Assembly: GCA_019309485.1 (NCBI GenBank)
Contig: JAFDGC010000001.1
Location: 81,772 to 145,771 of the forward strand
Origin: Deltaproteobacteria bacterium
GTDB taxonomy: Bacteria; Desulfobacterota; Desulfobacteria; Desulfobacterales; UBA2156
DNA: 64,000 nucleotides
Direction of reading: 5' to 3'
The notes beneath the pieces were generated by a model that had not been told where the DNA came from, made no database searches, and saw only the letters and a program-made list of their open reading frames with translations. The position numbers and the translations under genes were made by a program. This document shows, one piece after another, positions 1 through 64,000 of this stretch. Positions within the stretch are counted from its first letter, which is position 1. Each line of letters begins with the position of its first letter.

Positions 1-59
1 ATGATTATGCTGTTTTGACCGCACCTGTTTTCAAAAAGGCTCTGTCAGAGGACAAGACC

Positions 60-536
60 ATGAAACGATTTGTGGGGGGAATCCAATCAATCGAAAAAAG
101 GGCTTCTCTCGTTAAAACCGGCGTCGGAATTACAGGCTTTCTAACTGTTCTTTTGTTCTTGTCTTCCCTCGCCGCAGCGGAGGTGTACCGGTGGGTGGAC
201 GAAAAAGGGGTTGTCCACTACACCGATACACCGCCTGCCCAAGATGCCGAAGAGATTCACAGTTATCCGGAGCTGTCCTTAGAAAACTCGCCGGCGGAAA
301 CCGATCCCAGGGACGCCCCCCGAACTCCGGAGATTGCCGCGCCGACCAAAACCACGACGGAACCCACACCGTCCCCCGAACCCCAAACACCCCCCGACAC
401 CGAAACCATGATCCGTCTCAAAAAGAATCTCGAAAAGCGCACCAGCAGCCACCAGCAGCGGAAATTTCAGCGCCGGATCAACGCCCAGAAGCTCAAGGAG
501 GGGCTGGATCCGGGTCAAGAGGAAAACAATCCCTAA
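60..536 (+). CDS. DUF4124-family exported protein
   Basis: Hydrophobic signal segment ending in AAA, then EVYRWVDEKGVVHYTDTPP (DUF4124 signature) and a Pro/Thr-rich tail. ATG at 60 is preferred over TTG at 15. Confidence 0.8.
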   Translation: MKRFVGGIQSIEKRASLVKTGVGITGFLTVLLFLSSLAAAEVYRWVDEKGVVHYTDTPPAQDAEEIHSYPELSLENSPAETDPRDAPRTPEIAAPTKTTTEPTPSPEPQTPPDTETMIRLKKNLEKRTSSHQQRKFQRRINAQKLKEGLDPGQEENNP

Positions 537-560
537 CCCCTTTTCGGAAAGATATACGCC

Positions 561-737
561 ATGAGCATGACCCAGCGCGTCCTTATTGCCGGCGCCGTAT
601 TGGCACTGGACCTGGTGGTGTTTTTCTTCCCCCTCGCCGCCGTTTTCGTCGCCTACGTACTCATCGTCAATCCCCCCTGGTTCCGGGATTTTTTGGATCG
701 ATTGGGTCCGGCAAACCCCGCGGCGTCGAAGGATTGA
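561..737 (+). CDS. small membrane protein (58 aa), absent from the ORF track
   Basis: Manual translation: MSMTQRVLIAGAVLALDLVVFFFPLAAVFVAYVLIVNPPWFRDFLDRLGPANPAASKD*. It fills the gap between the two flanking plus-strand genes. Confidence 0.7.
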   Translation: MSMTQRVLIAGAVLALDLVVFFFPLAAVFVAYVLIVNPPWFRDFLDRLGPANPAASKD

Positions 738-743
738 ATCCGG

Positions 744-1688
744 ATGCCGTCCAAAATGCAAAAGCCCGTGCTCCTGGTGGCCCTGGGCGGAAACGCCCTC
801 ATCCGGAAAGGACAAAAAGGGACCCTTTCCGAACAGTTTGAAAACCTCGCCGTGCCGGTCCGCCAGATCGCCCGCCTTTCCCCTTTATATAAAATCATCA
901 TCACCCACGGGAATGCCCCCCAGGTGGGAAGCCTTCTCCTCCAGCAGGAAAGCTGCCCCGCGGTCCCCAAGCTCCCCCTGGAGATCCTGGTGGCCCAGAC
1001 CCAAGGGTGGCTCGGATACATGATCGAATCCACCCTGGACAGCAGCCTGATGGAACTGGGGGTCCCTTCCCACCCCCTCGTGAGCCTCATCAGCTACGTG
1101 GTGGTGGACCCGACGGATCCGGCGTTTTCCGCGCCCACCAAACCCATCGGTCCTGTCTACAGGCGGAAAAAAGACGCGCCCCCCGGTTACCCGCTGGTGA
1201 AAACCCCAAAAGGGTACCGCCGGTCCGTGGTCTCCCCACGGCCAGTGACCATCGTGGAAAAACGGGAAATTCGACGCCTCATCGGGGAGGATTTCATCGT
1301 GATCTGCTGCGGGGGCGGTGGAATCCCCGTCATCCGGGAAGGCCGCGCCTTTTCCGGGGTGGACGCCGTCATCGACAAGGATCTGGCCTCGGCCAAGCTC
1401 GCCGAAGAGGTGGGTGTGGACATCTTCGTCATCGCCACCGACGTGCCGGGTGCGGCCTTGGACTACGGGAGCGAACGGGAACGGTTCTTAAAAACCGTCT
1501 CCCCTGAACGTGCGAAACGCTATCTTGCCACCGGGCACTTCCCCGACGGCTCCATGGGGCCCAAGGTGGAGGCGTGCATCCAATTCTTGAAAACCGGCGG
1601 AAAGCGGGCCGTGATCACATCCGTGGATGCCATTGAAAAAGGCCTGGAAGGCAGCGCCGGAACCCAAATCCTCCCATCGATCCCTTGA
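744..1688 (+). CDS. arcC: carbamate kinase
   Basis: Motifs VALGGNAL, THGNxPQVG, PTKPIGP, GGGGIPV, AVIDKDLAS and GSMGPKVEA. Confidence 0.93.
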   Translation: MPSKMQKPVLLVALGGNALIRKGQKGTLSEQFENLAVPVRQIARLSPLYKIIITHGNAPQVGSLLLQQESCPAVPKLPLEILVAQTQGWLGYMIESTLDSSLMELGVPSHPLVSLISYVVVDPTDPAFSAPTKPIGPVYRRKKDAPPGYPLVKTPKGYRRSVVSPRPVTIVEKREIRRLIGEDFIVICCGGGGIPVIREGRAFSGVDAVIDKDLASAKLAEEVGVDIFVIATDVPGAALDYGSERERFLKTVSPERAKRYLATGHFPDGSMGPKVEACIQFLKTGGKRAVITSVDAIEKGLEGSAGTQILPSIP

Positions 1689-1707
1689 ACCCTCGGTCCC
1701 TTAAATT

Positions 1708-3420
1708 TCAACATACACCGCAGGCGCGGCACGACTCGATGGGACAAGGGGGAGAGGGTTTGCCTTCCATGGCCTGTTTGAATTCCTTTTTTAAAAATGC
1801 CTTTTGGATGCCGTGGTCGATGAAATCCCAGGGGAGGCGTTCATCCAGACCTTTTTCCCGGTGCACGTAGAAGCCGGGGTTGACGGAAGCCGTCTTCAGG
1901 GTCCGGGGCCAATTCCCCTGGTTTTGGTGGACAGTAAAAAGAATCTCTCCGACCCGTCGGTCCCCCAGGGAAAGGAGCCCCTGGATTAAGGCCCACCGGG
2001 GCACATCCGCATGAACCCGGAAATTGGAGACGTTCCCCAGGCCGGTTTTGACTTTTTTGATTTTTTCTTTCAGTACGCCCACCGTGTCCATGGGCGCCCA
2101 CTGGAACGGCGTCACAGGCTTAGGAACAAAGGAATTCAGGCTCACCGTAATGGTTCCCATGCGTCCTTTGGGACGGCTGGCCTTGAGGAACCGGTCCTTG
2201 ATCCGCCTGCAGAGGGCAATAATGGCCGCAACATCCTCGGCGGTTTCCGTGGGGAGGCCCACCATGAAATAAAGCTTCAAATTCAAGATCTCGTTTTCCA
2301 CCAGGGCCTGGACCGCCTCCAAAATCCGGGTTTCAGTGAGATGCTTATTGATCACGATGCGCATCCGTTCGGAACCCGCATCCGGGGCAAGGGTGGCGGT
2401 CTTGGTCTTGCTTTTCTTCAACAAGGCAAAGACGGGCGGACTCAAGGCATCGGCCCGAAGGGAACTGAAACCGGCCGTCATGCCGTGTGCCAGGATCCGG
2501 GAACAGATCGTATCGATCTCCGGGTGATCCGCCACCGCTCCGCCCACCAGGCCCACCCTGTCCGTCAGTGCACGTGCATCCCCAAAGGACGCCGCCAATG
2601 ACGCCGGGCTCTGAAAACGGGGGGGGCGGTAGACGAATCCGGCGGCGCAAAACCGGCATCCATGGGGACATCCCCGGCTCACCTCCACCAGAAAGGCGCG
2701 TCCGAAGGTCGTCTCCGGCCCAATGATCACACTCTTGGCCGGTTGAACGGAAAGATCCTTGCAATACACCCGTTGTATTTTTTCAGGAACATCTGCATTG
2801 GGCAGAAAGGATTGGAGCGTGCCGTCCCGCCGGTAGGCGGGCGCATAAAACCGCGGCACATACGCGCCGGGCACTTCCCGGGCCAGGTGCAGCAGGAAGG
2901 ATTTTCGGTCTTTTTGCGCCCGGGGGCCGGAATCGGAAAGGCAGTCGAAGAAGGGCGGCACGATTTCTTCGGCTTCTCCGATGAACAAGCAATCCATAAA
3001 CAACGCCAGGGGTTCGGGATTCAAAAAGGCGGCAATCCCCCCTGCCACCACCCAGGGGTGGGGAAAGGATCTCTCGGTGGAAAGCAGGGGGAGTCTTGCC
3101 CGTTGCAGGATGGAAAGGAGGTTGGGGTAATCGTTTTCAAATGAAACGGAAAAAGCGATGACATCCACATCCGAAAGGCGGCGCCGGGTTTCCAGGGTGC
3201 GAATACCCGCATTTTCCGACGAATCCGGCTCGGGATAAAACGCCCGTTCACAAGAAACGCCCGGGAGCCGGTTGATCAGGGCATAGACGGCCTGGAACCC
3301 CAGGCTCGACATTCCCAGGGAATACCGGTTGGGATACACCAGGGCCACTGTCACCTCGGCGGCGGGTTTCCTGACGACTCCGGTCTCCTCGGGTGAAACG
3401 CGTTTCGCTCTTTTCCCCAT
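1708..3420 (-). CDS. B12-binding-like radical SAM protein (TIGR03960-like)
   Basis: ALVYPN..GMSSLG N-terminus, EVSRGCPHGCRFC (CxxxCxxC), KLYFMVGLP, FVPKPxTPFQW and a C-terminal Cys cluster. Start is 3420 or 3444. Confidence 0.85.
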   Translation of the reverse strand: MGKRAKRVSPEETGVVRKPAAEVTVALVYPNRYSLGMSSLGFQAVYALINRLPGVSCERAFYPEPDSSENAGIRTLETRRRLSDVDVIAFSVSFENDYPNLLSILQRARLPLLSTERSFPHPWVVAGGIAAFLNPEPLALFMDCLFIGEAEEIVPPFFDCLSDSGPRAQKDRKSFLLHLAREVPGAYVPRFYAPAYRRDGTLQSFLPNADVPEKIQRVYCKDLSVQPAKSVIIGPETTFGRAFLVEVSRGCPHGCRFCAAGFVYRPPRFQSPASLAASFGDARALTDRVGLVGGAVADHPEIDTICSRILAHGMTAGFSSLRADALSPPVFALLKKSKTKTATLAPDAGSERMRIVINKHLTETRILEAVQALVENEILNLKLYFMVGLPTETAEDVAAIIALCRRIKDRFLKASRPKGRMGTITVSLNSFVPKPVTPFQWAPMDTVGVLKEKIKKVKTGLGNVSNFRVHADVPRWALIQGLLSLGDRRVGEILFTVHQNQGNWPRTLKTASVNPGFYVHREKGLDERLPWDFIDHGIQKAFLKKEFKQAMEGKPSPPCPIESCRACGVC

Positions 3421-3512
3421 GAAAATCGGTTCCTTGGCCGGCACGCATCCCCGCGCTTCCGAAATCCGTTGCGTTCAATGCACGGGCTTGTCTCTCGAGG
3501 ATGCCGTTGGCG

Positions 3513-4700
3513 TCAATCCGCTTTCTTCCGCAAAAACGTGGGGACATCGAGGTCGCCGTTATCGATGATCAGCCCCTTGTATCCCCGGTACATGGCCCCG
3601 GACGCTTCTCCGGAGGCTTCCCTTTCTCTAAGGAACGTGGGTCGCTCCAGATCCGCACCCCGTTCCAGATCGGTGGGGGTGACGTCCCGGATGCGCCCCC
3701 GGTGAAATCGGGTTTCGATCTTTTCAGGCCGGGCCGGGATCACTTCCGCACCGATGCCGGTGGCGATCACCGTCACCCGCATCTCGTCACCCAGGCTGTC
3801 GTCCAACACCGCGCCCCAGATGATCTCCGCTTCCTCTCCCACTTCCTTGTAGATCCGTTCCGAAGCCTCGGTGGTTTCATCCATGGTGAGGTCGGGGGAG
3901 GAGGTGATGTTCATGAGAACGCCCTTGGCCCCGGAAATGGAGATATCTTCCAGCAAAGGGTGGGAGATGGCGTTTTCGGCGGCCAGAACCGCGCGGTTTT
4001 CCCCGCTGGCGAACCCGATCCCCATGATGGCCATCCCGGCCTTGGACATGGTGGTCCGGACATCCGCAAAATCGAGATTGATGAGACCGGGCACCATGAT
4101 GAGATCCGTGATCCCTTTGACGGAGTGCAAAAGGATCTCGTCGGCCTTTTTGAACATCTCGAGCAGGGTGGCGTGCCGGGGGGCGATCCCCCGAAGCCGG
4201 TCATTGGGGATGGTGATGACCGTGTCGGCCACGTCCTTGAGCTTCTCGATCCCTTCATCGGCCTGCCGGGATCGCTTTTTCCCCTCAAAGGAAAAGGGGC
4301 GCGTGACCACGGCCACGGTCAGGGCGCCGATCTCCTTGCAGATCTCGGCGATGACCGGTGCCGCCCCCGTGCCGGTGCCGCCCCCGAACCCGGCGGTGAT
4401 GAAGACCATGTGACTCCCGTCAAGGGTGTTCTTCAGGGTGTCCCAGGTCTCCAGGGCGGCCTCCCTTCCCAGTTGGGGGTTGGCCCCTGCTCCCAGTCCT
4501 TCCGTAAGGCATTCCCCCATCTGGATCTTGATGGGCGCCTTCGAGACTTCCAGGGCCTGGCAGTCGGTGTTTGCGGCAATGAACTCCACCCCCTGAAGAT
4601 TGGATGTGATCATGTTGTTGATGGCGTTTCCGCCGCCGCCGCCCACACCGATCACCTTGATCCTGGCGGACTTGGAGCTTTCCACGAATTTGAACATCAT
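3513..4700 (-). CDS. ftsZ: cell division protein FtsZ
   Basis: IKVIGVGGGGGNA, GGGTGTG, INLDFADV and C-terminal DVPTFLR. Confidence 0.99.
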   Translation of the reverse strand: MMFKFVESSKSARIKVIGVGGGGGNAINNMITSNLQGVEFIAANTDCQALEVSKAPIKIQMGECLTEGLGAGANPQLGREAALETWDTLKNTLDGSHMVFITAGFGGGTGTGAAPVIAEICKEIGALTVAVVTRPFSFEGKKRSRQADEGIEKLKDVADTVITIPNDRLRGIAPRHATLLEMFKKADEILLHSVKGITDLIMVPGLINLDFADVRTTMSKAGMAIMGIGFASGENRAVLAAENAISHPLLEDISISGAKGVLMNITSSPDLTMDETTEASERIYKEVGEEAEIIWGAVLDDSLGDEMRVTVIATGIGAEVIPARPEKIETRFHRGRIRDVTPTDLERGADLERPTFLREREASGEASGAMYRGYKGLIIDNGDLDVPTFLRKKAD

Positions 4701-4734
4701 TTCCCCACCTCCTTGAATTGTTTTGGTTCCAATT

Positions 4735-5961
4735 TCAAACCACTTCTTTGAACCATCGTCGCATCCGGTCCATGATCCGATTGAAAATGTTTTGATCCCG
4801 GATCCTGAACTTCTTCCGGCTCGTATTGCGCGCGCCGTATTTCACCAGCCCCACGCCGGTAGCATACATGGGATTGTTCACCACGTCGGTGAGTCCCCCG
4901 ATCCCCTCGGGCCGCCCCACCCGGACGGGCACATTGAAGATGGATTCGGCAATCTCCACCACGTCCTCCAAAAGCGCCGTCCCCCCGGTGATCACCATCC
5001 CGGAAGTGATGGTGTTTTCCATTTCCGCCCGGTACAATTCCCGCTTTACGATGTTGAAGATCTCTTCCATCCGGGGTTCGATGATCTCGGCCAAAATCTG
5101 CCGGGGGAGTTTTTTCGGCGAATGGGTCCCGGTCCCCCGGACTTCGATCATTTCGTCGGATTTGACATTCTTGGCCACACAAACGCCGTATTTGAGCTTG
5201 ATCTTTTCCGCTTCCGCCAAAGGCGCCCGGAGTCCCACGGCGATGTCGTTGGTGACGTTGCTTCCTCCGAGGGCCAATACAAAGGTATGCTTGACGTTCC
5301 GGTCCTTGAAGACCGCCAGGTCCGTGGTGCCGCCCCCCGCATCCAACAGCGCCGCCCCAAGATCCTTTTCCTCATCCGTCAAGACCGCCTCTCCCGAGGC
5401 CAGGGGCTCCAGGACGATGTCGCACACGTCGAGACCGGCGCGGTTGGCGCACTTGACAATGTTGTGGGCCGACGTGACCGCCCCCGTGACGATGTGGATC
5501 TTGGTCTCCAGGCGCACCCCGGACATCCCCACCGGGTTCTGAATCCCGTCTTGATCGTCCACGATGAATTCCTGGGGGATCACGTGGATCACTTCCCGGT
5601 CCATGGGGATGGCCACGGCCCGGGCCGCTTCCACCACCCGGTCCACATCCCCCTGGGTGATTTCCGGTCCCTTCACCGCGATGATGCCCCGGCTGTTGAA
5701 GCCGGTGATATGTCCCCCCGCGATCCCGGCATAGACGGAGGAAATTTCGCACCCGGCCATGAGTTCAGCCTCTTCGATGGCCTTTTTGATGGATTCCACC
5801 GTGGACTCGATGTTGACGACGACCCCTTTCCGCAGGCCAACGGAAGGGTGGGAGCCGATGCCCACCACATGGATTTCCTTCCCCTGGATCTCCCCCACGA
5901 CAGCGCAGATCTTGGTGGTCCCAATGTCCAATCCTACGACGATTTCTTTATCCCGCTGCAT
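4735..5961 (-). CDS. ftsA: cell division protein FtsA
   Basis: GLDIGTTKI, GxxKGVVVNIE, ITGG and YATGVGL; located just upstream of ftsZ. Confidence 0.98.
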   Translation of the reverse strand: MQRDKEIVVGLDIGTTKICAVVGEIQGKEIHVVGIGSHPSVGLRKGVVVNIESTVESIKKAIEEAELMAGCEISSVYAGIAGGHITGFNSRGIIAVKGPEITQGDVDRVVEAARAVAIPMDREVIHVIPQEFIVDDQDGIQNPVGMSGVRLETKIHIVTGAVTSAHNIVKCANRAGLDVCDIVLEPLASGEAVLTDEEKDLGAALLDAGGGTTDLAVFKDRNVKHTFVLALGGSNVTNDIAVGLRAPLAEAEKIKLKYGVCVAKNVKSDEMIEVRGTGTHSPKKLPRQILAEIIEPRMEEIFNIVKRELYRAEMENTITSGMVITGGTALLEDVVEIAESIFNVPVRVGRPEGIGGLTDVVNNPMYATGVGLVKYGARNTSRKKFRIRDQNIFNRIMDRMRRWFKEVV

Positions 5962-6810
5962 TCACGCCTCCCTGTGGGTTCCGGAGGTGAATTCGTCCGG
6001 AACCGGAATCACGACGATCCGATCCGTCTCCACAACGTCGATGGCATCGAAATCCGCGACACTTTCCATAAGGTTTAACCGGAAAAGCGCCTGTTTCAGC
6101 CCCGCCAGTTTCGTTTCCAGATCCCCGAACCCGAGGCGGACCGCTTTGCCCCCTTCAAACAGACATAACGTGATGCCGGTCTCAGGATCCGCATGGACGG
6201 ACCGGATCACCGGGGCGGGGATCATGGCGTTTCGGCGTTGTCCCAATTTCAAAACGGCCACTGCCGATTCCCACGCCGCCCCGGGGGGGCCGCCCGGCGT
6301 GGGAATGTCCGAAAAATCGAGGCCCATGATCACCGGCAGATCCTGGGGGTCGGTGTCGGACCATTTTTTGAATATTTCACCTTTCGTGTTGATCAAAAAA
6401 AGACTCCCGAGGTCCACCAGCGCCAGGGGCGTTTCTTCATCAATCCGGATCTCCACCGTGTCCGGCAGCTGCCGTTTCACAGTGGCCTCCACGATCCAGG
6501 GGTGGGCCAAAAGCCGTTTCCGGGCCCGGTTTAAGTTCATGGCGAGAAGGCTCTTCCCTGTTTCCACCTGCGCCTGTTCCAGCACCGCTTTTTTCGACAG
6601 GTGCCGGTTGCCATCCACCACGATGGTCCGGATATTGAAATAATCCCACTGGGTGACCAGATCATGGACAAGGATGAATCCCGCACTTAATAGAGCAATC
6701 CCTGAAAACCATAAAAAACCCCTTCCGGCATGGATGAAAAAGCGACCGGCGTTTTCTCTTTTGATTTTCCGATCCGCCTTGTATCGGTTCTTTTTGGCCC
6801 TAGGCTCCAA
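5962..6810 (-). CDS. ftsQ: cell division protein FtsQ/DivIB
   Basis: Basic N-terminus, one TM segment, POTRA domain (PWIxxATVKRQLPDTVEIRI); upstream of ftsA. Confidence 0.9.
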   Translation of the reverse strand: MEPRAKKNRYKADRKIKRENAGRFFIHAGRGFLWFSGIALLSAGFILVHDLVTQWDYFNIRTIVVDGNRHLSKKAVLEQAQVETGKSLLAMNLNRARKRLLAHPWIVEATVKRQLPDTVEIRIDEETPLALVDLGSLFLINTKGEIFKKWSDTDPQDLPVIMGLDFSDIPTPGGPPGAAWESAVAVLKLGQRRNAMIPAPVIRSVHADPETGITLCLFEGGKAVRLGFGDLETKLAGLKQALFRLNLMESVADFDAIDVVETDRIVVIPVPDEFTSGTHREA

Positions 6811-7819
6811 TGATCTTCACCTCCGGCTCCAGCGGCACTTTGAATCGGTTCCATACCGTTTCTTCTATTTCCCGGGCCAGCGCCAGGATATCCGATGCCG
6901 TGGCGTTTCCGGTGTTGACGATGAAATTGGCATGTCTTTCGGAGACCATCGCCCCCCCGACGCGCCTGCCTCTGAGCCCGGCTTGATCGATGAGTTCGCC
7001 GGCGCTTTTCTCCGGAAACGGATTCTTGAAAAAACATCCGGCACTGGGCCATTTCCAGGGTTGCCGTTTTTTTCGCATGGCAAGAATCGTGGATGCCTCG
7101 ACCCGCAGCGATTCGGGGTCCGTGCGCAGCAAACGAAAAAGACCGGATAAAAGGATGGGGGGGGTCGCATCGGCCCCCGGCGCCCATTTCAATCCCCGGT
7201 AGTCAAAGTCCAGGGCGTTGCGCGGATACGTCCGGATCCGGCCGTCGGAACAAAAACCCTCCACGGCTTCCACCACGTCCGCCATGCATCCCCTTGGGCT
7301 TCCGGCATTCATCACAATCGCCCCCCCCACGGTTCCGGGGATACCCACGGCAAAGTTCATTCCGGCAAGCCCTTTTTGGATTGCAAAGCGACACAGCATC
7401 CGGGTCCGGGCCCCGGCCATGGCCCGGACCGTCACCACGGATCCCTCGTCTTGAACGATCTTGATTTTCCGAAACCCGTCGGACAAGGTAATCACCACAC
7501 CCCGGACGCCAGCATCCGTCACCAGCAGATTGGTCCCGTCTCCCAGCACAAAACAAGGAATCTCTTTTTCCCGACAAAAGGCGGTCAGCGTTTTCAATTC
7601 GCGGATCCCCCGAAGCGACAAAAACGCATCGGCAGCCCCGCCCACGCGAAAGGAGGTGTGCCGGGACATGGGTTCATTCCATTTCACCCTTTCTCCAAAT
7701 TGCACCTTCAGCCATTTTTTCATCTCCGGAGTTAAAACATCCTTGGAAGGGTTGCCTTTCCCGATACCCGTCGTTTTTTCTTGCGCCTTTGAAGGCCGTT
7801 TTTTCGAAAGCGCCTTCAT
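6800..7819 (-). CDS. murB: UDP-N-acetylenolpyruvoylglucosamine reductase
   Basis: HTSFRVGG, GxGTNLLV, [15 protein letters not shown], [13 protein letters not shown] and LEPEV. Confidence 0.97.
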
Positions 7820-9186
7820 CCCAGTCTTTCAATCACCTTTTCACCGGCTTTCCATACATCCCCGGCACCCAGGGTGAGGAGAAGATCCCCGGGGTTCAAG
7901 ATCCCGTCAAGGACCTCGGGGACGGCCTCCAGGTCCTCCACGTAATGCACCTCTTTGTGGCCGTGAGCCTGGATCCCTTCGGACAGGAGGCGGCCGCTCA
8001 CCCCCTCCATCTCGGGCTCCGAGGCCGCGTAAATGGGGAGCACCAAGAGAACGTCGGACTGATAAAACGACCGGGTGAATTCATCAAAAAGGGCCCGGGT
8101 CCGGGTGTATCGATGGGGCTGAAAGACCACGACGGTCCGTCGGTTGGGCCAACCCTCCTTCACCGCCTCCAGGGTGGTCTTGATCTCCGTGGGGTGATGG
8201 CCGTAGTCGTCCACCACCGTGACACCCCTGACTTCCCCCTTGATTTCGAACCGGCGCTGCACCCCCTGTACCAAAGCCAGAGTTTCCCGGATCTTCTCGA
8301 AGGGGATTCCCAGTTCCAAGCCCACCGCTACGGCGGCCAGAGCGTTGGACACGTTATGGACTCCCGGCAGGTTCAACACCATCCGGCCCAGTTTCTGCTC
8401 CTTGAAATAGACCTGAAAACTGCTTTTCAGCCCTTCAAAGGAGACATCCTTGACCTGGAAGTCGGCCTGTACGCTCATGCCGTAAGTAGTGAATCGTTTC
8501 CGCAGGCGGGGAATCAGGGACTGGATCGGCTCGTTGTCCAGACACAGGACCGCCAGGCCGTAAAAAGGAATGCGATGTATGAACTCCAGGAATGCTTCCT
8601 GGATGGCCTCCATGTCTTCATAGTAATCGAGGTGTTCCCGATCGATATTGGTGACCACCGCAATGGTGGGGGACATTTTCAAAAAGGAACCGTCGCTTTC
8701 GTCGGCCTCGGCCACGATGAAGTCCCCCTTCCCCAGCACCGCATTGGCGCCGATGCCTTTGAGCTTCCCGCCGATGACGACCGTTGGATCGAGCCCGCCC
8801 GCGGCCAGTACCGCGGTCACCAGGGAGGTGGTGGTGGTCTTCCCGTGGGCCCCGGCCACAGCTACGCTGTATTTCAACCGCATCAGTTCCGCCAGCATCT
8901 CGGCCCGGGGAATGACCGGAATGGACGCCTTCCTGGCGCCGGTCACCTCCGGGTTGTCGGGCCGCACCGCCGAAGAAGTCACCACCACATCGGCTCCTTC
9001 GATCTGTTCCTCCGCGTGTCCCTCATAGATGGTGCCCCCCAGGTGCTGAAGCCGCCGGGTCAAATCGGAGGTCTTCAGGTCCGATCCAGACACCTTGTAC
9101 CCCAGGTTCAACAACAGCTCGGCGATGCCGCTCATCCCGATGCCGCCTATCCCTACAAAATGAATATGATATTTTTTCAAATACAT
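7816..9186 (-). CDS. murC: UDP-N-acetylmuramate--L-alanine ligase
   Basis: [36 protein letters not shown] and FQPHRYTRT. Confidence 0.98.
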
Positions 9187-9196
9187 TCGATGCGAT

Positions 9197-10333
9197 TCAG
9201 TCTTTTTGTTTCCATCGAAAACGAGTCCTCTTTCGACGCGCTTTTACTAGGGCCGTTATGTCGTCGACGATGACACGTGCGGCATCCGGCCGTCCGAAAT
9301 CTTTGGCCCTCAGGGCCATCCGGGAAAGGGCCTCCGGATGACCGGCATAATAAACGATCTTTTCGGCAAGCATCTTTCCATCAAGCATGATCTGAGGGAT
9401 CATCTCCGCGGCCCCTGCGTCCGCCAGTTCCCGGGCATTGCGGGTCTGGTGGTCGTCGGCGGCAAAGGGAAACGGGACGAAGATCGCCGGTTTGCCTAAA
9501 GCCGTTAACTCGGCCACGGTGGTGGCCCCGGAGCGGCAAATGACCAGATCCGCTGCGGCGTATCGGTTTTCCATGTCGTCGAAAAAAGGGGCGACGGTGC
9601 CGGAAACTCCGGATGCGGCATACACCTGTCGAACCCAATGGACGTCCGCAGGGCCGGTTTGATGAATAAAATGAAACCGCGATTTTTCCGTCAGCGAATC
9701 CAGGGCCTGGGTCACGGCCACATTGACCGCATGCGCCCCCTGACTGCCGCCGATCACCAGGATCGTAAAGGGACGGTCTTCACGCACCGGCGCCTCGCCC
9801 ACCAACAGAACGGACCTGCGCACCGGATTTCCCGTATAAAGAACCCGGGGATGCTTCATGCGTTCCCGGGTACCGGGAAACGAGACATAGATTCGATCCG
9901 CCAGGGGGAAGAGCATCCGGTTGGTCATTCCCGGCAATCGGTTCTGTTCGAACAATACAATGGGTTTTCCCAGCACCCAACCGGCCAGCGCCACCACCCC
10001 GGCGGTGTAACTTCCCAGACCCGCTACGACATGGGGCTTGAAACGATGGATCACCCTGATGGATGCCACCAGCCCTTTCGGGATTTTTGCCGCCGCCGAA
10101 AGTTTTTCAAAAATACGGCGGCCTTTGATGCCTTCTACCGTGATGACGGCAAGGGGGAATCCGACCCGTTCCAGGGCCGCCCGCTCGAAGGGTTTTCCGG
10201 TGGTCACGAACAGGACTTCATGATTTCGGTTCCGGGCCGTGAGTTCCTGGGCCACGGCGATCCCGGGAAAAAGGTGCCCGCCGGTCCCCCCCCCACTGAA
10301 CAGCACGCGAATGGGTTGTGAAGGGGCGTTCAT
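9197..10333 (-). CDS. murG: undecaprenyl-PP-MurNAc-pentapeptide GlcNAc transferase
   Basis: GGGTGGH, GNPVR, GGSQGA, RSGATT and DDHQxxNA. Confidence 0.98.
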
Positions 10334-11499
10334 CGGCCGTTTCTCCCTGTCACGATAAGTTTATTGGGAGAGGCATCAATGTTCATGAGAATCCCGATGG
10401 ACACCATGTTCAAGAGCAGAGAAGAGCCGCCGTAGCTCAAAAAGGGAAGCGCCAGCCCTTTTGTGGGCAAAAGGCCGAGGGTCACCCCCATGTTGATGCA
10501 GACCTGCAATCCAATAGCCACCGTCAAACCGGCAGCCAGATAGGCGCCGAAAGGATCCACCGTCTTTTTAGCGATCCGGGTCCCCCGCCATAAGATCAGA
10601 ACGTAAAGCCCCAGGATGAAAAGGACCCCCCAAAGGCCCAGTTCCTCGCCCACGATGGAGAAGATGAAGTCGGTATGGGGTTCCGGGAGATAAAAGAGTT
10701 TCTGATACCCGTTTCCGATGCCGACCCCCCAAATTCCACCGCTTCCGAAGGCCAGGAGGGAATGGATGATCTGATATCCATCGTCTTTCGGATACGCCCA
10801 AGGGTTCATGAAACTTACCAGGCGGCGGATCCGGTATTGGGCATCCATCATCAAAAAATATGACGCAGGCAAAACCAGAATAAAGGCGCTGCTCAAATGG
10901 ACCAGGCGCACCCCGCCGATGAAGAGCATGACCCAGGTGACCGCACCCAGGATCACCGCCGATCCGAAGTCGGGTTCGCATAAAATAAGCAGGGCGAAGA
11001 CGGAAAATATCAAGGCATGGGGGAGAAACCCCACGGAAAATTCCCGGACCGAATCCCCCTTCTTGCTCAACGAGTAGGCAAGATAGATCACCAGGGCCAA
11101 GCGGGCGAATTCGGAGGGCTGAAACGAAACACTTCCAAACCGAAGCCACCTCGCGCTCCCCCCGGCCGAAAAGCCCCATGGGGTGACATGGATCGCCGCC
11201 AAAAGGACCAGGGCCAAAACTACCAGGGGATACGCTAAAGACCGGTACCAGTGATATGGCACATTCCGGCAGGCCACCAGTGCCACGATGCCCATCAGGG
11301 CGAAAATGCCTTGTTTTTTCAGGAAGAAAAGGTCATTGCCGAATTTTTTTAAAGCCAGGGCGGAACTGGCGCTGTATATCATCACGATCCCGATGCCCAC
11401 CAAAAAAAGAACCGGGAACAAAAGCATCACGTCATAGCCCGCCTTTTGCAGTCGGAATACCGCCTGGTCGGAAGGTTGCATTAGCCGGTTTTCCGTCAT
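10330..11499 (-). CDS. ftsW: SEDS peptidoglycan polymerase FtsW
   Basis: Multiple TM segments; FQPSE, LPEPHTDFIF and LPFLSYGGSS. Confidence 0.97.
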   Translation of the reverse strand: MTENRLMQPSDQAVFRLQKAGYDVMLLFPVLFLVGIGIVMIYSASSALALKKFGNDLFFLKKQGIFALMGIVALVACRNVPYHWYRSLAYPLVVLALVLLAAIHVTPWGFSAGGSARWLRFGSVSFQPSEFARLALVIYLAYSLSKKGDSVREFSVGFLPHALIFSVFALLILCEPDFGSAVILGAVTWVMLFIGGVRLVHLSSAFILVLPASYFLMMDAQYRIRRLVSFMNPWAYPKDDGYQIIHSLLAFGSGGIWGVGIGNGYQKLFYLPEPHTDFIFSIVGEELGLWGVLFILGLYVLILWRGTRIAKKTVDPFGAYLAAGLTVAIGLQVCINMGVTLGLLPTKGLALPFLSYGGSSLLLNMVSIGILMNIDASPNKLIVTGRNGR

Positions 11500-12911
11500 G
11501 ACAATGCCTGAACCGCCTTTCGAAATGTTTCCCCCCGATGGGTATAGTCCGTAAACATGTCAAAACTGGCACACGCCGGGGAGAGCAGCACCACGTCTCC
11601 GGAAAAGGCCGCCCGGAACGCGGCGTCCACCGCGGATGCCATGTCCTTTGCCGTTTCCATGGAAACCGTATCCTCCAGCGCCGCTTGTATCTGCCGGGCC
11701 GCTTCTCCCATGAGAATGACTTTCCGGGCGCAGCGGCGAACCGGCTCCCGGAGCAGGGTAAAATCGCTTCCCTTGTTCCGCCCGCCCATGATCACCACGA
11801 GAGGAGAAGTAAAGGATTCCAGCGCGCACAAAACGGAATAGACGTTGGTGGCTTTGGAATCATTGACAAAGCGAACCCCTTTAATCTCCCCCACGGTTTC
11901 CAGGCGGTGCGGAAGCCCCTTGAAGGAGTTCAGCGCCCCCTGGATTCCCGATGGGACAGCGCCCGCCGCCAGGGCCGCCACACATGCAGCCGCGGCGTTT
12001 TCCTGGCCGTACCGCCCGACAAAACAAGTGCCGGCCAGGTCAAAGGTGGCCTCCAACTCGGGGATTTCTTTTTGATTCTGCGATCTCAACCCGTAGATGA
12101 AGATGCGATCCGAAAAGACCGCGGCCCCGGCTTCGGCTTCGTTGCGCCCCGTAAAAAAGACCCGCCGGCTCGGGATGTCGGCGGTGAGACGCCGGATGAA
12201 CGAATCCGCACCGTTCAACACGGCCGTATCCGATCCTCGCTGGTTTTCGAAAAGCCTTGCCTTGGCTCGGCCATAGGCCGCCAGGTCCGGATACCGGTCC
12301 AGGTGGTCCGGCGTGATGTTCAAAAGGACCCCCACCCGGGGCCGAAATGTCTCAATCGTATCGAGCTGAAAACTGCTCACTTCCACCACCACCGCATCCG
12401 CGCTTTTCCCGTGGACGACATGTTCGATGAGGGGTGAACCGATGTTTCCGCCCACGAACACCTTTTTCCCGGAGTGCCGCAGCATCTCCCCCACAACAGC
12501 GGTGGTGGTTGTTTTTCCATTGGTCCCGGTCACCGCCACAAGGGATTCGGTGACGTACCGGGAAGCGAGTTCCATCTCCCCGGTCACCGGTACCCCGGCC
12601 GCCGTCGCCGCCTGAATGGGGGGGATGGACAGGGGAACCCCGGGACTGATGACCACCAGGTCCGCGGTGATAAATGTCTCTTCCCGGTGTTCTCCCAGTT
12701 GGAGTGTCACGCCCATTCTGCGGCATTGGGCGGGATAGTCCCCGAGGAGGGCTTCATGATGTTGATCCGTCACGGTCACCTTCGCTCTTTGTTTCACCAG
12801 AAACCGGGCCAATGCAATTCCGGTTCGGCCCAATCCCACCACCAGCACCTTTTTATTCATCAGGTTTACCGGGATCGATCGGTTATTTACGGCCATGGCG
12901 GCGTTTTCCAT
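11496..12911 (-). CDS. murD: UDP-MurNAc-L-Ala--D-glutamate ligase
   Basis: GTNGKTTT, GGNIG, EVSSFQL, DHLDRY, NDSKATN and SPACASFD. Confidence 0.98.
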   Translation of the reverse strand: MENAAMAVNNRSIPVNLMNKKVLVVGLGRTGIALARFLVKQRAKVTVTDQHHEALLGDYPAQCRRMGVTLQLGEHREETFITADLVVISPGVPLSIPPIQAATAAGVPVTGEMELASRYVTESLVAVTGTNGKTTTTAVVGEMLRHSGKKVFVGGNIGSPLIEHVVHGKSADAVVVEVSSFQLDTIETFRPRVGVLLNITPDHLDRYPDLAAYGRAKARLFENQRGSDTAVLNGADSFIRRLTADIPSRRVFFTGRNEAEAGAAVFSDRIFIYGLRSQNQKEIPELEATFDLAGTCFVGRYGQENAAAACVAALAAGAVPSGIQGALNSFKGLPHRLETVGEIKGVRFVNDSKATNVYSVLCALESFTSPLVVIMGGRNKGSDFTLLREPVRRCARKVILMGEAARQIQAALEDTVSMETAKDMASAVDAAFRAAFSGDVVLLSPACASFDMFTDYTHRGETFRKAVQALS

Positions 12912-12926
12912 CGGTTCGGATTCCTG

Positions 12927-14006
12927 TCATCTGAGCTTCAAGGTACTCATGGACAAAAGCGCCAGGGCGATGGCGATGATCCAAAACCGCACGATGACCT
13001 TGGGTTCCGGCCATCCCTTGAGTTCAAAGTGGTGATGCAGGGGCGCCATTCGAAAAATTCGACGTCCGTTGGTCATCTTGAAGTATCCCACCTGAAAAAT
13101 CACCGAAAGGGCCTCGATAACGAAAAGTCCGCCCACCAAAACCAAAAGGATCTCCTGTTTGGTGATCACCGCCACGCCCCCCAGTGCGGCCCCCAGAGAA
13201 AGGGATCCCACATCCCCCATGAAAACCTGGGCCGGATAGGTATTGAACCATAAAAAACCGAGGCCTGCCCCGACCAGGGCCCCGCAGAAGACGGTCACTT
13301 CCCCGGAACCGAAAACGTACTTGATCTGAAGGTACTCGGCGATCTTCACGTGCCCGGCGACATAGGCGAAGACCATGTAGGTGGCGGCGGCGATGGTGAC
13401 GGGTCCGATGGCCAATCCATCGAGACCGTCCGTGAGGTTGACGGCATTGGAGGCCCCGGAAATCACCAGCGCGCCGAAAAGAACGGCGAATATTCCCAGG
13501 TCCGGGGTGACGTTTTTAAAAAAGGGGACCGTGATCCGGGTGTCGAAGCCGGGATTCATATAAATCAAACCTGCCGTCAGCAGGGCCGCCGCCGTTTGCA
13601 GCACCAACTTCTGCCTGACGGTGAGTCCCTTATTGAGCTTTTTAACCTGCTTGAGATAGTCGTCGGCGAAACCGATGGCGCCGTAGGCAAGGGTGATGAA
13701 AAGGAGGATCCAGATGTAGGCGTTCGTGAGACTGGCCCAAAGCAAGGTGGAACAGACCACGGCGATCAGGATCAGGATTCCCCCCATGGTGGGGGTGCCG
13801 GCTTTCTGGTGGTGCATGCTCGGGCCGTCTTCCCGGATGTATTGCCCCACCTGGAGGCGGGCCAGTTTCCGGATCACGTAGGGCCCCAAAAGAAAACAGA
13901 TCAAAAAGGCCGTCAGGCTCGCATAAATGGTCCGGAAGGTAATGTACCGGAACACGTTGAATGCGGAGACGTGGGTGTGAAAGGAGTACAAAAGATGGTA
14001 CAGCAT
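12927..14006 (-). CDS. mraY: phospho-MurNAc-pentapeptide transferase
   Basis: [26 protein letters not shown] and APLHHHFE. Confidence 0.99.
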
Positions 14007-14007
14007 G

Positions 14008-15495
14008 CTATTCGGCCTTCTTTCTCTTTGCCGGAGGGTTTTCGGATCGTGCCCCGTCTTTTTGGACCCACGCTTTCAGCGCCTGGACCACTGTCTCCAT
14101 GGCCATGCCCCGGGATCCCTTCACGAGGACCCAATCCCCGGGTTTCAGGCGGGGAAACAGATCCGCCGCCACGGCGTCCTTGGTTCCGGCGAACACCGCT
14201 TCTTCCGGCATTCCCGCCGCCACCGCGCCCGCCGCCATGGCGGGCGCAAAGCGCCCGGCGGCATAGAGACGATGGGCCCCTGCATCCTCGGCATGGGCGC
14301 CGATGAGACGATGTAATTCTTCCGAATGAATCCCGAGTTCGAGCATGTCCCCCAACACCAGGATGCCGCGGCCTTTTTTCCCTTTCAATCGCATGAGGGT
14401 GTCGATGGCCGCCTTCACGGATCCGGGATTGGCGTTGTAGGTGTCGTCAATGAGACCGATGCGGCCGGCGAGCACCGTAACGGCCATCCGCCCTTTTTCC
14501 GGAACGAACGCCTCCAGGCCGTTCCGGATGCGCTCCGGGGAAAGCCCCGCAAGAAAACCCACTGCCGCCGCACCCAGGGCGTTTGAAACCATGAATTTCC
14601 CCGGGGTGGGGAGCCTCACGGGAATCTGCGTTCCGGCCACGTGCAAATCGAACCGTACGCTCTGACGGGACTCCCGAACCGCTGTCGCCCGAATCGCGGC
14701 GGGTTTCCGGCTACCGTAAGGGAGCACGCGGCAGGCGGCACGGTCCGAAAGTGTCAATACATTGGAATCATCGGCATTGAGGACCGCTGTCCCGCCCCTT
14801 TGGATATGCGCCAGGAGCTCGGCCTTGGCCGCCGCCACCCCCTCCACGGAACCCACCCCTTCCAGATGCGCCGGTGCGATGTTGGTGATCACTCCGATGT
14901 TCGGCGCGCAGATCGCCGCCAGGCGCCCGATTTCTCCGGGATGATTCATTCCCAGTTCCACCACCGCCCATTGGTGCTCGGGGGAAAGGTTCAACAGTGT
15001 CAGCGGCACCCCGATTTCATTATTGTAATTTCCGAGAGCCGACAGGGTCGAAAATTTCTGCCGGATCACTTCCGCGGTCATTTTTCGTGTGGTGGTCTTC
15101 CCGTTAGATCCGGTGATGGCCGCCACTTTACCGTTCCAGCGGCGCCGGTGGTGGGCCGCCAGTGCCCCCAGGGCGCGGGTCGTATCCGGAACCGAAACAC
15201 AAAAGATCCCCTGATCTCTGAACCGCTGAAGCGGAAGCCGTCGCACAGACCGTCTTTCCACAAGGACGCCGGAAGCCCCCTTTTCCACCGCCCGGACGAC
15301 AAACCGATGCCCGTCGAACCGTCCCCCTACGAGCGCCACGAACAGCTGTCCGGAGGCAATATGCCGGGAATCGGTGGAAACGCCGGAGAACCGCTGCCGT
15401 GTGCTTCCCGACAGTAATGTCCCGCCGGTTGCCTCAAGAACCCGGGAACCGGTCCAGATATAGACAAACCCTTTTTTCCCTTCCGGCACCGTCAC
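14008..15495 (-). CDS. murF: UDP-MurNAc-tripeptide--D-Ala-D-Ala ligase
   Basis: [40 protein letters not shown] and VKGSRG. Confidence 0.98.
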
Positions 15496-17039
15496 ATGGC
15501 CTCCGCTTTTTCAGGATCCATGGACAAGGCCCCCGCGGCTTCTTCCCGGTCGTCGAAATGCACTGTCTTTTCTCCACGAATTTGATAGGTTTCGTGTCCT
15601 TTTCCCGCGATGAGAACCGCATCTCCGGGGCGGGCCGTCCGGATTCCCAATCGGATGGCTTTTCTTCGATCGGGCTCGACCATAAATTCGCCCCTGTCCG
15701 GAACCAAGGAATTCAAAGAATCCCTTTCCCGGGGACACGTCTTCACGAGTCCTTCTTTGATCTCCCGGATGATGGCCATGGGGTCCTCTTTCCGAGGGTT
15801 GTCCGAAGTCAAAATGACCACATCGGAAAATCTTCCCGCGATTTCCCCCATGAGGGGCCGTTTTTTCCGGTCCCGGTTTCCGCCGCATCCAAAAACGGTA
15901 ATCACCCTTTTGGGATTCAGGGCCCGCATCGCCTTGAGTGCGTTTTCCAGGGCATCCGGAGTATGGGCATAGTCGATGATCACATGGCGGCCGGCCGGAT
16001 CCGGTATCGTCTCGAAGCGGCCGGGAATGGGTCCGAGGGTTTCCAGCCCGTCCCGGATCGTCTCCAGGGAAAATCCCAGCGCAATGCCCACACCCGCGGC
16101 GCAAAGGAGGTTTTCCAGGTTATGCCTCCCGATGAGGGCGGAGTTGAGTTCAAAGGCGCCCGCCGGCGTGTGAATCACGGCCCTTATTCCGGAGATGTCC
16201 GACCGGAGACACTCTGCCCAGACCGCGTTTTCGGGATCCGATCCCACGCCGATGCCGGCACCGGGAAATTGCTTCAGAAGGGTTTTTCCCCGGGGGTCGT
16301 TGCAGTTGAAGACCGCAACGGCCCGGTCCTTCTTGGGACCCTGTTGCAGCAATTCCATGAAGAGGCGTTTCTTGGCGGCCCAGTAATCTTCCATATCCCG
16401 GTGGAAGTCGAGATGATCCCGGCTCAAATTGGTAAAGACCCCCACGTCCATCAAGCAGTCGTCCACCCGGGAAAGGGCGAGGGCATGGGAGGACACCTCC
16501 ATCACCGCATGGGTGACGCCTCTTTCCCGCATATCCGAAAGCATCCGCTGGAGATCGACCGATTCCGGAGTGGTCAGGGGGCTGTTCAGATGCTGACCGG
16601 CGTACCGGGAATAGATGGTTCCCAGGAGTCCCGCGGAATACCCGGCGTTTTGGAACAGGTTTTCCACCAGGTGGGCTGTCGTCGTCTTCCCGTTGGTTCC
16701 TGTGATGCCGACCAAGGTCATACTCCCGGAGGGATTCCCGAAAAATTCGGCGGAAGCACCGGAAAGGGCCTTGCGGGTATTGTTCACCAGGAAACACGGC
16801 GCATCGATGGCAACGGGCGTTTCCACCACCACTGCGGCGGCTCCGCGCTCAATGGCGATGGGAATGTAATCATGCCCGTCGGCGCTTTGTCCCTTGAGGG
16901 CAAAAAACATGCCCCCCTCTTTTACTTCCTGTGCGCGGTAATGGATGCCCTGGATATCGATTGCATCTCCCATCGGTGTACCCATCCGTTGAATCGTCTG
17001 GGCGGCGGCGATTCTTTGAATTAACCGGGAAAGGATCAA
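15492..17039 (-). CDS. murE: UDP-MurNAc-dipeptide--meso-DAP ligase
   Basis: GTNGKTTT, TTPE, MEVSSH, DYAHTPD, DNPR (DAP-specific motif) and AGKGHE. Confidence 0.98.
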   Translation of the reverse strand: MILSRLIQRIAAAQTIQRMGTPMGDAIDIQGIHYRAQEVKEGGMFFALKGQSADGHDYIPIAIERGAAAVVVETPVAIDAPCFLVNNTRKALSGASAEFFGNPSGSMTLVGITGTNGKTTTAHLVENLFQNAGYSAGLLGTIYSRYAGQHLNSPLTTPESVDLQRMLSDMRERGVTHAVMEVSSHALALSRVDDCLMDVGVFTNLSRDHLDFHRDMEDYWAAKKRLFMELLQQGPKKDRAVAVFNCNDPRGKTLLKQFPGAGIGVGSDPENAVWAECLRSDISGIRAVIHTPAGAFELNSALIGRHNLENLLCAAGVGIALGFSLETIRDGLETLGPIPGRFETIPDPAGRHVIIDYAHTPDALENALKAMRALNPKRVITVFGCGGNRDRKKRPLMGEIAGRFSDVVILTSDNPRKEDPMAIIREIKEGLVKTCPRERDSLNSLVPDRGEFMVEPDRRKAIRLGIRTARPGDAVLIAGKGHETYQIRGEKTVHFDDREEAAGALSMDPEKAEAM

Positions 17040-18772
17040 CCCGCCTCCTCGAAATGCACCCTGGCCGTCATCCCCTTCGGTTCCACATCCGGCGGGACCT
17101 TCAGGTATCCCAGCGTCTCCTGGACGATCCGGCGGAAGGCAGGCGCTGCCACGGTGCCGCCGTAATGGGCTTTCTTGGGTTCATCCACCACCACCAAAAC
17201 CGCAATCCGGGGGGTTTGCACCGGGGCAAAGCCGACAAAAGAGGATGTATACCGGCCCCGGGCGTATCCGCCCTTTGGATCCACTTTCTGCGCTGTTCCG
17301 GTCTTGCCGCACACGGAATACCCTTCCGGGACGGCCTTTTTTCCGGTTCCCTCGTCCGCCACAACGGCTTGCATCATCTTTGTGATTTCCCGGGCGGTCT
17401 TTGCGGAAATCGTCCGTCGGACCTTCCGGGGTCCGAAGGTGGTCAGGAGCCTCCCGTCTTTATTGGTGATACCCATGACCAGATAGGGCTTCATCAGGAC
17501 ACCGTCGTTGGCGATGGCGGAAACCGCGGTGATCAACTGCAGGGCGGAAACGGAAATTCCCTGTCCAAATGCAATGACCGCCGCGTCGATCTTTTTCCAT
17601 TTTTGAAAAGGTGCCATCATGCCCGGTGTCTCGCCGGGACAGTCGACACCGGTCTTTTCACCGAAACCGAAGGCCCTGAGGGTTTGGTAGAGGGCTTCGG
17701 GGCCGATGGTTTGACTCACCTTGACCGCCCCGATATTGCTTGAATACCGGACGACATCCTTGAGGGTCATCCATCCGTGGGGATGGGTGTCGTGAATGAT
17801 GTGTTTCCCCACCCGGTAGGTGCCGTTTTCACCAAAAAAAATAGAGCTCTTGGAAACGGTTCCGGTCTCAAGGGCCGCTGCCGCGGTGAAAATCTTCATG
17901 GTGGACCCGGGCTCAAAGTTGTCCGTCACCGCGCGGTTGCGCCAGGTATGCTGGCTGAAGGATTGAAAGTCGTTGGGGTTGAGGAAAGGGTAGTGTGCCA
18001 TGGCCAGGATCTGACCGGTGGCCGGTTCCATGACCAGGGCAAGTCCGGATTTGGCCGAAAATTCCTCCACCGCTTCTTTCAGCGTGCTCTCCGCGATGTA
18101 CTGAATCGTCCTGTCAAGGGTTAAGACCAGATTATTTCCGTTGAAGTCTTGGTCCTTCGTGACACCGTCTTCCAGATTACGGCCCAGGGCATCCTTGATC
18201 ACGTGGAACTCACCGTTTTCCCCCCGCAGATACCGATCGTAATAAAATTCGATTCCTTCCAAACCACGGCCGTCGATTCCTGAAAATCCGATGACCTGGG
18301 CGGCCAGGGTCCGGTTGGGGTAGAACCGACTGTGCTCCGGAATGAAATCGATCCCTTCAATTTGAAGGGCCTTGACGTCGAGGGTTTCCCGGGGGGATAC
18401 TTGTCGTTTTATCCAAACGAAATTTTTCTCCGAAGACAACTTTTGGGCCAATCCCTTGCGCTCGAGTTGAAGCGTTTTGGCCAAGGTGGGAACGAGCCTC
18501 CGGGTTTCCCGGATGGTTCCTGGATACGCCGCGATGGAAGGCAGTTCGTTCGTCACCGCCAGTTCCGCGTAATTGCGATCGTAAATGGTGCCTCGTTTCC
18601 CCCTTGAAACAAGAGACTTCTGATATTGATGGGAGGCTTTCTGGGAGAGTGTGGTACTGCAAAAGGCCTGGAGATAAACCGCCCTCGCCGCAAGGGCAGC
18701 GACGAAAACGGCGAAAAGGCATCCCACCAGGGTAATCCGAAGCCCGATCTTGTTTTTGACCTTTGATTTCAT
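17036..18772 (-). CDS. ftsI: penicillin-binding protein 3 (FtsI)
   Basis: RGTIYDRN, EPGSTMK (SxxK), SSN and KTGTAQ. ATG at 18772 overlaps the ftsL stop; the extension to 19015 is not credible. Confidence 0.96.
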   Translation of the reverse strand: MKSKVKNKIGLRITLVGCLFAVFVAALAARAVYLQAFCSTTLSQKASHQYQKSLVSRGKRGTIYDRNYAELAVTNELPSIAAYPGTIRETRRLVPTLAKTLQLERKGLAQKLSSEKNFVWIKRQVSPRETLDVKALQIEGIDFIPEHSRFYPNRTLAAQVIGFSGIDGRGLEGIEFYYDRYLRGENGEFHVIKDALGRNLEDGVTKDQDFNGNNLVLTLDRTIQYIAESTLKEAVEEFSAKSGLALVMEPATGQILAMAHYPFLNPNDFQSFSQHTWRNRAVTDNFEPGSTMKIFTAAAALETGTVSKSSIFFGENGTYRVGKHIIHDTHPHGWMTLKDVVRYSSNIGAVKVSQTIGPEALYQTLRAFGFGEKTGVDCPGETPGMMAPFQKWKKIDAAVIAFGQGISVSALQLITAVSAIANDGVLMKPYLVMGITNKDGRLLTTFGPRKVRRTISAKTAREITKMMQAVVADEGTGKKAVPEGYSVCGKTGTAQKVDPKGGYARGRYTSSFVGFAPVQTPRIAVLVVVDEPKKAHYGGTVAAPAFRRIVQETLGYLKVPPDVEPKGMTARVHFEEAG

Positions 18773-19068
18773 GGGAGCAGCATCACCTGCTCGGGTGCGG
18801 GCATTTGCAGCCCAAACCGTTTTTGCATCATCTCCGAAAGCCGCTGGGGAGAGCGGAGATGGGCCAACTCGATGGTCAGGTCCTTTTCCAACTTGACGAG
18901 TTCCTTTTGCCGTTCCATGGCCACGGAAATTTCGTAACCCACCTTCATGGACTGCACGCGGCACCATGTATAGAAAAACAGCTCCGCCACTAAGAAACTC
19001 AGGATCACCAGCCAAGGGATCACGACGGTCCCTCTTTCTTTTTGTTTTTTGGAAATACGTTCAGGCAA
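18769..19068 (-). CDS. ftsL: cell division protein FtsL
   Basis: Short basic N-terminus, TM segment and heptad coiled coil; between rsmH and ftsI. Confidence 0.85.
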   Translation of the reverse strand: MPERISKKQKERGTVVIPWLVILSFLVAELFFYTWCRVQSMKVGYEISVAMERQKELVKLEKDLTIELAHLRSPQRLSEMMQKRFGLQMPAPEQVMLLP

Positions 19069-20053
19069 CGGTTTTTCCCTTTTGGGTGTTCTTTTCCTTC
19101 ATGAATACTTCCCGGTCGATTTTTTCGGCGACCCTCAACCGAGCGCTCCGGGCCATGGGGTTTTCGCGGACCTCCGCCTCCGAGGGCCGGACGGGTCTTT
19201 TGGTGAGCACGCGGAAAACAGGTTCCCGATGACACGTGCATCGGGGAAAATCCGGCGGACAGGTGCAGGGATGTTCGAGTGCTTTGAAGCGGGTCTTGAC
19301 CATCCGGTCCTCCAGGGAATGGAAGGAGAGGATGCAAATCCTGCCCGACGGGCTGAGCCAGTCGACGATTTCTTCCAAAAAAGTGTTTAAATTTTCCAGT
19401 TCGGCGTTGACGGCGATACGCAGCGCCATGAAGACCCGCGTGGCCGGATGGATTCTTCGATGGGCCGTTTTCCGGGCAGGGACGGCCTGGGAGACAATCC
19501 GGGAAAGCTCGAGGCTGGTGCGAATCCGGCGGGTTGCCCTCACAGACACGATGCGTTTGGCGATTTTTTTGGCCCATCGTTCCTCACCGAATTCTTTCAA
19601 CAACGCCGCTAGTTCGTCCTCCGGTAAATCATTGACCAGATCTTCGGCTCTCATCGTGCTTCGGTCATCCATCCGCATGTCCAGCGGCTCGTCCTTGCTG
19701 AAACTGAAGCCTCTTCCGGCGAATTCGAGTTGTTGCAGGGAAACGCCCAGATCGAGAAGGATGCCGTCGACGGCCGGGACGTTCAATTGCTGGAGACATT
19801 CGGGAAGGCGGGTGAAATTGCCGTGAAAGAGATGAATGCGGCCTTTAAAGGGCGCGAGGACGTTTCGGGCATGGGAGATGGCGTCCCGGTCCCGATCGAT
19901 GCCAATGAAGAGCCCATCCGAGGGAAGGGACTTCAAAAGGGCCGTTGCATGTCCGCTGCCGCCGAGGGTGCAGTCGGCGAAAACGCGTCCCTGTCCGGGT
20001 TTCAGATAATGAAGGACCTCTCGGGTCATGACGGGAACGTGGTGAAACGACAT
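19061..20053 (-). CDS. rsmH: 16S rRNA m4C1402 methyltransferase
   Basis: HVPV, DCTLGGSGH, LDLGVS, RGFSF, LDMRM, SFHSLEDR and ARSARLR. Confidence 0.98.
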   Translation of the reverse strand: MSFHHVPVMTREVLHYLKPGQGRVFADCTLGGSGHATALLKSLPSDGLFIGIDRDRDAISHARNVLAPFKGRIHLFHGNFTRLPECLQQLNVPAVDGILLDLGVSLQQLEFAGRGFSFSKDEPLDMRMDDRSTMRAEDLVNDLPEDELAALLKEFGEERWAKKIAKRIVSVRATRRIRTSLELSRIVSQAVPARKTAHRRIHPATRVFMALRIAVNAELENLNTFLEEIVDWLSPSGRICILSFHSLEDRMVKTRFKALEHPCTCPPDFPRCTCHREPVFRVLTKRPVRPSEAEVRENPMARSARLRVAEKIDREVFMKEKNTQKGKTVA

Positions 20054-20056
20054 CGA

Positions 20057-20503
20057 CTATATTCCTAACTTGGCAATTTCGTTCCGGACCTCCTCCTTTT
20101 TCATGTCTTGTTCCATTTCGACGTTTTCTTTATCCCAGTTTGCCCGGGACCAGATCTCAAAATGATCCAGAACGCCCACCAGGACCACATCCTTTTCGAT
20201 CCCCGCATATTGTCGTAAAAGAGGAGGGATCAGCATGCGTCCCTGCCTGTCGAAGGGGCAATCCGAGGCCCCGCCGATGAACACGCGCCGGAACCGGCGC
20301 ATGTTATCGCTGGTCTCGGCCAAGGAGAGAATCTTGGCCTCCACCTTCTTCCATTCTTCGAAGGTATACGCATGAAGGCATTTGTCCAGCCGCGACAGCA
20401 TCAAGCGGTCCGCCCCGCTGTTTCCGATCACTTCCCGGAACCGTGCGGGGATCACCAACCGGCCTTTATCGTCAACGGTATGAAAGGAGCTTCCTCTGAA
20501 CAT
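20057..20503 (-). CDS. mraZ: division/cell wall cluster repressor MraZ
   Basis: MFRG start, two DxxGR motifs (DDKGRLVIP, DRQGRMLIP) and FEIW; first gene of the dcw cluster. Confidence 0.97.
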   Translation of the reverse strand: MFRGSSFHTVDDKGRLVIPARFREVIGNSGADRLMLSRLDKCLHAYTFEEWKKVEAKILSLAETSDNMRRFRRVFIGGASDCPFDRQGRMLIPPLLRQYAGIEKDVVLVGVLDHFEIWSRANWDKENVEMEQDMKKEEVRNEIAKLGI

Positions 20504-20507
20504 GCTT

Positions 20508-20536
20508 CCACCATTTTTTCCCACTTTATACCACTG
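20508..20536 (-). promoter_or_regulatory. MraZ-box repeats (GTGG-like units at 10-bp period)
   Basis: Minus strand reads AGTGGTATAA AGTGGGAAAA AATGGTGGAAGC-ATG directly upstream of mraZ. Confidence 0.65.
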
Positions 20537-20542
20537 TTGCGC

Positions 20543-20571
20543 ATAAAAACCGATTTTTTATACAATGTCAA
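20543..20571 (-). promoter_or_regulatory. sigma70-type promoter of the dcw operon
   Basis: TTGACA-17bp-TTTTAT on the minus strand. Confidence 0.55.
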
Positions 20572-20802
20572 GGAAAAAATCCTTTTCCAAGTAGATATTT
20601 TTTACAATAATTCGATTAGTTAAATTCATCCCGCGTCGTTTTGAAAAAAGTGGAGGAATGTGGTGATCAAACTGAAAAAGCCGCGCATCCGACAGGCAAT
20701 TTTCAAAACATCGATGTGTCTCATTTACAGAACCTCCGGTTCCTGCTAAAAGGCGGGCGAATATGGACTCTATTTCAGGAACCGTGGTGCAAAGGGGGCG
20801 TT

Positions 20803-21159
20803 TTGGAAGAAGAGAAAAAAGAAAAATCCAAAAAAGACCCGGATTGGGAAAACCGGAGACTTTGCGTGGATGGCGCCTGCATCGGTGTCATCGGCCCGGA
20901 CGGGTACTGCAAAGAATGCGGAAAACCCGAAGATCCGGAAATGCCGGAGGCCCGGATCCGGGAAGCCGAAGACGCCGATGTCGATTCTTTTCCCGAGTCC
21001 CCATCGGCGCCCGAATCCGAAAGCCAAGAAAACGGATCCACGTTGGATGCCTATTGGAAAAACAGGAGGCTTTGTGCCGATGAGGCCTGCATCGGTGTCA
21101 TCGGCCCGGACGGGTACTGCAAAGAATGCGGAAAACCCGAAACCCCTTCCACCGGGTGA
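20803..21159 (+). CDS. hypothetical protein with two Cys4 repeats (WxNRRLCxDxACIGVIGPDGYCKECG)
   Basis: Duplicated motif separated by an acidic linker. TTG at 20803 follows AGGGGG; the ORF is open from 20641. Confidence 0.75.
   Translation: MEEEKKEKSKKDPDWENRRLCVDGACIGVIGPDGYCKECGKPEDPEMPEARIREAEDADVDSFPESPSAPESESQENGSTLDAYWKNRRLCADEACIGVIGPDGYCKECGKPETPSTG
20875..21141 (+). repeat. 57-bp perfect direct repeat (20875-20931 and 21085-21141)
   Basis: gcctgcatcggtgtcatcggcccggacgggtactgcaaagaatgcggaaaacccgaa occurs twice, 210 bp apart. Confidence 0.95.
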
Positions 21160-21183
21160 ACCGTGAATATCAAGGAGGCGTTC

Positions 21184-21459
21184 ATGAAAAAAATCGAGAT
21201 TCGACGGAATCCGGATGAAAAAACCCTCGAATCGACCGGTGTATTTCAATGGCCCGTATGGACCAAGGAGGTCTCCGAATTCCCTTGGACCTACGACGCC
21301 GCCGAAACCTGCTATTTTATCGAAGGAGAGGTTACCGTCACCCCTGAAGACGGGGAGCCCGTTTCAGTGGGAAAAGGAGACCTGGTTACCTTTCCCCAAG
21401 GGATGTCGTGCACCTGGAAGATCCACAAAAACGTCAAAAAACGTTACCGGTTTGAATGA
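21184..21459 (+). CDS. cupin domain protein (DUF861/Cupin_3)
   Basis: WPVWTKEVSEFPWTY..ETCY..EGEVTV..GDLVTFP.G..CTW. Confidence 0.9.
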   Translation: MKKIEIRRNPDEKTLESTGVFQWPVWTKEVSEFPWTYDAAETCYFIEGEVTVTPEDGEPVSVGKGDLVTFPQGMSCTWKIHKNVKKRYRFE

Positions 21460-21469
21460 GGCTCCCCCT

Positions 21470-21925
21470 ATGCGACGAAAAGAAAGAGAAATCACGGATC
21501 CACAAGAGATGGAAACGATCATCCGCAAGGCCCGCGTCTGCCGCATCGCCATGGTGGACGGCGACCGGCCGTACATGGTTCCCATGTGCTTCGGGTACGA
21601 ACCCGGTGCAATCTACCTGCATTCGGCTGATGCGGGGCACAAGATCGATGTTCTTAAAACAAATCCCAGGGTCTGCGCGGCGTTCGAGGGGGAGCACCTC
21701 CTCATTGAAGGAAAAACCGCGTGCGGTTTCGGGATGCACTATGAAAGCGTGCTGGCCTTCGGACGGGTCCGATTCATCGAGGATCCGGCTTTGAAACGCA
21801 AAGCGCTGGACGTTCTCATGGACCATTACGCCCGAGGATCCTTTGACTATCCGGAGGACGCCCTTGATAAAACGCGCCTTCTCCGGGTGGACATCGAACA
21901 CATGACCGGAAAGCGATCCGGATGA
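21470..21925 (+). CDS. pyridoxamine 5'-phosphate oxidase-like (NimA-like) flavin-binding protein
   Basis: MRRKEREI, PYMVP..FGY, HSA..G.K, NPRVC, YESV..FG and C-terminal TGK. Confidence 0.9.
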   Translation: MRRKEREITDPQEMETIIRKARVCRIAMVDGDRPYMVPMCFGYEPGAIYLHSADAGHKIDVLKTNPRVCAAFEGEHLLIEGKTACGFGMHYESVLAFGRVRFIEDPALKRKALDVLMDHYARGSFDYPEDALDKTRLLRVDIEHMTGKRSG

Positions 21926-21953
21926 GATCCTTTTCATCCCCCGCTTTTCTTCG

Positions 21954-22634
21954 ATGGATGCATTTGGGGTGAAAATGGCCGGCGCCGCGCAACAAAATCG
22001 GGCATGGAAGGGACTCGGAGCAACGGCAAAGCGGCTGTTCATGGGCGCCCGTTCCAGCCACGATTGGGAACACACCCAGCGGGTCTGCCGGCTGTGCCGG
22101 CGCATGGGCCCCGCAGAAGGCGCCGACATGGACGTCCTGCTGGCGGCGGGTTATTTGCACGACATCGGCCGCTGTTTTGAAGACGCCGCCAACGGCGATG
22201 TTTGTCACGCGGAAAAAGGGGCCCAAATGGCCGGAGAAATCATCGCCCCCCACGGTTTTTCCAAGGACCAGAAAGAAAACATTCTCCACTGCATCCGCGC
22301 ACACCGGTTCCGGGGGAAGGCGGCGCCGAAAACCATTGAAGCCAAGGTCCTTTTCGATGCGGATAAACTGGACGCCATCGGGGCCGTGGGCATCGCCCGG
22401 GCATATCTTTTCGCCGGAGAGATCGGGGCGCGGCTGCACAATCCCTTTGTGAAAATCGAAGCCATGCCGCCTTACTCCGTCAACGATACGGGGTTCCGGG
22501 AATACAAGGTAAAACTGATAAAGATTCGGGATCGGATGCATACCGACACCGGCCGTCGGCTGGCGGAAGACCGACACCGATTCATGGAAGGCTTTTTTCA
22601 ACGGTTTTTAGAAGAACATGCAGGAAAGAGGTGA
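21954..22634 (+). CDS. HD-domain phosphohydrolase
   Basis: SHDWEHT, LHDIG, CHA, HRFR and DADKLDAIGAVGIAR. Confidence 0.92.
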   Translation: MDAFGVKMAGAAQQNRAWKGLGATAKRLFMGARSSHDWEHTQRVCRLCRRMGPAEGADMDVLLAAGYLHDIGRCFEDAANGDVCHAEKGAQMAGEIIAPHGFSKDQKENILHCIRAHRFRGKAAPKTIEAKVLFDADKLDAIGAVGIARAYLFAGEIGARLHNPFVKIEAMPPYSVNDTGFREYKVKLIKIRDRMHTDTGRRLAEDRHRFMEGFFQRFLEEHAGKR

Positions 22635-22638
22635 ACAA

Positions 22639-23322
22639 ATGAGTATCAACGTGGTGGACAAAATCGACGACCGGGTTCCGGTGAACCATGTGCTCATCAG
22701 CGTTTCGGACAAATCGGAACTGGACCTTTTCGTGACGCGCCTGATCGACCTTTGTCCCAAAGTCAGAATCTTTTCAACGGGCGGCACCTACGGCCGGATC
22801 AAAGAGATCCTCGGACACAAAGCGGATACGGTCCTCCAGCAGGTTTCCGACTATACCGGACAGCCCGAAACCCAGGGAGGACTTGTCAAGACGCTGGATT
22901 TCAAGATCTACCTGGGGCTTTTGACGGAAACGTATAATGAATTCCACCAAAAAGACCTAAAACGCACGTCGAGTGTCCCCATCGATATGGTGGTCGCCAA
23001 CCTGTATCCTTTTCAGGATACCGTGGCAAAATCCGGGGTAACCATGGAGGCCGCCCGGGGGAACATCGACATCGGGGGGCCGAGCATGATCCGGGCCGCA
23101 GCCAAAAATTTCATCCGGGTCGCCTCCGTGGTGGATCCCGGCGACTATCCGTCCGTTCTGGAGGAACTCGCCGCCCATGGTGGCGCTACCACGTTGCGAC
23201 TTCGTTTCCGCCTGGCCCGGAAAGCCTTTGCTCACACGGCGGCCTATGATCGCGCCATCGCCGAATACCTGGCGGGACGCGGTTTCGACGAAGTTTCGTC
23301 CTGTTACCATATAACCGCATGA
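22639..23322 (+). CDS. stand-alone IMP cyclohydrolase (PurH N-terminal, MGS-like domain)
   Basis: LISVSDK, STGGT, GLVKTL, NLYPF, NIDIGGP, RAAAKN and FAHTAAYD; ends before the AICAR transformylase domain. Confidence 0.9.
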   Translation: MSINVVDKIDDRVPVNHVLISVSDKSELDLFVTRLIDLCPKVRIFSTGGTYGRIKEILGHKADTVLQQVSDYTGQPETQGGLVKTLDFKIYLGLLTETYNEFHQKDLKRTSSVPIDMVVANLYPFQDTVAKSGVTMEAARGNIDIGGPSMIRAAAKNFIRVASVVDPGDYPSVLEELAAHGGATTLRLRFRLARKAFAHTAAYDRAIAEYLAGRGFDEVSSCYHITA

Positions 23323-23337
23323 GACGCGGAGGAACGG

Positions 23338-23481
23338 ATGCCACATGTGATCGTCAAACGCTACCCGGAAAGATTGGAAGCCCGGAAAATCGAGCTCACC
23401 GAGGAGATCGTCAAGGACGTCGTCGCCATCGTCGAGTGCGAAGAAAAATCGGTTTCCGTGGTCTTCTTTGATCATTTGTGA
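23338..23481 (+). pseudogene. truncated 4-oxalocrotonate tautomerase (PptA-like), 47 aa
   Basis: GGAGG RBS, then MPHVIVKRYPERLEARKIELTEEIVKDVVAIVECEEKSVSVVFFDHL*; the N-terminal Pro is present and the C-terminus is lost. Confidence 0.7.
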
Positions 23482-23535
23482 CGCAACACAGATTTTTGAA
23501 TCTTAACGATATCTTTAAACAAAAGGGAGAAAATC

Positions 23536-24048
23536 ATGAAAGTGCTGGTGACGTACTACACGGATTCAGGGAATACGGAAAAGGTGGCCAAGGCCATTTA
23601 CGAGGCTATCGATCAGGCGGAAAAGGAAATCGTTCCTTTGGCGGAAGCGCAAAACAAGGATCTGTCCCGGTACGACCTCATTTTTTATGGATTTCCGGTC
23701 AACGCCAGCAGTGTCCCGGCCAAGGCCCAGTCCTTTTTAAAGGCGTTGCCTCAAGGGGCAAAGCTGGCTCTTTTTTCCACCCACGGGTCCTTCCGCGGCG
23801 GGCCTCTGGCCGTCACCGGCATCTATAATGCCATGTCTCTGGCCAAGCAGGCCATGGCCCTTGGTAGCTTTTGCTGCCAGGGGAAAGTCAAGGAGAGCAT
23901 CCTGGAAGCTCTGGAAAAAAAGCCCGAACACAAGCCATGGGTGGAAGAGGCCCGAAGCGCGGTCGACCATCCGGATGTCCACGACCTGGAAGAAGCCAGG
24001 GACTTTACGAGAAAGATGCTCACAAAAGCCGGATCTTACCTAAGTTGA
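23536..24048 (+). CDS. flavodoxin family protein
   Basis: YYTDSGNTEKVA FMN loop, YDLIFYGFPV, LFSTHG and HPD..DL..A..F. Confidence 0.92.
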   Translation: MKVLVTYYTDSGNTEKVAKAIYEAIDQAEKEIVPLAEAQNKDLSRYDLIFYGFPVNASSVPAKAQSFLKALPQGAKLALFSTHGSFRGGPLAVTGIYNAMSLAKQAMALGSFCCQGKVKESILEALEKKPEHKPWVEEARSAVDHPDVHDLEEARDFTRKMLTKAGSYLS

Positions 24049-24246
24049 GCGATTTTCGAGGTTGCCGCAGCTACAAGGAAAATGTCGTTGCGCTATAGTG
24101 CACCATGCGCAACGGCATTTGACGCCGTAGATGCAGTAAAATCGGAAATTACGAAGGGTTTCAAATTTTTGAAGCTAAAATTGGCAGAATTCCTTAAAAG
24201 TATTACCAATTGAACGGTTTCAAAAATTTGAAACGCTCAGCTTAGG
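24039..24246. mobile_element. 208-bp MITE with 13-bp TIRs and 5-bp target duplication
   Basis: Ends CCTAAGTTGAGCG and CGCTCAGCTTAGG (1 mismatch) are flanked by TCTTA at 24034-24038 and 24247-24251. Internal inverted repeats at 24080-24120 and 24158-24234. Confidence 0.85.
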
Positions 24247-24256
24247 TCTTACTAGG

Positions 24257-24420
24257 CCGCATACCCAAGCCGAACCCGTCGTTCATTCTCGAACAGGATC
24301 TTGGTCTTGGTGAGCACCCCGCCGAACTTGGCGAATTCGTTTTTCACTCCCCCGAGGACGCGCCACACTTCACTGGATCGCCTCTCGATGGCCAGGGTCT
24401 TGAAGCCCATCTGCAGGCTG
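24257..24420 (-). repeat. diverged duplicate of the rmuC 3' region and its downstream flank
   Basis: 24257-24298 matches 26909-26950 and 24299-24420 matches 27079-27200 with few substitutions. The intervening ~128 bp is missing from this copy. Confidence 0.92.
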
Positions 24421-24421
24421 A

Positions 24422-24960
24422 ATTTTGGAATGCCCCCGTCATTCGGGGATTTTTTAGGATTCAACCCCCATCTCCATGTGCTGATTTCAGACGGCTGTTT
24501 CCACGAAAGCGGGATGCTCACCGTGGCACCCGGCATCGATCGTAAAATCCTAAAACGCCTGTTCAGACACCGGATGCTCCGGATGCTTCTGAAAAACGGC
24601 AAAATCACCCGGGACATGATCGCCCTCTTGGATAAATGGCGCCATACCGGGTTCAACGTATACTGCGGCCCAAGGATCCTTCCCCGGAAAAAAACATCCA
24701 TGGAAAACCTGGCCCGGTACATCATCCGGGCGTCGTTTTCCCGGGAGCGGATGACCTGTGTTCCGGAAGCCGGATCGGTGATCTATCACTCCAAAAACGG
24801 ACAAACCACCCGTGTGTTCCACGCCTTGGAATTGCTGGCCGCCATGACCGTCATATCCCGAACAAAGGAGAGCAGATGGTCAGCTACTATGGATACTACA
24901 GCAACGCCTCCCGGGGCCAACGGAAAAAAGCCGGAATCGATGCGATCCTCTTTTGCCTTT
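24422..24960 (+). pseudogene. IS91/ISCR-family (Y2 HUH) transposase remnant
   Basis: FGDFLGFNPHLHVLISDG (HUH), WRHTGFNV and LARYIIR, then a frameshift near 24850 into HIPNKGEQMVSYYGYYSN. The 5' part is missing. Confidence 0.88.
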
Positions 24961-25280
24961 TTGAACCGGAAAGAACGGATTTTCAATCAAGGATTACATC
25001 GCCGATCCGGTTTATCCCCTGGATGCCTATTTCTGAAAAACCCACCGGCGCTGACCCGACAAACCATGCCCGAATCGGCCGGCACCGGGGCCTTTTTCCG
25101 ATTATTTTTGTATTGACAGCCGATCTTCCCCTGGGTATCGAACCAACGTACGCCACGATAACTGAACGCTTCCATACCTTGGGGTAAAGATCATGTCGGA
25201 ACACAATGCGCTCTCGCCCTCGACCCGTACCTGAAAGAGCAAGTTCTGGTACTCTTATCATTCATTCGGGGTCGCTTTCG

Positions 25281-25393
25281 GCACCATCGACACCGCCTCC
25301 TGGTAGCATACCAAACAGAGCATGCTGGCGCAAAAACTGATCCCGGCGCCGGTGGGGTTGGAGAAACTGCTGATGGAACTGCGGATAAAATAA
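25281..25393 (+). pseudogene. possible C-terminal remnant of an ABC substrate-binding protein
   Basis: Frame reads GVAFGTIDTASW*HTKQSMLAQKLIPAPVGLEKLL with an internal stop; the resemblance is from memory only. Confidence 0.25.
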
Positions 25394-25521
25394 CAGTGAA
25401 AAGTGACAATTCAGAAGGCCAGGAGGATGGAAGGCTGGCCTTGAATATTTTGTTGTAGCCTTCTATCCTTTAGTCTTTCCAGCTTTCCGGCCTTTAGCCC
25501 ATAACTTTTAGGAGGAATGTC

Positions 25522-26040
25522 ATGGACGGAATCGATCTGGTTGCTCAGCTGATGGCCATATCGGCCACCACAGCCCCCAAGAGCAAGGGGGAAAACTTCG
25601 TGAAAACCCGGGTGCTCGCCGGCCCGGTCCTAAAGGAGCTGGCCGATGAAATGGTGGCCTTCGGCCAGCGCACCGGCAAAAAGGATTTCGACCGCGACGC
25701 CAAGAACGTGGCCGACTCCGAGGCCGTGGTGCTGGTGGGCATTGACCGCGCCAAGGTGCTGGGGTTAAACTGCGGGGCCTGCGGGTTTGCCGACTGCAAA
25801 AGCCTCCAGGAGCACGGGCGGAACGAGGGTGAATTTATCGGCCCAGCCTGTGCCTTTCGCCTGCTGGACATGGGCATCGCCCTGGGCTCTGCCGTGAAAA
25901 CCGCCAGCATGCTCAACGTGGACAACCGCATCATGTACCGCGTGGGCGTGGCGGCCCGGCAGATGAAGCTGGTGGACTGGGATTTTGTTATGGGTATTCC
26001 GCTTTCGGTGAGCGGAAAAAGCATTTATTTCGATCGTTGA
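25522..26040 (+). CDS. DUF2148 ferredoxin-like domain protein
   Basis: TAPKSKG, RDA.N, NCGACGF..C, GPAC, DMGIALGSAVK, DNRIMY and PLSVSGKSIYFDR; AGGAGG RBS. Confidence 0.9.
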   Translation: MDGIDLVAQLMAISATTAPKSKGENFVKTRVLAGPVLKELADEMVAFGQRTGKKDFDRDAKNVADSEAVVLVGIDRAKVLGLNCGACGFADCKSLQEHGRNEGEFIGPACAFRLLDMGIALGSAVKTASMLNVDNRIMYRVGVAARQMKLVDWDFVMGIPLSVSGKSIYFDR

Positions 26041-26060
26041 AAGAAAAATGATACCATACA

Positions 26061-26270
26061 ATGCCCCGCTGCAGCCAAACCATATCACCGGGCGAAGAAC
26101 ACCATCACCTCGGCCAGGTGCTGTGCGAGGACTGTTACATGGACGCGCTGTCACCGGCAAAAACCTGTGATACCTGGGCGGTGCACAACGCCAAAACCAT
26201 GGTGGAAGAGCAGGGCGGCCGGGTGCAGTTCAACGAAACTCAGCAGCGTATCCTGGATGTGCTCAAGGGT
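26061..26270 (+). pseudogene. truncated Cys-rich hypothetical protein
   Basis: LCEDCYMDALSP..CD.WAVH..Q..ILD.LK, which runs directly into an antisense remnant of another gene. Confidence 0.55.
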
Positions 26271-26850
26271 CATGCGGCCGGTGTCCAAGATCAGGGCGCC
26301 GGCCACCTCCTCGACCACATCCTCGGGTGCGGCGGGCTCCGGCGGCGCCTCGGCGATGATCTTCTCGGGCCAGCCTTCATCCGGCACCACCCAGGAAAAA
26401 ACGATGTCGGCCTTGCCCCGCTTGACTTTGACCCATTCCTCATCGGAGAGCATGTCCAGGCTGGCGGTAAACAGGATGTGTTCTTCCTTGTAAATCATGT
26501 CGCGAATTGTCTGGATAGCTTCCTGGCAGGCCGGCCACCGTTTTTTCGGGGTCACCGGCGGCAAAGGCTTCCCGGGCCTGCTTGAGGCTGGCGCGGATAT
26601 CATCGTGAATGGACCACATCACCTGGGAGGGGCCGGTGAAGTGGTGGGCTTTCAGCATAGGAAACAGCTGTTTTCCCTGCTGATGTAATGCGGGTCGATC
26701 TCCGGCAGGCGCTGGATCAGGTTGCCCGGGGCCTCGCGGTGGGCTTCGAAAGCTTCCTTTGCCGGGGGGTGACCCAGTCGCCCGATGAGCATGCTGATCT
26801 CCCTCATGATTTTTTCCGAAGCCCGGTTTTCCTTCATGAATGTGAAACCC
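26262..26850 (-). pseudogene. frameshifted hemerythrin/PAS (DUF438-type) protein remnant
   Basis: Three frames give TFMKENRA..EIDxHY, QLFPML..H.FTGPSQVMWSIHDDIR and DMIYKEEHILF..LDTG.MT. Confidence 0.8.
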
Positions 26851-26971
26851 TTCGGGATATTCGAGTTTCGGATCTTTCGATCGCCCCGAAAACGATGCTC
26901 TTGCTGGACCGCACACCCAAGTCGAACCCGTCGTTCATTCTCGAACAGGAAAAACAGGGCCGGCAAATCCA

Positions 26972-28270
26972 TCAGGCCTCCGGAGGCGGGAGTTCCTGGA
27001 CGTCCTTGAGCTGCCGTTCGATGGCCCGGGTCCGCACTTCGGCCTGATCGATGGTGTTGGCCGCCTCCTGAAGTTTTTTCTTGGTCTTGGTGAGCACTTC
27101 GCCGAATTTTGCGAATTCGTTTTTCACTCCCCCGAGGATGCGCCACACTTCACTGGAGCGCCTCTCGATGGCCAGGGTCTTGAAGCCCATCTGCAGGCTG
27201 TTCAAGAGGGCGGAAAGGGTGGTGGGGCCACAGACCACGATCCGATATTCCCGCTGGAGGGTATCGCAGAGTCCCGGCAGACGCAAAACTTCGGCGTATA
27301 ATCCTTCCACGGGTAAAAACAGGATCCCGAAATCGGTGGTGTTGGGCGGATCGATGTATTTTTCCCGGATCCAGCGGGCTTCCTGCTTGATCCGGGATTC
27401 CAGCCGTTTCAGGTGGGTATCCATCGCCGCTTTGTCGGCCTGTTCCTGGGCTTCCACGAGCCGCTGGTAATCCTCCTGGGGAAACTTGGAGTCGATGGGG
27501 AGATAAACCACCGATTCCTGATCCGGGTCCCTTCCCGGCAGCTTGATTGCGAACTCCACCCGTTCGTTACTCTCCTTCCGGGTGGCAACATTCACGTCGT
27601 ACTGTTCCGGCGTGAGGATCTGCTCCAGGATATTGGCCAGTCGGATTTCCCCCCACATTCCCCTTGTTTTCACGTTGGTGAGGACTTTTTTAAGATCCCC
27701 CACGCCGGCGGCCAGTGTCTGCATCTCCCCCAACCCGCGGTAGACCTGTTCCAGCCGTTCGCTGACCTGCTTGAAGGATTCGCTCAACCGCTTTTCCAGG
27801 CTGGTTTGAAGCTGTTCATCCACGGTTTGGCGCATCTGTTCGAGCTTTTGCCGGTTGTCTTCCTGGAGCGCCCGGATCCGTTCCTCCACCGTTTTTCGCA
27901 TGGACTCGAGTTTTTCTTCAGAATGCCGCGTCATCTCGTAGATGAGCCGGCCTAAAGAATCGAGCTGATCCTTTTGCATGCCGGCATTTTCGGTCGTCCG
28001 TTGGAGCAGGGAATCGGTGGCTTCTTTGAGGGAGGCCCGCAATTCATAACGGGTTTCCCGGGATCCCGCAGCGATTTCCTCGCGGTTTTTGGAAATATCC
28101 TCCCGGACCCAGCGGCGGGTTTCCTCCTGCGCCTCCGCCAGTTCCTGAAACGCATCATGCAACCGGCTGAAATGCCTTTTCAAGCTGCCCAGTAAAAAAG
28201 AAAGCAACACCACAATGCCGAGCAATAAGACAACGGCAGCAAAGACCAAAAGATCGTTTATCGGAATCAC
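26972..28270 (-). CDS. rmuC: DNA recombination protein RmuC
   Basis: N-terminal TM and coiled coil, KTRGxWGE, LPIDSKFP, KYIDPPNTTDF and GPTTLSALLNSL. GTG at 28270 follows AGGAG. Confidence 0.95.
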   Translation of the reverse strand: MIPINDLLVFAAVVLLLGIVVLLSFLLGSLKRHFSRLHDAFQELAEAQEETRRWVREDISKNREEIAAGSRETRYELRASLKEATDSLLQRTTENAGMQKDQLDSLGRLIYEMTRHSEEKLESMRKTVEERIRALQEDNRQKLEQMRQTVDEQLQTSLEKRLSESFKQVSERLEQVYRGLGEMQTLAAGVGDLKKVLTNVKTRGMWGEIRLANILEQILTPEQYDVNVATRKESNERVEFAIKLPGRDPDQESVVYLPIDSKFPQEDYQRLVEAQEQADKAAMDTHLKRLESRIKQEARWIREKYIDPPNTTDFGILFLPVEGLYAEVLRLPGLCDTLQREYRIVVCGPTTLSALLNSLQMGFKTLAIERRSSEVWRILGGVKNEFAKFGEVLTKTKKKLQEAANTIDQAEVRTRAIERQLKDVQELPPPEA

Positions 28271-28307
28271 CCGGCGGCTCCTTTTGGAGGGTTGAAGAAA
28301 GGAGTGG

Positions 28308-28419
28308 CGCCCCACCGCCCTGAAAAGCGGAGCGCCCCGGCAAGGGAAATATCTGTTTCAAGACCGCTTCACCCGATCCCGCCTTGAAAGGCGGGGCTTG
28401 CGGGAAGCATTCCGGTCAA
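28308..28419. mobile_element. non-autonomous twin-hairpin element resembling IS200/IS605 ends
   Basis: Hairpins CCGCCCTGAAAAGCGG and CCCGCCTTGAAAGGCGGG, ending in GTCAA; a partial related copy lies at 56811-56851. Confidence 0.5.
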
Positions 28420-28655
28420 AACAGCTTCAAAACCCCATCTGAGACTTTAAACCCTTTCTTGTAAAATTATGAATACCGGACTTCCACCATTGCTGGATAA
28501 ACGGAAGAAGGTCGGTTTGTCAAGATACGTTCCCGTTCGGACCAATGTTATGGATCGCAATTTCGTGTTGCCTTGCATGAAGGCCTTTGGTAGTTTTTGT
28601 ATTTTTAAGGTGCTTGAAAAACGCATTGCCAAACCGCTGCATAGGGTATCCTGGC

Positions 28656-29792
28656 ATGGAATGGAAGACCGCCAATGCTGACGGGAAAAACCGGGTTATC
28701 GTCACGAAGAAGCTGCCGGGAAGCCGGTGGCTCAAAATCCTGAAAGAAGTCGGCTGCCGCGTGGAGATTTGTCAATCGGACGCCGTGCTGGGTACCGAAA
28801 ACATCCGGACGGCCATTGGGTCCCGGTGCGACGGGGCCATCGGCCAATTGACGGAAGACTGGGGGGAACCCTTGTTCAACGCCTTCAAGGCGGCGGGCGG
28901 CAGAGCCTACAGCAATTACGCCGTGGGCTTCAACAACGTGGACGTGGCCGCGGCCACCCGGAACGGGATCCCCGTTGGAAACACCCCCGGCGTGCTCACG
29001 GAAACCACCGCGGAGATGGCCGTCGCCCTCACCTTCGCCGCCGCCCGGCGCATCGGCGAAGCGGAACGGTTTTTAAGGGCAGGGAAATTCACGGGTTGGC
29101 TTCCCACACTTTTTTTGGGGGAACGTCTCTGGAGAAAGACGGTGGGGGTCATCGGCGCGGGCCGCATCGGCGAGGCGTACGCCCGGATGATGGCTGAAGG
29201 ATTCAAAACCCATATCCTCTATCATGATCTTCACGTCAATCCCGGCCTGGAAGCCTATGTCCGGGACTATTCGACATTTCTCGAATCCCGGGGCGACGCG
29301 CCGTTGACATGCCAAAAGGTAAAACGCCTGGAGGACCTGCTACAGGCGGCAGACTGCGTGAGCATCCATACCGTTTTGGATGCCGCCACCCGTCATCTGA
29401 TCAACGCCGACCGCCTGGCCCTCATGAAAGAAAACGCGCTGCTCATCAATACCAGCCGGGGTCCGGTCATTGACGAGGCCGCGCTGGTGGCCCACTGCCG
29501 AAAACACCCGGATTTTCGCGCCGCACTGGACGTCTTCGAAAACGAGCCGGCCCTGGAACCCGGGCTGGCCGAACTGGATAACGTGGTGATCGTCCCCCAC
29601 ATCGCCTCGGCCACCGGTTGGACCCGGGAGGCAATGGCCGTCCTGGCCGCCGCCAACGTGGCGGCGCTTCTCCGGGGGGATCCCGTGTGGCCCGAAAGCG
29701 ACGTGACGCCCTTTCTCGGGGACTCGCCTCCCCGGGCCGCACCCTCCATCGTCAACGCCAGGGAACTTGGCCTTCCTTTCCTGACGCGTTAA
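28656..29792 (+). CDS. hydroxypyruvate reductase / D-glycerate dehydrogenase (plant HPR1-like)
   Basis: GQLTEDWG, AVGFNNVD, NTPGVLTETTAE, GAGRIG, SRGPVIDE, DVFENEP and PHIAS. Confidence 0.93.
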   Translation: MEWKTANADGKNRVIVTKKLPGSRWLKILKEVGCRVEICQSDAVLGTENIRTAIGSRCDGAIGQLTEDWGEPLFNAFKAAGGRAYSNYAVGFNNVDVAAATRNGIPVGNTPGVLTETTAEMAVALTFAAARRIGEAERFLRAGKFTGWLPTLFLGERLWRKTVGVIGAGRIGEAYARMMAEGFKTHILYHDLHVNPGLEAYVRDYSTFLESRGDAPLTCQKVKRLEDLLQAADCVSIHTVLDAATRHLINADRLALMKENALLINTSRGPVIDEAALVAHCRKHPDFRAALDVFENEPALEPGLAELDNVVIVPHIASATGWTREAMAVLAAANVAALLRGDPVWPESDVTPFLGDSPPRAAPSIVNARELGLPFLTR

Positions 29793-29817
29793 GGGCTTGG
29801 AATCCGTCTTTTCCCGG

Positions 29818-29922
29818 TTACCCTCCAGATTCCGGCAACCGCACGATCAATACCGGTTTTTTTGAGCGTCGCAATACGCGTCGGGACGTACTTCCCATGG
29901 TCACGTCCGCTAAAACCCCATG
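29818..29922 (-). pseudogene. universal stress protein C-terminal remnant
   Basis: [34 protein letters not shown] with no start of its own. Confidence 0.7.
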
Positions 29923-30410
29923 GCGTCGATGACGCCCCGCTCCAGGTTCGTAAAGATCTCGCCGCCCGGGGTCAACACCACGGTCCCGCCAGCACCGGCC
30001 ACCACTTTTCCGCCCGGGCCTGGAATCCGCATCTTGAGCCCTTTGAAATCGTCGATGGTGTTGTTTTTTTTATTGAACCAGCCGCCCATTTGAACGCCGG
30101 TGGAGCCCCCGGCCGGGGGACCAGGTTGAAGGGCGCATAAATTTCTTCCCACAGCTTCAGGCCGTCGCCGCCGTGAAGCCACGCGGCCAGACCCTGGGCG
30201 TTCATGCCGAAGGGGACCGCCGCAAACCACTGGGTGGCCGGTTCCTTTCCCGCCCAGTAATAGGATGCCCCGCTTCCCGCTTCCACCGTGCCGTCGGAAA
30301 CGGCCTGGAAGCTTTCCAGTTCACTACGAATCGAAAGGGAATCCCCCCCGGGTCCGGTGATCCTTCCACGATGGCCCAGGAATTGGCCACGAACTTCCAG
30401 GAGGTCAAAA
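29923..30410 (-). pseudogene. TRAP substrate-binding protein (DctP/TakP-like) remnant
   Basis: [21 protein letters not shown], then a frameshift into [31 protein letters not shown]; truncated at both ends. Confidence 0.88.
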
Positions 30411-30560
30411 CCACCATGACGCAACCGGGGATCAAAAAAAGAACGCGTTTTTCCGGTAATTCTTGATCCCAAGGCCGGTTTAGGATACGAAAGTATTCAA
30501 TGACAGGCATATCCGTTATGGAATGTCATTTTAAAACCATTGAATCGAGGAAATCCAGAG

Positions 30561-32435
30561 ATGCCCACACGCGCCTATTGGGCCGACAATTATGTGGAAA
30601 AGCGCCGATCCGGAAAAGACGCCGTCCGAATGATCCGGCCGGGTCAACGGGTGTTCATCTCTTCTTCCTGCGGCGAACCGCAGCATCTGGTGCGCCTGCT
30701 GGCGGAAGAATCCCCCCGTTTCCCGGACATCGAGATCGTCCGGCTCTTCAGCATGGAAAGCGTCCCCTTGTCCCTGATCGCCACCAAAGGGGAAGGCCAT
30801 GGCCTGGCCATCCGTTCCTTTTATCTGGGGTCGGCCACGGCAAAAGGCATCGAGAGGAACAAGCGCTTTGTCACTCCCGTCAATCTTTCAGCCATCCCCA
30901 AGCTCTTCAAAACGCGGCGGATGCCCATCCACGTGGCCCTGATCCAGACCACCCCGCCGGACGATTTCGGATGGCTCAGCCTCGGCGTCTCCGTGGACAT
31001 CACGATGGCGGCGGCCACCTCCGCCGACCTTGTCATCGCCCAGGTGAATTCCAGGATGCCCCGGGTTTTAGGGAGAAGCTTCATCCATGTCAATGACGTG
31101 GATGTGATCGTAGAACACGACGAACCCCTCCTCACCCTCGGCCGCCAACCCGAACTCGAAGCCGCCAACGTCATCGGGAGGCAGGTGACCCGCCTTGTGG
31201 ACGACGGCTCCACCATTCACATCAGCATCGGCGCCACCCACCAGGCCACCCTTTTGGGGCTTTCCCAAAAAAACGATCTCGGGGTCCATTCCCAGTACAT
31301 CACGGATGACATCCTGCATCTTTTCGCCATGGGGGTGATTACCAATCAGAAGAAGGGATTCAATGAGGGAAAGCTCGTGGCCAGCTCCGCCTTGGGATCG
31401 GAAAACCTTTACGAATTCTTAAACGACAACCCGGCCATCGAATTTCAACCGTCCGATTACGTCAACGATCCGGCCATCATCGCCCGGCACCACAAAATGG
31501 TCTCCATGCACGTGGCCATGGCCATGGATCTCACCGGGCAGGTGGCCGCCGACGCGCTTCCCCACAACAATTTTTCCGGCGTCAACGGCATGCTCGACTT
31601 TGTGAGAGGATCGGCCCGTTCCGAGGGCGGAAAATCGATTCTCATGCTCACTTCCACGTCGAGAGACGGAAAGAAAAGCCGCATCGTGCCGAATCTTTCC
31701 GACGCCGCCGTCGTGGTCCCCCGGGGGGATGTCCAGTATGTGATCACCGAGTACGGGGCCGTCAACCTCTTCGGAAAGAGCCTCCAGGAAAGGGCCATGG
31801 CCATGATCAGCATCGCCCATCCCGATTTCCGGGACGAGCTTTTTTTCGAAGCCAAGAAGATGGGGCTCTTCGACGCAGGAAGAAAGCTTCCCGACTTCAC
31901 CCGAGGGGTCTACCCCCTGAAGCTCGAAGAGACCCGTAAAATCGACGACCGGGAGGTGGTCATTCGGCCGGCAAAACCCGTGGATGTCCGGCGGATCCAG
32001 GAACATTTCTATTCCCTGGAAAAAGAAGACATCGTCTCACGCTTTTTTTATGAAAAGTCGGCCTTCATGCGGGATGAAATCGAGGGCCTGTCCCAGATCG
32101 ACTATATCAACGATCTGACCCTTGTCGCCCTGGTGGGGGAATTCGGGTTCGGACGGGTGGTGGGCATCGGGGAGTATCTCCTGGATCCGGCCAAAAACAT
32201 CGCTGAGGTGGCCTTTTCCATCAGCAAAGACTTCCAGGGCAAGGGCCTGGGAAAAATCCTGATGAAAAAACTGGCCGAAGCCGCCAGGGAAAACGGCATC
32301 GCCGGTTTTATCGCCTATACGAGCCCTCAAAACAAGGGCATGATTCACCTGTTCAAGACATTGCCCTACAAAGTGCACACCACCTTCGACAGCGACGTCC
32401 TGGTACTGACCTGCCGGTTCGACGAGCCGAAATGA
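30561..32435 (+). CDS. acetyl-CoA hydrolase/CoA-transferase-like domain fused to a GNAT acetyltransferase
   Basis: CGEP, SLGVSVD, NxxMPR, DLTGQV, SRIVP and TEYG; the C-terminal GNAT has AEVAF..FQGKGLG..N..M. Confidence 0.9.
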   Translation: MPTRAYWADNYVEKRRSGKDAVRMIRPGQRVFISSSCGEPQHLVRLLAEESPRFPDIEIVRLFSMESVPLSLIATKGEGHGLAIRSFYLGSATAKGIERNKRFVTPVNLSAIPKLFKTRRMPIHVALIQTTPPDDFGWLSLGVSVDITMAAATSADLVIAQVNSRMPRVLGRSFIHVNDVDVIVEHDEPLLTLGRQPELEAANVIGRQVTRLVDDGSTIHISIGATHQATLLGLSQKNDLGVHSQYITDDILHLFAMGVITNQKKGFNEGKLVASSALGSENLYEFLNDNPAIEFQPSDYVNDPAIIARHHKMVSMHVAMAMDLTGQVAADALPHNNFSGVNGMLDFVRGSARSEGGKSILMLTSTSRDGKKSRIVPNLSDAAVVVPRGDVQYVITEYGAVNLFGKSLQERAMAMISIAHPDFRDELFFEAKKMGLFDAGRKLPDFTRGVYPLKLEETRKIDDREVVIRPAKPVDVRRIQEHFYSLEKEDIVSRFFYEKSAFMRDEIEGLSQIDYINDLTLVALVGEFGFGRVVGIGEYLLDPAKNIAEVAFSISKDFQGKGLGKILMKKLAEAARENGIAGFIAYTSPQNKGMIHLFKTLPYKVHTTFDSDVLVLTCRFDEPK

Positions 32436-32514
32436 CCCCAATGTTTTTTATACAACATTGGGGATAACCCCGGGGACACATCGGATTCATTATAGACAAG
32501 AGTGGAAAGTTATC

Positions 32515-34464
32515 ATGCATAAGATTCTTTTTTTGCCGCATCAAAAAGAAATCCAGGTGAAGGACAAAGAGGTTCTCCTCCGGGCCGCCATGGAGGCCGG
32601 GGTGCATATCAATGCCTCCTGCGGCGGAGCCGGGGTCTGCGGAAAATGCCGCGTCCTCATCGAAGAAGGACAAGTGGAAGGCGGAATCTCCGAGAAGCTG
32701 AGCAAAGAAGACCTGGAAAAGGGTTACCGGCAGGCGTGTCTGGCTGCCGTCGTCAGCGACCTGGTGATCCGCGTGCCGGTGGAATCCGCCATCGACGCCG
32801 AAGTGCTGAACCTGGCGGCCGTACCCCGGAAAACCGCCCGCATCCAGGAAATGAATCTGGATCAACTCAAGGAGAAGGGGCTTTTCGTCCCGCCGGTGGA
32901 AAAGAAATATCTGGAATTGATCCCCCCTTCGGCCCAGGACAACCTTCCGGATACCACCCGGCTTTTGAGTTTTTTGAAGCTGGTCCATGACGAGCACCGC
33001 CTGGAAGTGGATCTGTCCGTGCTCCGGAAGATCCCGGACGTCTTGAGGGAGCAAGACTTCAAGGTCACCGCTGTTCTGGCCCGCCCCGTCCGGGAAAAAG
33101 ACGGACGGACCCGCATCATCAACGTCCAGCCCGGCGACACCACGGATCACAACTACGCCATTGCCATGGACATCGGGACCACGACCATTTACGGCCAACT
33201 CCTCAACCTGAGAACCGGTGACGTCCTGGCCCAGTACGGCGATTTCAACGGCCAGATCAGTTACGGAGAAGACGTGATCAGCCGCATCGTCTACGCGGAA
33301 AAACCGGGGGGACTGGAGAAACTGCATCAGGTGGTCATCGAGACCGTGAACAAGATTATCTTAAGGCTTTTCCGTCATGCCCGTATCGACACGGAGGCCG
33401 TTTCCACCATCACCCTCGCCGGCAACACCACCATGACCCAGCTTTTCTTGAAGATCAATCCCCGGTATATCCGGAGATCTCCCTACGTACCGGCGTCCAC
33501 GCTCTTTCCCCCCATCCGGGCCGTGGACCTGGGTCTCGCCGTGGGGGACCACGTGACGGCGCTTTTTTACCCCGCACTCTCCAGTTATGTGGGGGGGGAT
33601 ATCGTCTCCGGCGTCATGGGCTCCGGCATGTACCGGTCGGAGGCGCTGGCCCTGTTCATGGACATCGGGACCAATGCCGAAATCGTCATCGGAAACAAGG
33701 ATTGGCTCGCCTGCGCCGCCTGCTCCGCGGGCCCGGCCTTTGAAGGGGGCGGCATCCGGTTCGGCATGCGCGCCACCAAAGGCGCCATCGAAGATTTTTC
33801 CATCGATCCCGTCACACTGGAACCCATGTTCATCACTATCGGGAACGTCAAACCCAAGGGGATCTGTGGTTCCGGGTTGATCTCGGTGGTGGCCACGCTT
33901 CTGGAAACCGGCGTGATCAGCAACGACGGAAAATTCAACCGGGACCTCAAGACCCCCCGTGTCCGCGCCGTGGACGGGATATGGGAATATGTCTTGGCTT
34001 TTAAAGACGAAACCCAGATCGACCGGGACATCACCCTGTCGGAACCGGATATCGACAACCTCATCCGGGCCAAAGGCGCCCTGTTCAGCGGGTGCATGAC
34101 CCTTCTGGAAGAGGTGGGCCTTTCCATCAAAGATGTGGAGCAAATATATCTTGCCGGCGGTTTCGGGAGCTATGTGGACCTGGAAAAGGCGATGACCATC
34201 GGCCTGTTGCCCGAGACGGACCCGGATAAGGTCCGTTATGTGGGAAACGGATCCCTCATGGGGGCAAAGATGAGCGCCTTGACCAACCGGATCCGGCGCG
34301 ATGTGGTGGAAGTGACCCGGAAAATGACCAATTTCGAACTCAGCGAAACCACTTCCTACATGGACCACTATATCGCGGCCCTTTTTTTGCCGCACACGGA
34401 CCTGGAACATTTCCCCCGGCTCAAGACCCGGCTGGAAGCCCGAAAATCCCTCCGAACCGGATGA
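32515..34464 (+). CDS. acsV: reductive activator of corrinoid Fe-S protein (RACo/AcsV; 2Fe-2S plus ASKHA)
   Basis: CGGAGVCGKC..RQAC, DIGTTT, YGEDVISRI, DIGTNAE, AGPAFEG, GICGSG and LAGGFG. Confidence 0.92.
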   Translation: MHKILFLPHQKEIQVKDKEVLLRAAMEAGVHINASCGGAGVCGKCRVLIEEGQVEGGISEKLSKEDLEKGYRQACLAAVVSDLVIRVPVESAIDAEVLNLAAVPRKTARIQEMNLDQLKEKGLFVPPVEKKYLELIPPSAQDNLPDTTRLLSFLKLVHDEHRLEVDLSVLRKIPDVLREQDFKVTAVLARPVREKDGRTRIINVQPGDTTDHNYAIAMDIGTTTIYGQLLNLRTGDVLAQYGDFNGQISYGEDVISRIVYAEKPGGLEKLHQVVIETVNKIILRLFRHARIDTEAVSTITLAGNTTMTQLFLKINPRYIRRSPYVPASTLFPPIRAVDLGLAVGDHVTALFYPALSSYVGGDIVSGVMGSGMYRSEALALFMDIGTNAEIVIGNKDWLACAACSAGPAFEGGGIRFGMRATKGAIEDFSIDPVTLEPMFITIGNVKPKGICGSGLISVVATLLETGVISNDGKFNRDLKTPRVRAVDGIWEYVLAFKDETQIDRDITLSEPDIDNLIRAKGALFSGCMTLLEEVGLSIKDVEQIYLAGGFGSYVDLEKAMTIGLLPETDPDKVRYVGNGSLMGAKMSALTNRIRRDVVEVTRKMTNFELSETTSYMDHYIAALFLPHTDLEHFPRLKTRLEARKSLRTG

Positions 34465-34507
34465 ATTCACGACAAAAAATTAAATCTCATTCAGCCTGTT
34501 TAACCTG

Positions 34508-34536
34508 TTGACAACTTCATCCTCCCCATATAAAAG
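34508..34536 (+). promoter_or_regulatory. putative sigma70 promoter of the acs operon
   Basis: TTGACA at 34508 followed 15-17 bp later by an AT-rich TATAAA/TAAAAG -10 candidate. Confidence 0.4.
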
Positions 34537-34759
34537 GTATCCTTTGGTCACGGGTGTGATCCATCCCCGGATAGACTTTTTTCCCGGTCGCCCAGAAGGC
34601 GCCGGATGATCCCGACGGGTATGAAACGGCCCGGTTCAGGGCCTAGCATATCGAAATCCAAGGCAAGAAAGGAGGCGAATTACGGCGAACAACACGAGCA
34701 GCATGGCATTGTAAGCGATCATTAACGTCAACCTTCAACACTGTCATGAGGAGGGAACA

Positions 34760-36325
34760 TTGGGCTTTGAATTTTATAAAGAAAGTTACACCGGCAAGAT
34801 CAAGGAGATCGTAATCGGCCAAGGCGATACGTCGGTGAAGGTGGGGGGGCAGACGTGCTACCCCTTCTACCTGTTCGAAGGGGAGATGCCCAATCGGCCC
34901 AAAATCGCCATGGAAGTCTGGGACATGGAACCCGAAGACTGGCCGGAATCCGTTCTTGTCCATTTCAAGGACGTGGTCTCGGACCCGGCGGCGTGGGCAA
35001 AAAAATGCGTGGAGACCTTCGGCGCCGAACTCATCGTTCTCCAACTCAAGAGCATTGATCCCAACGGGCAAAACGCCAGCCCGGAAGAAGCATCCCAAAC
35101 GGTGCAAAAGGTGTGTGACGCCGTCAAGGTGCCGTTGATCCTCTGGGGATCGGCCAATCCGCAAAAAGACGAAGAAGTCTTCAAAAAAGTGGCCGAAGAC
35201 ACCCAGGGGAAAGCCATCACCATCGGTCCCGTGGAAGACAAAAACCACAAAGGGATCGGTGCGGCGGCCCTGGGGTACGGACAAACCCTCATCGCTTCCT
35301 CCCCCATCGACGTCAACCTGGCAAAACAGGTCAATATCCTTCTTGAAAACCTGGGGATGTCCACGGACAAGATGCTCATCGATCCCACCACCGGCGGGTT
35401 GGGATACGGCTTGGAATATTCTTACTCCGTAATGGAGCGGATCCGCATGGCCGCCCTGACCCAGGGGGATGATAAACTGCAGCTTCCCATCATCAACAAC
35501 CTGGGCAACGAAGTATGGAAGTGCAAGGAGGCCAAGGAAACGGCGGAAGACGCGCCCACCCTCGGGGATCCCGAAAAGCGGGGCGTCCTCATGGAAGCCG
35601 TGGGGGCGATCAGTTACCTGATGGCCGGATCCGACATTTTGATCATGCGGCACCCTGAATCCATCCGCATGGTCAAGGCGTTCATCGACCTGGCCATGGA
35701 CGGCGGTGCCGCAAAGGATGTGGCCGGTATCCAAAAGGCGCTTGGCGAAGTTGCCATCGATTATGCCGCCCTGGCGCCGGAACCGGATTTGACCATCGAA
35801 GCGGAAAAAGAGAAAAAAGCGGCGCCAGCTGAAAAGAAGGCGCCCCCCAAGGCCGCGGAAGCGCCCAAGGCCGCCCCGAAGAAGGCGGAAGCGCCGCCCA
35901 AAGCGCCTGAAAAAGAGGCGGTGAAACCCAAGGCGGAAGCCGCGCCCGCCCCTGCGGAAGACCCGGAAGCAAAGGCCAGGGCGGAAGCCGAAGCCAAAGC
36001 AAAGGCGGAGGCCGAAGCAAAGGCCAAGGCGGAGGCGGAAGCCAAAGCCAAGGCAGACGCCGAAGCCAAGGCCAGGGCGGAAGAAGAGGCCAAAGCCAAA
36101 GCCGAAGCGGACGCCAAGGCCAAGGCGGAAGAAGAGGCCCGGGCCAAGCGGGAAGCGGAAGAGGAAGCGATCCGCGCCCAACGGGCCAAAGAAAGGGAAG
36201 CCCTGTCCGCCCAGCGGGCCGCGGTAAAAAAAGCGAAAGTCCCCGCCACCCCCGCGCCGGAACAAAAATCCATGACGGACAAGCTCATCGAGCGCTTAAA
36301 CCGGATTCACCGGCGGGTGGCGTGA
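34760..36325 (+). CDS. acsD: corrinoid iron-sulfur protein small subunit with long C-terminal extension
   Basis: PFYLFEG, AMEVWD, SSPIDVNLAKQ.N, DPTTG.LGYGLEYSY..MERIR.AAL and MRHP. TTG start follows GAGGAGGG. Confidence 0.95.
   Translation: MGFEFYKESYTGKIKEIVIGQGDTSVKVGGQTCYPFYLFEGEMPNRPKIAMEVWDMEPEDWPESVLVHFKDVVSDPAAWAKKCVETFGAELIVLQLKSIDPNGQNASPEEASQTVQKVCDAVKVPLILWGSANPQKDEEVFKKVAEDTQGKAITIGPVEDKNHKGIGAAALGYGQTLIASSPIDVNLAKQVNILLENLGMSTDKMLIDPTTGGLGYGLEYSYSVMERIRMAALTQGDDKLQLPIINNLGNEVWKCKEAKETAEDAPTLGDPEKRGVLMEAVGAISYLMAGSDILIMRHPESIRMVKAFIDLAMDGGAAKDVAGIQKALGEVAIDYAALAPEPDLTIEAEKEKKAAPAEKKAPPKAAEAPKAAPKKAEAPPKAPEKEAVKPKAEAAPAPAEDPEAKARAEAEAKAKAEAEAKAKAEAEAKAKADAEAKARAEEEAKAKAEADAKAKAEEEARAKREAEEEAIRAQRAKEREALSAQRAAVKKAKVPATPAPEQKSMTDKLIERLNRIHRRVA
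35966..36160 (+). repeat. degenerate 24-bp coding tandem repeat (AEAEAKAK-like units)
   Basis: Visible in both the DNA and the protein of the acsD tail. Confidence 0.85.
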
Positions 36326-36409
36326 TGGATCAACCGTATCGGACAGCGGAAACCGCTTATAATTTTAGACGATTTCAAAACATATTTTAATCACGAGGAG
36401 GAACCTCTA

Positions 36410-38446
36410 ATGGCAGAAGTGACCAAGGAAACAACCAAGGAAAAGGTAAAAAAGGTTGCGGATCCGGTTGCGTCATCCATCGATACGGCCACGCAGCAAA
36501 TGATCGCACGGGCACAGGAACTCGGCATCGACACGGTATTCGACCGTGCGGCCGCCATGAAGCCCTGCAACATCGGCACTCAGGGTATCTGTTGTAAGAA
36601 CTGTTCCATGGGGCCGTGCCGGCTCCCGCTCACCAAGGATGTGGATCCGGAAAACGACACCCGCAAGGGGCTTTGCGGCGCCACGCCCAACACCATCGCC
36701 GCCCGCAACTTCGCCCGCATGGTGGCAGGCGGCGCTGCCGCTCACAGCGACCACGGTCGATGCGTGGCGGAAGTCTTCATGTCTGTGGCTCGAAAAGAGT
36801 CCCACGACTATCAGATTAAAGATCCTCTGAAGCTTTTGGCCATCGCGCCCCACCTCGGCGTGGAAACCACCGTGGAAGAAAACGGCGAAGCCAAGGACCG
36901 CAACCTCGATGAGATCGCCCTCGAAGTGGCGGAAAAGGCCCTCGCCGAATGGGGAAAACCCGAGGGCGAATTGCTGTATCTGAAACGGGCCCCCGAGCTC
37001 CTATACGAGAAATGGAAGAAACACGGAGTCCTGCCGCGGAACATCGATCGGGAGATCGTGGAGATCATGCACCGCACCCATATGGGGGTGGACCAGGACT
37101 ACAAAAACATCGTCAAACAGTGCACCCGGGCGGCCATCGCAGACGGCTGGGGCGGTTCCATGCTGGCCACCGACCTGCAGGACGTCCTTTTCGGAACCCC
37201 CTATCCCCTTCAGAGCGAGGCGAACCTGGGGGTACTGAAGGCGGATCATGTCAACGTCGTCATCCACGGCCATGAGCCGGTGTTGTCCGAAATGATCGTG
37301 GCGGCGGCCCAAAGCCAGGAGATGCTCGACTACGCCAAGTCAAAAGGGGCCAAAGGGATCCAGCTCAGCGGAATATGCTGTACGGCAAACGAGATCCTGC
37401 AGCGTCACGGCGTTCCCCTCTGCGGCACATTCCTGCAGCAGGAACTGGCCATCATCACCGGTGCGGTGGATGCCATGGTGGTGGATATCCAGTGCATCTT
37501 CCAGAACCTGGCCAACGTGGCCAAGTGCTTCCACACCAAGCTCATCACCACCCATCCCATCGCCAGGATGGAACAGTCCAACGTGACCCACATCGAATTC
37601 GACGAACACCACGCCATGGAAGATGCCAAGCGGATCGTCAAAATGGCCATCGACAACTTCCAAAACCGGGGCAGCGAAGTCATGATCCCCAAGCAAAAAG
37701 CGGTCCAGATTGCCGGGTTCGGTGTGGAAAGCATCGAATACCACTTGGGGGGCACTTTCCGCGGGACCTTTTATACCCTCAACGACAATATCATCAACGG
37801 GCGCATCCGCGGGGTGGCCGGCGTGGTGGGCTGCAACAACGCCCGCACCCGCCACAACGAAGGACATATCGCCATCGTCAAGGAGCTCATCAAGAACGAT
37901 GTGATCGTGCTGACCACAGGGTGCAACGGCATCGCCTGCGCCATGGAGGGGCTTTTAACACCCGAGACCGCCGGCGTCTTTTGCGGCCCCGGACTCAAAG
38001 AAGTGTGCGAAACCGTGGGAATTCCGCCGGTACTCCACCTGGGATCCTGCGTGGACAACAGCCGGATCCTTTTGGCCGCCACGGAAGTCGTCAAGGCCGG
38101 CGGTCCCTGGAAAGACATCTCGGATCTCCCCGTCGCCGGAAGCGCACCCGAATGGATGAGCGAAAAGGCCATCAGTATCGGACACTATTTCGTCAGTTCC
38201 GGTGTTTACACGGTCTTCGGCGTGACACTTCCCGTTTCGGGGGCGCCCATCTTCCAGAAATACCTCTTTGAAGAATTGGAAAAAATGTACGGCGGGAAAT
38301 GGGATCTGGAAGCCGATCCCATCAAGCACGCCCAGAAGATGATCGCCCACATCGACGCCAAGCGGAAAGCCCTGGGCATCGATAAAGCCCGAGAGCGGCA
38401 GCTCATGGATATGGCGGACCGCATGAAGCTTGAAGCCACCGCATAA
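36410..38446 (+). CDS. cooS: Ni,Fe CO dehydrogenase catalytic subunit (AcsA/CooS)
   Basis: C-x7-CCxxCxMGPC, AAHSDH, HGH, CCTANE, GCNN, GSCVDNSR and SEKA. Confidence 0.97.
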   Translation: MAEVTKETTKEKVKKVADPVASSIDTATQQMIARAQELGIDTVFDRAAAMKPCNIGTQGICCKNCSMGPCRLPLTKDVDPENDTRKGLCGATPNTIAARNFARMVAGGAAAHSDHGRCVAEVFMSVARKESHDYQIKDPLKLLAIAPHLGVETTVEENGEAKDRNLDEIALEVAEKALAEWGKPEGELLYLKRAPELLYEKWKKHGVLPRNIDREIVEIMHRTHMGVDQDYKNIVKQCTRAAIADGWGGSMLATDLQDVLFGTPYPLQSEANLGVLKADHVNVVIHGHEPVLSEMIVAAAQSQEMLDYAKSKGAKGIQLSGICCTANEILQRHGVPLCGTFLQQELAIITGAVDAMVVDIQCIFQNLANVAKCFHTKLITTHPIARMEQSNVTHIEFDEHHAMEDAKRIVKMAIDNFQNRGSEVMIPKQKAVQIAGFGVESIEYHLGGTFRGTFYTLNDNIINGRIRGVAGVVGCNNARTRHNEGHIAIVKELIKNDVIVLTTGCNGIACAMEGLLTPETAGVFCGPGLKEVCETVGIPPVLHLGSCVDNSRILLAATEVVKAGGPWKDISDLPVAGSAPEWMSEKAISIGHYFVSSGVYTVFGVTLPVSGAPIFQKYLFEELEKMYGGKWDLEADPIKHAQKMIAHIDAKRKALGIDKARERQLMDMADRMKLEATA

Positions 38447-38497
38447 CCGGGATGACGGATCCCAACATCAAAGCCTCAATGAAGGAGGAAAGAAAAT

Positions 38498-40714
38498 ATG
38501 TCTAGACTCGTCGCATTCGCCGCCATCCAGGGTGGCTACAACATTGTTTCCAAAGTCGAAGGAAAATACAAAAAGGCGTTGCAGACGTACGACGCCGCCA
38601 CCAAGGTGGGATTCCCCAACACCGCATACTACCTGCCGGTCATCTATTCGCTTTTGGGCATCAAGGTGGAAACCCTTGAAGATATTAAACAACCCTTGGA
38701 TTTCGCCCGGAAACTCCTTCCCCCCCATGTGAAGGGACAAAATCACCTGCCATACCTGGGCCCCCTTCTGGACGCCGGTATGGCGGCCTTGTTCGCCTTC
38801 GAAATCGAAGAGGCCCTGAGGTATCTGGAAGACCCGGACTTCTATCTGCATTCCGAAGAGATCGATGAAGAGGCCGGAAAAATCTGGCTCGGCGCCGCCG
38901 ACGACACCGTGTTCCGGAAGCGCGGCGTGGAATTCGTGGACGGCTCGGCGCCGGGGTTTGCCGCCATGGTGGGGGCGGCTCCGGATCCGGAAACCGCCAA
39001 GATGATCGTGGAAGAATACCAGCGCCGAAGTCTTTATATCTTCTGCGCCGCCAACCAGAACGGCACCACCATTATCGAGCAACTCCTGGAAGCCGGGGTC
39101 CAGGTGGGGTGGAACACCCGCATCGTCCCCTTCGGCCCGGATATCTCGTCGGCCATTTTCGCCCTGGGGTTTGCCAACCGGGCGGCCATGGCCTTCGGCG
39201 GGGTTCAGCCGGGAGATTACAAGCGGATGCTCCTTTACAACAAGAACCGGATCTTTGCCTTCGTGAACGCCCTGGGCGACGTGAACGCCGAATGGGCCGC
39301 GGCGGCAGCGGGCTGCGTCAACTGGGGTTTCCCCACCCTGGCCGACACGGATATCCCCGAAATTCTGCCCACCGGCATCTGCACCTACGAACACGTGGTG
39401 GCCAACGTCCCGCACAATGAAATGGTCCAGCGCTCCGTGGAGGTCCGCGGGCTCAAGACCACGGTGTCCACCATCGACATTCCGTGCGCCTTCGGCCCGG
39501 CCTATGAAGGGGAGCGCGTCCGGGGCGGGGACCTCTACTGCCAGATGGGCGGCGGCAAAACCCAGGCCACGGAACTCGTGAAGATGGCGGAGATGAAGGA
39601 AATCGAGGACGGAAAGGTGAACCTGGTCGGAAAAGACCTTAGCGAAATCAAGGAAGGGGAAAACCTCCCGCTGGGAATCTATGTCCAGATCGCCGGCCGG
39701 AAGATGCAGGTGGACTTCGAACCGATCCTGGAACGCCAGATCCACCACCTCATCAACTATATCCAGGGTGTCATGCATATCGGTCAACGGGACATCGCAT
39801 GGATCCGGGTGAGCAAGGCGGCGGTGGAAAAGGGATTCAGCCTCAAACATATCGGTGTCGTTCTGCACGCCAAGTTCCACCAGGACTTCGGGAGCATCCT
39901 CGACAAAGTGGAAGTCACCCTGTACACCGACAAAAAAGACGTGGATGCGCTCACCAAGCGGGCCCGCCAGGAATACAAGACCCGGGACGAGCGGGTGGAA
40001 AACATGACCGACGAAGCCGTGGAAATCTATTATTCCTGCACCCTGTGCCAGTCCTTCGCGCCCACCCATGTCTGCACCGTGAGCCCGGAACGGACCGGTC
40101 TTTGCGGCGCCTACAACTGGATGGACTGCAAGGCCTCCTACGAGATCAATCCCACCGGCCCGAACCAGCCCATCGAAAAAGGGGAATGCCTGGATCCGGT
40201 GCTTGGGCAGTGGAAGGGGGTCAACGAATTCGTCAAGCAGGCCTCCCGGGGCGCCATCAGCGGATACAACTTCTATTCCGTGGTCAAAGAGCCCATGACC
40301 ACCTGCGGGTGTTGCGAGTGCATCGCGGCGCTGCTGCCCCAGTGCAACGGCGTCATGACGGTGCACCGGGATTATACCGGGGAAACGCCGTGCGGCATGA
40401 AGTTTACGACGCTGGCCGGCGTCATGGGCGGCGGACAGTCTTCGCCCGGATTCGTGGGGCATTCCAAGTTCAACATCACCCAGCGGAAATTCATCAAGGG
40501 CGACGGCGGGCTGCTGCGCCTGGTATGGATGCCCAAGTCCCTCAAGGAAGAGATCAAGGAGCGTCTTATCAAGAGGGGCGAAGAACTCGGCGTTCCCAAC
40601 TTGATTGATATGATCGCGGATGAGACGGTGGGAACCACGGAAGAAGAGATTCTTCCCTTCCTCCAGGAAAAGGGACATCCGGCCCTTTCCATGGATCCGA
40701 TCATCTCCGAGTAA
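38498..40714 (+). CDS. acsB: acetyl-CoA synthase (bacterial type with N-terminal domain)
   Basis: FPNTAYYLP, CTLCQSFAPTHVC, GLCGA and PMTTCGC. Confidence 0.98.
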   Translation: MSRLVAFAAIQGGYNIVSKVEGKYKKALQTYDAATKVGFPNTAYYLPVIYSLLGIKVETLEDIKQPLDFARKLLPPHVKGQNHLPYLGPLLDAGMAALFAFEIEEALRYLEDPDFYLHSEEIDEEAGKIWLGAADDTVFRKRGVEFVDGSAPGFAAMVGAAPDPETAKMIVEEYQRRSLYIFCAANQNGTTIIEQLLEAGVQVGWNTRIVPFGPDISSAIFALGFANRAAMAFGGVQPGDYKRMLLYNKNRIFAFVNALGDVNAEWAAAAAGCVNWGFPTLADTDIPEILPTGICTYEHVVANVPHNEMVQRSVEVRGLKTTVSTIDIPCAFGPAYEGERVRGGDLYCQMGGGKTQATELVKMAEMKEIEDGKVNLVGKDLSEIKEGENLPLGIYVQIAGRKMQVDFEPILERQIHHLINYIQGVMHIGQRDIAWIRVSKAAVEKGFSLKHIGVVLHAKFHQDFGSILDKVEVTLYTDKKDVDALTKRARQEYKTRDERVENMTDEAVEIYYSCTLCQSFAPTHVCTVSPERTGLCGAYNWMDCKASYEINPTGPNQPIEKGECLDPVLGQWKGVNEFVKQASRGAISGYNFYSVVKEPMTTCGCCECIAALLPQCNGVMTVHRDYTGETPCGMKFTTLAGVMGGGQSSPGFVGHSKFNITQRKFIKGDGGLLRLVWMPKSLKEEIKERLIKRGEELGVPNLIDMIADETVGTTEEEILPFLQEKGHPALSMDPIISE

Positions 40715-40724
40715 GTGAAGACAC

Positions 40725-40759
40725 CGCGGCGCGGGACGTCTGAAAACACCCGCGCCGCG
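40725..40759 (+). other. 11-bp GC stem-loop between acsB and acsC
   Basis: CGCGGCGCGGG-13 nt-CCCGCGCCGCG with no U-tract. Confidence 0.7.
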
Positions 40760-40795
40760 ATATCGGAAATCCATCAATCGAACAAGGAGAATAAA

Positions 40796-42136
40796 ATGGC
40801 ATTAACCGGTATTCAGATCTTCAAACTCTTGCCGAAAACCAACTGCAAGGAGTGCGGCGTTCCCACCTGCCTGGCTTTTGCCATGAACCTGGCATCCGGG
40901 AAAGCCGAACTCGACAGTTGCCCCTATGTATCGGAAGAAGCCAGGGCCCAGCTTGCCGAAGCCGCGGCGCCCCCCATCCGGCCGGTGGCCATCGGAAAAG
41001 GGGTTCGCGCATTCACGGTGGGCGGGGAAACGGTCCTTCACCGCCATGAAAAAACCTTTTTCAACAAGCCCGCCCTGGCGGCGCTGGTCAATTCCGATAT
41101 GGACGACAAGGCACTTGCCGCCAAACTCAAGACCTGGAACGCCTTTCAGTTCGAGCGGGTGGGGCTCAATCTGCGCCCGGAACTGGTGGCGTTGAAGGAT
41201 GTCAACGGCGATGCCGCTGCATTCGCCCAAAAAGCCAAGACCATCGCCGAGACCTCGGAATTCAACCTGGTCCTGATGACCGAAGATGCGGCCGTGATGA
41301 AGGCGGGAATCGACGCCTGCGGGTTCAAGCGGCCCCTCATGTACGCCGCCACGGCGGCCAATGTGGAAGATTTCGGGAAACTGGCCATAGAAAACGATCT
41401 GCCCCTGGCGGTGAAGGCCGACAGTATCGAAGACCTCATTCCGCTTACCGACAAACTCACGGAAATGGGGCTAAAAGACCTGGTCCTGGATCCGGGTTCC
41501 CGGGAAATCCAAAAAGCCCTGCATGACCAGGTGGCCATCCGTCGTGCAGCGCTGAAAGACAGCAACCGGAAAGTCGGGTTTCCCACCATTACTTTCCCCT
41601 GTGAAATGGCCTCCAACCTGGATGTGGAGACCCTCATCGCGGGCATGTTCGTGGCCAAATACGGCGGCATTATCGTCCTTTCCGACTTTACCGGGGAATC
41701 GCTGTTCCCGCTCCTTTTGGAACGGCTCAATATCTACACCGATCCCCAGCGCCCCATGACCGTCACCGAAGGCATCTACGAGATCGGAACCCCCGACGAA
41801 AATTCCCCGGTCCTGGTCACCACCAACTTCGCCCTCACTTACTTTATCGTCTCCGGAGAAGTGGAAGGAAGCAAGGTGCCGGCGCGGTTGTTGATCAAGG
41901 ACTCCGAAGGGCTTTCGGTCATGACCGCTTGGGCGGCCGGAAAGTTCGCCGGAGACGACGTGGGGATCTTCGTGAAAAAATGCGGCATCGAGGACAAAAT
42001 CAAACACAAAGAGGTGATTATTCCGGGCTACGCCGCGGCCATTGCCGGAGACATGGAAGAAGAACTCCCCGGCTGGACCGTGACCGTGGGGCCCAGAGAG
42101 GCCGCCCACATCCCCGGCTTCCTCCGGTCCCGATGA
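40796..42136 (+). CDS. acsC: corrinoid iron-sulfur protein large subunit
   Basis: LPKTNCKECGVPTCLAFA..CP, NIYTDPQ.P, TTNFALTY, TAWAAGKF and VGPREA. Confidence 0.98.
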   Translation: MALTGIQIFKLLPKTNCKECGVPTCLAFAMNLASGKAELDSCPYVSEEARAQLAEAAAPPIRPVAIGKGVRAFTVGGETVLHRHEKTFFNKPALAALVNSDMDDKALAAKLKTWNAFQFERVGLNLRPELVALKDVNGDAAAFAQKAKTIAETSEFNLVLMTEDAAVMKAGIDACGFKRPLMYAATAANVEDFGKLAIENDLPLAVKADSIEDLIPLTDKLTEMGLKDLVLDPGSREIQKALHDQVAIRRAALKDSNRKVGFPTITFPCEMASNLDVETLIAGMFVAKYGGIIVLSDFTGESLFPLLLERLNIYTDPQRPMTVTEGIYEIGTPDENSPVLVTTNFALTYFIVSGEVEGSKVPARLLIKDSEGLSVMTAWAAGKFAGDDVGIFVKKCGIEDKIKHKEVIIPGYAAAIAGDMEEELPGWTVTVGPREAAHIPGFLRSR

Positions 42137-42200
42137 CAAAAGGGGGGGCTGGAACCGTGGCAATGAAAAGCCGTCAATGTCTGAACCCAAAGGAGGCGAC

Positions 42201-43082
42201 ATGTTACTGATTGGCGAAAGTTTGAACGTCATATCGAGAAAGATCGGCCGCGCGTTCAAGGAACGGGACCCGAAGCCGATCCAGGAAGAAGCCCTCTTCC
42301 AGAGGGAAAAGGGCATGGATTACATCGATATCAACCTGGGTCCGGCCAAGAAGGACGGTCATGAACTCATGCCGTGGGTGGTCGAAACGGTTCAGGAGGT
42401 CGTAGACGACATCCCCCTGGCCCTCGACACCTCCAACATCGACGCCATCGAAGCGGCCCTGAAGGTCTGCAAGCTTCCACCGCTCATCAATTCCATCATG
42501 GTGCGGCCGGAACGATACGAGCGGATGGTTCCCCTCGCCGCCGAGTACAATGCCGATTTCATCGCCCTCATGTGGGGCCCGGATGGGCTGCCGAGGGATG
42601 AAAACGAACGGGCCGCCCTGTGCGTGGAACTCCTCTACTTTGCCAATGAAGCCGGCATCCCCAATGAAAAGATCTGGGTGGACGGCATCGTTACGCCACT
42701 CAACATCCAGCAGCCGCAACTGATGAGCCTGTTGGCATTTCAGCAGATGCTCCCGGATATCGCCCCCGGGGCCAAGAGCACCTGCGGGCTTTCCAATATT
42801 TCCAACGGACCGCCGGAGCACCTTCGCCCCATATTGAACCAGACCTATATGGTCATGCTGGAAAAGTACGGAATGTATTCGGTCATCTCGGACCCCCGGG
42901 ACGACAAATTGACCGAAATCGCCAAAGGGAAGCGGCCGGATATCGTGGAGCTGATCCATAAGATGATGGACGGCGAAGAGCCCGACATGCAAAGCCTTTC
43001 CAAGGAGATGCAGGATTACGCCAAAACGGTGAACGTCATCCTCGGAAAAACCCTGTATTCGGACTCCTGGCTGGAAATATAG
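42201..43082 (+). CDS. acsE: methyltetrahydrofolate:corrinoid Fe-S protein methyltransferase
   Basis: Pterin-binding barrel motifs LIGESLN, DINLG, LDTSN, INS and GLSNISNG; downstream of acsC. Confidence 0.92.
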   Translation: MLLIGESLNVISRKIGRAFKERDPKPIQEEALFQREKGMDYIDINLGPAKKDGHELMPWVVETVQEVVDDIPLALDTSNIDAIEAALKVCKLPPLINSIMVRPERYERMVPLAAEYNADFIALMWGPDGLPRDENERAALCVELLYFANEAGIPNEKIWVDGIVTPLNIQQPQLMSLLAFQQMLPDIAPGAKSTCGLSNISNGPPEHLRPILNQTYMVMLEKYGMYSVISDPRDDKLTEIAKGKRPDIVELIHKMMDGEEPDMQSLSKEMQDYAKTVNVILGKTLYSDSWLEI

Positions 43083-43092
43083 CCTTTTTTAT

Positions 43093-43232
43093 TTTTAAGG
43101 GTTGGATGCCGGCCCTCAATCGGAGCCGGAGCAGATACACAACATAAGCTTTTTTAGAAAATGGACGGAGCTTCAGACCGCGAAAGAACGGTCGACCCTG
43201 GGCGGTTACGCCGGCATCCGAAACCCTTAAAA
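43093..43232. other. long intergenic inverted repeat (21-bp stem with 2-nt bulge)
   Basis: ttttaagggttggatgccggc pairs with gccggcatcc(ga)aacccttaaaa; inner hairpin gaccg/cggtc. Confidence 0.65.
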
Positions 43233-43240
43233 GAAAGCAA

Positions 43241-43855
43241 ATGCCCCGTATCGACGACTACATCGCCTCCCGCAACCTCGCCGTCGAGGACCTGGCGCGG
43301 GAGTCTTTTTCGGATCTCCGTGACCGCACGGGGTTTTCCCAGTCGTCGGCAAACACCTTCCTTGTCCCCTTCCTGGACCGGGTCTATCATGTGCGTTTTC
43401 CGGATTTTTTCTTTGAAGACCGGGATGCGCCCGAAAAAGAGGTCCCGATTCAGGAGCAGGTATTGATTCTCCATTACATGGCCGGAAGCAAACCGGCGCC
43501 GCCCGAGGGACACTGGATATCGTACCGGGAGATTCCGGGCGCGTCCTTTTACTACAGCGCCTTTCTCAAGCGCGCCGTGGAACCCCTGAAAAACGTCTTC
43601 GGCCACAATACCGGGGGGCTGAAAAAGGCCGCCGGACGCCTCGGCGCCGTCGAAATTCCGGAAGGCGATAACGCCCTGGAGTATTTCCCGTTTCCCAAGG
43701 TCCCCATGAGACTCATTTTATGGGCCGGTGACGACGAATTCGGCCCCGAGGCCAACATTGTTTTTGACCGAAACATCGGATCCATCCTTTCCCCCGAAGA
43801 TGTGGCCTGGATGGCCGGCATGGTGGTCTACCGGCTCATCGCCCTTTCCCGGTGA
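43241..43855 (+). CDS. DUF3786 domain protein
   Basis: EQVLILHY, WISYRE.P.A..Y...F, FPKVP...ILW..D.EF...AN..FD and EDV. Confidence 0.9.
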   Translation: MPRIDDYIASRNLAVEDLARESFSDLRDRTGFSQSSANTFLVPFLDRVYHVRFPDFFFEDRDAPEKEVPIQEQVLILHYMAGSKPAPPEGHWISYREIPGASFYYSAFLKRAVEPLKNVFGHNTGGLKKAAGRLGAVEIPEGDNALEYFPFPKVPMRLILWAGDDEFGPEANIVFDRNIGSILSPEDVAWMAGMVVYRLIALSR

Positions 43856-43906
43856 TCCCCCTTTTTCAAGGCTTTCGACGCGCATAACCGGCGCTTTTCG
43901 ATTTCA

Positions 43907-45043
43907 TCAAGGGCTAGATGCATCATTGTCTTTCCGGTCATTGGCGGGCGTCTCCGGGCGGGAGGATTCCGCATCGATACTCTTGCTTCGCGCCGCCGGC
44001 AAATACTCTTTGAAGGTCTCCCCGTAAATTTCCCATACCGTGATAAAGAGTGCCGCCACGATGGGACCGATCACGAACCCGACGATTCCGAACATGCTGA
44101 TGCCGCCTATGGTCCCCAGGAGAATGAACAGTTCGTGCATCCTCGTGTCTTTACCCACCAGCATGGGCCGCAATATATTGTCCAGGCTTCCCACAAGGGC
44201 GCCGCAGAATACGGCCAGACCGACGGCCCCGAGGACATGTCCCGATGCCCCCCATATGATCGCCGCAGGCACCCATACCATGGGGGAACCGATCACGGGG
44301 ATCACGGACAACACCACCATGATGGTCCCCCAAAACAACGCGCTCGGTATTCCCACCACCCAGAACGCCAAGCCGGCCAATGATCCCTGGAGTACACCGA
44401 TGACCAGGGTCCCTTTGAGCGTCGCCCGGGTCACACTGGTGAATTTGTCGAGGAGCCGGTGTTCATCTTCATCCTTCAGCGGGAGATAAAAGAGGATCTT
44501 TTCAATAAGGCGCCGGCCGTCTTTCAAAAAGAAAAAGAGGGTATACATGAAGATAAAAAAGAGAAACAAAAAATTGACGGTGGAAAAGGTAAAGGACGAA
44601 ACGCTATTCACCAGGACAGAACTTAAACCCGAGACCAACTGTTCGGCTTTTTCAAGGATCACCTCTCGATATTCCAGAATCTTTTCGTGAAAGGGCAGTG
44701 ATTCAAAGACGCTGTTCAAGGTGGACGGCTCTTGCAGCTGTTCCCTTATCCATGGCGTCGCCCGTTGTCCCACCCGGACCGCCTGGGCGGTCACCACCCC
44801 CAGCAGGCCCACAAGCGGAAGAAAAATCAATAAAAATACGCACAGCAGCGTTACGGCCGAAGCAAGAGTGCGCCGTCCTTTGAACCAAGTTACGAACTTC
44901 CGGTAGACGGGTTGGAACAACCCCGAAAAAATTCCGGCCAGCAATACGACCATCAAAAATTGACGGATCATGGTCACAAAAAGGACCGAAACAAAGATCA
45001 GCAATATCAACAAGACGATTTTATTGGCGTGGAGGTGATTCAT
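43907..45043 (-). CDS. AI-2E family transporter
   Basis: Multiple TM segments; FFFLKDG, DNILRP, GG...FG..G..IGP. Confidence 0.92.
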   Translation of the reverse strand: MNHLHANKIVLLILLIFVSVLFVTMIRQFLMVVLLAGIFSGLFQPVYRKFVTWFKGRRTLASAVTLLCVFLLIFLPLVGLLGVVTAQAVRVGQRATPWIREQLQEPSTLNSVFESLPFHEKILEYREVILEKAEQLVSGLSSVLVNSVSSFTFSTVNFLFLFFIFMYTLFFFLKDGRRLIEKILFYLPLKDEDEHRLLDKFTSVTRATLKGTLVIGVLQGSLAGLAFWVVGIPSALFWGTIMVVLSVIPVIGSPMVWVPAAIIWGASGHVLGAVGLAVFCGALVGSLDNILRPMLVGKDTRMHELFILLGTIGGISMFGIVGFVIGPIVAALFITVWEIYGETFKEYLPAARSKSIDAESSRPETPANDRKDNDASSP

Positions 45044-45471
45044 GTCCCTTCCTTTGGAAAATATTGAACCGCAACAGCGAGCGCATTCCCCGCAGCAAGC
45101 TGCGGCGAGACTTCAACATGATGGGCGAGCCGAAACCGGAGTTCTTCCTGAACATACGTGGCCGAACCGAAAAAAAGGGATCCTTCCACTTGAAGGATAT
45201 CCATCTGGCAACATTGCGGGCCCAACGCGGAGGAAACCATCTTCCCCGTCTTCAAGTCCGGGACAATGGATTGAATGCGGGGATGGGCGGTCTTGGCCAG
45301 ATGCAGGGCGATGGAAAGGAACGCCCCCACATAAACGGCGAATTCGATATTGATCCATAATGTGGAGAAGAAGGTGACGGCCACCACGGCCACCGTCAAC
45401 CCGGCCGTCAGATCCGCCTTGAAGAGGATCCGATGGTATCGATGCCCCCATCCTGCCAAGGGCAGCAACAT
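45040..45471 (-). pseudogene. internally deleted SulP/SLC26 transporter
   Basis: N-terminal ADLTAGLTVAVVAV is fused in frame to the last TM and the STAS start (EGSLFFGSA); only 143 aa remain. Confidence 0.8.
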
Positions 45472-45555
45472 TGCGCCACTGGATGTGCATGTTTTCTGCG
45501 GCGATCCTTTCCCGGGTCGAATGAAGCCTTAAGAAACGGATCCGGAAGAGGACGG

Positions 45556-45909
45556 CTATTCCTGCGTCAATGAATCCACAGGATGGCCGGCTTTCCGGTA
45601 ATCCTCCAAGGCCCGGGATTTTAATGTTTTGTCTTTTGTCTTTTCGGCCTGGGTATCCGCCAATTCAGCCGCATGGCTCCACATGCCGGCCCGCTCGTAT
45701 TCCCGGATCTTTTTCTCGGTTTGTTTTACGGCCTCAGGGGTTTCCACCACGAGGCCGAAGCAACGGGAGATGATCTTCTTCACCGGGGCGTCGCACTCGG
45801 GGCAACGCTTTAGAGGCTTGTCTGTCGCCTGTTGCAGGATCTCAAAGGGGCCCCGGCATCGCGAGCATTCTTTTTTCGGATCCACACGCTGGTATTCGTA
45901 GATGGGCAT
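45556..45909 (-). CDS. FmdB-type zinc-ribbon protein
   Basis: MPIYEY..CxxC..FE..CPxC, with a helical C-terminus. Confidence 0.85.
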   Translation of the reverse strand: MPIYEYQRVDPKKECSRCRGPFEILQQATDKPLKRCPECDAPVKKIISRCFGLVVETPEAVKQTEKKIREYERAGMWSHAAELADTQAEKTKDKTLKSRALEDYRKAGHPVDSLTQE

Positions 45910-45940
45910 CGCGGATTTTTTATCCTTTCCTTAAAAAAAG

Positions 45941-45969
45941 ACTATAATCCATGACGATTTCCGGATCAA
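45941..45969 (-). promoter_or_regulatory. sigma70 promoter for the FmdB-like gene
   Basis: TTGATC-17bp-TATAGT. Confidence 0.5.
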
Positions 45970-46021
45970 GAACCTTCGGACTTCAGAGAAAAGGCCGGAA
46001 AGCATCCGAAATGAAACTTCC

Positions 46022-46050
46022 TTGAAAATGTCGGTCCCCGTTGTTATGAT
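46022..46050 (+). promoter_or_regulatory. sigma70 promoter for the dikinase-like/gap-like operon
   Basis: TTGAAA-17bp-TATGAT with an extended TG. Confidence 0.6.
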
Positions 46051-46088
46051 ATTTTACTCACATTTCATTTTTCCTCAAGGAGTGCGGC

Positions 46089-49000
46089 ATGGTGCAATCC
46101 AAAGCCCTGGAAGTCAATTTGGCCGACTACCATGTGGATGTACAAATCGATCCCAAGTACCGGGTCATCCAGGAGATCATGGAGCGGTATTACGGATTGG
46201 CGGAAGGGCTGAACACCTTGCTAAGGGAACTTTCCCATCCTTACCGTAACTGGCATTTCATCGCGAAAGAAGCCCGGACCTATGCCCTGGACTACTTCCA
46301 TGTCTTTAAAAGCCATCCAAAGGGAGATCAAGGGGTACAGCGTTTCGTCGACATTTTTTTCAGCGCCTTGCAACAGGATCGGACCCCGGAGGTTCATCCG
46401 GAGGCCGTGGACAACCTCTTGCTGTATCTGCAAAAGGTCATCAAGGAGTCCGGACCGGCCGTCGAGCGGTTTGCGCCGGTGATTCGAAACGCCTTCAACG
46501 CCATCCGACGGCTCGATGACTCATCCTTTTTTCTGTTCGTTAAAAGTTACTATTCCCTTAAAAAACACGGCGAATTTTTGCTGCGCCATCCCGAGGAAAC
46601 GGTGGGCGACCTCGAGCCGGCATACCTTCTGCTGCATCGTTATTTTGCGCAGACCTATGCCTACTGGTTGAGCGAACCGGATGTGAAAACCCGAGTGGAA
46701 AGAGAGCTCCTGGAGGAGGACCCTCCCCACGATCTGTATCATCTTTTTAACGAAGTTTCCCACGACCGCCTCCGGGACCTCACGCAACGCCTGGAAGCGT
46801 TGAATCGGCCCGGTTCCGGGAATTTCCGGGAAAGGATTCAGCAGCTCCTCACCCTTCCGGGATTCAACCAGATCGTGGAGGTCTACCGGAAAATCCCGGG
46901 ACGCCTCCAGGAAGTCGGCGCCTCCCGGGGGCGCGGGCGTGGATGGAAACTCGTCTTTTTGTTTCAGATCATGAACCTTCCCGGGCTCTCCGATCTGCAT
47001 GAAGAAACCTTGCGGGACATTAACCAAACCGTCGGGCATCTTATCCAGCATGAAAAGGGCTGGAACCTCGAAAAGCTCATCCAACAAACCTTTGTGATCC
47101 TGAAAGACAGCATCGAAAAATACCCCTCCTCCGCCCTCAGCGGCATTTTGAACATGGGAAAAGGGGTTTATCAAACCGAGGACCCGGGACTCATCCGATT
47201 TTTCATCGATTCCGTCATCGACCTGGGATTTCAGACGCCGGGCCTTTCAGGCGTGGGAGACGATTGGCAAATCCGATCCAACAGCGCCCATCTCCTCAAT
47301 ATCCGGACGTGGCTGGAGCTTGTGGAACTCAATCCGAAACGATCCGTTCGACTCCTTTCCTGTCTGGTGATCTATTTATCCCTTTCCGGCGTTTTCATCA
47401 AAGATACGGATCTGTTCCCCCGGGACATCACCCGGCTGTTAAATGCGGACATCGGGCCGGTATACCATCTCGTGAAACAGCTGGCCCGCCTGATGCCCAT
47501 CTTCTTCAACGACATCGGGGCCGAAGGCCCATTGCGGGACATTTCCACGGAAATCGATGAACTGGCACATCGGAAAGATCTGCTGATCCATTTCTTAAGA
47601 AAACAAAGCCACGTGGAAAGCAGCAACCAGATCGTCCAATTCATTCAAGCCGTGTTCCGGTTCTGGGCCACCCGGGACAAAGCGGGCTTGAAGCCCTTCC
47701 TCCCCCCCAGCATCTTTGAACAAATCGAAACCAAGGGGCCGTATATCGATGGATTCCATGAGATTATGGCCGCCCTTGGAAAAGAAGGGGTCGACCGTGT
47801 CGAAAAATTGCTTTCGATAGAGGACGGACAATTGGGAGAACGCCTCCGGCAGATCGATTCTGTAACGGATACCAATCGCCGCCGATTTCGCTTGGCCGTC
47901 GATTTTTACCGTCTTTTGGTTCAAAAATACAGCTTCAATTTCATCGAATTCGATCGATACCTGACGCATCTCAACGATGAGTCCCTCCCGGATATCCATC
48001 GCCTGAAAAACGCTCTGGCCGAAACCAATCTGAAGAAAAAACTCTTCGGTATTTTAAGCTATCTCGAAGGGCTCAAGGGTATCATATTGTCCGAAAAAAC
48101 CTATGAAGCCAAGGAGGATATCTATAAAAAACGCCACTTTACCGTGGACATCCCCTCCACCTACGGCAGCTACCGGGAACCCAAGTTCGATGCCCTGGGT
48201 CTTTCCTTCCGCCTGGAAAGTCTGGTCAACACCCTGTTCGAGGAAATCATCCATCAATTCGATTTCAGTCTCATCACCAAGGCCACCTTCTATCAGATTT
48301 ACGATGTGCTGCTTCTTTTCGAAAAAGCCCTGGAGCTGGACGGCATCTCTTCCCTGGAAATGGAACGCCACCTGGATCTCATCTCCCATTCCCTGGAAGT
48401 GAAAGGCTTCACGTTCACCCAGTACCTGGACATCTTCAAGGGCTTGTCCCAGAGCGTCTCCAATGTGATTCACGATTATTTCAACACCGTCTATGAACAG
48501 GATTTAAACCGGGTCTTATCCCGGCTTTCGACGGATCAGATCCTTCCCAAATACCTGCCCCAAAAACAGGATCCAAACCCGGATAATATGATGCACCGGG
48601 TGTCGGAAATTTTTTTCCGGGACCGCATCGCCCTTTCTCCGGGACTCCCGCAACTGGATCTTTTCATCAGCCGCATATTGAGCACATTGTTTCATCAGGC
48701 CAATCAATTGCCCAAGGACAAGTTGCATCAACTCCTGCTCTACGATCCGGAACGGGCCATGATGGCCATCAACAAGCCTAAAAGTCGTATTTTGGGGGTG
48801 ATTTATCTGGGGAACAAGGGGTTCAACCTGGTCAAGCTGCATAATTTCGGGTTTCCGATCCCCCCGGGATTTATCATCACCACCGAGGCGTTCCGGTTCC
48901 GGGAGGTCATCAACGGGTTCCCGGCGGCCACAAAAAACCTGGAAGAACAACTCCGTCTCCACCTGCGATATTTGCAGCGACTTACGGGGAAAACCTTTGG

Positions 49001-50318
49001 GGACCCGAAAAATCCCCTCCTCCTTGCCGTCAGGAGCGGGGCCTCCATTTCCCAGCCGGGTATGATGGACACTTTTTTGAATGTGGGGATGAACGAAGAG
49101 ATTGCCGAAGGCATCGCCCGGACCACCCGAAATCCATGGTTGGCCTGGGATAATTACCGCCGGTTTTTACAGTGTTACGGCATGTCTTGCGGGATGGACC
49201 GGGATGATTTCGACGCCATCATCAACAATTTCAAGGAATACTTGAAGATTCCGTTCAAGCGCCGTTTCAGCGGAGATCAAATGCGCTCCGTGGCGTTGGC
49301 ATACAAGAAATCAATCTTAGATATCGGAATTCAAATCGCCGAAGATCCCTTTGAACAACTGACGGTGACCATCCAGCAGGTGTTTGATTCCTGGGATTCC
49401 CACAAGGCCAAGGCCTATCGCCGGATTTTAGGGATTTCCGACGATTGGGGAACCGCCGTCACCGTTCAGGCCATGGTCTTCGGGAATCTTGCGGAAAGTT
49501 CCGGAAGCGGGGTTCTCTTTACGCACAATCCCCGCTGGTCCGGAGAAACCCTCGGCCTCTGGGGGGATTTTACCACGCGGAACCAGGGGGAAGACGTGGC
49601 CCTGGGGCTGGTGCGGACGCTCCCCATCTCCATCCGCCAACAGGACTCGGAACTCAGGGACACCGATACGACCCTGGAAACCCATTTCCCGGAAATCTAT
49701 CATACCCTGGAGCGGTGGGCCAACGATCTGATCCACAAGAAAGGATGGGGACCCCAGGAAATCGAATTCACCTTCGAATCCCCGTCTTCAAAAGACTTAT
49801 ATCTATTGCAAGCCCGGGACATGTTCGTCCGGGAACGGCCGGAAACCATTTCTTTCGATTTCACCCACATCAGCGAAGATCGATACCTGGGCCACGGCCT
49901 CGGCGCCGGGGGGGGGGCCATGGTCGGCCGTGCAGTCTTCAGCATAGAGGAAATCAACCACTGGCGCCGATTGGAACCGGATACCCACCTCATCCTGATC
50001 CGATCCGATACGGTTCCCGACGATATCCGTGAAATCCACGCCGCCGACGGTTTGTTGACGGCACGGGGCGGGGTCAGCTCCCATGCCGCTGTCGTGGCGT
50101 ATCGTCTCGGAAAGACGTGTGTCGTGGGATGCAACATTTTAACCTGTTACGAAAGGGAAAAAATGTGCCGGCTGAATGATACCGTCATTCGGTCCGGGGA
50201 TTTCATCAGCATCGACGGCAGGGAAGGTTCTGTTTATAAAGGCCTCGTGCCAATGATGAACAATACACCCTTTGCAAAGGACGAAGGCACCAAAGAAGAT
50301 CCAACCATCAAAGGATAA
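46089..50318 (+). CDS. PPDK-related protein: ~900-aa unknown N-terminus, ATP-grasp domain, phospho-His domain; no pyruvate-binding barrel
   Basis: LGNKG.NL, PPGF.ITT, VRSGA..PGMMDT, QAMVFGN, QGEDV, LLQAR and GGVSSHAAVVA; the ORF ends just after IDG..G.VY.G. Confidence 0.9.
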   Translation: MVQSKALEVNLADYHVDVQIDPKYRVIQEIMERYYGLAEGLNTLLRELSHPYRNWHFIAKEARTYALDYFHVFKSHPKGDQGVQRFVDIFFSALQQDRTPEVHPEAVDNLLLYLQKVIKESGPAVERFAPVIRNAFNAIRRLDDSSFFLFVKSYYSLKKHGEFLLRHPEETVGDLEPAYLLLHRYFAQTYAYWLSEPDVKTRVERELLEEDPPHDLYHLFNEVSHDRLRDLTQRLEALNRPGSGNFRERIQQLLTLPGFNQIVEVYRKIPGRLQEVGASRGRGRGWKLVFLFQIMNLPGLSDLHEETLRDINQTVGHLIQHEKGWNLEKLIQQTFVILKDSIEKYPSSALSGILNMGKGVYQTEDPGLIRFFIDSVIDLGFQTPGLSGVGDDWQIRSNSAHLLNIRTWLELVELNPKRSVRLLSCLVIYLSLSGVFIKDTDLFPRDITRLLNADIGPVYHLVKQLARLMPIFFNDIGAEGPLRDISTEIDELAHRKDLLIHFLRKQSHVESSNQIVQFIQAVFRFWATRDKAGLKPFLPPSIFEQIETKGPYIDGFHEIMAALGKEGVDRVEKLLSIEDGQLGERLRQIDSVTDTNRRRFRLAVDFYRLLVQKYSFNFIEFDRYLTHLNDESLPDIHRLKNALAETNLKKKLFGILSYLEGLKGIILSEKTYEAKEDIYKKRHFTVDIPSTYGSYREPKFDALGLSFRLESLVNTLFEEIIHQFDFSLITKATFYQIYDVLLLFEKALELDGISSLEMERHLDLISHSLEVKGFTFTQYLDIFKGLSQSVSNVIHDYFNTVYEQDLNRVLSRLSTDQILPKYLPQKQDPNPDNMMHRVSEIFFRDRIALSPGLPQLDLFISRILSTLFHQANQLPKDKLHQLLLYDPERAMMAINKPKSRILGVIYLGNKGFNLVKLHNFGFPIPPGFIITTEAFRFREVINGFPAATKNLEEQLRLHLRYLQRLTGKTFGDPKNPLLLAVRSGASISQPGMMDTFLNVGMNEEIAEGIARTTRNPWLAWDNYRRFLQCYGMSCGMDRDDFDAIINNFKEYLKIPFKRRFSGDQMRSVALAYKKSILDIGIQIAEDPFEQLTVTIQQVFDSWDSHKAKAYRRILGISDDWGTAVTVQAMVFGNLAESSGSGVLFTHNPRWSGETLGLWGDFTTRNQGEDVALGLVRTLPISIRQQDSELRDTDTTLETHFPEIYHTLERWANDLIHKKGWGPQEIEFTFESPSSKDLYLLQARDMFVRERPETISFDFTHISEDRYLGHGLGAGGGAMVGRAVFSIEEINHWRRLEPDTHLILIRSDTVPDDIREIHAADGLLTARGGVSSHAAVVAYRLGKTCVVGCNILTCYEREKMCRLNDTVIRSGDFISIDGREGSVYKGLVPMMNNTPFAKDEGTKEDPTIKG

Positions 50319-50334
50319 GTCAGGAGGGATGACC

Positions 50335-51588
50335 ATGTTTGAGGATTCTCAAGCCCCGACACTTGGTATCAACGGCCTGGGAAGAATCGGAAAGCTCACC
50401 CTGTGGGATCAAGTGGCCCGCAGGCATTTTAAAAAACTGGTGGTCAACATCGGAAGACCGGCCGGGACATCCCTGAAGGATATCGCCCATTACGTGGAGC
50501 GGGATTCCACCTACGGGATGCTGCATACCCGGCTTTACGGCAGCACCGCCGTTCCCCTCATTAAAAACATTGACGAAAACGCCGGAACCTTCGATGTGGA
50601 CGGCATCCGGGTCACCTTCCTCAGGACCCACCGGAACCCGGCGGAGATTGCCTGGCGGGATCACGGGGTTCGGCTCGTGGTGGATACTACGGGTCAGTTC
50701 CTGGACCCGTCTCTTCCCGAAGATCATCCCAAAGGGTCGTTGCGCGGTCACCTTGCAGCCGGGGCCGAAAAAGTGATCGTGTCCGCCCCCTTCAAAATCA
50801 AGGATAAAAGGACCGCCATGCCCGAAGACGCGGTCACGACGGTCATGGGAATCAACCCCCATGCCTATGATCCGAGGCGCCACCGGATCATCTCCAACGC
50901 CTCCTGCACCACCACGTGCCTGGCCCATATGATCAAGCCGATCCTGGATCATTTCGGACCGAAAAAACTCCTTTCCGCCTCCATGGCCACGGTGCACGCC
51001 GCCACCGGGTCCCAGGAAGTCCTTGATCGGCTTCCCAAGGCCGGTAAAACGGACCTTCGAAAAAACCGCAGCATCATGAATAACATCATTTTGACCACCA
51101 CCGGGGCCGCCGATGCCCTGGGCCTGGTGATACCGGAGATGCAGCGCATCGGCATCATCGCCGAATCGGTGCGCATCCCCACCACCACGGGATCCCTCAT
51201 CATCCTGGTCATGAACCTGCAAGAGGACCTGTCCGGTAACGCCATCCGCAAAGAGCGGATCAACGCCGTCTACCGTCAGGCCGCGGATTCGGATCCCAAA
51301 GGATATCTCCACTACACGGAAAACCAGAACGTCTCCTGCGATATCATCGGCTGCCCCACCGCGGCGGCCATAATCGAAGGGCATGAAACCCACACGCGCA
51401 CCGCGGAGGTCGCCATCGATCTGGAAACGGTTCCCGGGCTTGACGCCAAGATCGTCTCCTCCCTCCCGGACCATCAGATCCGGGTTCCCGTGACCCAGGC
51501 GGTGGTTTACGGATGGTACGACAACGAAATGGGAAGTTACGTCCACATGCTGGGGGATCGCATTATCTCCATTGCAGAAGACATGTAA
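50335..51588 (+). CDS. divergent glyceraldehyde-3-phosphate dehydrogenase-family protein
   Basis: GINGLGRIG, YDSTYG-like RDSTYG, SNASCTTTCLA, TVHA, TTGAA, RIPT and WYDNE; about 417 aa with insertions. Confidence 0.9.
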   Translation: MFEDSQAPTLGINGLGRIGKLTLWDQVARRHFKKLVVNIGRPAGTSLKDIAHYVERDSTYGMLHTRLYGSTAVPLIKNIDENAGTFDVDGIRVTFLRTHRNPAEIAWRDHGVRLVVDTTGQFLDPSLPEDHPKGSLRGHLAAGAEKVIVSAPFKIKDKRTAMPEDAVTTVMGINPHAYDPRRHRIISNASCTTTCLAHMIKPILDHFGPKKLLSASMATVHAATGSQEVLDRLPKAGKTDLRKNRSIMNNIILTTTGAADALGLVIPEMQRIGIIAESVRIPTTTGSLIILVMNLQEDLSGNAIRKERINAVYRQAADSDPKGYLHYTENQNVSCDIIGCPTAAAIIEGHETHTRTAEVAIDLETVPGLDAKIVSSLPDHQIRVPVTQAVVYGWYDNEMGSYVHMLGDRIISIAEDM

Positions 51589-51674
51589 GAAAGAGGACGT
51601 CACATCTCATGGATATTTTTAAACGCGCACCGGAACCGGCCGCAAAAGAATCCTGCTGCTGAAATCAGCGGCCC

Positions 51675-53207
51675 TTAACAGCGCTGCAAGAAGGCACTCC
51701 GGGTCATCCCGGCCCCGACGCTGTCGTTCACGATCGTTTTGGCCTGTCTGAGCTTTTCCAGATTTTGATTGATTCCGAATCCCTGGATCGTGTCCGGCCG
51801 TAGTGCGCCCCGCTGAAGATCATAAGGGAGGCGCTGCATGCAGACCACCGAGCAGTTGCCCCGGATATGAATGTTGGTGGCCATATTGTTGGCCAGAAAA
51901 TCCGCCACCACCTCTTTCACGTCCCCGGGGCCGCCGTTGAAAACCTGCTCCAGGGTCATGGGAATGATGGCGAAATTGGCCTGGTGTTCGATCAACAGGT
52001 CCACATCCGCCAGGGTGAGGCCGTGAGGCGCCAGCAGGCGCGACAGATGCCCCGGCGCGCTCCGCGTGGCATATAAAAAGACCCCTTTCCCGTCCATCTT
52101 CCCGAATACGCCGTCCGCATCCCGGGAAACATGGATATAATCGGCAAAACACCCGTGCGTTCGTGTCAGTGTATCGATGATGCCTTTTTCCGGCGCCTGA
52201 AAGACATACCCCGTCCCTTCATGAAGGGCGATACGGGCTTCAAGATCCCTGGACAAAAAAACCGAGGCCACCCGTCGGTACTTCCCGGACCGGACATAGG
52301 CCCCGGCAACAGATTCCACCAGATGGGGTTTTGCCTCCAGGGACATGATATCGAAGGCGAAAAAAGGGGCATGGTGATCATAGAAATCGAGTGCGTCTTT
52401 GAACCGGACAAAGCGTCCGTTTTGGGCGGCATCCGGATGCTTCTGCGCCACCAGGGCATGTTGGATCCTCGCCGCCGTGGCCGGAATACGATTCTCGATG
52501 CTCCCCAGGTGGTGGTCCAGGATCAGCCCGTCTAAGGGCTCGGATCCGATGAGGGGCAAGAGCCGTTCGGCGATTTCGGATATGGGATCCTTTTGCACCC
52601 TGAAACCGGGAAGCGTTTTCGTTGCGTACCGCCCCTCCGACGCCGGTACGCCCCGGGTCTCCAGGGCCGTGGCCATGGCGTCATCGCCGAAGATGATATG
52701 GGCCGTGTCGTCGGGCCGGAACGCCTGGGCCCGGTGGATGTTCTCCGCACCCACAATCACCGTGACATCCCCCGGGGCCAGGACACCGCTCAAGGAGAGC
52801 ATGAAGGCCAGCTCCACGGCCACATTGTATCCGGGGCAGCCGGCGTACAAATCGAACACCAGGGCCTCGGGGCACGCCTCTTTCACGATTTCATAGGGAT
52901 ATCGGATCAAAGGACCCCGATCGAATTTATCCTCCCCCACGTTGGTGGCACCGATGAGGATCTTGATCCGTTTGGGATCCACGACGCCGGTGTCGAGAAG
53001 GTTTTTCAGAGCCGCCACCCCGATCCGCTCATGGGGAGGCGCGGCCACCCGGGTCCGGATACCGATCCGCGACTGGATGGTGCCGTTGGTGACGGGGATG
53101 TTTCCCTTGAAAAACATGTTCTTGTTTTCAAAGGCGGAATTATCAACAAGGGTCCCGCCGTTCCATGCCCCCTGGCCGATCACGGTCAAGATTGTTTCAA
53201 GCGCCAA
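51675..53207 (-). CDS. enlarged 3-oxoacyl-ACP synthase III (FabH)-like protein
   Basis: RIGIRTR, FDLYAGC, IFGDDA, MDGKGVF, EHQAN and GNCS. TTG at 53207 follows AGAGGGA. Confidence 0.75.
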   Translation of the reverse strand: MALETILTVIGQGAWNGGTLVDNSAFENKNMFFKGNIPVTNGTIQSRIGIRTRVAAPPHERIGVAALKNLLDTGVVDPKRIKILIGATNVGEDKFDRGPLIRYPYEIVKEACPEALVFDLYAGCPGYNVAVELAFMLSLSGVLAPGDVTVIVGAENIHRAQAFRPDDTAHIIFGDDAMATALETRGVPASEGRYATKTLPGFRVQKDPISEIAERLLPLIGSEPLDGLILDHHLGSIENRIPATAARIQHALVAQKHPDAAQNGRFVRFKDALDFYDHHAPFFAFDIMSLEAKPHLVESVAGAYVRSGKYRRVASVFLSRDLEARIALHEGTGYVFQAPEKGIIDTLTRTHGCFADYIHVSRDADGVFGKMDGKGVFLYATRSAPGHLSRLLAPHGLTLADVDLLIEHQANFAIIPMTLEQVFNGGPGDVKEVVADFLANNMATNIHIRGNCSVVCMQRLPYDLQRGALRPDTIQGFGINQNLEKLRQAKTIVNDSVGAGMTRSAFLQRC

Positions 53208-53245
53208 AGACGTCCCTCTTTGATGGGGTTTCAAGTTCCATTCCT

Positions 53246-54556
53246 CTATAGCCGCCAGTAACGGATCTTTTTTTCCTCGGCTTCGGCAGGATCGAATCCG
53301 CCCTTGACATCCACCAGCAACGGCGTGGCATTGGCGCACAGACCGGCGATCCTCTCCAGCCCCATCTGCGCGTAGTGGGTGTGGATCACCGCCACGATGA
53401 CCGCATCCACGCTGGACAGGGCGTCCAGTTCCTCGAGGCGTATCCCCAGGTATTCCAAGCTTTCATCGGGATCCGCCAAGGGATCATGAATCCGCACGCG
53501 AATGCCGTATGCTTCAAGTTCATGAATAATATCCACCACCTGCGTGTTGCGGATGTCCGGAACGTTTTCCTTGAAGGTGATCCCGAGAACGGCCACCGAG
53601 GATCCCCGGACTTGGCGCCCTTCTTCGATAAGGAGTTTTACGGTGCGTTCGGCCACGTATTTTCCCATGTTATCGTTGATGCGCCGTCCGGCAAGGATCA
53701 TTTCCGGATGGTACCCCAGCGATTCCGCCTTGAATGTCAGGTAATAAGGATCCACGCCGATACAGTGCCCCCCCACAAGGCCCGGCATGAAGGGCAAAAA
53801 ATTCCATTTGGTCCCCGCCGCCTCCAGCACCTCCCGGGTGTCGATATGCATCCGGTCGAAAATCATGGACAGCTCATTCATCAAGGCGATGTTCAAATCC
53901 CTTTGGGTGTTCTCGATGACCTTGGCGGCTTCGGCCACTTTGATGGAAGAGACGGGATGAATCCCCGCGGAAACGACCCTTCCGTAGACCCGGGACAACA
54001 GGGCGGTCGTTTCCGCATCACTCCCGGCAACGATCTTGACGATGGTTTCGAGGCGGTGTTGCCGGTCTCCCGGGTTGATCCGTTCGGGCGAATACCCCAC
54101 CGTGAAGTCTTTTCCGAACTCAAGGCCGGAGGCTTCTTCCAGAATCGGGATGCAGACGTCTTCGGTGGCCCCCGGGAAAACCGTGGATTCGTATACGATG
54201 CAGCTTCCCTTGTTCAGTTGGTTTCCCACGGTTCGGGAAGCGCTTTTCAAGGGATTGAGATCCGGGATCCGGTAGCCGTCGATGGGCGTGGGGACCGCCA
54301 CGATGACAAAACGACAGGCGGCCAGGTCGTCGGGGCGGCTTGTGTATTCCAGCCGCACTTTTGTCATCTCTTCCCTTGACACTTCAAGGGTGCGATCCCA
54401 TCCGGAGCGCAGTTCGGCGATGCGATCCGCCTTCAAGTCGTATCCCACCACATCGAAATGCCGCGCCATGGCCACGGCAAGGGGGAGTCCCACGTACCCC
54501 AGGCCCACCACGGCAAGGCGATCCTTTTGCTGGATCAAAGACTCGAATGTCACCAC
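53246..54556 (-). CDS. UDP-N-acetylhexosamine 6-dehydrogenase (WbpO/TviB-like)
   Basis: GLGYVGLP, VPTP, ESTV.PG, SPERINPG, KVIENTQRD, GGHCIGVDP and FKEN.PD.RN. Confidence 0.93.
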   Translation of the reverse strand: MVTFESLIQQKDRLAVVGLGYVGLPLAVAMARHFDVVGYDLKADRIAELRSGWDRTLEVSREEMTKVRLEYTSRPDDLAACRFVIVAVPTPIDGYRIPDLNPLKSASRTVGNQLNKGSCIVYESTVFPGATEDVCIPILEEASGLEFGKDFTVGYSPERINPGDRQHRLETIVKIVAGSDAETTALLSRVYGRVVSAGIHPVSSIKVAEAAKVIENTQRDLNIALMNELSMIFDRMHIDTREVLEAAGTKWNFLPFMPGLVGGHCIGVDPYYLTFKAESLGYHPEMILAGRRINDNMGKYVAERTVKLLIEEGRQVRGSSVAVLGITFKENVPDIRNTQVVDIIHELEAYGIRVRIHDPLADPDESLEYLGIRLEELDALSSVDAVIVAVIHTHYAQMGLERIAGLCANATPLLVDVKGGFDPAEAEEKKIRYWRL

Positions 54557-54667
54557 CTGGCACCTCCCCCGTCCACGCCTTGATTTACCTTCAGGCAACC
54601 GGTCATTTCAAGGCTTTTTTGCCTGAATCGCGCATCATCCCGCCCCAACAGGGACTCTCCTCGGTTT

Positions 54668-55426
54668 CTACGCATTTTCCATCTCACCCGCAGGGCGCGT
54701 TGGAGGCCCCTGGGCGCTGGAGCGCCCTGCCGCCGCGGTGAGGCGCCGGATCTCTTGGGTCGTCAGATACCGCCATTTTCCCTCCGGAAGTTTCCCCAAA
54801 TCGATCCCCGCAAACCGGATCCGTTTCAGTTCCTTCACCCGGTTTCCGAGGGCTTCCACCATGCGCCGGATCTGCCGTTTTTTTCCTTCCTTGAGCACGA
54901 TACGAAAAGTGTTTTCCGAAATGCGCCGGATCCGTGCAGGCCGGGTACGACCCTCCTTCAGGGGTACGCCCGCCGCCATCTGAAACAGGGCGTAGTCTTC
55001 CACGGGTGTTCTCGTGACCACTTCGTATTCTTTTTCGTGATCGAAAGACGGATGCAATAACCGGTGGTGGAGTTCTCCGTCATTGGTCAGAATCAAAAGT
55101 CCCGTGGAATCCTTGTCGAGGCGACCCACGGGAAAAAGCCGCGCGGAAACCGGGACCAGGTCGAGAACGACCCGCCGCCCCGACTGCCGACAACTGCTGA
55201 TCACGCCTTTGGGCTTGTTCAATGCGATATACAACGGGGGTTCCCCCGTTTCAACGGAATTCCCGTCCACCGTCACCCGGTCTTTTTCCGGATCCACCCG
55301 GGTTCCCGGCGTCGTGACAACATCGCCGTTCACCGCCACGCGGCCGGCTTCGATCAACGCCTCTCCTTTTCGACGGGAACAAACACCGGCGCTGGATAAA
55401 AATTTCTGGAGACGGATCCGCGTCAT
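54668..55426 (-). CDS. rRNA pseudouridine synthase (RsuA/RluB family)
   Basis: S4 domain RLQKFLS..G..SRR, NKPKG, VGRLDKDSTGL, EKEY and EGKKRQIRRM. Confidence 0.93.
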   Translation of the reverse strand: MTRIRLQKFLSSAGVCSRRKGEALIEAGRVAVNGDVVTTPGTRVDPEKDRVTVDGNSVETGEPPLYIALNKPKGVISSCRQSGRRVVLDLVPVSARLFPVGRLDKDSTGLLILTNDGELHHRLLHPSFDHEKEYEVVTRTPVEDYALFQMAAGVPLKEGRTRPARIRRISENTFRIVLKEGKKRQIRRMVEALGNRVKELKRIRFAGIDLGKLPEGKWRYLTTQEIRRLTAAAGRSSAQGPPTRPAGEMENA

Positions 55427-55481
55427 TTCCGTTTTTTCATCTAAAATTCGGCGGGAATAAAAGCGCCGGGGCAAGACCGGG

Positions 55482-56657
55482 CTAGCTCCGGTAATGGGCA
55501 TTGATCTTGACGTAGTCCACGGAAAGATCGGAGGTAACAACGGCGGCACCGGCGGAGCCTTGCCCCAACGAGACTTTCAGGCAAAATTCCGGCCGGCGCA
55601 ACACCCGGGTCGCCTCGGCCTCGGCCGTCTTTCCGCATCCGACGCCGCCTTTCACCAGGCGCACATCATTGAAAAAAACGTCGATTTTCTCCGGATCCAC
55701 CAAGATGCCGGCGCGGCCCACGGCCGCCAATATCCGGCCCCAATTGGCATCCTCGCCGAACAGGGCGGTCTTTACCAGACTCGAGGTGGCCACCGTTTCC
55801 GCAACCCGCCGGGCGGCTTCTGCCGACAAAGCCCCTTCCACGATGATCTCCACCACTTTGGTGACCCCCTCCCCGTCTCTGACAAGATCCCGGGCAAGGG
55901 TTCCCAGGACATCGTCCAGAATGCGCTGGAATTTCTCCAGGGAGACATCACCGGCCAGGGCGGCTCCGGATGCGCCGTTTGCCAGGATCAAAACCGTGTC
56001 GTTGGTACTCATATCGCCGTCAATGCTGATGCGGTTCAAAGACCCTTCCACCGAACGAAAAAGCGCCCGATGGAGATCCTTTGCCGGCGCCTCGAGATCC
56101 GTGCACACGAAACACAGCAGTGTGGCCATGTGCGGATGGATCATCCCCGCACCCTTGGCAATACCCGTCACCGCGTATTCCACTCCATCCAGGACACCTT
56201 TTCTCGAGACCACCTTGGGCCGGGTGTCCGTGGTGAGAATCGCCTCGGCAAAGTCAAGAACGCCCTCCGGCCGGAGTCGGCGCACCAGTTCGGGAATGGC
56301 GTTTTCGATCCTTTCGATGGGAAGGGGTTCCCCGATGACGCCGGTGGAGGCCGCCAGGACTTCCTCTGCTTCAACGCCCAGGGCGGAAGCAGTGCACCGG
56401 GTCATGGTCTCGGCGTCCTGCATCCCTTTTGGACCGGTGCAGCAGTTGGCGTTTCCGCTGTTCACGATGATGGACCGGCACCATCCGGAACGGATCCGTT
56501 TTCGATCCAGCAACACCGGTGCGGCCTGGACCCGGTTGGTGGTGAACACCCCGGCCGCATTGGCAGGCACGTCGGCGTGCAACAGGCCAAGATCCTTCTT
56601 TTCAGTCCCCTTGATGCCGGCACAAAGACCGGCGGCCCGAAACCCTTTGGGTAACAT
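55482..56657 (-). CDS. argJ: ornithine acetyltransferase / N-acetylglutamate synthase
   Basis: NSGNAN, STGVIG, TTDT, KGAGMIHP.MAT, STND, DGEG and DANWGR. Confidence 0.97.
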   Translation of the reverse strand: MLPKGFRAAGLCAGIKGTEKKDLGLLHADVPANAAGVFTTNRVQAAPVLLDRKRIRSGWCRSIIVNSGNANCCTGPKGMQDAETMTRCTASALGVEAEEVLAASTGVIGEPLPIERIENAIPELVRRLRPEGVLDFAEAILTTDTRPKVVSRKGVLDGVEYAVTGIAKGAGMIHPHMATLLCFVCTDLEAPAKDLHRALFRSVEGSLNRISIDGDMSTNDTVLILANGASGAALAGDVSLEKFQRILDDVLGTLARDLVRDGEGVTKVVEIIVEGALSAEAARRVAETVATSSLVKTALFGEDANWGRILAAVGRAGILVDPEKIDVFFNDVRLVKGGVGCGKTAEAEATRVLRRPEFCLKVSLGQGSAGAAVVTSDLSVDYVKINAHYRS

Positions 56658-56690
56658 GGATGATTTATGCTTCCTTTTTATGTTTGACGT

Positions 56691-56718
56691 ACTTTATCAA
56701 AAAAGGGATTCTTGTCAA
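56691..56718 (-). promoter_or_regulatory. sigma70 promoter for the argJ operon
   Basis: TTGACA-16bp-TAAAGT with a TG extension. Confidence 0.5.
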
Positions 56719-56853
56719 TCTCGGGGGCTGAAACGGCGATGCCGGCACAAACACGGTTTTAAATGGGGCTTGATTTCACGCGTCAGATCCCACATGATAA
56801 AAAACCGGGTGGAGCCCCCCGCCTGAAGGGCGGCGCTCCCCGGTAAGGAAGTC

Positions 56854-57591
56854 ATGCCCAATTTCAAGCTCCTCATAGAATACGACGGCACCGCCTACCA
56901 CGGCTGGCAGCGGCAGAAGCACCACCCCACCGTCCAGGGGGAAATCGAAGCCGTTTTGGAAACCATGACCGGGCAAAAAGCGACCGTCATCGGCTCCGGA
57001 AGAACCGACGCCGGCGTTCACGCCCTGGGGCAGGTGGCGCATTTTCACAGTAAAACCCGCCTTTCCCCGAAAACCCTCTTGTCCGGACTCAACAGTCTCC
57101 TGCCCGAGGACATCGTGATCCATCGGGTGGTGAAAGTGAAAAAAGACTTTCACGCCCGGTACCACGCCCGGGCCAAGACTTACCAGTACCGCATCTTGAA
57201 CCGCCCCATCCGGGGGGCCATCGGCCGGAATTATGCCTGGCACGTGCGAAAGCCCCTGGATGTGGCGGCCATGCGTTCGGCCGCGGCGTGTCTTCTGGGC
57301 ACCCACGATTTCAAGTCTTTTGAAGGGGCCGGAAGCCCCCGATCCCACACCAGGCGCACCCTGACGAAAGCAACGATTTCCAAGGCGCCGGGCGGGTTCA
57401 TCGTGTTTGAATTTCGCGCCGACGGATTCCTCAAGGCGATGGTGCGGAACATGGTGGGAACCCTGGTCTCCGTGGGCCTGAAAAAACGCCGGCCCGAGGA
57501 AGTGAACCAAATCCTGCTTTCAAAAGACCGCCGTCTTGCCGGTTCCACGGCCCCATCCCGGGGTCTGATCCTGAAACGCGTCACCTATTGA
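56854..57591 (+). CDS. truA: tRNA pseudouridine(38-40) synthase
   Basis: YDGT.Y.GWQ.Q, GRTDAGVHA, G.HDF.SF, GFL..MVR and TAP..GL.L. Confidence 0.97.
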   Translation: MPNFKLLIEYDGTAYHGWQRQKHHPTVQGEIEAVLETMTGQKATVIGSGRTDAGVHALGQVAHFHSKTRLSPKTLLSGLNSLLPEDIVIHRVVKVKKDFHARYHARAKTYQYRILNRPIRGAIGRNYAWHVRKPLDVAAMRSAAACLLGTHDFKSFEGAGSPRSHTRRTLTKATISKAPGGFIVFEFRADGFLKAMVRNMVGTLVSVGLKKRRPEEVNQILLSKDRRLAGSTAPSRGLILKRVTY

Positions 57592-59411
57592 GCACCGGCG
57601 CGGTTTTTCATTTCCCGGATGCGCTGGTTGTAAAAGGCAATGACCTCCCGGCGGTTCAGCATCCCGATGAGTACTCTGGGGTCTTCTTCTTCCACCACCG
57701 GAAGGCTGTCGATATTTTTCTGGGTGAACTTCTGAAGCACCGAGTTGAGATCATCGGAAGGGGCGGTAGTAATGATATCCGAAGTACCGATGTCTTTCAT
57801 TACCACCAGGTCTTCGATCTCCTGGGAGAAAAGGACGCTTCGGACATCGTTGCTCGAAAAAATCCCTGTGAGCCGCCCATCGCGGTCCATGACCGGAAAA
57901 TAGTGCTGGGTGGTGGCGGAAAAAAACCGTTTGAACTCGGAAAAGGGCATGTCTTCCGAAATCACCTGGACTTTTTTGACCCGGTGCAACAGGTCCTGGA
58001 CACGGATGGCCTGGAGGATATCCACGAAAAAATCCCCCGCGTGCGCCAGAGAATCGATGCGGCTTTTCACCTGCTTTTCGTAAATGGTCCAGTGCTTGGA
58101 GGTCAGATACGCCACGGAGCAGACCAGCAGGCTGGGAAGCAACAGATGGTAGGAATTGGTCATTTCGCTGACCATGATGATGGTGGAGATGGGGGTATTG
58201 GAGACGGAGGTGAAGAATCCGGCCATGCCCACCACCACGAAGGCTCCGGGTTCCGTGACGACTCCGGGCATGATCCCGTGGAATACCTTTCCCACTGCCC
58301 CTCCCATGGCGCCGCCGATCACCACCGAAGGGCCGAACACCCCGCCGCTTCCCCCGGATCCGATGGAAAAAGAGGTGGTGAAGATCTTCCCGATGGCCAA
58401 TGCCAAGAGAAACGGGATGGTCAACTCCCCGTTCAGGGCCATCTGGGCGAAACCGTAGCCGAAGGCCAGGGTCTGGGGAAGGAAAAATCCGATGATCCCG
58501 GTGCACAGTCCTCCCACGGCCGGCTTGAAGTGGTTGGGGATGTGCAACTTCTTAAAATACCGGGTGACGCCGTAAAAGGCATTGACATACAAAGCGCCGG
58601 TTGCCGAAAGCACCAGGGCGAGGATCAGGTAAGGGCCCAGTTCCAAGGGATTTTGAAACTTGAAATACGGGGATTGAAAAAGCGACCCCCACCCGAATAC
58701 CAGGCAGAAGAGACAATAGGCCACCACGGAGGCGATACCCGACGGAATGATCACTTCGGATTCGAATTCCGGATCCCGGTAAAGGACCTCCGCGGCAAAA
58801 AGGGCTCCGGCCAACGGCGCCCGAAAGATACTCCCCACCCCGGCGCCGATCCCGGCGGCCATCATGATCCGACGTTCCCGGTCCGAGAGTTTGAGCGTGG
58901 TGGCCAGGAAAGAGCCGAATCCGGCACCGATCTGGGCGATGGGGCCTTCCCGTCCGCCGGATCCGCCGCTCGTCAAGGTAATGGCAGACGCGAGGGTCTT
59001 GATGATGGGCACCCGACCCCGGATGAAACCGGCCTTGTTGTGATAGGCGTCGATGGCGGCGTCCGTGCCGTGTCCCTCTGCTTCCGGCGCAAAGGTGTAC
59101 ACCAGGGCCCCGCTTAAAAGTCCCCCAAGGGCCGGGACCAAAAGGAGCATATAACGCGTCAAAGGGGTCCGGGTGGGTGCAAAAAGATGGTGCTCTCCCG
59201 CAGGGGTCGGGGGCCGGTACCCGGCCATAAAGTCGAGGAACAAGTGGAGTCCCACCTGACACAGATAATGAAAGGCAATGGCGCCGAGCCCCGCAATAAC
59301 GCCGATGAGAAGATAATAGACCGTCCACTTTCCGGCCCGGGCGATGTTGAAGCCGGGGCGTTTCCCGGTTCCCGGACGATCCTTTGAAAGGTTGGAAGAC
59401 GAATCGGCCAT
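57585..59411 (-). CDS. ClC-family anion transporter/channel with CBS pair
   Basis: GHGTD, GSGGREGP, GGSGGVFGP, C-terminal CBS domains. The ATG overlaps the upstream stop (TGATG). Confidence 0.93.
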   Translation of the reverse strand: MADSSSNLSKDRPGTGKRPGFNIARAGKWTVYYLLIGVIAGLGAIAFHYLCQVGLHLFLDFMAGYRPPTPAGEHHLFAPTRTPLTRYMLLLVPALGGLLSGALVYTFAPEAEGHGTDAAIDAYHNKAGFIRGRVPIIKTLASAITLTSGGSGGREGPIAQIGAGFGSFLATTLKLSDRERRIMMAAGIGAGVGSIFRAPLAGALFAAEVLYRDPEFESEVIIPSGIASVVAYCLFCLVFGWGSLFQSPYFKFQNPLELGPYLILALVLSATGALYVNAFYGVTRYFKKLHIPNHFKPAVGGLCTGIIGFFLPQTLAFGYGFAQMALNGELTIPFLLALAIGKIFTTSFSIGSGGSGGVFGPSVVIGGAMGGAVGKVFHGIMPGVVTEPGAFVVVGMAGFFTSVSNTPISTIIMVSEMTNSYHLLLPSLLVCSVAYLTSKHWTIYEKQVKSRIDSLAHAGDFFVDILQAIRVQDLLHRVKKVQVISEDMPFSEFKRFFSATTQHYFPVMDRDGRLTGIFSSNDVRSVLFSQEIEDLVVMKDIGTSDIITTAPSDDLNSVLQKFTQKNIDSLPVVEEEDPRVLIGMLNRREVIAFYNQRIREMKNRAGAQ

Positions 59412-60727
59412 CAGGCTCCACCCCGGGACAAATCCCGGACACCGGCAAGGATCTGATCGAAAAGATCCTGGATTTCGCCTTCCTCCAGGCAGGAAAAGGC
59501 CACCCGGAGATCCCGGTCCCCTATGGAAATCAGTCCGACCCCGTATTTTTCCAGGAGGTGGACCCGGAGTGCTTCTGCGTCCATTTTTTTGAGCCGGAGG
59601 CACATGAAGTACCCGGAATTGAACGGATACGCCTCCCAGGCATCCTGGTACCGGCCCTGCTTGAGGACTTCCCGGACGCGAAGGGCCCTCTGTTTCAAAA
59701 TTTCGAATTTTTCCTTTTTCTCGGCGGCATACCGGCGGTCCCCCATGGAGCGTAACAATAGGGTCTGGCTCAAATGCGGTGCGTTGGAGACGGTCCCCCG
59801 GATGCACCCGGCGGTCTTTTTCTCCAGTGCCTCGTACACCCTTGCGATGTCGCCGTCGGCCTTGCAGCCGTAAGTGATAAATCCGACGCGAAGTCCCCAG
59901 ACAAAATTTTCCTTGGTGGCACCGTCGAGTTTCACCGCCAGGATGTTGGGATGGCTCTGGGCCAGCGCGGCGAACAGGGATTCAGGAAAGACCGCATCAT
60001 CGTAAAAGAGGCCGAAATAGGCATCGTCAAACGCCACCACCACCCTGATCCCCTCTTCGGCCAGACCCCGTAAGATATTCACAATGGCCTCCCCTTCCGC
60101 CCGGTTCGGGGAATACCCCGTGGGGTTGTTGGGGAAATTGAGAATGGGGATCACCTTTCCGGAAACGGCTTCCTTTCGAAGCGCTTCTTCGAATCCCTTC
60201 AGGTTGAATCCGCCGCTTCCGGAAAACAGGGGAAACGTAACGATTTTTGCGCCCTTTTTGACGGAAAAAATCATATTGTAGTTGCCCCACATCTTGTCCG
60301 GGAGGACCAGGGTATCTCCCGGATCGACCCACAGATCCGCAAACGTGCTGACGCCGTGGGTGACGCCGCACGTGACCACCGGAAGGCTGATCCGTTTTCC
60401 GGAAAGGGTGGGGTTTTTCGCAAAAAGCTCCGCCTGCCAGGCATTTCTCAGGGCGGGGATCCCGAAGGACGGAGCATAGGTGAGGGATTCCTCGGGGGGA
60501 ATCTCGTTCACCTGATCCATGAGCGATTGAAAATGCATGGTCCTGTGATGCTCCATGGCAATCCCGATGGTGGCGTTGGCGGCAAACGCCTTTTCCTTTG
60601 CCTCGGCGCCTTGCGTCAAAATCCCCTTGGGGAAAAAAAGACGCTTCCCCATATCGGACAGCATTTCCAAAAGGGCCGGGTTTTGTGCGGAAAGGACCGC
60701 GTTGAGCTCTTGGGCAATCGGGTTCAT
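59411..60727 (-). CDS. class I/II PLP-dependent aminotransferase
   Basis: NATIG, NFPNNPTG, DDAY, GATKE..WGLRVG and PFNSGYF. Confidence 0.92.
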   Translation of the reverse strand: MNPIAQELNAVLSAQNPALLEMLSDMGKRLFFPKGILTQGAEAKEKAFAANATIGIAMEHHRTMHFQSLMDQVNEIPPEESLTYAPSFGIPALRNAWQAELFAKNPTLSGKRISLPVVTCGVTHGVSTFADLWVDPGDTLVLPDKMWGNYNMIFSVKKGAKIVTFPLFSGSGGFNLKGFEEALRKEAVSGKVIPILNFPNNPTGYSPNRAEGEAIVNILRGLAEEGIRVVVAFDDAYFGLFYDDAVFPESLFAALAQSHPNILAVKLDGATKENFVWGLRVGFITYGCKADGDIARVYEALEKKTAGCIRGTVSNAPHLSQTLLLRSMGDRRYAAEKKEKFEILKQRALRVREVLKQGRYQDAWEAYPFNSGYFMCLRLKKMDAEALRVHLLEKYGVGLISIGDRDLRVAFSCLEEGEIQDLFDQILAGVRDLSRGGA

Positions 60728-60848
60728 GGAATCTCTCCCTACCATCATCAGATGAATTTTTCCCTTGGGACGCATCCCGGGCGTGTTGGGCACTCTTATA
60801 TACGGGAGCAAAGGAGAGTCAAGGGAAAACAATGGGTAAGAGGAGAAT

Positions 60849-60880
60849 AAAAAACCCCGCCCGGCAATCAGGCGGGGTTT
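60849..60880 (-). terminator. Rho-independent terminator after the PxxKW gene
   Basis: Minus strand: aaaccccgcc-tgattgccg-ggcggggttttttatt. Confidence 0.8.
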
Positions 60881-60900
60881 ACCTTAAGATCGGAACCCAT

Positions 60901-61191
60901 TTATCTTGCGGAGCGTTTGGATGCTTTGAGCGGATTCACTTTGACCTTCGTCTCGGACCCGGCCCCTTTTCCCACGTGCGTGGCCAGGTTGCAACTGCCG
61001 TGTTTCCATTTCTGAGAAGGATCCGGATATGCCGTACAGTACCACCGGGAAGAAAATTCGATCTTGCGGTTGCAGCCGTTGCATGGCTCCACGATCTCAT
61101 GGCAAATCCCGCCATTAAAAGAACACCCCTTCTTGGTCATGAACGGGCAGTCCTTTCCGTTTCGAACCGTTACACAAACCAACTGAATCAC
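60901..61191 (-). CDS. PxxKW-family Cys-rich small protein
   Basis: CxxxxxGxxC..GC..C..CNGC..YC..YPDPSQKWKHGSCNLATH..KVNPLKASKR. Confidence 0.88.
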   Translation of the reverse strand: MIQLVCVTVRNGKDCPFMTKKGCSFNGGICHEIVEPCNGCNRKIEFSSRWYCTAYPDPSQKWKHGSCNLATHVGKGAGSETKVKVNPLKASKRSAR

Positions 61192-61265
61192 CCCCTTTCC
61201 TTTGTATTCAAATGAAAAAAAGCCGGGACGCCCCCGGCAGGTAAAACAATCCTTTTAAACTAGAA

Positions 61266-61294
61266 AATATAATTGATCAAAGCCCCCTTGTCAA
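61266..61294 (-). promoter_or_regulatory. near-consensus sigma70 promoter for the PxxKW gene
   Basis: TTGACA-17bp-TATATT. Confidence 0.7.
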
Positions 61295-61452
61295 GAATAT
61301 TTTTGGCAATGAAACGCGGAAATAAGACCGGATTGTCGTTGATCTGTTTTCAAACATGCGGTAAGCTTGTGTGAATTAAACCCGGCGGGGGGCGCCGTAA
61401 TCCTCGCCCCGCCCGGCGGGAAATATAGGCGATCATCGGTTCAATTGCACGG

Positions 61453-62469
61453 ATGAAATCGAATTTGCGTCAAATAAACGTTTCGGATCCGGTCATCGAA
61501 AAGGCGAAAGAGGTCCTCAAGATCGAAGCGGAGGGGATTCTGGCCCTTGCCGAACGGATCGATGAGCGATTCGCCGAGATGGTGGAGGCAATCTATCGCT
61601 GTTCCGGCAGGCTCATCGTCTCGGGGATCGGGAAGTCGGGGACCGTGGGCCGGAAGATCGTGGGGACCCTCAACAGCACCGGTACCCGTGCCCTGTTTTT
61701 GCATCCGGTGGAAGCCATGCACGGGGATCTGGGCATGGTGAGCAAGGGCGACATCTTCCTGGCGCTGTCCAACAGCGGGGAAACGGACGAGTTGAACATC
61801 CTCATCCCCAGCATCCGAAAAATCGGGTGCACCATCATCGCGTTGACCGGAAACGTCCGTTCCACCCTGGCTAAAAACAGTGATATCGTCATCGACGTGG
61901 GCGTCCCAAGAGAAGCCTGCCCCATGGGCCTGGCCCCCACCGCCAGCACCACGGCGCTTCTGGCCGCCGGAGACGCCCTGGCCGTGGTCTTGATCAACAA
62001 AAGACGCTTCAATTCGAACGATTTCGCCCGCATTCATCCCGGGGGAAAGCTGGGCCATCGACTGGCCTGCAAGGTGCGGCAATTCATGCTTACCGGAGAC
62101 TCCATTCCCCGGGTTTCCATCGAGGCGGCCATGGAGGCGGCCATCGAGGAAATCAACCGGCTCCAACTCGGCGTCGCCCTGGTGGTGGCGTCGGACGGGA
62201 AAACCCTGGCCGGAATCATCACCGACGGGGATATCCGCCGGCGGATCGCCAAAGAGGAACGCCTGTTGGAGCTTCCCGTGGCGGCCGTCATGACCAAAAA
62301 CCCCCGGACCATGGGACCCGAATCCCCGGCCTACGACGCATTGAACCTGATGGAAAAACACCAGATCACCGTCCTTCCGATCGTGGGATCGAAGAAGAAA
62401 ATCCTGGGGATCCTGCACCTGCACGATATCCTGGGAAAGGGCGCCTTCAAATTCAACGACATCCAATGA
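61453..62469 (+). CDS. kdsD: KpsF/GutQ-family arabinose-5-phosphate isomerase (SIS plus CBS)
   Basis: GIGKSG, EAMHGDLG, SNSGET, EACP..LAPTAST, HPGG.LG and TDGD.RR. Confidence 0.92.
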   Translation: MKSNLRQINVSDPVIEKAKEVLKIEAEGILALAERIDERFAEMVEAIYRCSGRLIVSGIGKSGTVGRKIVGTLNSTGTRALFLHPVEAMHGDLGMVSKGDIFLALSNSGETDELNILIPSIRKIGCTIIALTGNVRSTLAKNSDIVIDVGVPREACPMGLAPTASTTALLAAGDALAVVLINKRRFNSNDFARIHPGGKLGHRLACKVRQFMLTGDSIPRVSIEAAMEAAIEEINRLQLGVALVVASDGKTLAGIITDGDIRRRIAKEERLLELPVAAVMTKNPRTMGPESPAYDALNLMEKHQITVLPIVGSKKKILGILHLHDILGKGAFKFNDIQ

Positions 62470-63821
62470 CCCAAAGAGAAACCTACTGCCTGGAAGTTCT
62501 CGAAGAATACCCCGAAACGGCGATTCCTTCCCTGGGGCCCTGCCGCATTCCTTCTCCGGTGCACCAGCGAAAAGGGGATCGTTTCAAGGAATGCTTCATT
62601 ACGGATTACGACCGCGTCCTTGTGGACGTGAATCTCGTCCGGGTGGAAACCCTCATTCAAAAAGGGGAACCCCTGGCGGCCTTTGAGTTGGCCGGCCCCC
62701 GGGAACAAGTCTACTTCGATCCGTCCAAGTTGAGATGCGCCCTGGTCACCTGCGGGGGACTTTGCCCCGGACTCAACGACGTCATCCGCTCCATCGTCTT
62801 GGAGTTGCACTACGGATACGGCGTCCGCCACATTTTCGGCATCCGGTACGGCCTCCGGGGATTCATCTCCCGGTACCACCATGACCTGATGCACCTGAAT
62901 CCCGAATCCGTGGGGCACATTCTGGGAACAGGGGGATCCATCCTGGGCTCTTCCCGGGGGCCTCAGCCCATCGATGAAATCGTGGACTGCCTGGAGCGCC
63001 TCAACATCGGGGTCCTGTTCATGGTGGGCGGCGACGGCACCCTGATGGCCGCCACCAAAATTGCGGATACCATTGCAGGAAGAGGCCTGAAAATCGCCGT
63101 GGTGGGGATCCCCAAAACCATCGACAACGACATCTATCTCGTTTCCCGTTCTTTCGGCTTCGATACCGCCGTGGACGTGGCGACACAGGCCATCCGGGGA
63201 GCCCACAAGGAGTCGGAGGGGTATCCCAACGGCATCGGGCTCATCAAGCTCATGGGCCGGTACTCGGGTTTCATCGCGGCCACCGCCGCCCTGGCCCAGC
63301 AGGACGTCAATTTCGTCCTTATTCCGGAAGTGGATTTTGATCTTCAGGGACCCGGAGGTCTCCTCGAATCGTTGAGGGCCCGCCTGAAGGCGCGGTCCCA
63401 CGCGGTGATCGTGGTGGCCGAAGGGACCGGCCAGAAATTTTTCAAAGATGCCGTCACCGAGCGGGACCCTTCCGGAAACATCCGGCTGAAGGATATCGGC
63501 CTGTTCCTGAAGGAGACCATTTCAGAATACTTCAACGCCCAGAAGATCGATATCTCCTTGAAGTATATCGATCCCAGTTACATGATCCGCAGCCTTCCGG
63601 CCAACACCAACGATCGGATTTTTTGCAGCGCCCTGGCCCGAAACGCCGTCCATGCCGGGATGGCGGGCAAAACCAAGATGATGGTGGGATACTGGAACGA
63701 CCGTTTCGTGCATGTCCCCATGAGTGCATCGGCCGGGCGGCGGAAACAGGTCTCCCCCAGGGGGCCTTTGTGGCAGAATGTGCTCGGGGTCACCGGACAG
63801 GGATCCCTCAGACGCCGCTGA
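62466..63821 (+). CDS. pfkA: ATP-dependent 6-phosphofructokinase (group X type)
   Basis: TCGGLCPGLN, GGSILGSSRG, GGDGT, PKTIDND, MGR and DPSYMIRS. Confidence 0.93.
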   Translation: MTQRETYCLEVLEEYPETAIPSLGPCRIPSPVHQRKGDRFKECFITDYDRVLVDVNLVRVETLIQKGEPLAAFELAGPREQVYFDPSKLRCALVTCGGLCPGLNDVIRSIVLELHYGYGVRHIFGIRYGLRGFISRYHHDLMHLNPESVGHILGTGGSILGSSRGPQPIDEIVDCLERLNIGVLFMVGGDGTLMAATKIADTIAGRGLKIAVVGIPKTIDNDIYLVSRSFGFDTAVDVATQAIRGAHKESEGYPNGIGLIKLMGRYSGFIAATAALAQQDVNFVLIPEVDFDLQGPGGLLESLRARLKARSHAVIVVAEGTGQKFFKDAVTERDPSGNIRLKDIGLFLKETISEYFNAQKIDISLKYIDPSYMIRSLPANTNDRIFCSALARNAVHAGMAGKTKMMVGYWNDRFVHVPMSASAGRRKQVSPRGPLWQNVLGVTGQGSLRRR

Positions 63822-63825
63822 GCCC

Positions 63826-63852
63826 CCCTGAGCCGGCATCCGGCGGGTTTTT
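63826..63852 (+). terminator. probable terminator after pfkA
   Basis: gccgg-cat-ccggc stem followed by gggttttt. Confidence 0.45.
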
Positions 63853-64000
63853 CCCTTCCAGGCAACGATGAACGCATAAAAACCTGATTTTGCCTGCGCC
63901 GCAACCCGTTGCCTTTCTTTTTCCGAAAAGGCTTGACCGGATCAAGTGCACAGGGTTCGGATCCAATCCCCCGTCCAATGGGTCAAGAGGATCACCAGGG

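What the first reader, a model, noticed from the sequence alone, without database searches (positions are those of the whole stretch)
46089..51588. Dikinase-derived giant phosphotransferase with an unknown acceptor domain, paired with a divergent GAPDH
Seen: the 1409-aa ORF carries the PPDK nucleotide-binding motifs from about residue 905 and the His-swivel motif GGVSSHAAVVA (His near 1332). It stops before the PEP/pyruvate barrel and has ~900 N-terminal residues I do not recognise. A GAPDH-like gene starts 16 bp downstream, behind one clear promoter. Established: PPDK needs its C-terminal barrel, and rifampin phosphotransferase and glucan-water dikinase reuse the ATP-grasp and His modules with other acceptor domains. 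Inference: this is not a PPDK but an uncharacterised ATP-to-His phosphotransferase working with the GAPDH-like enzyme. It might make an acyl-phosphate substrate in a PGK-independent step, or phosphorylate the partner protein.
Basis: partly seen in the sequence, partly recalled or inferred. Interest (0 to 1): 0.85.

Follow-up and report, generated by a model that had tools for sequence, protein, structure and literature searches.

The report
Giant dikinase locked to divergent GAPDH
A 1409-residue enzyme wrongly labelled pyruvate phosphate dikinase has that enzyme's ATP and histidine modules joined to a large unknown domain, and it nearly always occurs with a special GAPDH copy in anaerobic bacteria, which points to an undescribed step in central sugar metabolism.

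Summary
ORF 46089-50318 (1409 aa) carries a PPDK-type ATP-grasp (907-1244) and His-swivel domain (catalytic H1332), and it has no PEP/pyruvate barrel. Residues 1-900 fold with high confidence (pLDDT 89) into an all-alpha domain that has no convincing match in the PDB. Two blocks of this domain (421-510 and 661-720) are as conserved as the ATP site and are rich in invariant Asp, Arg, Lys and His.

A 417-aa GAPDH paralog (GAP2) follows 16 bp downstream. It keeps the catalytic Cys and His but lacks the NAD-specifying Asp.

The pair is a conserved module. In 401 genomes of the phylum, 116 have both genes, 2 have the dikinase only (remnants or fragments), 7 have GAP2 only and 276 have neither. GAP2 is adjacent in 43 of 61 testable named loci from several phyla. 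The pair often lies inside gap-DIK-gap2-pgk-tpi operons.

It is not a PPDK. My best guess (about 0.35) is an ATP/AMP+PPi-linked phosphotransferase acting at the 3-phosphoglycerate/1,3-bisphosphoglycerate node, in parallel with PGK and not replacing it: every dikinase-positive genome sampled also has PGK. The rivals are a VadK-like regulatory kinase and another acceptor. I found no published characterisation.

The parts
46022..46050 (+). sigma-70-like promoter candidate, TTGAAA-17-TATGAT with TG one base before the second hexamer
   Evidence: 10 of 12 positions; the best of 7 sites in the region, against 3.7 expected; sequence read. Consensus match only.
46077..46082 (+). ribosome-binding site AAGGAG, 6 nt before the ATG
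   Evidence: read from the sequence
46089..50318 (+). giant dikinase-derived phosphotransferase (DIK), 1409 aa
46089..47108 (+). N-domain part 1 (residues 1-340): helical repeats, weakly conserved (4 of 340 columns at 90% or more)
47106..48278 (+). N-domain conserved core (residues 340-730). It has invariant H401, D439, D441, E479, R483, D490, D497, H501, R504, K505, H508, K613, Y614, K681, R682, H683, S690, Y692 and E697, and a beta-hairpin at 675-696. This is the proposed acceptor or phosphotransfer site.
48279..48788 (+). N-domain helical bundle (residues 731-900) with invariant G752, R844 and D857
48807..49820 (+). PPDK-type ATP-grasp nucleotide-binding domain (residues 907-1244)
49881..50252 (+). 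His-swivel (PEP-utilizers) domain (residues about 1265-1388). The catalytic H1332 codon is at 50082-50084.
50323..50328 (+). ribosome-binding site AGGAGG of the GAPDH paralog
   Evidence: read from the sequence
50335..51588 (+). GAP2, a divergent 417-aa GAPDH paralog. It has catalytic C191 and H221, N38-x-G40-R41 in place of the N-D of NAD-type GAPDH, and conserved inserts PFKIKDK and ETHTRT.

Best explanation
Shown. The 1409-aa protein belongs to a large, undescribed branch of the swivelling-histidine (PPDK/PEP-synthase) phosphotransferase superfamily. A PPDK-like ATP-grasp domain should load the beta-phosphate of ATP onto H1332 of a C-terminal His domain that is tethered on one side only. 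The PEP/pyruvate barrel is missing. In its place there is a 900-residue all-alpha N-terminal domain of no recognised fold, whose core is as conserved as the ATP site. The gene is functionally tied to the GAPDH step: it co-occurs almost one-to-one with a dedicated GAPDH paralog (GAP2), is usually adjacent to it, and often lies between the canonical gap gene and gap2-pgk-tpiA. Inferred, at about 0.35. The N-domain is the acceptor site for a small anionic triose-level substrate, most simply the carboxylate of 3-phosphoglycerate. The enzyme would then reversibly catalyse 3-PG + ATP + Pi = 1,3-bisphosphoglycerate + AMP + PPi. GAP2, which may be NADP-linked, would reduce or produce the labile acyl phosphate. 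This would be a higher-driving-force, or PPi/AMP-recycling, route that runs parallel to PGK. It mirrors the way PPDK and PEP synthase run parallel to pyruvate kinase, and it fits the familiar pattern of an acyl-phosphate kinase paired with an acyl-phosphate reductase.
For: Architecture: searches show the ATP-grasp and the His domain with H1332 and no barrel. The ATP-grasp and His-loop residues are invariant across 50 diverse homologues. N-domain: the AF2 model has pLDDT 89.4 and pTM 0.82 and is all-alpha; the core alone gives pLDDT 92. Blocks 421-510 and 661-720 have mean top-residue frequency 0.63-0.71, against 0.71-0.75 for the best ATP-grasp and His blocks. The invariant residues are mostly Asp, Glu, Arg, Lys and His, as expected for a Mg/phosphate site. 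Coupling to GAPDH, by my comparison over 401 genomes: both genes in 116, dikinase only in 2, GAP2 only in 7, neither in 276. All 5 genomes without an adjacent gap2 carry it elsewhere. Adjacency holds in 43 of 61 testable named loci (34 co-directional, 9 convergent), with 3 more nearby, and in 14 of 20 loci I chose from the phylum sample. The named loci span Thermodesulfobacteriota, Nitrospirota, Acidobacteriota and Magnetococcales. Operon context gap1-DIK-gap2-pgk-tpiA. GAP2 keeps the catalytic Cys and His and the motifs I recall as the two phosphate sites, so it should still handle a phosphorylated acyl phosphate. The thermodynamic plausibility rests on textbook values I recalled, not on a tool result.
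Against: No assay and no ligand model exist, so the acceptor is inferred from context only. PGK is present in all 118 dikinase-positive genomes, so no metabolic gap demands the proposed reaction. In some lineages the pairing is crossed, with glgA-gap1-DIK at one locus and gap2-GNAT-pgk-tpi at another. That does not fit a simple picture of DIK feeding GAP2. The N-domain is a helical solenoid, a fold more typical of protein-binding scaffolds. Some homologues carry an N-terminal hemerythrin sensor domain, and GNAT, RapZ and EIIA genes recur nearby. Both observations have a regulatory flavour. The closest characterised barrel-less PPDK derivative, VadK, is a regulatory kinase (PMC13400623, abstract and sections 8 and 17 read).
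Confidence: 0.35

Rival explanations
1. Regulatory phosphotransferase, VadK-like. The ATP-grasp and His module autophosphorylates, and the helical N-domain binds GAPDH (GAP2 and/or GAP1). It then either phosphorylates the enzyme or controls it allosterically, setting the direction or flux at the GAPDH node in response to ATP/AMP, Pi/PPi or, in the hemerythrin-fused forms, redox or O2.
For: VadK is a precedent: a truncated PPDK that autophosphorylates on His and interacts with methylcitrate-cycle enzymes (PMC13400623; abstract and sections 8 and 17 read). The N-domain has a solenoid-like helical architecture. Hemerythrin fusions occur in P0155, P0156 and P0186. GNAT, RapZ and EIIA genes are recurrent neighbours. 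The gene is linked to both GAPDH paralogs. A need for a specific protein partner would explain the near one-to-one co-occurrence with GAP2.
Against: The N-domain core holds about 35 invariant residues, mostly charged, and is conserved like a catalytic site. That is unusual for a docking surface. A 160-kDa regulator for a single enzyme is costly. No phospho-acceptor on GAP2 has been identified.
Confidence: 0.25
2. A dikinase for a different acceptor. One option is another triose, tetrose or glycerate-type metabolite handled by GAP2. Another is a polymer such as glycogen, as with glucan water dikinase.
For: glgA-gap1-DIK arrangements occur in 7 of the 80 named loci and in 2 of my 20 chosen loci (glycogen-synthase Pfam match). 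The superfamily is known to reuse these modules with varied acceptors: rifampin, glucans and prodiginine precursors (PMC4844700 seen in a search listing; the rest recalled).
Against: Pfam reports no carbohydrate-binding module and the model shows no beta-sandwich. The tightest link is to GAP2, not to glycogen genes. GAP2 keeps GAPDH-type catalytic and phosphate-site motifs.
Confidence: 0.2
3. A true PPDK with an N-terminal extension that uses a PEP/pyruvate barrel supplied in trans.
For: It is annotated as PPDK in public records. The ATP-grasp and His half is closest to PPDK.
Against: In this genome PF02896 was found only in a PtsI-like 621-aa frame and in a canonical PPDK fragment at a contig edge. 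Neither is linked to the locus. No barrel gene recurs in the 100 neighbourhoods examined. The family is tied to GAPDH, not to pyruvate/PEP genes.
Confidence: 0.03

Closest known systems
Pyruvate, phosphate dikinase (PPDK; TIGR01828; PDB 1dik, 1ggo)
   Same: The ATP-grasp and swivelling His domain align over PPDK residues 18-510 (E about 1e-88). The catalytic His loop is conserved.
   Different: There is no PEP/pyruvate TIM barrel, and the family score is 385 bits against a cut-off of 843. There is an extra 900-aa all-alpha N-domain. The His domain is C-terminal with a single tether. The gene is linked to GAPDH, not to pyruvate metabolism.
VadK (Rv1127c), a barrel-less PPDK derivative of Mycobacterium tuberculosis (PMC13400623)
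   Same: ATP-grasp plus His domain without the barrel, with autophosphorylating His chemistry, and an association with metabolic enzymes. NF004531 scores 300.6 bits here. That this model stands for VadK-type proteins is my assumption.
   Different: VadK is about 490 aa (a size I recall) with no additional domain. NF004531 stays below its cut-off (300.6 against 456). The hosts (Actinomycetes) and the context (methylcitrate cycle) differ.
Rifampin phosphotransferase, PRK06241-type 'PEP synthase-like' proteins, and glucan water dikinase
   Same: The same modular logic: an ATP-grasp and a swivel His deliver the beta-phosphate to a third, family-specific acceptor domain. The RPH His domain is also C-terminal (PMC4844700 seen in a search listing and abstract; the GWD details are recalled).
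   Different: The acceptor domain is N-terminal and unrelated. NF041857 scores 24.6 bits against a cut-off of 999. The weak match of the N-terminus to NF004881 is only 19.6 bits. No CBM was found.
Acyl-phosphate kinase plus reductase pairs (PGK+GAPDH, aspartokinase+ASD, ProB+ProA, ArgB+ArgC)
   Same: A phosphorylating enzyme is genomically coupled to an acyl-phosphate-reducing dehydrogenase of the GAPDH/ASD type. This analogy comes from my own knowledge.
   Different: Those kinases transfer the gamma-phosphate directly and give ADP. Here the chemistry would go through a phospho-His intermediate and give AMP + PPi. No activity has been shown.
Type I GAPDH (TIGR01534), compared with the partner GAP2
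   Same: Both Pfam GAPDH domains are present, as are the catalytic Cys and His and the motifs I recall as phosphate sites.
   Different: GAP2 scores 322 bits against a cut-off of 367 and is 31-34% identical to the canonical GAPDH of the same loci. It has about 80 extra residues in conserved inserts, and the NAD-specifying Asp is replaced by an x-G-R motif.

Membership tests
PPDK (TIGR01828) | N-terminal ATP-grasp nucleotide-binding domain | tested here: met
   PF01326 at E 3e-27; alignment to 1ggo residues 18-340
PPDK (TIGR01828) | Central swivelling domain with the catalytic His | tested here: met
   PF00391 at E 3e-17; H1332 lies in GGVSSHAAVVA, aligned to the PPDK His loop; invariant in all 50 rows
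PPDK (TIGR01828) | C-terminal PEP/pyruvate-binding TIM barrel (PF02896) | tested here: not met
   No PF02896 match. The protein ends about 20 residues after the His domain. None of the 120 listed homologues carries it.
PPDK (TIGR01828) | Whole-protein score above the curated cut-off | tested here: not met
   384.7 bits against 843.45
PEP synthase (TIGR01418) | Whole-protein score above the curated cut-off | tested here: not met
   68.4 bits against 739.75
Rifampin phosphotransferase (NF041857) | Score above the cut-off, and a central rifampin-binding domain between the ATP-grasp and the His domain | tested here: not met
   24.6 bits against 999. The domain order here is unknown domain, ATP-grasp, His.
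VadK-type truncated PPDK (NF004531, PRK05878) | Only an ATP-grasp and a His domain, about 500 aa | tested here: not met
   300.6 bits against 456. There are 900 extra N-terminal residues. That NF004531 equates to VadK is my assumption.
Glucan water dikinase | Starch- or glucan-binding CBM domains | tested here: inconclusive
   Pfam reports no CBM and the model is all-alpha. Glucan binding by a novel domain cannot be excluded.
Type I GAPDH (TIGR01534), for the partner | Catalytic Cys and His, and both GAPDH domains | tested here: met
   C191 and H221 are invariant in all 34 GAP2 rows; Pfam domains
Type I GAPDH (TIGR01534), for the partner | Score above the equivalog cut-off | tested here: not met
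   322 bits against 367.2. The genome's other GAPDH scores 447.5.
Type I GAPDH (TIGR01534), for the partner | NAD-specifying Asp after beta-strand 2 (the N-D motif; recalled feature) | tested here: not met
   GAP2 has N38-x-G40-R41, invariant, where canonical GAPDHs from the same loci have N-D

The most novel reading that the evidence does not exclude
A previously unknown central-metabolic reaction in anaerobes. A novel-fold domain accepts phosphate from a PPDK-type phospho-histidine and interconverts 3-phosphoglycerate and 1,3-bisphosphoglycerate, with ATP + Pi on one side and AMP + PPi on the other. It works with a dedicated GAPDH. This would be a PPi/AMP-linked parallel to phosphoglycerate kinase. 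Sulfate reducers, syntrophs and cable bacteria could use it to drive gluconeogenesis at low energy charge, or to recover ATP from AMP and PPi.
Probability: 0.3. Interest if true: 0.92.

Novelty: new variant of a known kind. Interest (0 to 1): 0.8.

Why it matters
This 160-kDa protein sits in or beside the gap-pgk-tpi operon. I found it in 118 of 401 sampled genomes of its phylum and in named records from other anaerobic phyla. Public records annotate it as 'pyruvate, phosphate dikinase' or 'PEP/pyruvate-binding domain protein'. It cannot be a PPDK, so metabolic reconstructions of sulfate reducers, syntrophs, cable bacteria and Thermodesulfovibrio that count it as one are wrong at the pyruvate/PEP node. 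They also miss whatever it does at the GAPDH node.

Its strict partnership with a special GAPDH gives a concrete hypothesis that can be assayed. If the acceptor is 3-PG, this adds a new energy-coupling variant to lower glycolysis and gluconeogenesis. If the target is GAPDH itself, it is a new kind of metabolic regulator. In either case the N-domain looks like a new fold with a conserved catalytic-looking site.

Tried and rejected
Fold identification of the N-domain. For residues 1-900, Foldseek against the PDB gave only HEAT/CRM1-type solenoids with TM at most 0.19. VIA-align wide gave a best Z of 9.8 on 95 residues, all helical bundles. For the core 340-730, Foldseek gave 0 matches at E 1e-3 or better, and VIA-align wide gave a best Z of 8.7. 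By the tool's own guidance these values are within noise for helical proteins. A missing match does not prove the fold is new.

The NCBIfam NF004881 match of residues 10-120 looked like a link to the central domain of PRK06241-type proteins. On its own it scores only 19.6 bits, E 2e-4, so I kept it as a weak lead. An hhalign comparison of the family profile with the genome's other dikinase-like 659-aa protein matched only the His domain.

ESM Atlas on residues 370-730 returned only the protein's own kind, with scores of 0.80 or less.

Complex prediction with the N-domain (340-900) and GAP2 gave no answer, score 0.00. This is not evidence in either direction.

The look-up of sequencing runs listed no RNA holder, so I did not run read laying.

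PGK replacement: rejected as an obligatory bypass, because all dikinase-positive genomes sampled have PGK.

Literature. Searches found no paper describing this family or a 3-phosphoglycerate dikinase. They did turn up VadK.

My overlap counts between searches were made by eye from the two printed lists. The arithmetic closes (118-2 = 123-7 = 116).
Full report
OBSERVATION. The window holds an uninterrupted 1409-codon ORF at 46089-50318 on the + strand. An AAGGAG ribosome-binding site precedes it, and one good sigma-70-like site (TTGAAA-17-TATGAT, 10 of 12 positions) lies at 46022-46050. Sixteen bases after its TAA stop, behind an AGGAGG, a 417-codon GAPDH-like gene starts at 50335 and ends at 51588. 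The next gene downstream is convergent.

WHAT THE BIG PROTEIN IS MADE OF. Residues 907-1388 align end to end with residues 18-510 of solved PPDKs at E about 1e-88. That stretch covers the ATP-grasp nucleotide-binding domain, the linker and the swivelling His domain. Pfam finds PPDK_N and PEP-utilizers and no PEP-utilizers_C. The curated PPDK model scores 385 bits against a cut-off of 843. The PEP-synthase, rifampin-phosphotransferase and prodigiosin-ligase models give only traces. The chain ends about 20 residues after the His domain, so there is no barrel.

Residues 1-900 match no Pfam family. AlphaFold2, run on a 50-sequence alignment, gives a confident model (pLDDT 89.4, pTM 0.82). It is all alpha-helix apart from one beta-hairpin at 675-696. 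The core 340-730 folded alone gives pLDDT 92. Neither model has a convincing relative in the PDB: Foldseek TM is at most 0.2 with solenoids, and VIA-align Z is at most 9.8 on helix bundles, which is within the tool's stated noise for helical proteins. So the N-terminus is certainly not a pyruvate-binding barrel.

Across 50 homologues down to about 25% identity, conservation is uneven. Residues 1-340 are weakly conserved. Blocks 421-510 and 661-720 reach mean top-residue frequencies of 0.63-0.71, which equals the best ATP-grasp block (0.71) and approaches the His loop (0.75). The invariant N-domain residues are dominated by Asp, Glu, Arg, Lys and His: H401, D439, D441, E479, R483, D490, D497, H501, R504, K505, H508, K613, K681, R682, H683, E697, R844 and D857. 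That pattern suggests a metal- and phosphate-handling site more than a passive scaffold. This last point is inference.

THE FAMILY. The N-domain alone retrieves 1394 proteins at E 1e-3 or better among the 8000 candidates scored. The 120 listed are nearly all 1389-1421 aa. They come from Desulfobacterales and Thermodesulfobacteriota records, carry PF01326 and PF00391 and never PF02896, and are named 'pyruvate, phosphate dikinase' or 'PEP/pyruvate-binding domain-containing protein'.

An exhaustive search of 50%-identity representatives finds 596 clusters at E 1e-3 or better. The full-length ones listed are 1350-1540 aa. In an even sample of the phylum the N-domain is present in 118 of 401 genomes, in 102 of 340 high-quality genomes, and in 77 of 255 genera.

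Named records extend the range. They include Desulfatiglans, Desulfobulbales (with Electrothrix and Electronema), Syntrophobacteraceae, Smithella, Syntrophorhabdus, Thermodesulfobacteriales, Thermodesulfovibrionales and other Nitrospirae, Aminicenantales and other Acidobacteriota, and Magnetococcales. Some homologues carry an N-terminal hemerythrin domain (P0155, P0156, P0186).

THE PARTNER. GAP2 has both GAPDH Pfam domains but falls below the type-I equivalog cut-off, at 322 bits against 367. The genome also has a canonical GAPDH on another contig, scoring 447 bits. GAP2 orthologues are 48-74% identical to each other across phyla, but only 31-34% identical to the canonical GAPDH of the same loci.

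In 34 aligned orthologues the catalytic Cys (C191) and His (H221) are invariant. So are the segments I recognise from memory as the two anion sites (DLRKNRS, TTTGAA, SVRIPT). The Asp that specifies NAD is replaced by an invariant N-x-G-R. Conserved inserts (PFKIKDK, ETHTRT and others) add about 80 residues. I read this as a working phosphorylating GAPDH-type enzyme, possibly NADP-linked. The coenzyme call is inference.

THE LINK BETWEEN THE TWO. (a) Position. In the 80 named loci, 61 have a complete dikinase and at least 1.5 kb downstream. GAP2 lies within 700 bp in 43 of them: 34 co-directional and 9 convergent, the convergent ones in Syntrophaceae, Smithella and Acidobacteriota types. It is nearby in 3 more. 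In 20 loci I picked across the phylum sample it is adjacent in 14 and nearby in 1. The two sets may share genomes, and related genomes are not independent. Adjacency that survives an inversion argues for function rather than mere inheritance.

(b) Phyletic pattern. GAP2 orthologues (E 1e-90 or better) occur in 123 of the same 401 genomes. By my comparison of the two lists, 116 genomes have both genes, 2 have the dikinase only, 7 have GAP2 only and 276 have neither. The two dikinase-only cases are a truncated 480-aa N-domain remnant (G083) and scattered fragments in a 290-contig assembly (G140). Of the seven GAP2-only cases, four genomes are 61-79% complete. One (G311) has a dikinase remnant with five stop codons about 0.8 kb upstream of gap2. 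One (G112) has a weaker, shorter match. One (G279) looks like a genuine exception.

(c) The five genomes whose dikinase lacks an adjacent gap2 all carry gap2 elsewhere, at 61-71% identity.

WIDER CONTEXT. In several lineages the order is rapZ, PTS-EIIA(Man), GNAT, gap (canonical), DIK, gap2, pgk, tpiA. In Desulfobulbales-type loci it is glgA-gap-DIK, with gap2-GNAT(-pgk-tpiA) elsewhere. A canonical gap lies directly upstream in 9 of 19 and 10 of 62 testable loci.

In this window the neighbours are different. Upstream is a Wood-Ljungdahl cluster (CdhD, a pterin-binding methyltransferase, DUF3786). Downstream are sugar-nucleotide and RNA-modification genes.

PGK is present in 391 of 401 genomes. 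None of the ten genomes without it is dikinase-positive, and this genome has PGK. The genome probably also has a normal PPDK: a C-terminal fragment lies at a contig edge.

HOW IT MOST LIKELY WORKS. Shown: the first half-reaction machinery of a PPDK is intact, meaning ATP-grasp residues and the His loop are invariant, and the His domain hangs on a single tether at the C-terminus. Inferred: it shuttles phosphate between the ATP-grasp and the conserved pocket of the N-domain.

For the acceptor I favour a small anionic metabolite at the GAPDH node, most simply 3-phosphoglycerate: 3-PG + ATP + Pi = 1,3-BPG + AMP + PPi. There are four reasons. The N-domain core looks catalytic. The obligate partner is an enzyme whose substrate or product is an acyl phosphate. 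Kinase-plus-reductase pairs for labile acyl phosphates are a recurrent design (PGK/GAPDH, aspartokinase/ASD, ProB/ProA). And from textbook free energies, which I recalled and did not compute here, the reaction is near equilibrium, as for PPDK. It could therefore add driving force to gluconeogenesis at low energy charge, or regenerate ATP from AMP and PPi in organisms that make both.

I put this specific reading at about 0.35. The general statement, that this is a non-PPDK swivelling-His phosphotransferase functionally tied to the GAPDH step, I put at about 0.9.

RIVALS. A regulatory kinase in the manner of VadK, the barrel-less PPDK derivative of Mycobacterium tuberculosis, is a serious alternative at about 0.25. 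VadK autophosphorylates on His and interacts with methylcitrate-cycle enzymes (PMC13400623; abstract and sections 8 and 17 read). This reading is helped by the solenoid architecture, the hemerythrin fusions, the GNAT, RapZ and EIIA neighbours, and the link to both GAPDH paralogs. It is weakened by the catalytic-site-like conservation.

Another acceptor, including glycogen given the glgA neighbours, stands at about 0.2. A real PPDK using a barrel in trans is at about 0.03, because no such barrel gene recurs.

COMPARISON AND NOVELTY. It works like the PPDK, PEPS, RPH and GWD group: an ATP-grasp and a swivel His deliver phosphate to a family-specific third domain. It is a member of none of these families, because a defining feature of each was tested and not met, or for GWD left inconclusive (see the membership table). 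The third domain, its N-terminal position and the obligate GAPDH partner are new.

Six literature searches found no description of the family or of a phosphoglycerate dikinase. Supplements and non-open papers were not covered. I classify it as a new variant of a known kind, with high interest. The protein is abundant in important anaerobes, sits in the core glycolytic operon, is systematically mis-annotated, and now comes with a sharp, testable hypothesis.

LIMITS. Nothing here shows an activity, a ligand, expression or a physical complex. The complex prediction gave no answer and no RNA run was listed. I could not inspect model coordinates, so the spatial clustering of the invariant residues is assumed, not shown. 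The co-occurrence counts were compared by eye, and they involve related genomes.

Noticed in passing
window 40715-43855: Wood-Ljungdahl genes lie just upstream: a CODH/ACS delta subunit (CdhD plus an Fe-S domain), a pterin-binding methyltransferase-like gene and DUF3786. The same trio neighbours the dikinase in two related loci, L045 and L046.
   Followed up: partly
window 46001-50000: The dikinase gene is about 5 points lower in G+C (0.524-0.528) than its flanks (0.57-0.60). GAP2 is at 0.57. No cause was sought.
   Followed up: no
L146 (G000 contig C40) 299-3474, minus strand: The same genome holds a split dikinase-like pair in tandem. A 659-aa protein has an unknown N-terminal part of about 570 aa plus a PEP-utilizers His domain. 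It is followed by a 440-aa protein that is PPDK_N ATP-grasp only. Its unknown part did not match the giant dikinase's N-domain by hhalign.
   Followed up: partly
P0155, P0156, P0186 (homologues): An N-terminal hemerythrin (HHE cation-binding) domain is fused to some family members. This hints at redox, O2 or iron control.
   Followed up: partly
L161 (G311 contig C6), upstream of gap2: A degraded remnant of the dikinase N-terminus (profile positions 4-104, five stop codons) lies about 0.8 kb upstream of gap2, in a genome that otherwise lacks the dikinase. This looks like gene loss in progress.
   Followed up: partly
L154 (G083 contig C15): A 480-aa open frame matches only N-domain positions 6-235 and 741-913, with no dikinase half, in a genome without GAP2.
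   Followed up: no
L054, L057, L061, L062, L094, L156, L157: A small GNAT acetyltransferase recurs next to the gap genes, upstream of gap1 or directly after gap2. It often comes with rapZ and a PTS EIIA(Man)-type gene. This may be a regulatory layer on the GAPDH node.
   Followed up: partly
G000 contig C84, bases 213-596: A C-terminal fragment of a canonical PPDK (profile positions 393-865, in pieces) sits at a contig edge. The genome probably has a normal PPDK that the assembly broke.
   Followed up: no
window 51675-53339, minus strand: A 554-aa ORF convergent with GAP2 has only faint KAS-III-like Pfam matches (E 7e-4 and 1e-2). It is otherwise unassigned.
   Followed up: no
G106 contig C1: Two GAP2 copies with the same score (557.2 bits, 62% identity to the window's GAP2) lie in one complete genome, at 505491-506717 and 1778710-1779936. 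Only the second is next to the dikinase.
   Followed up: no
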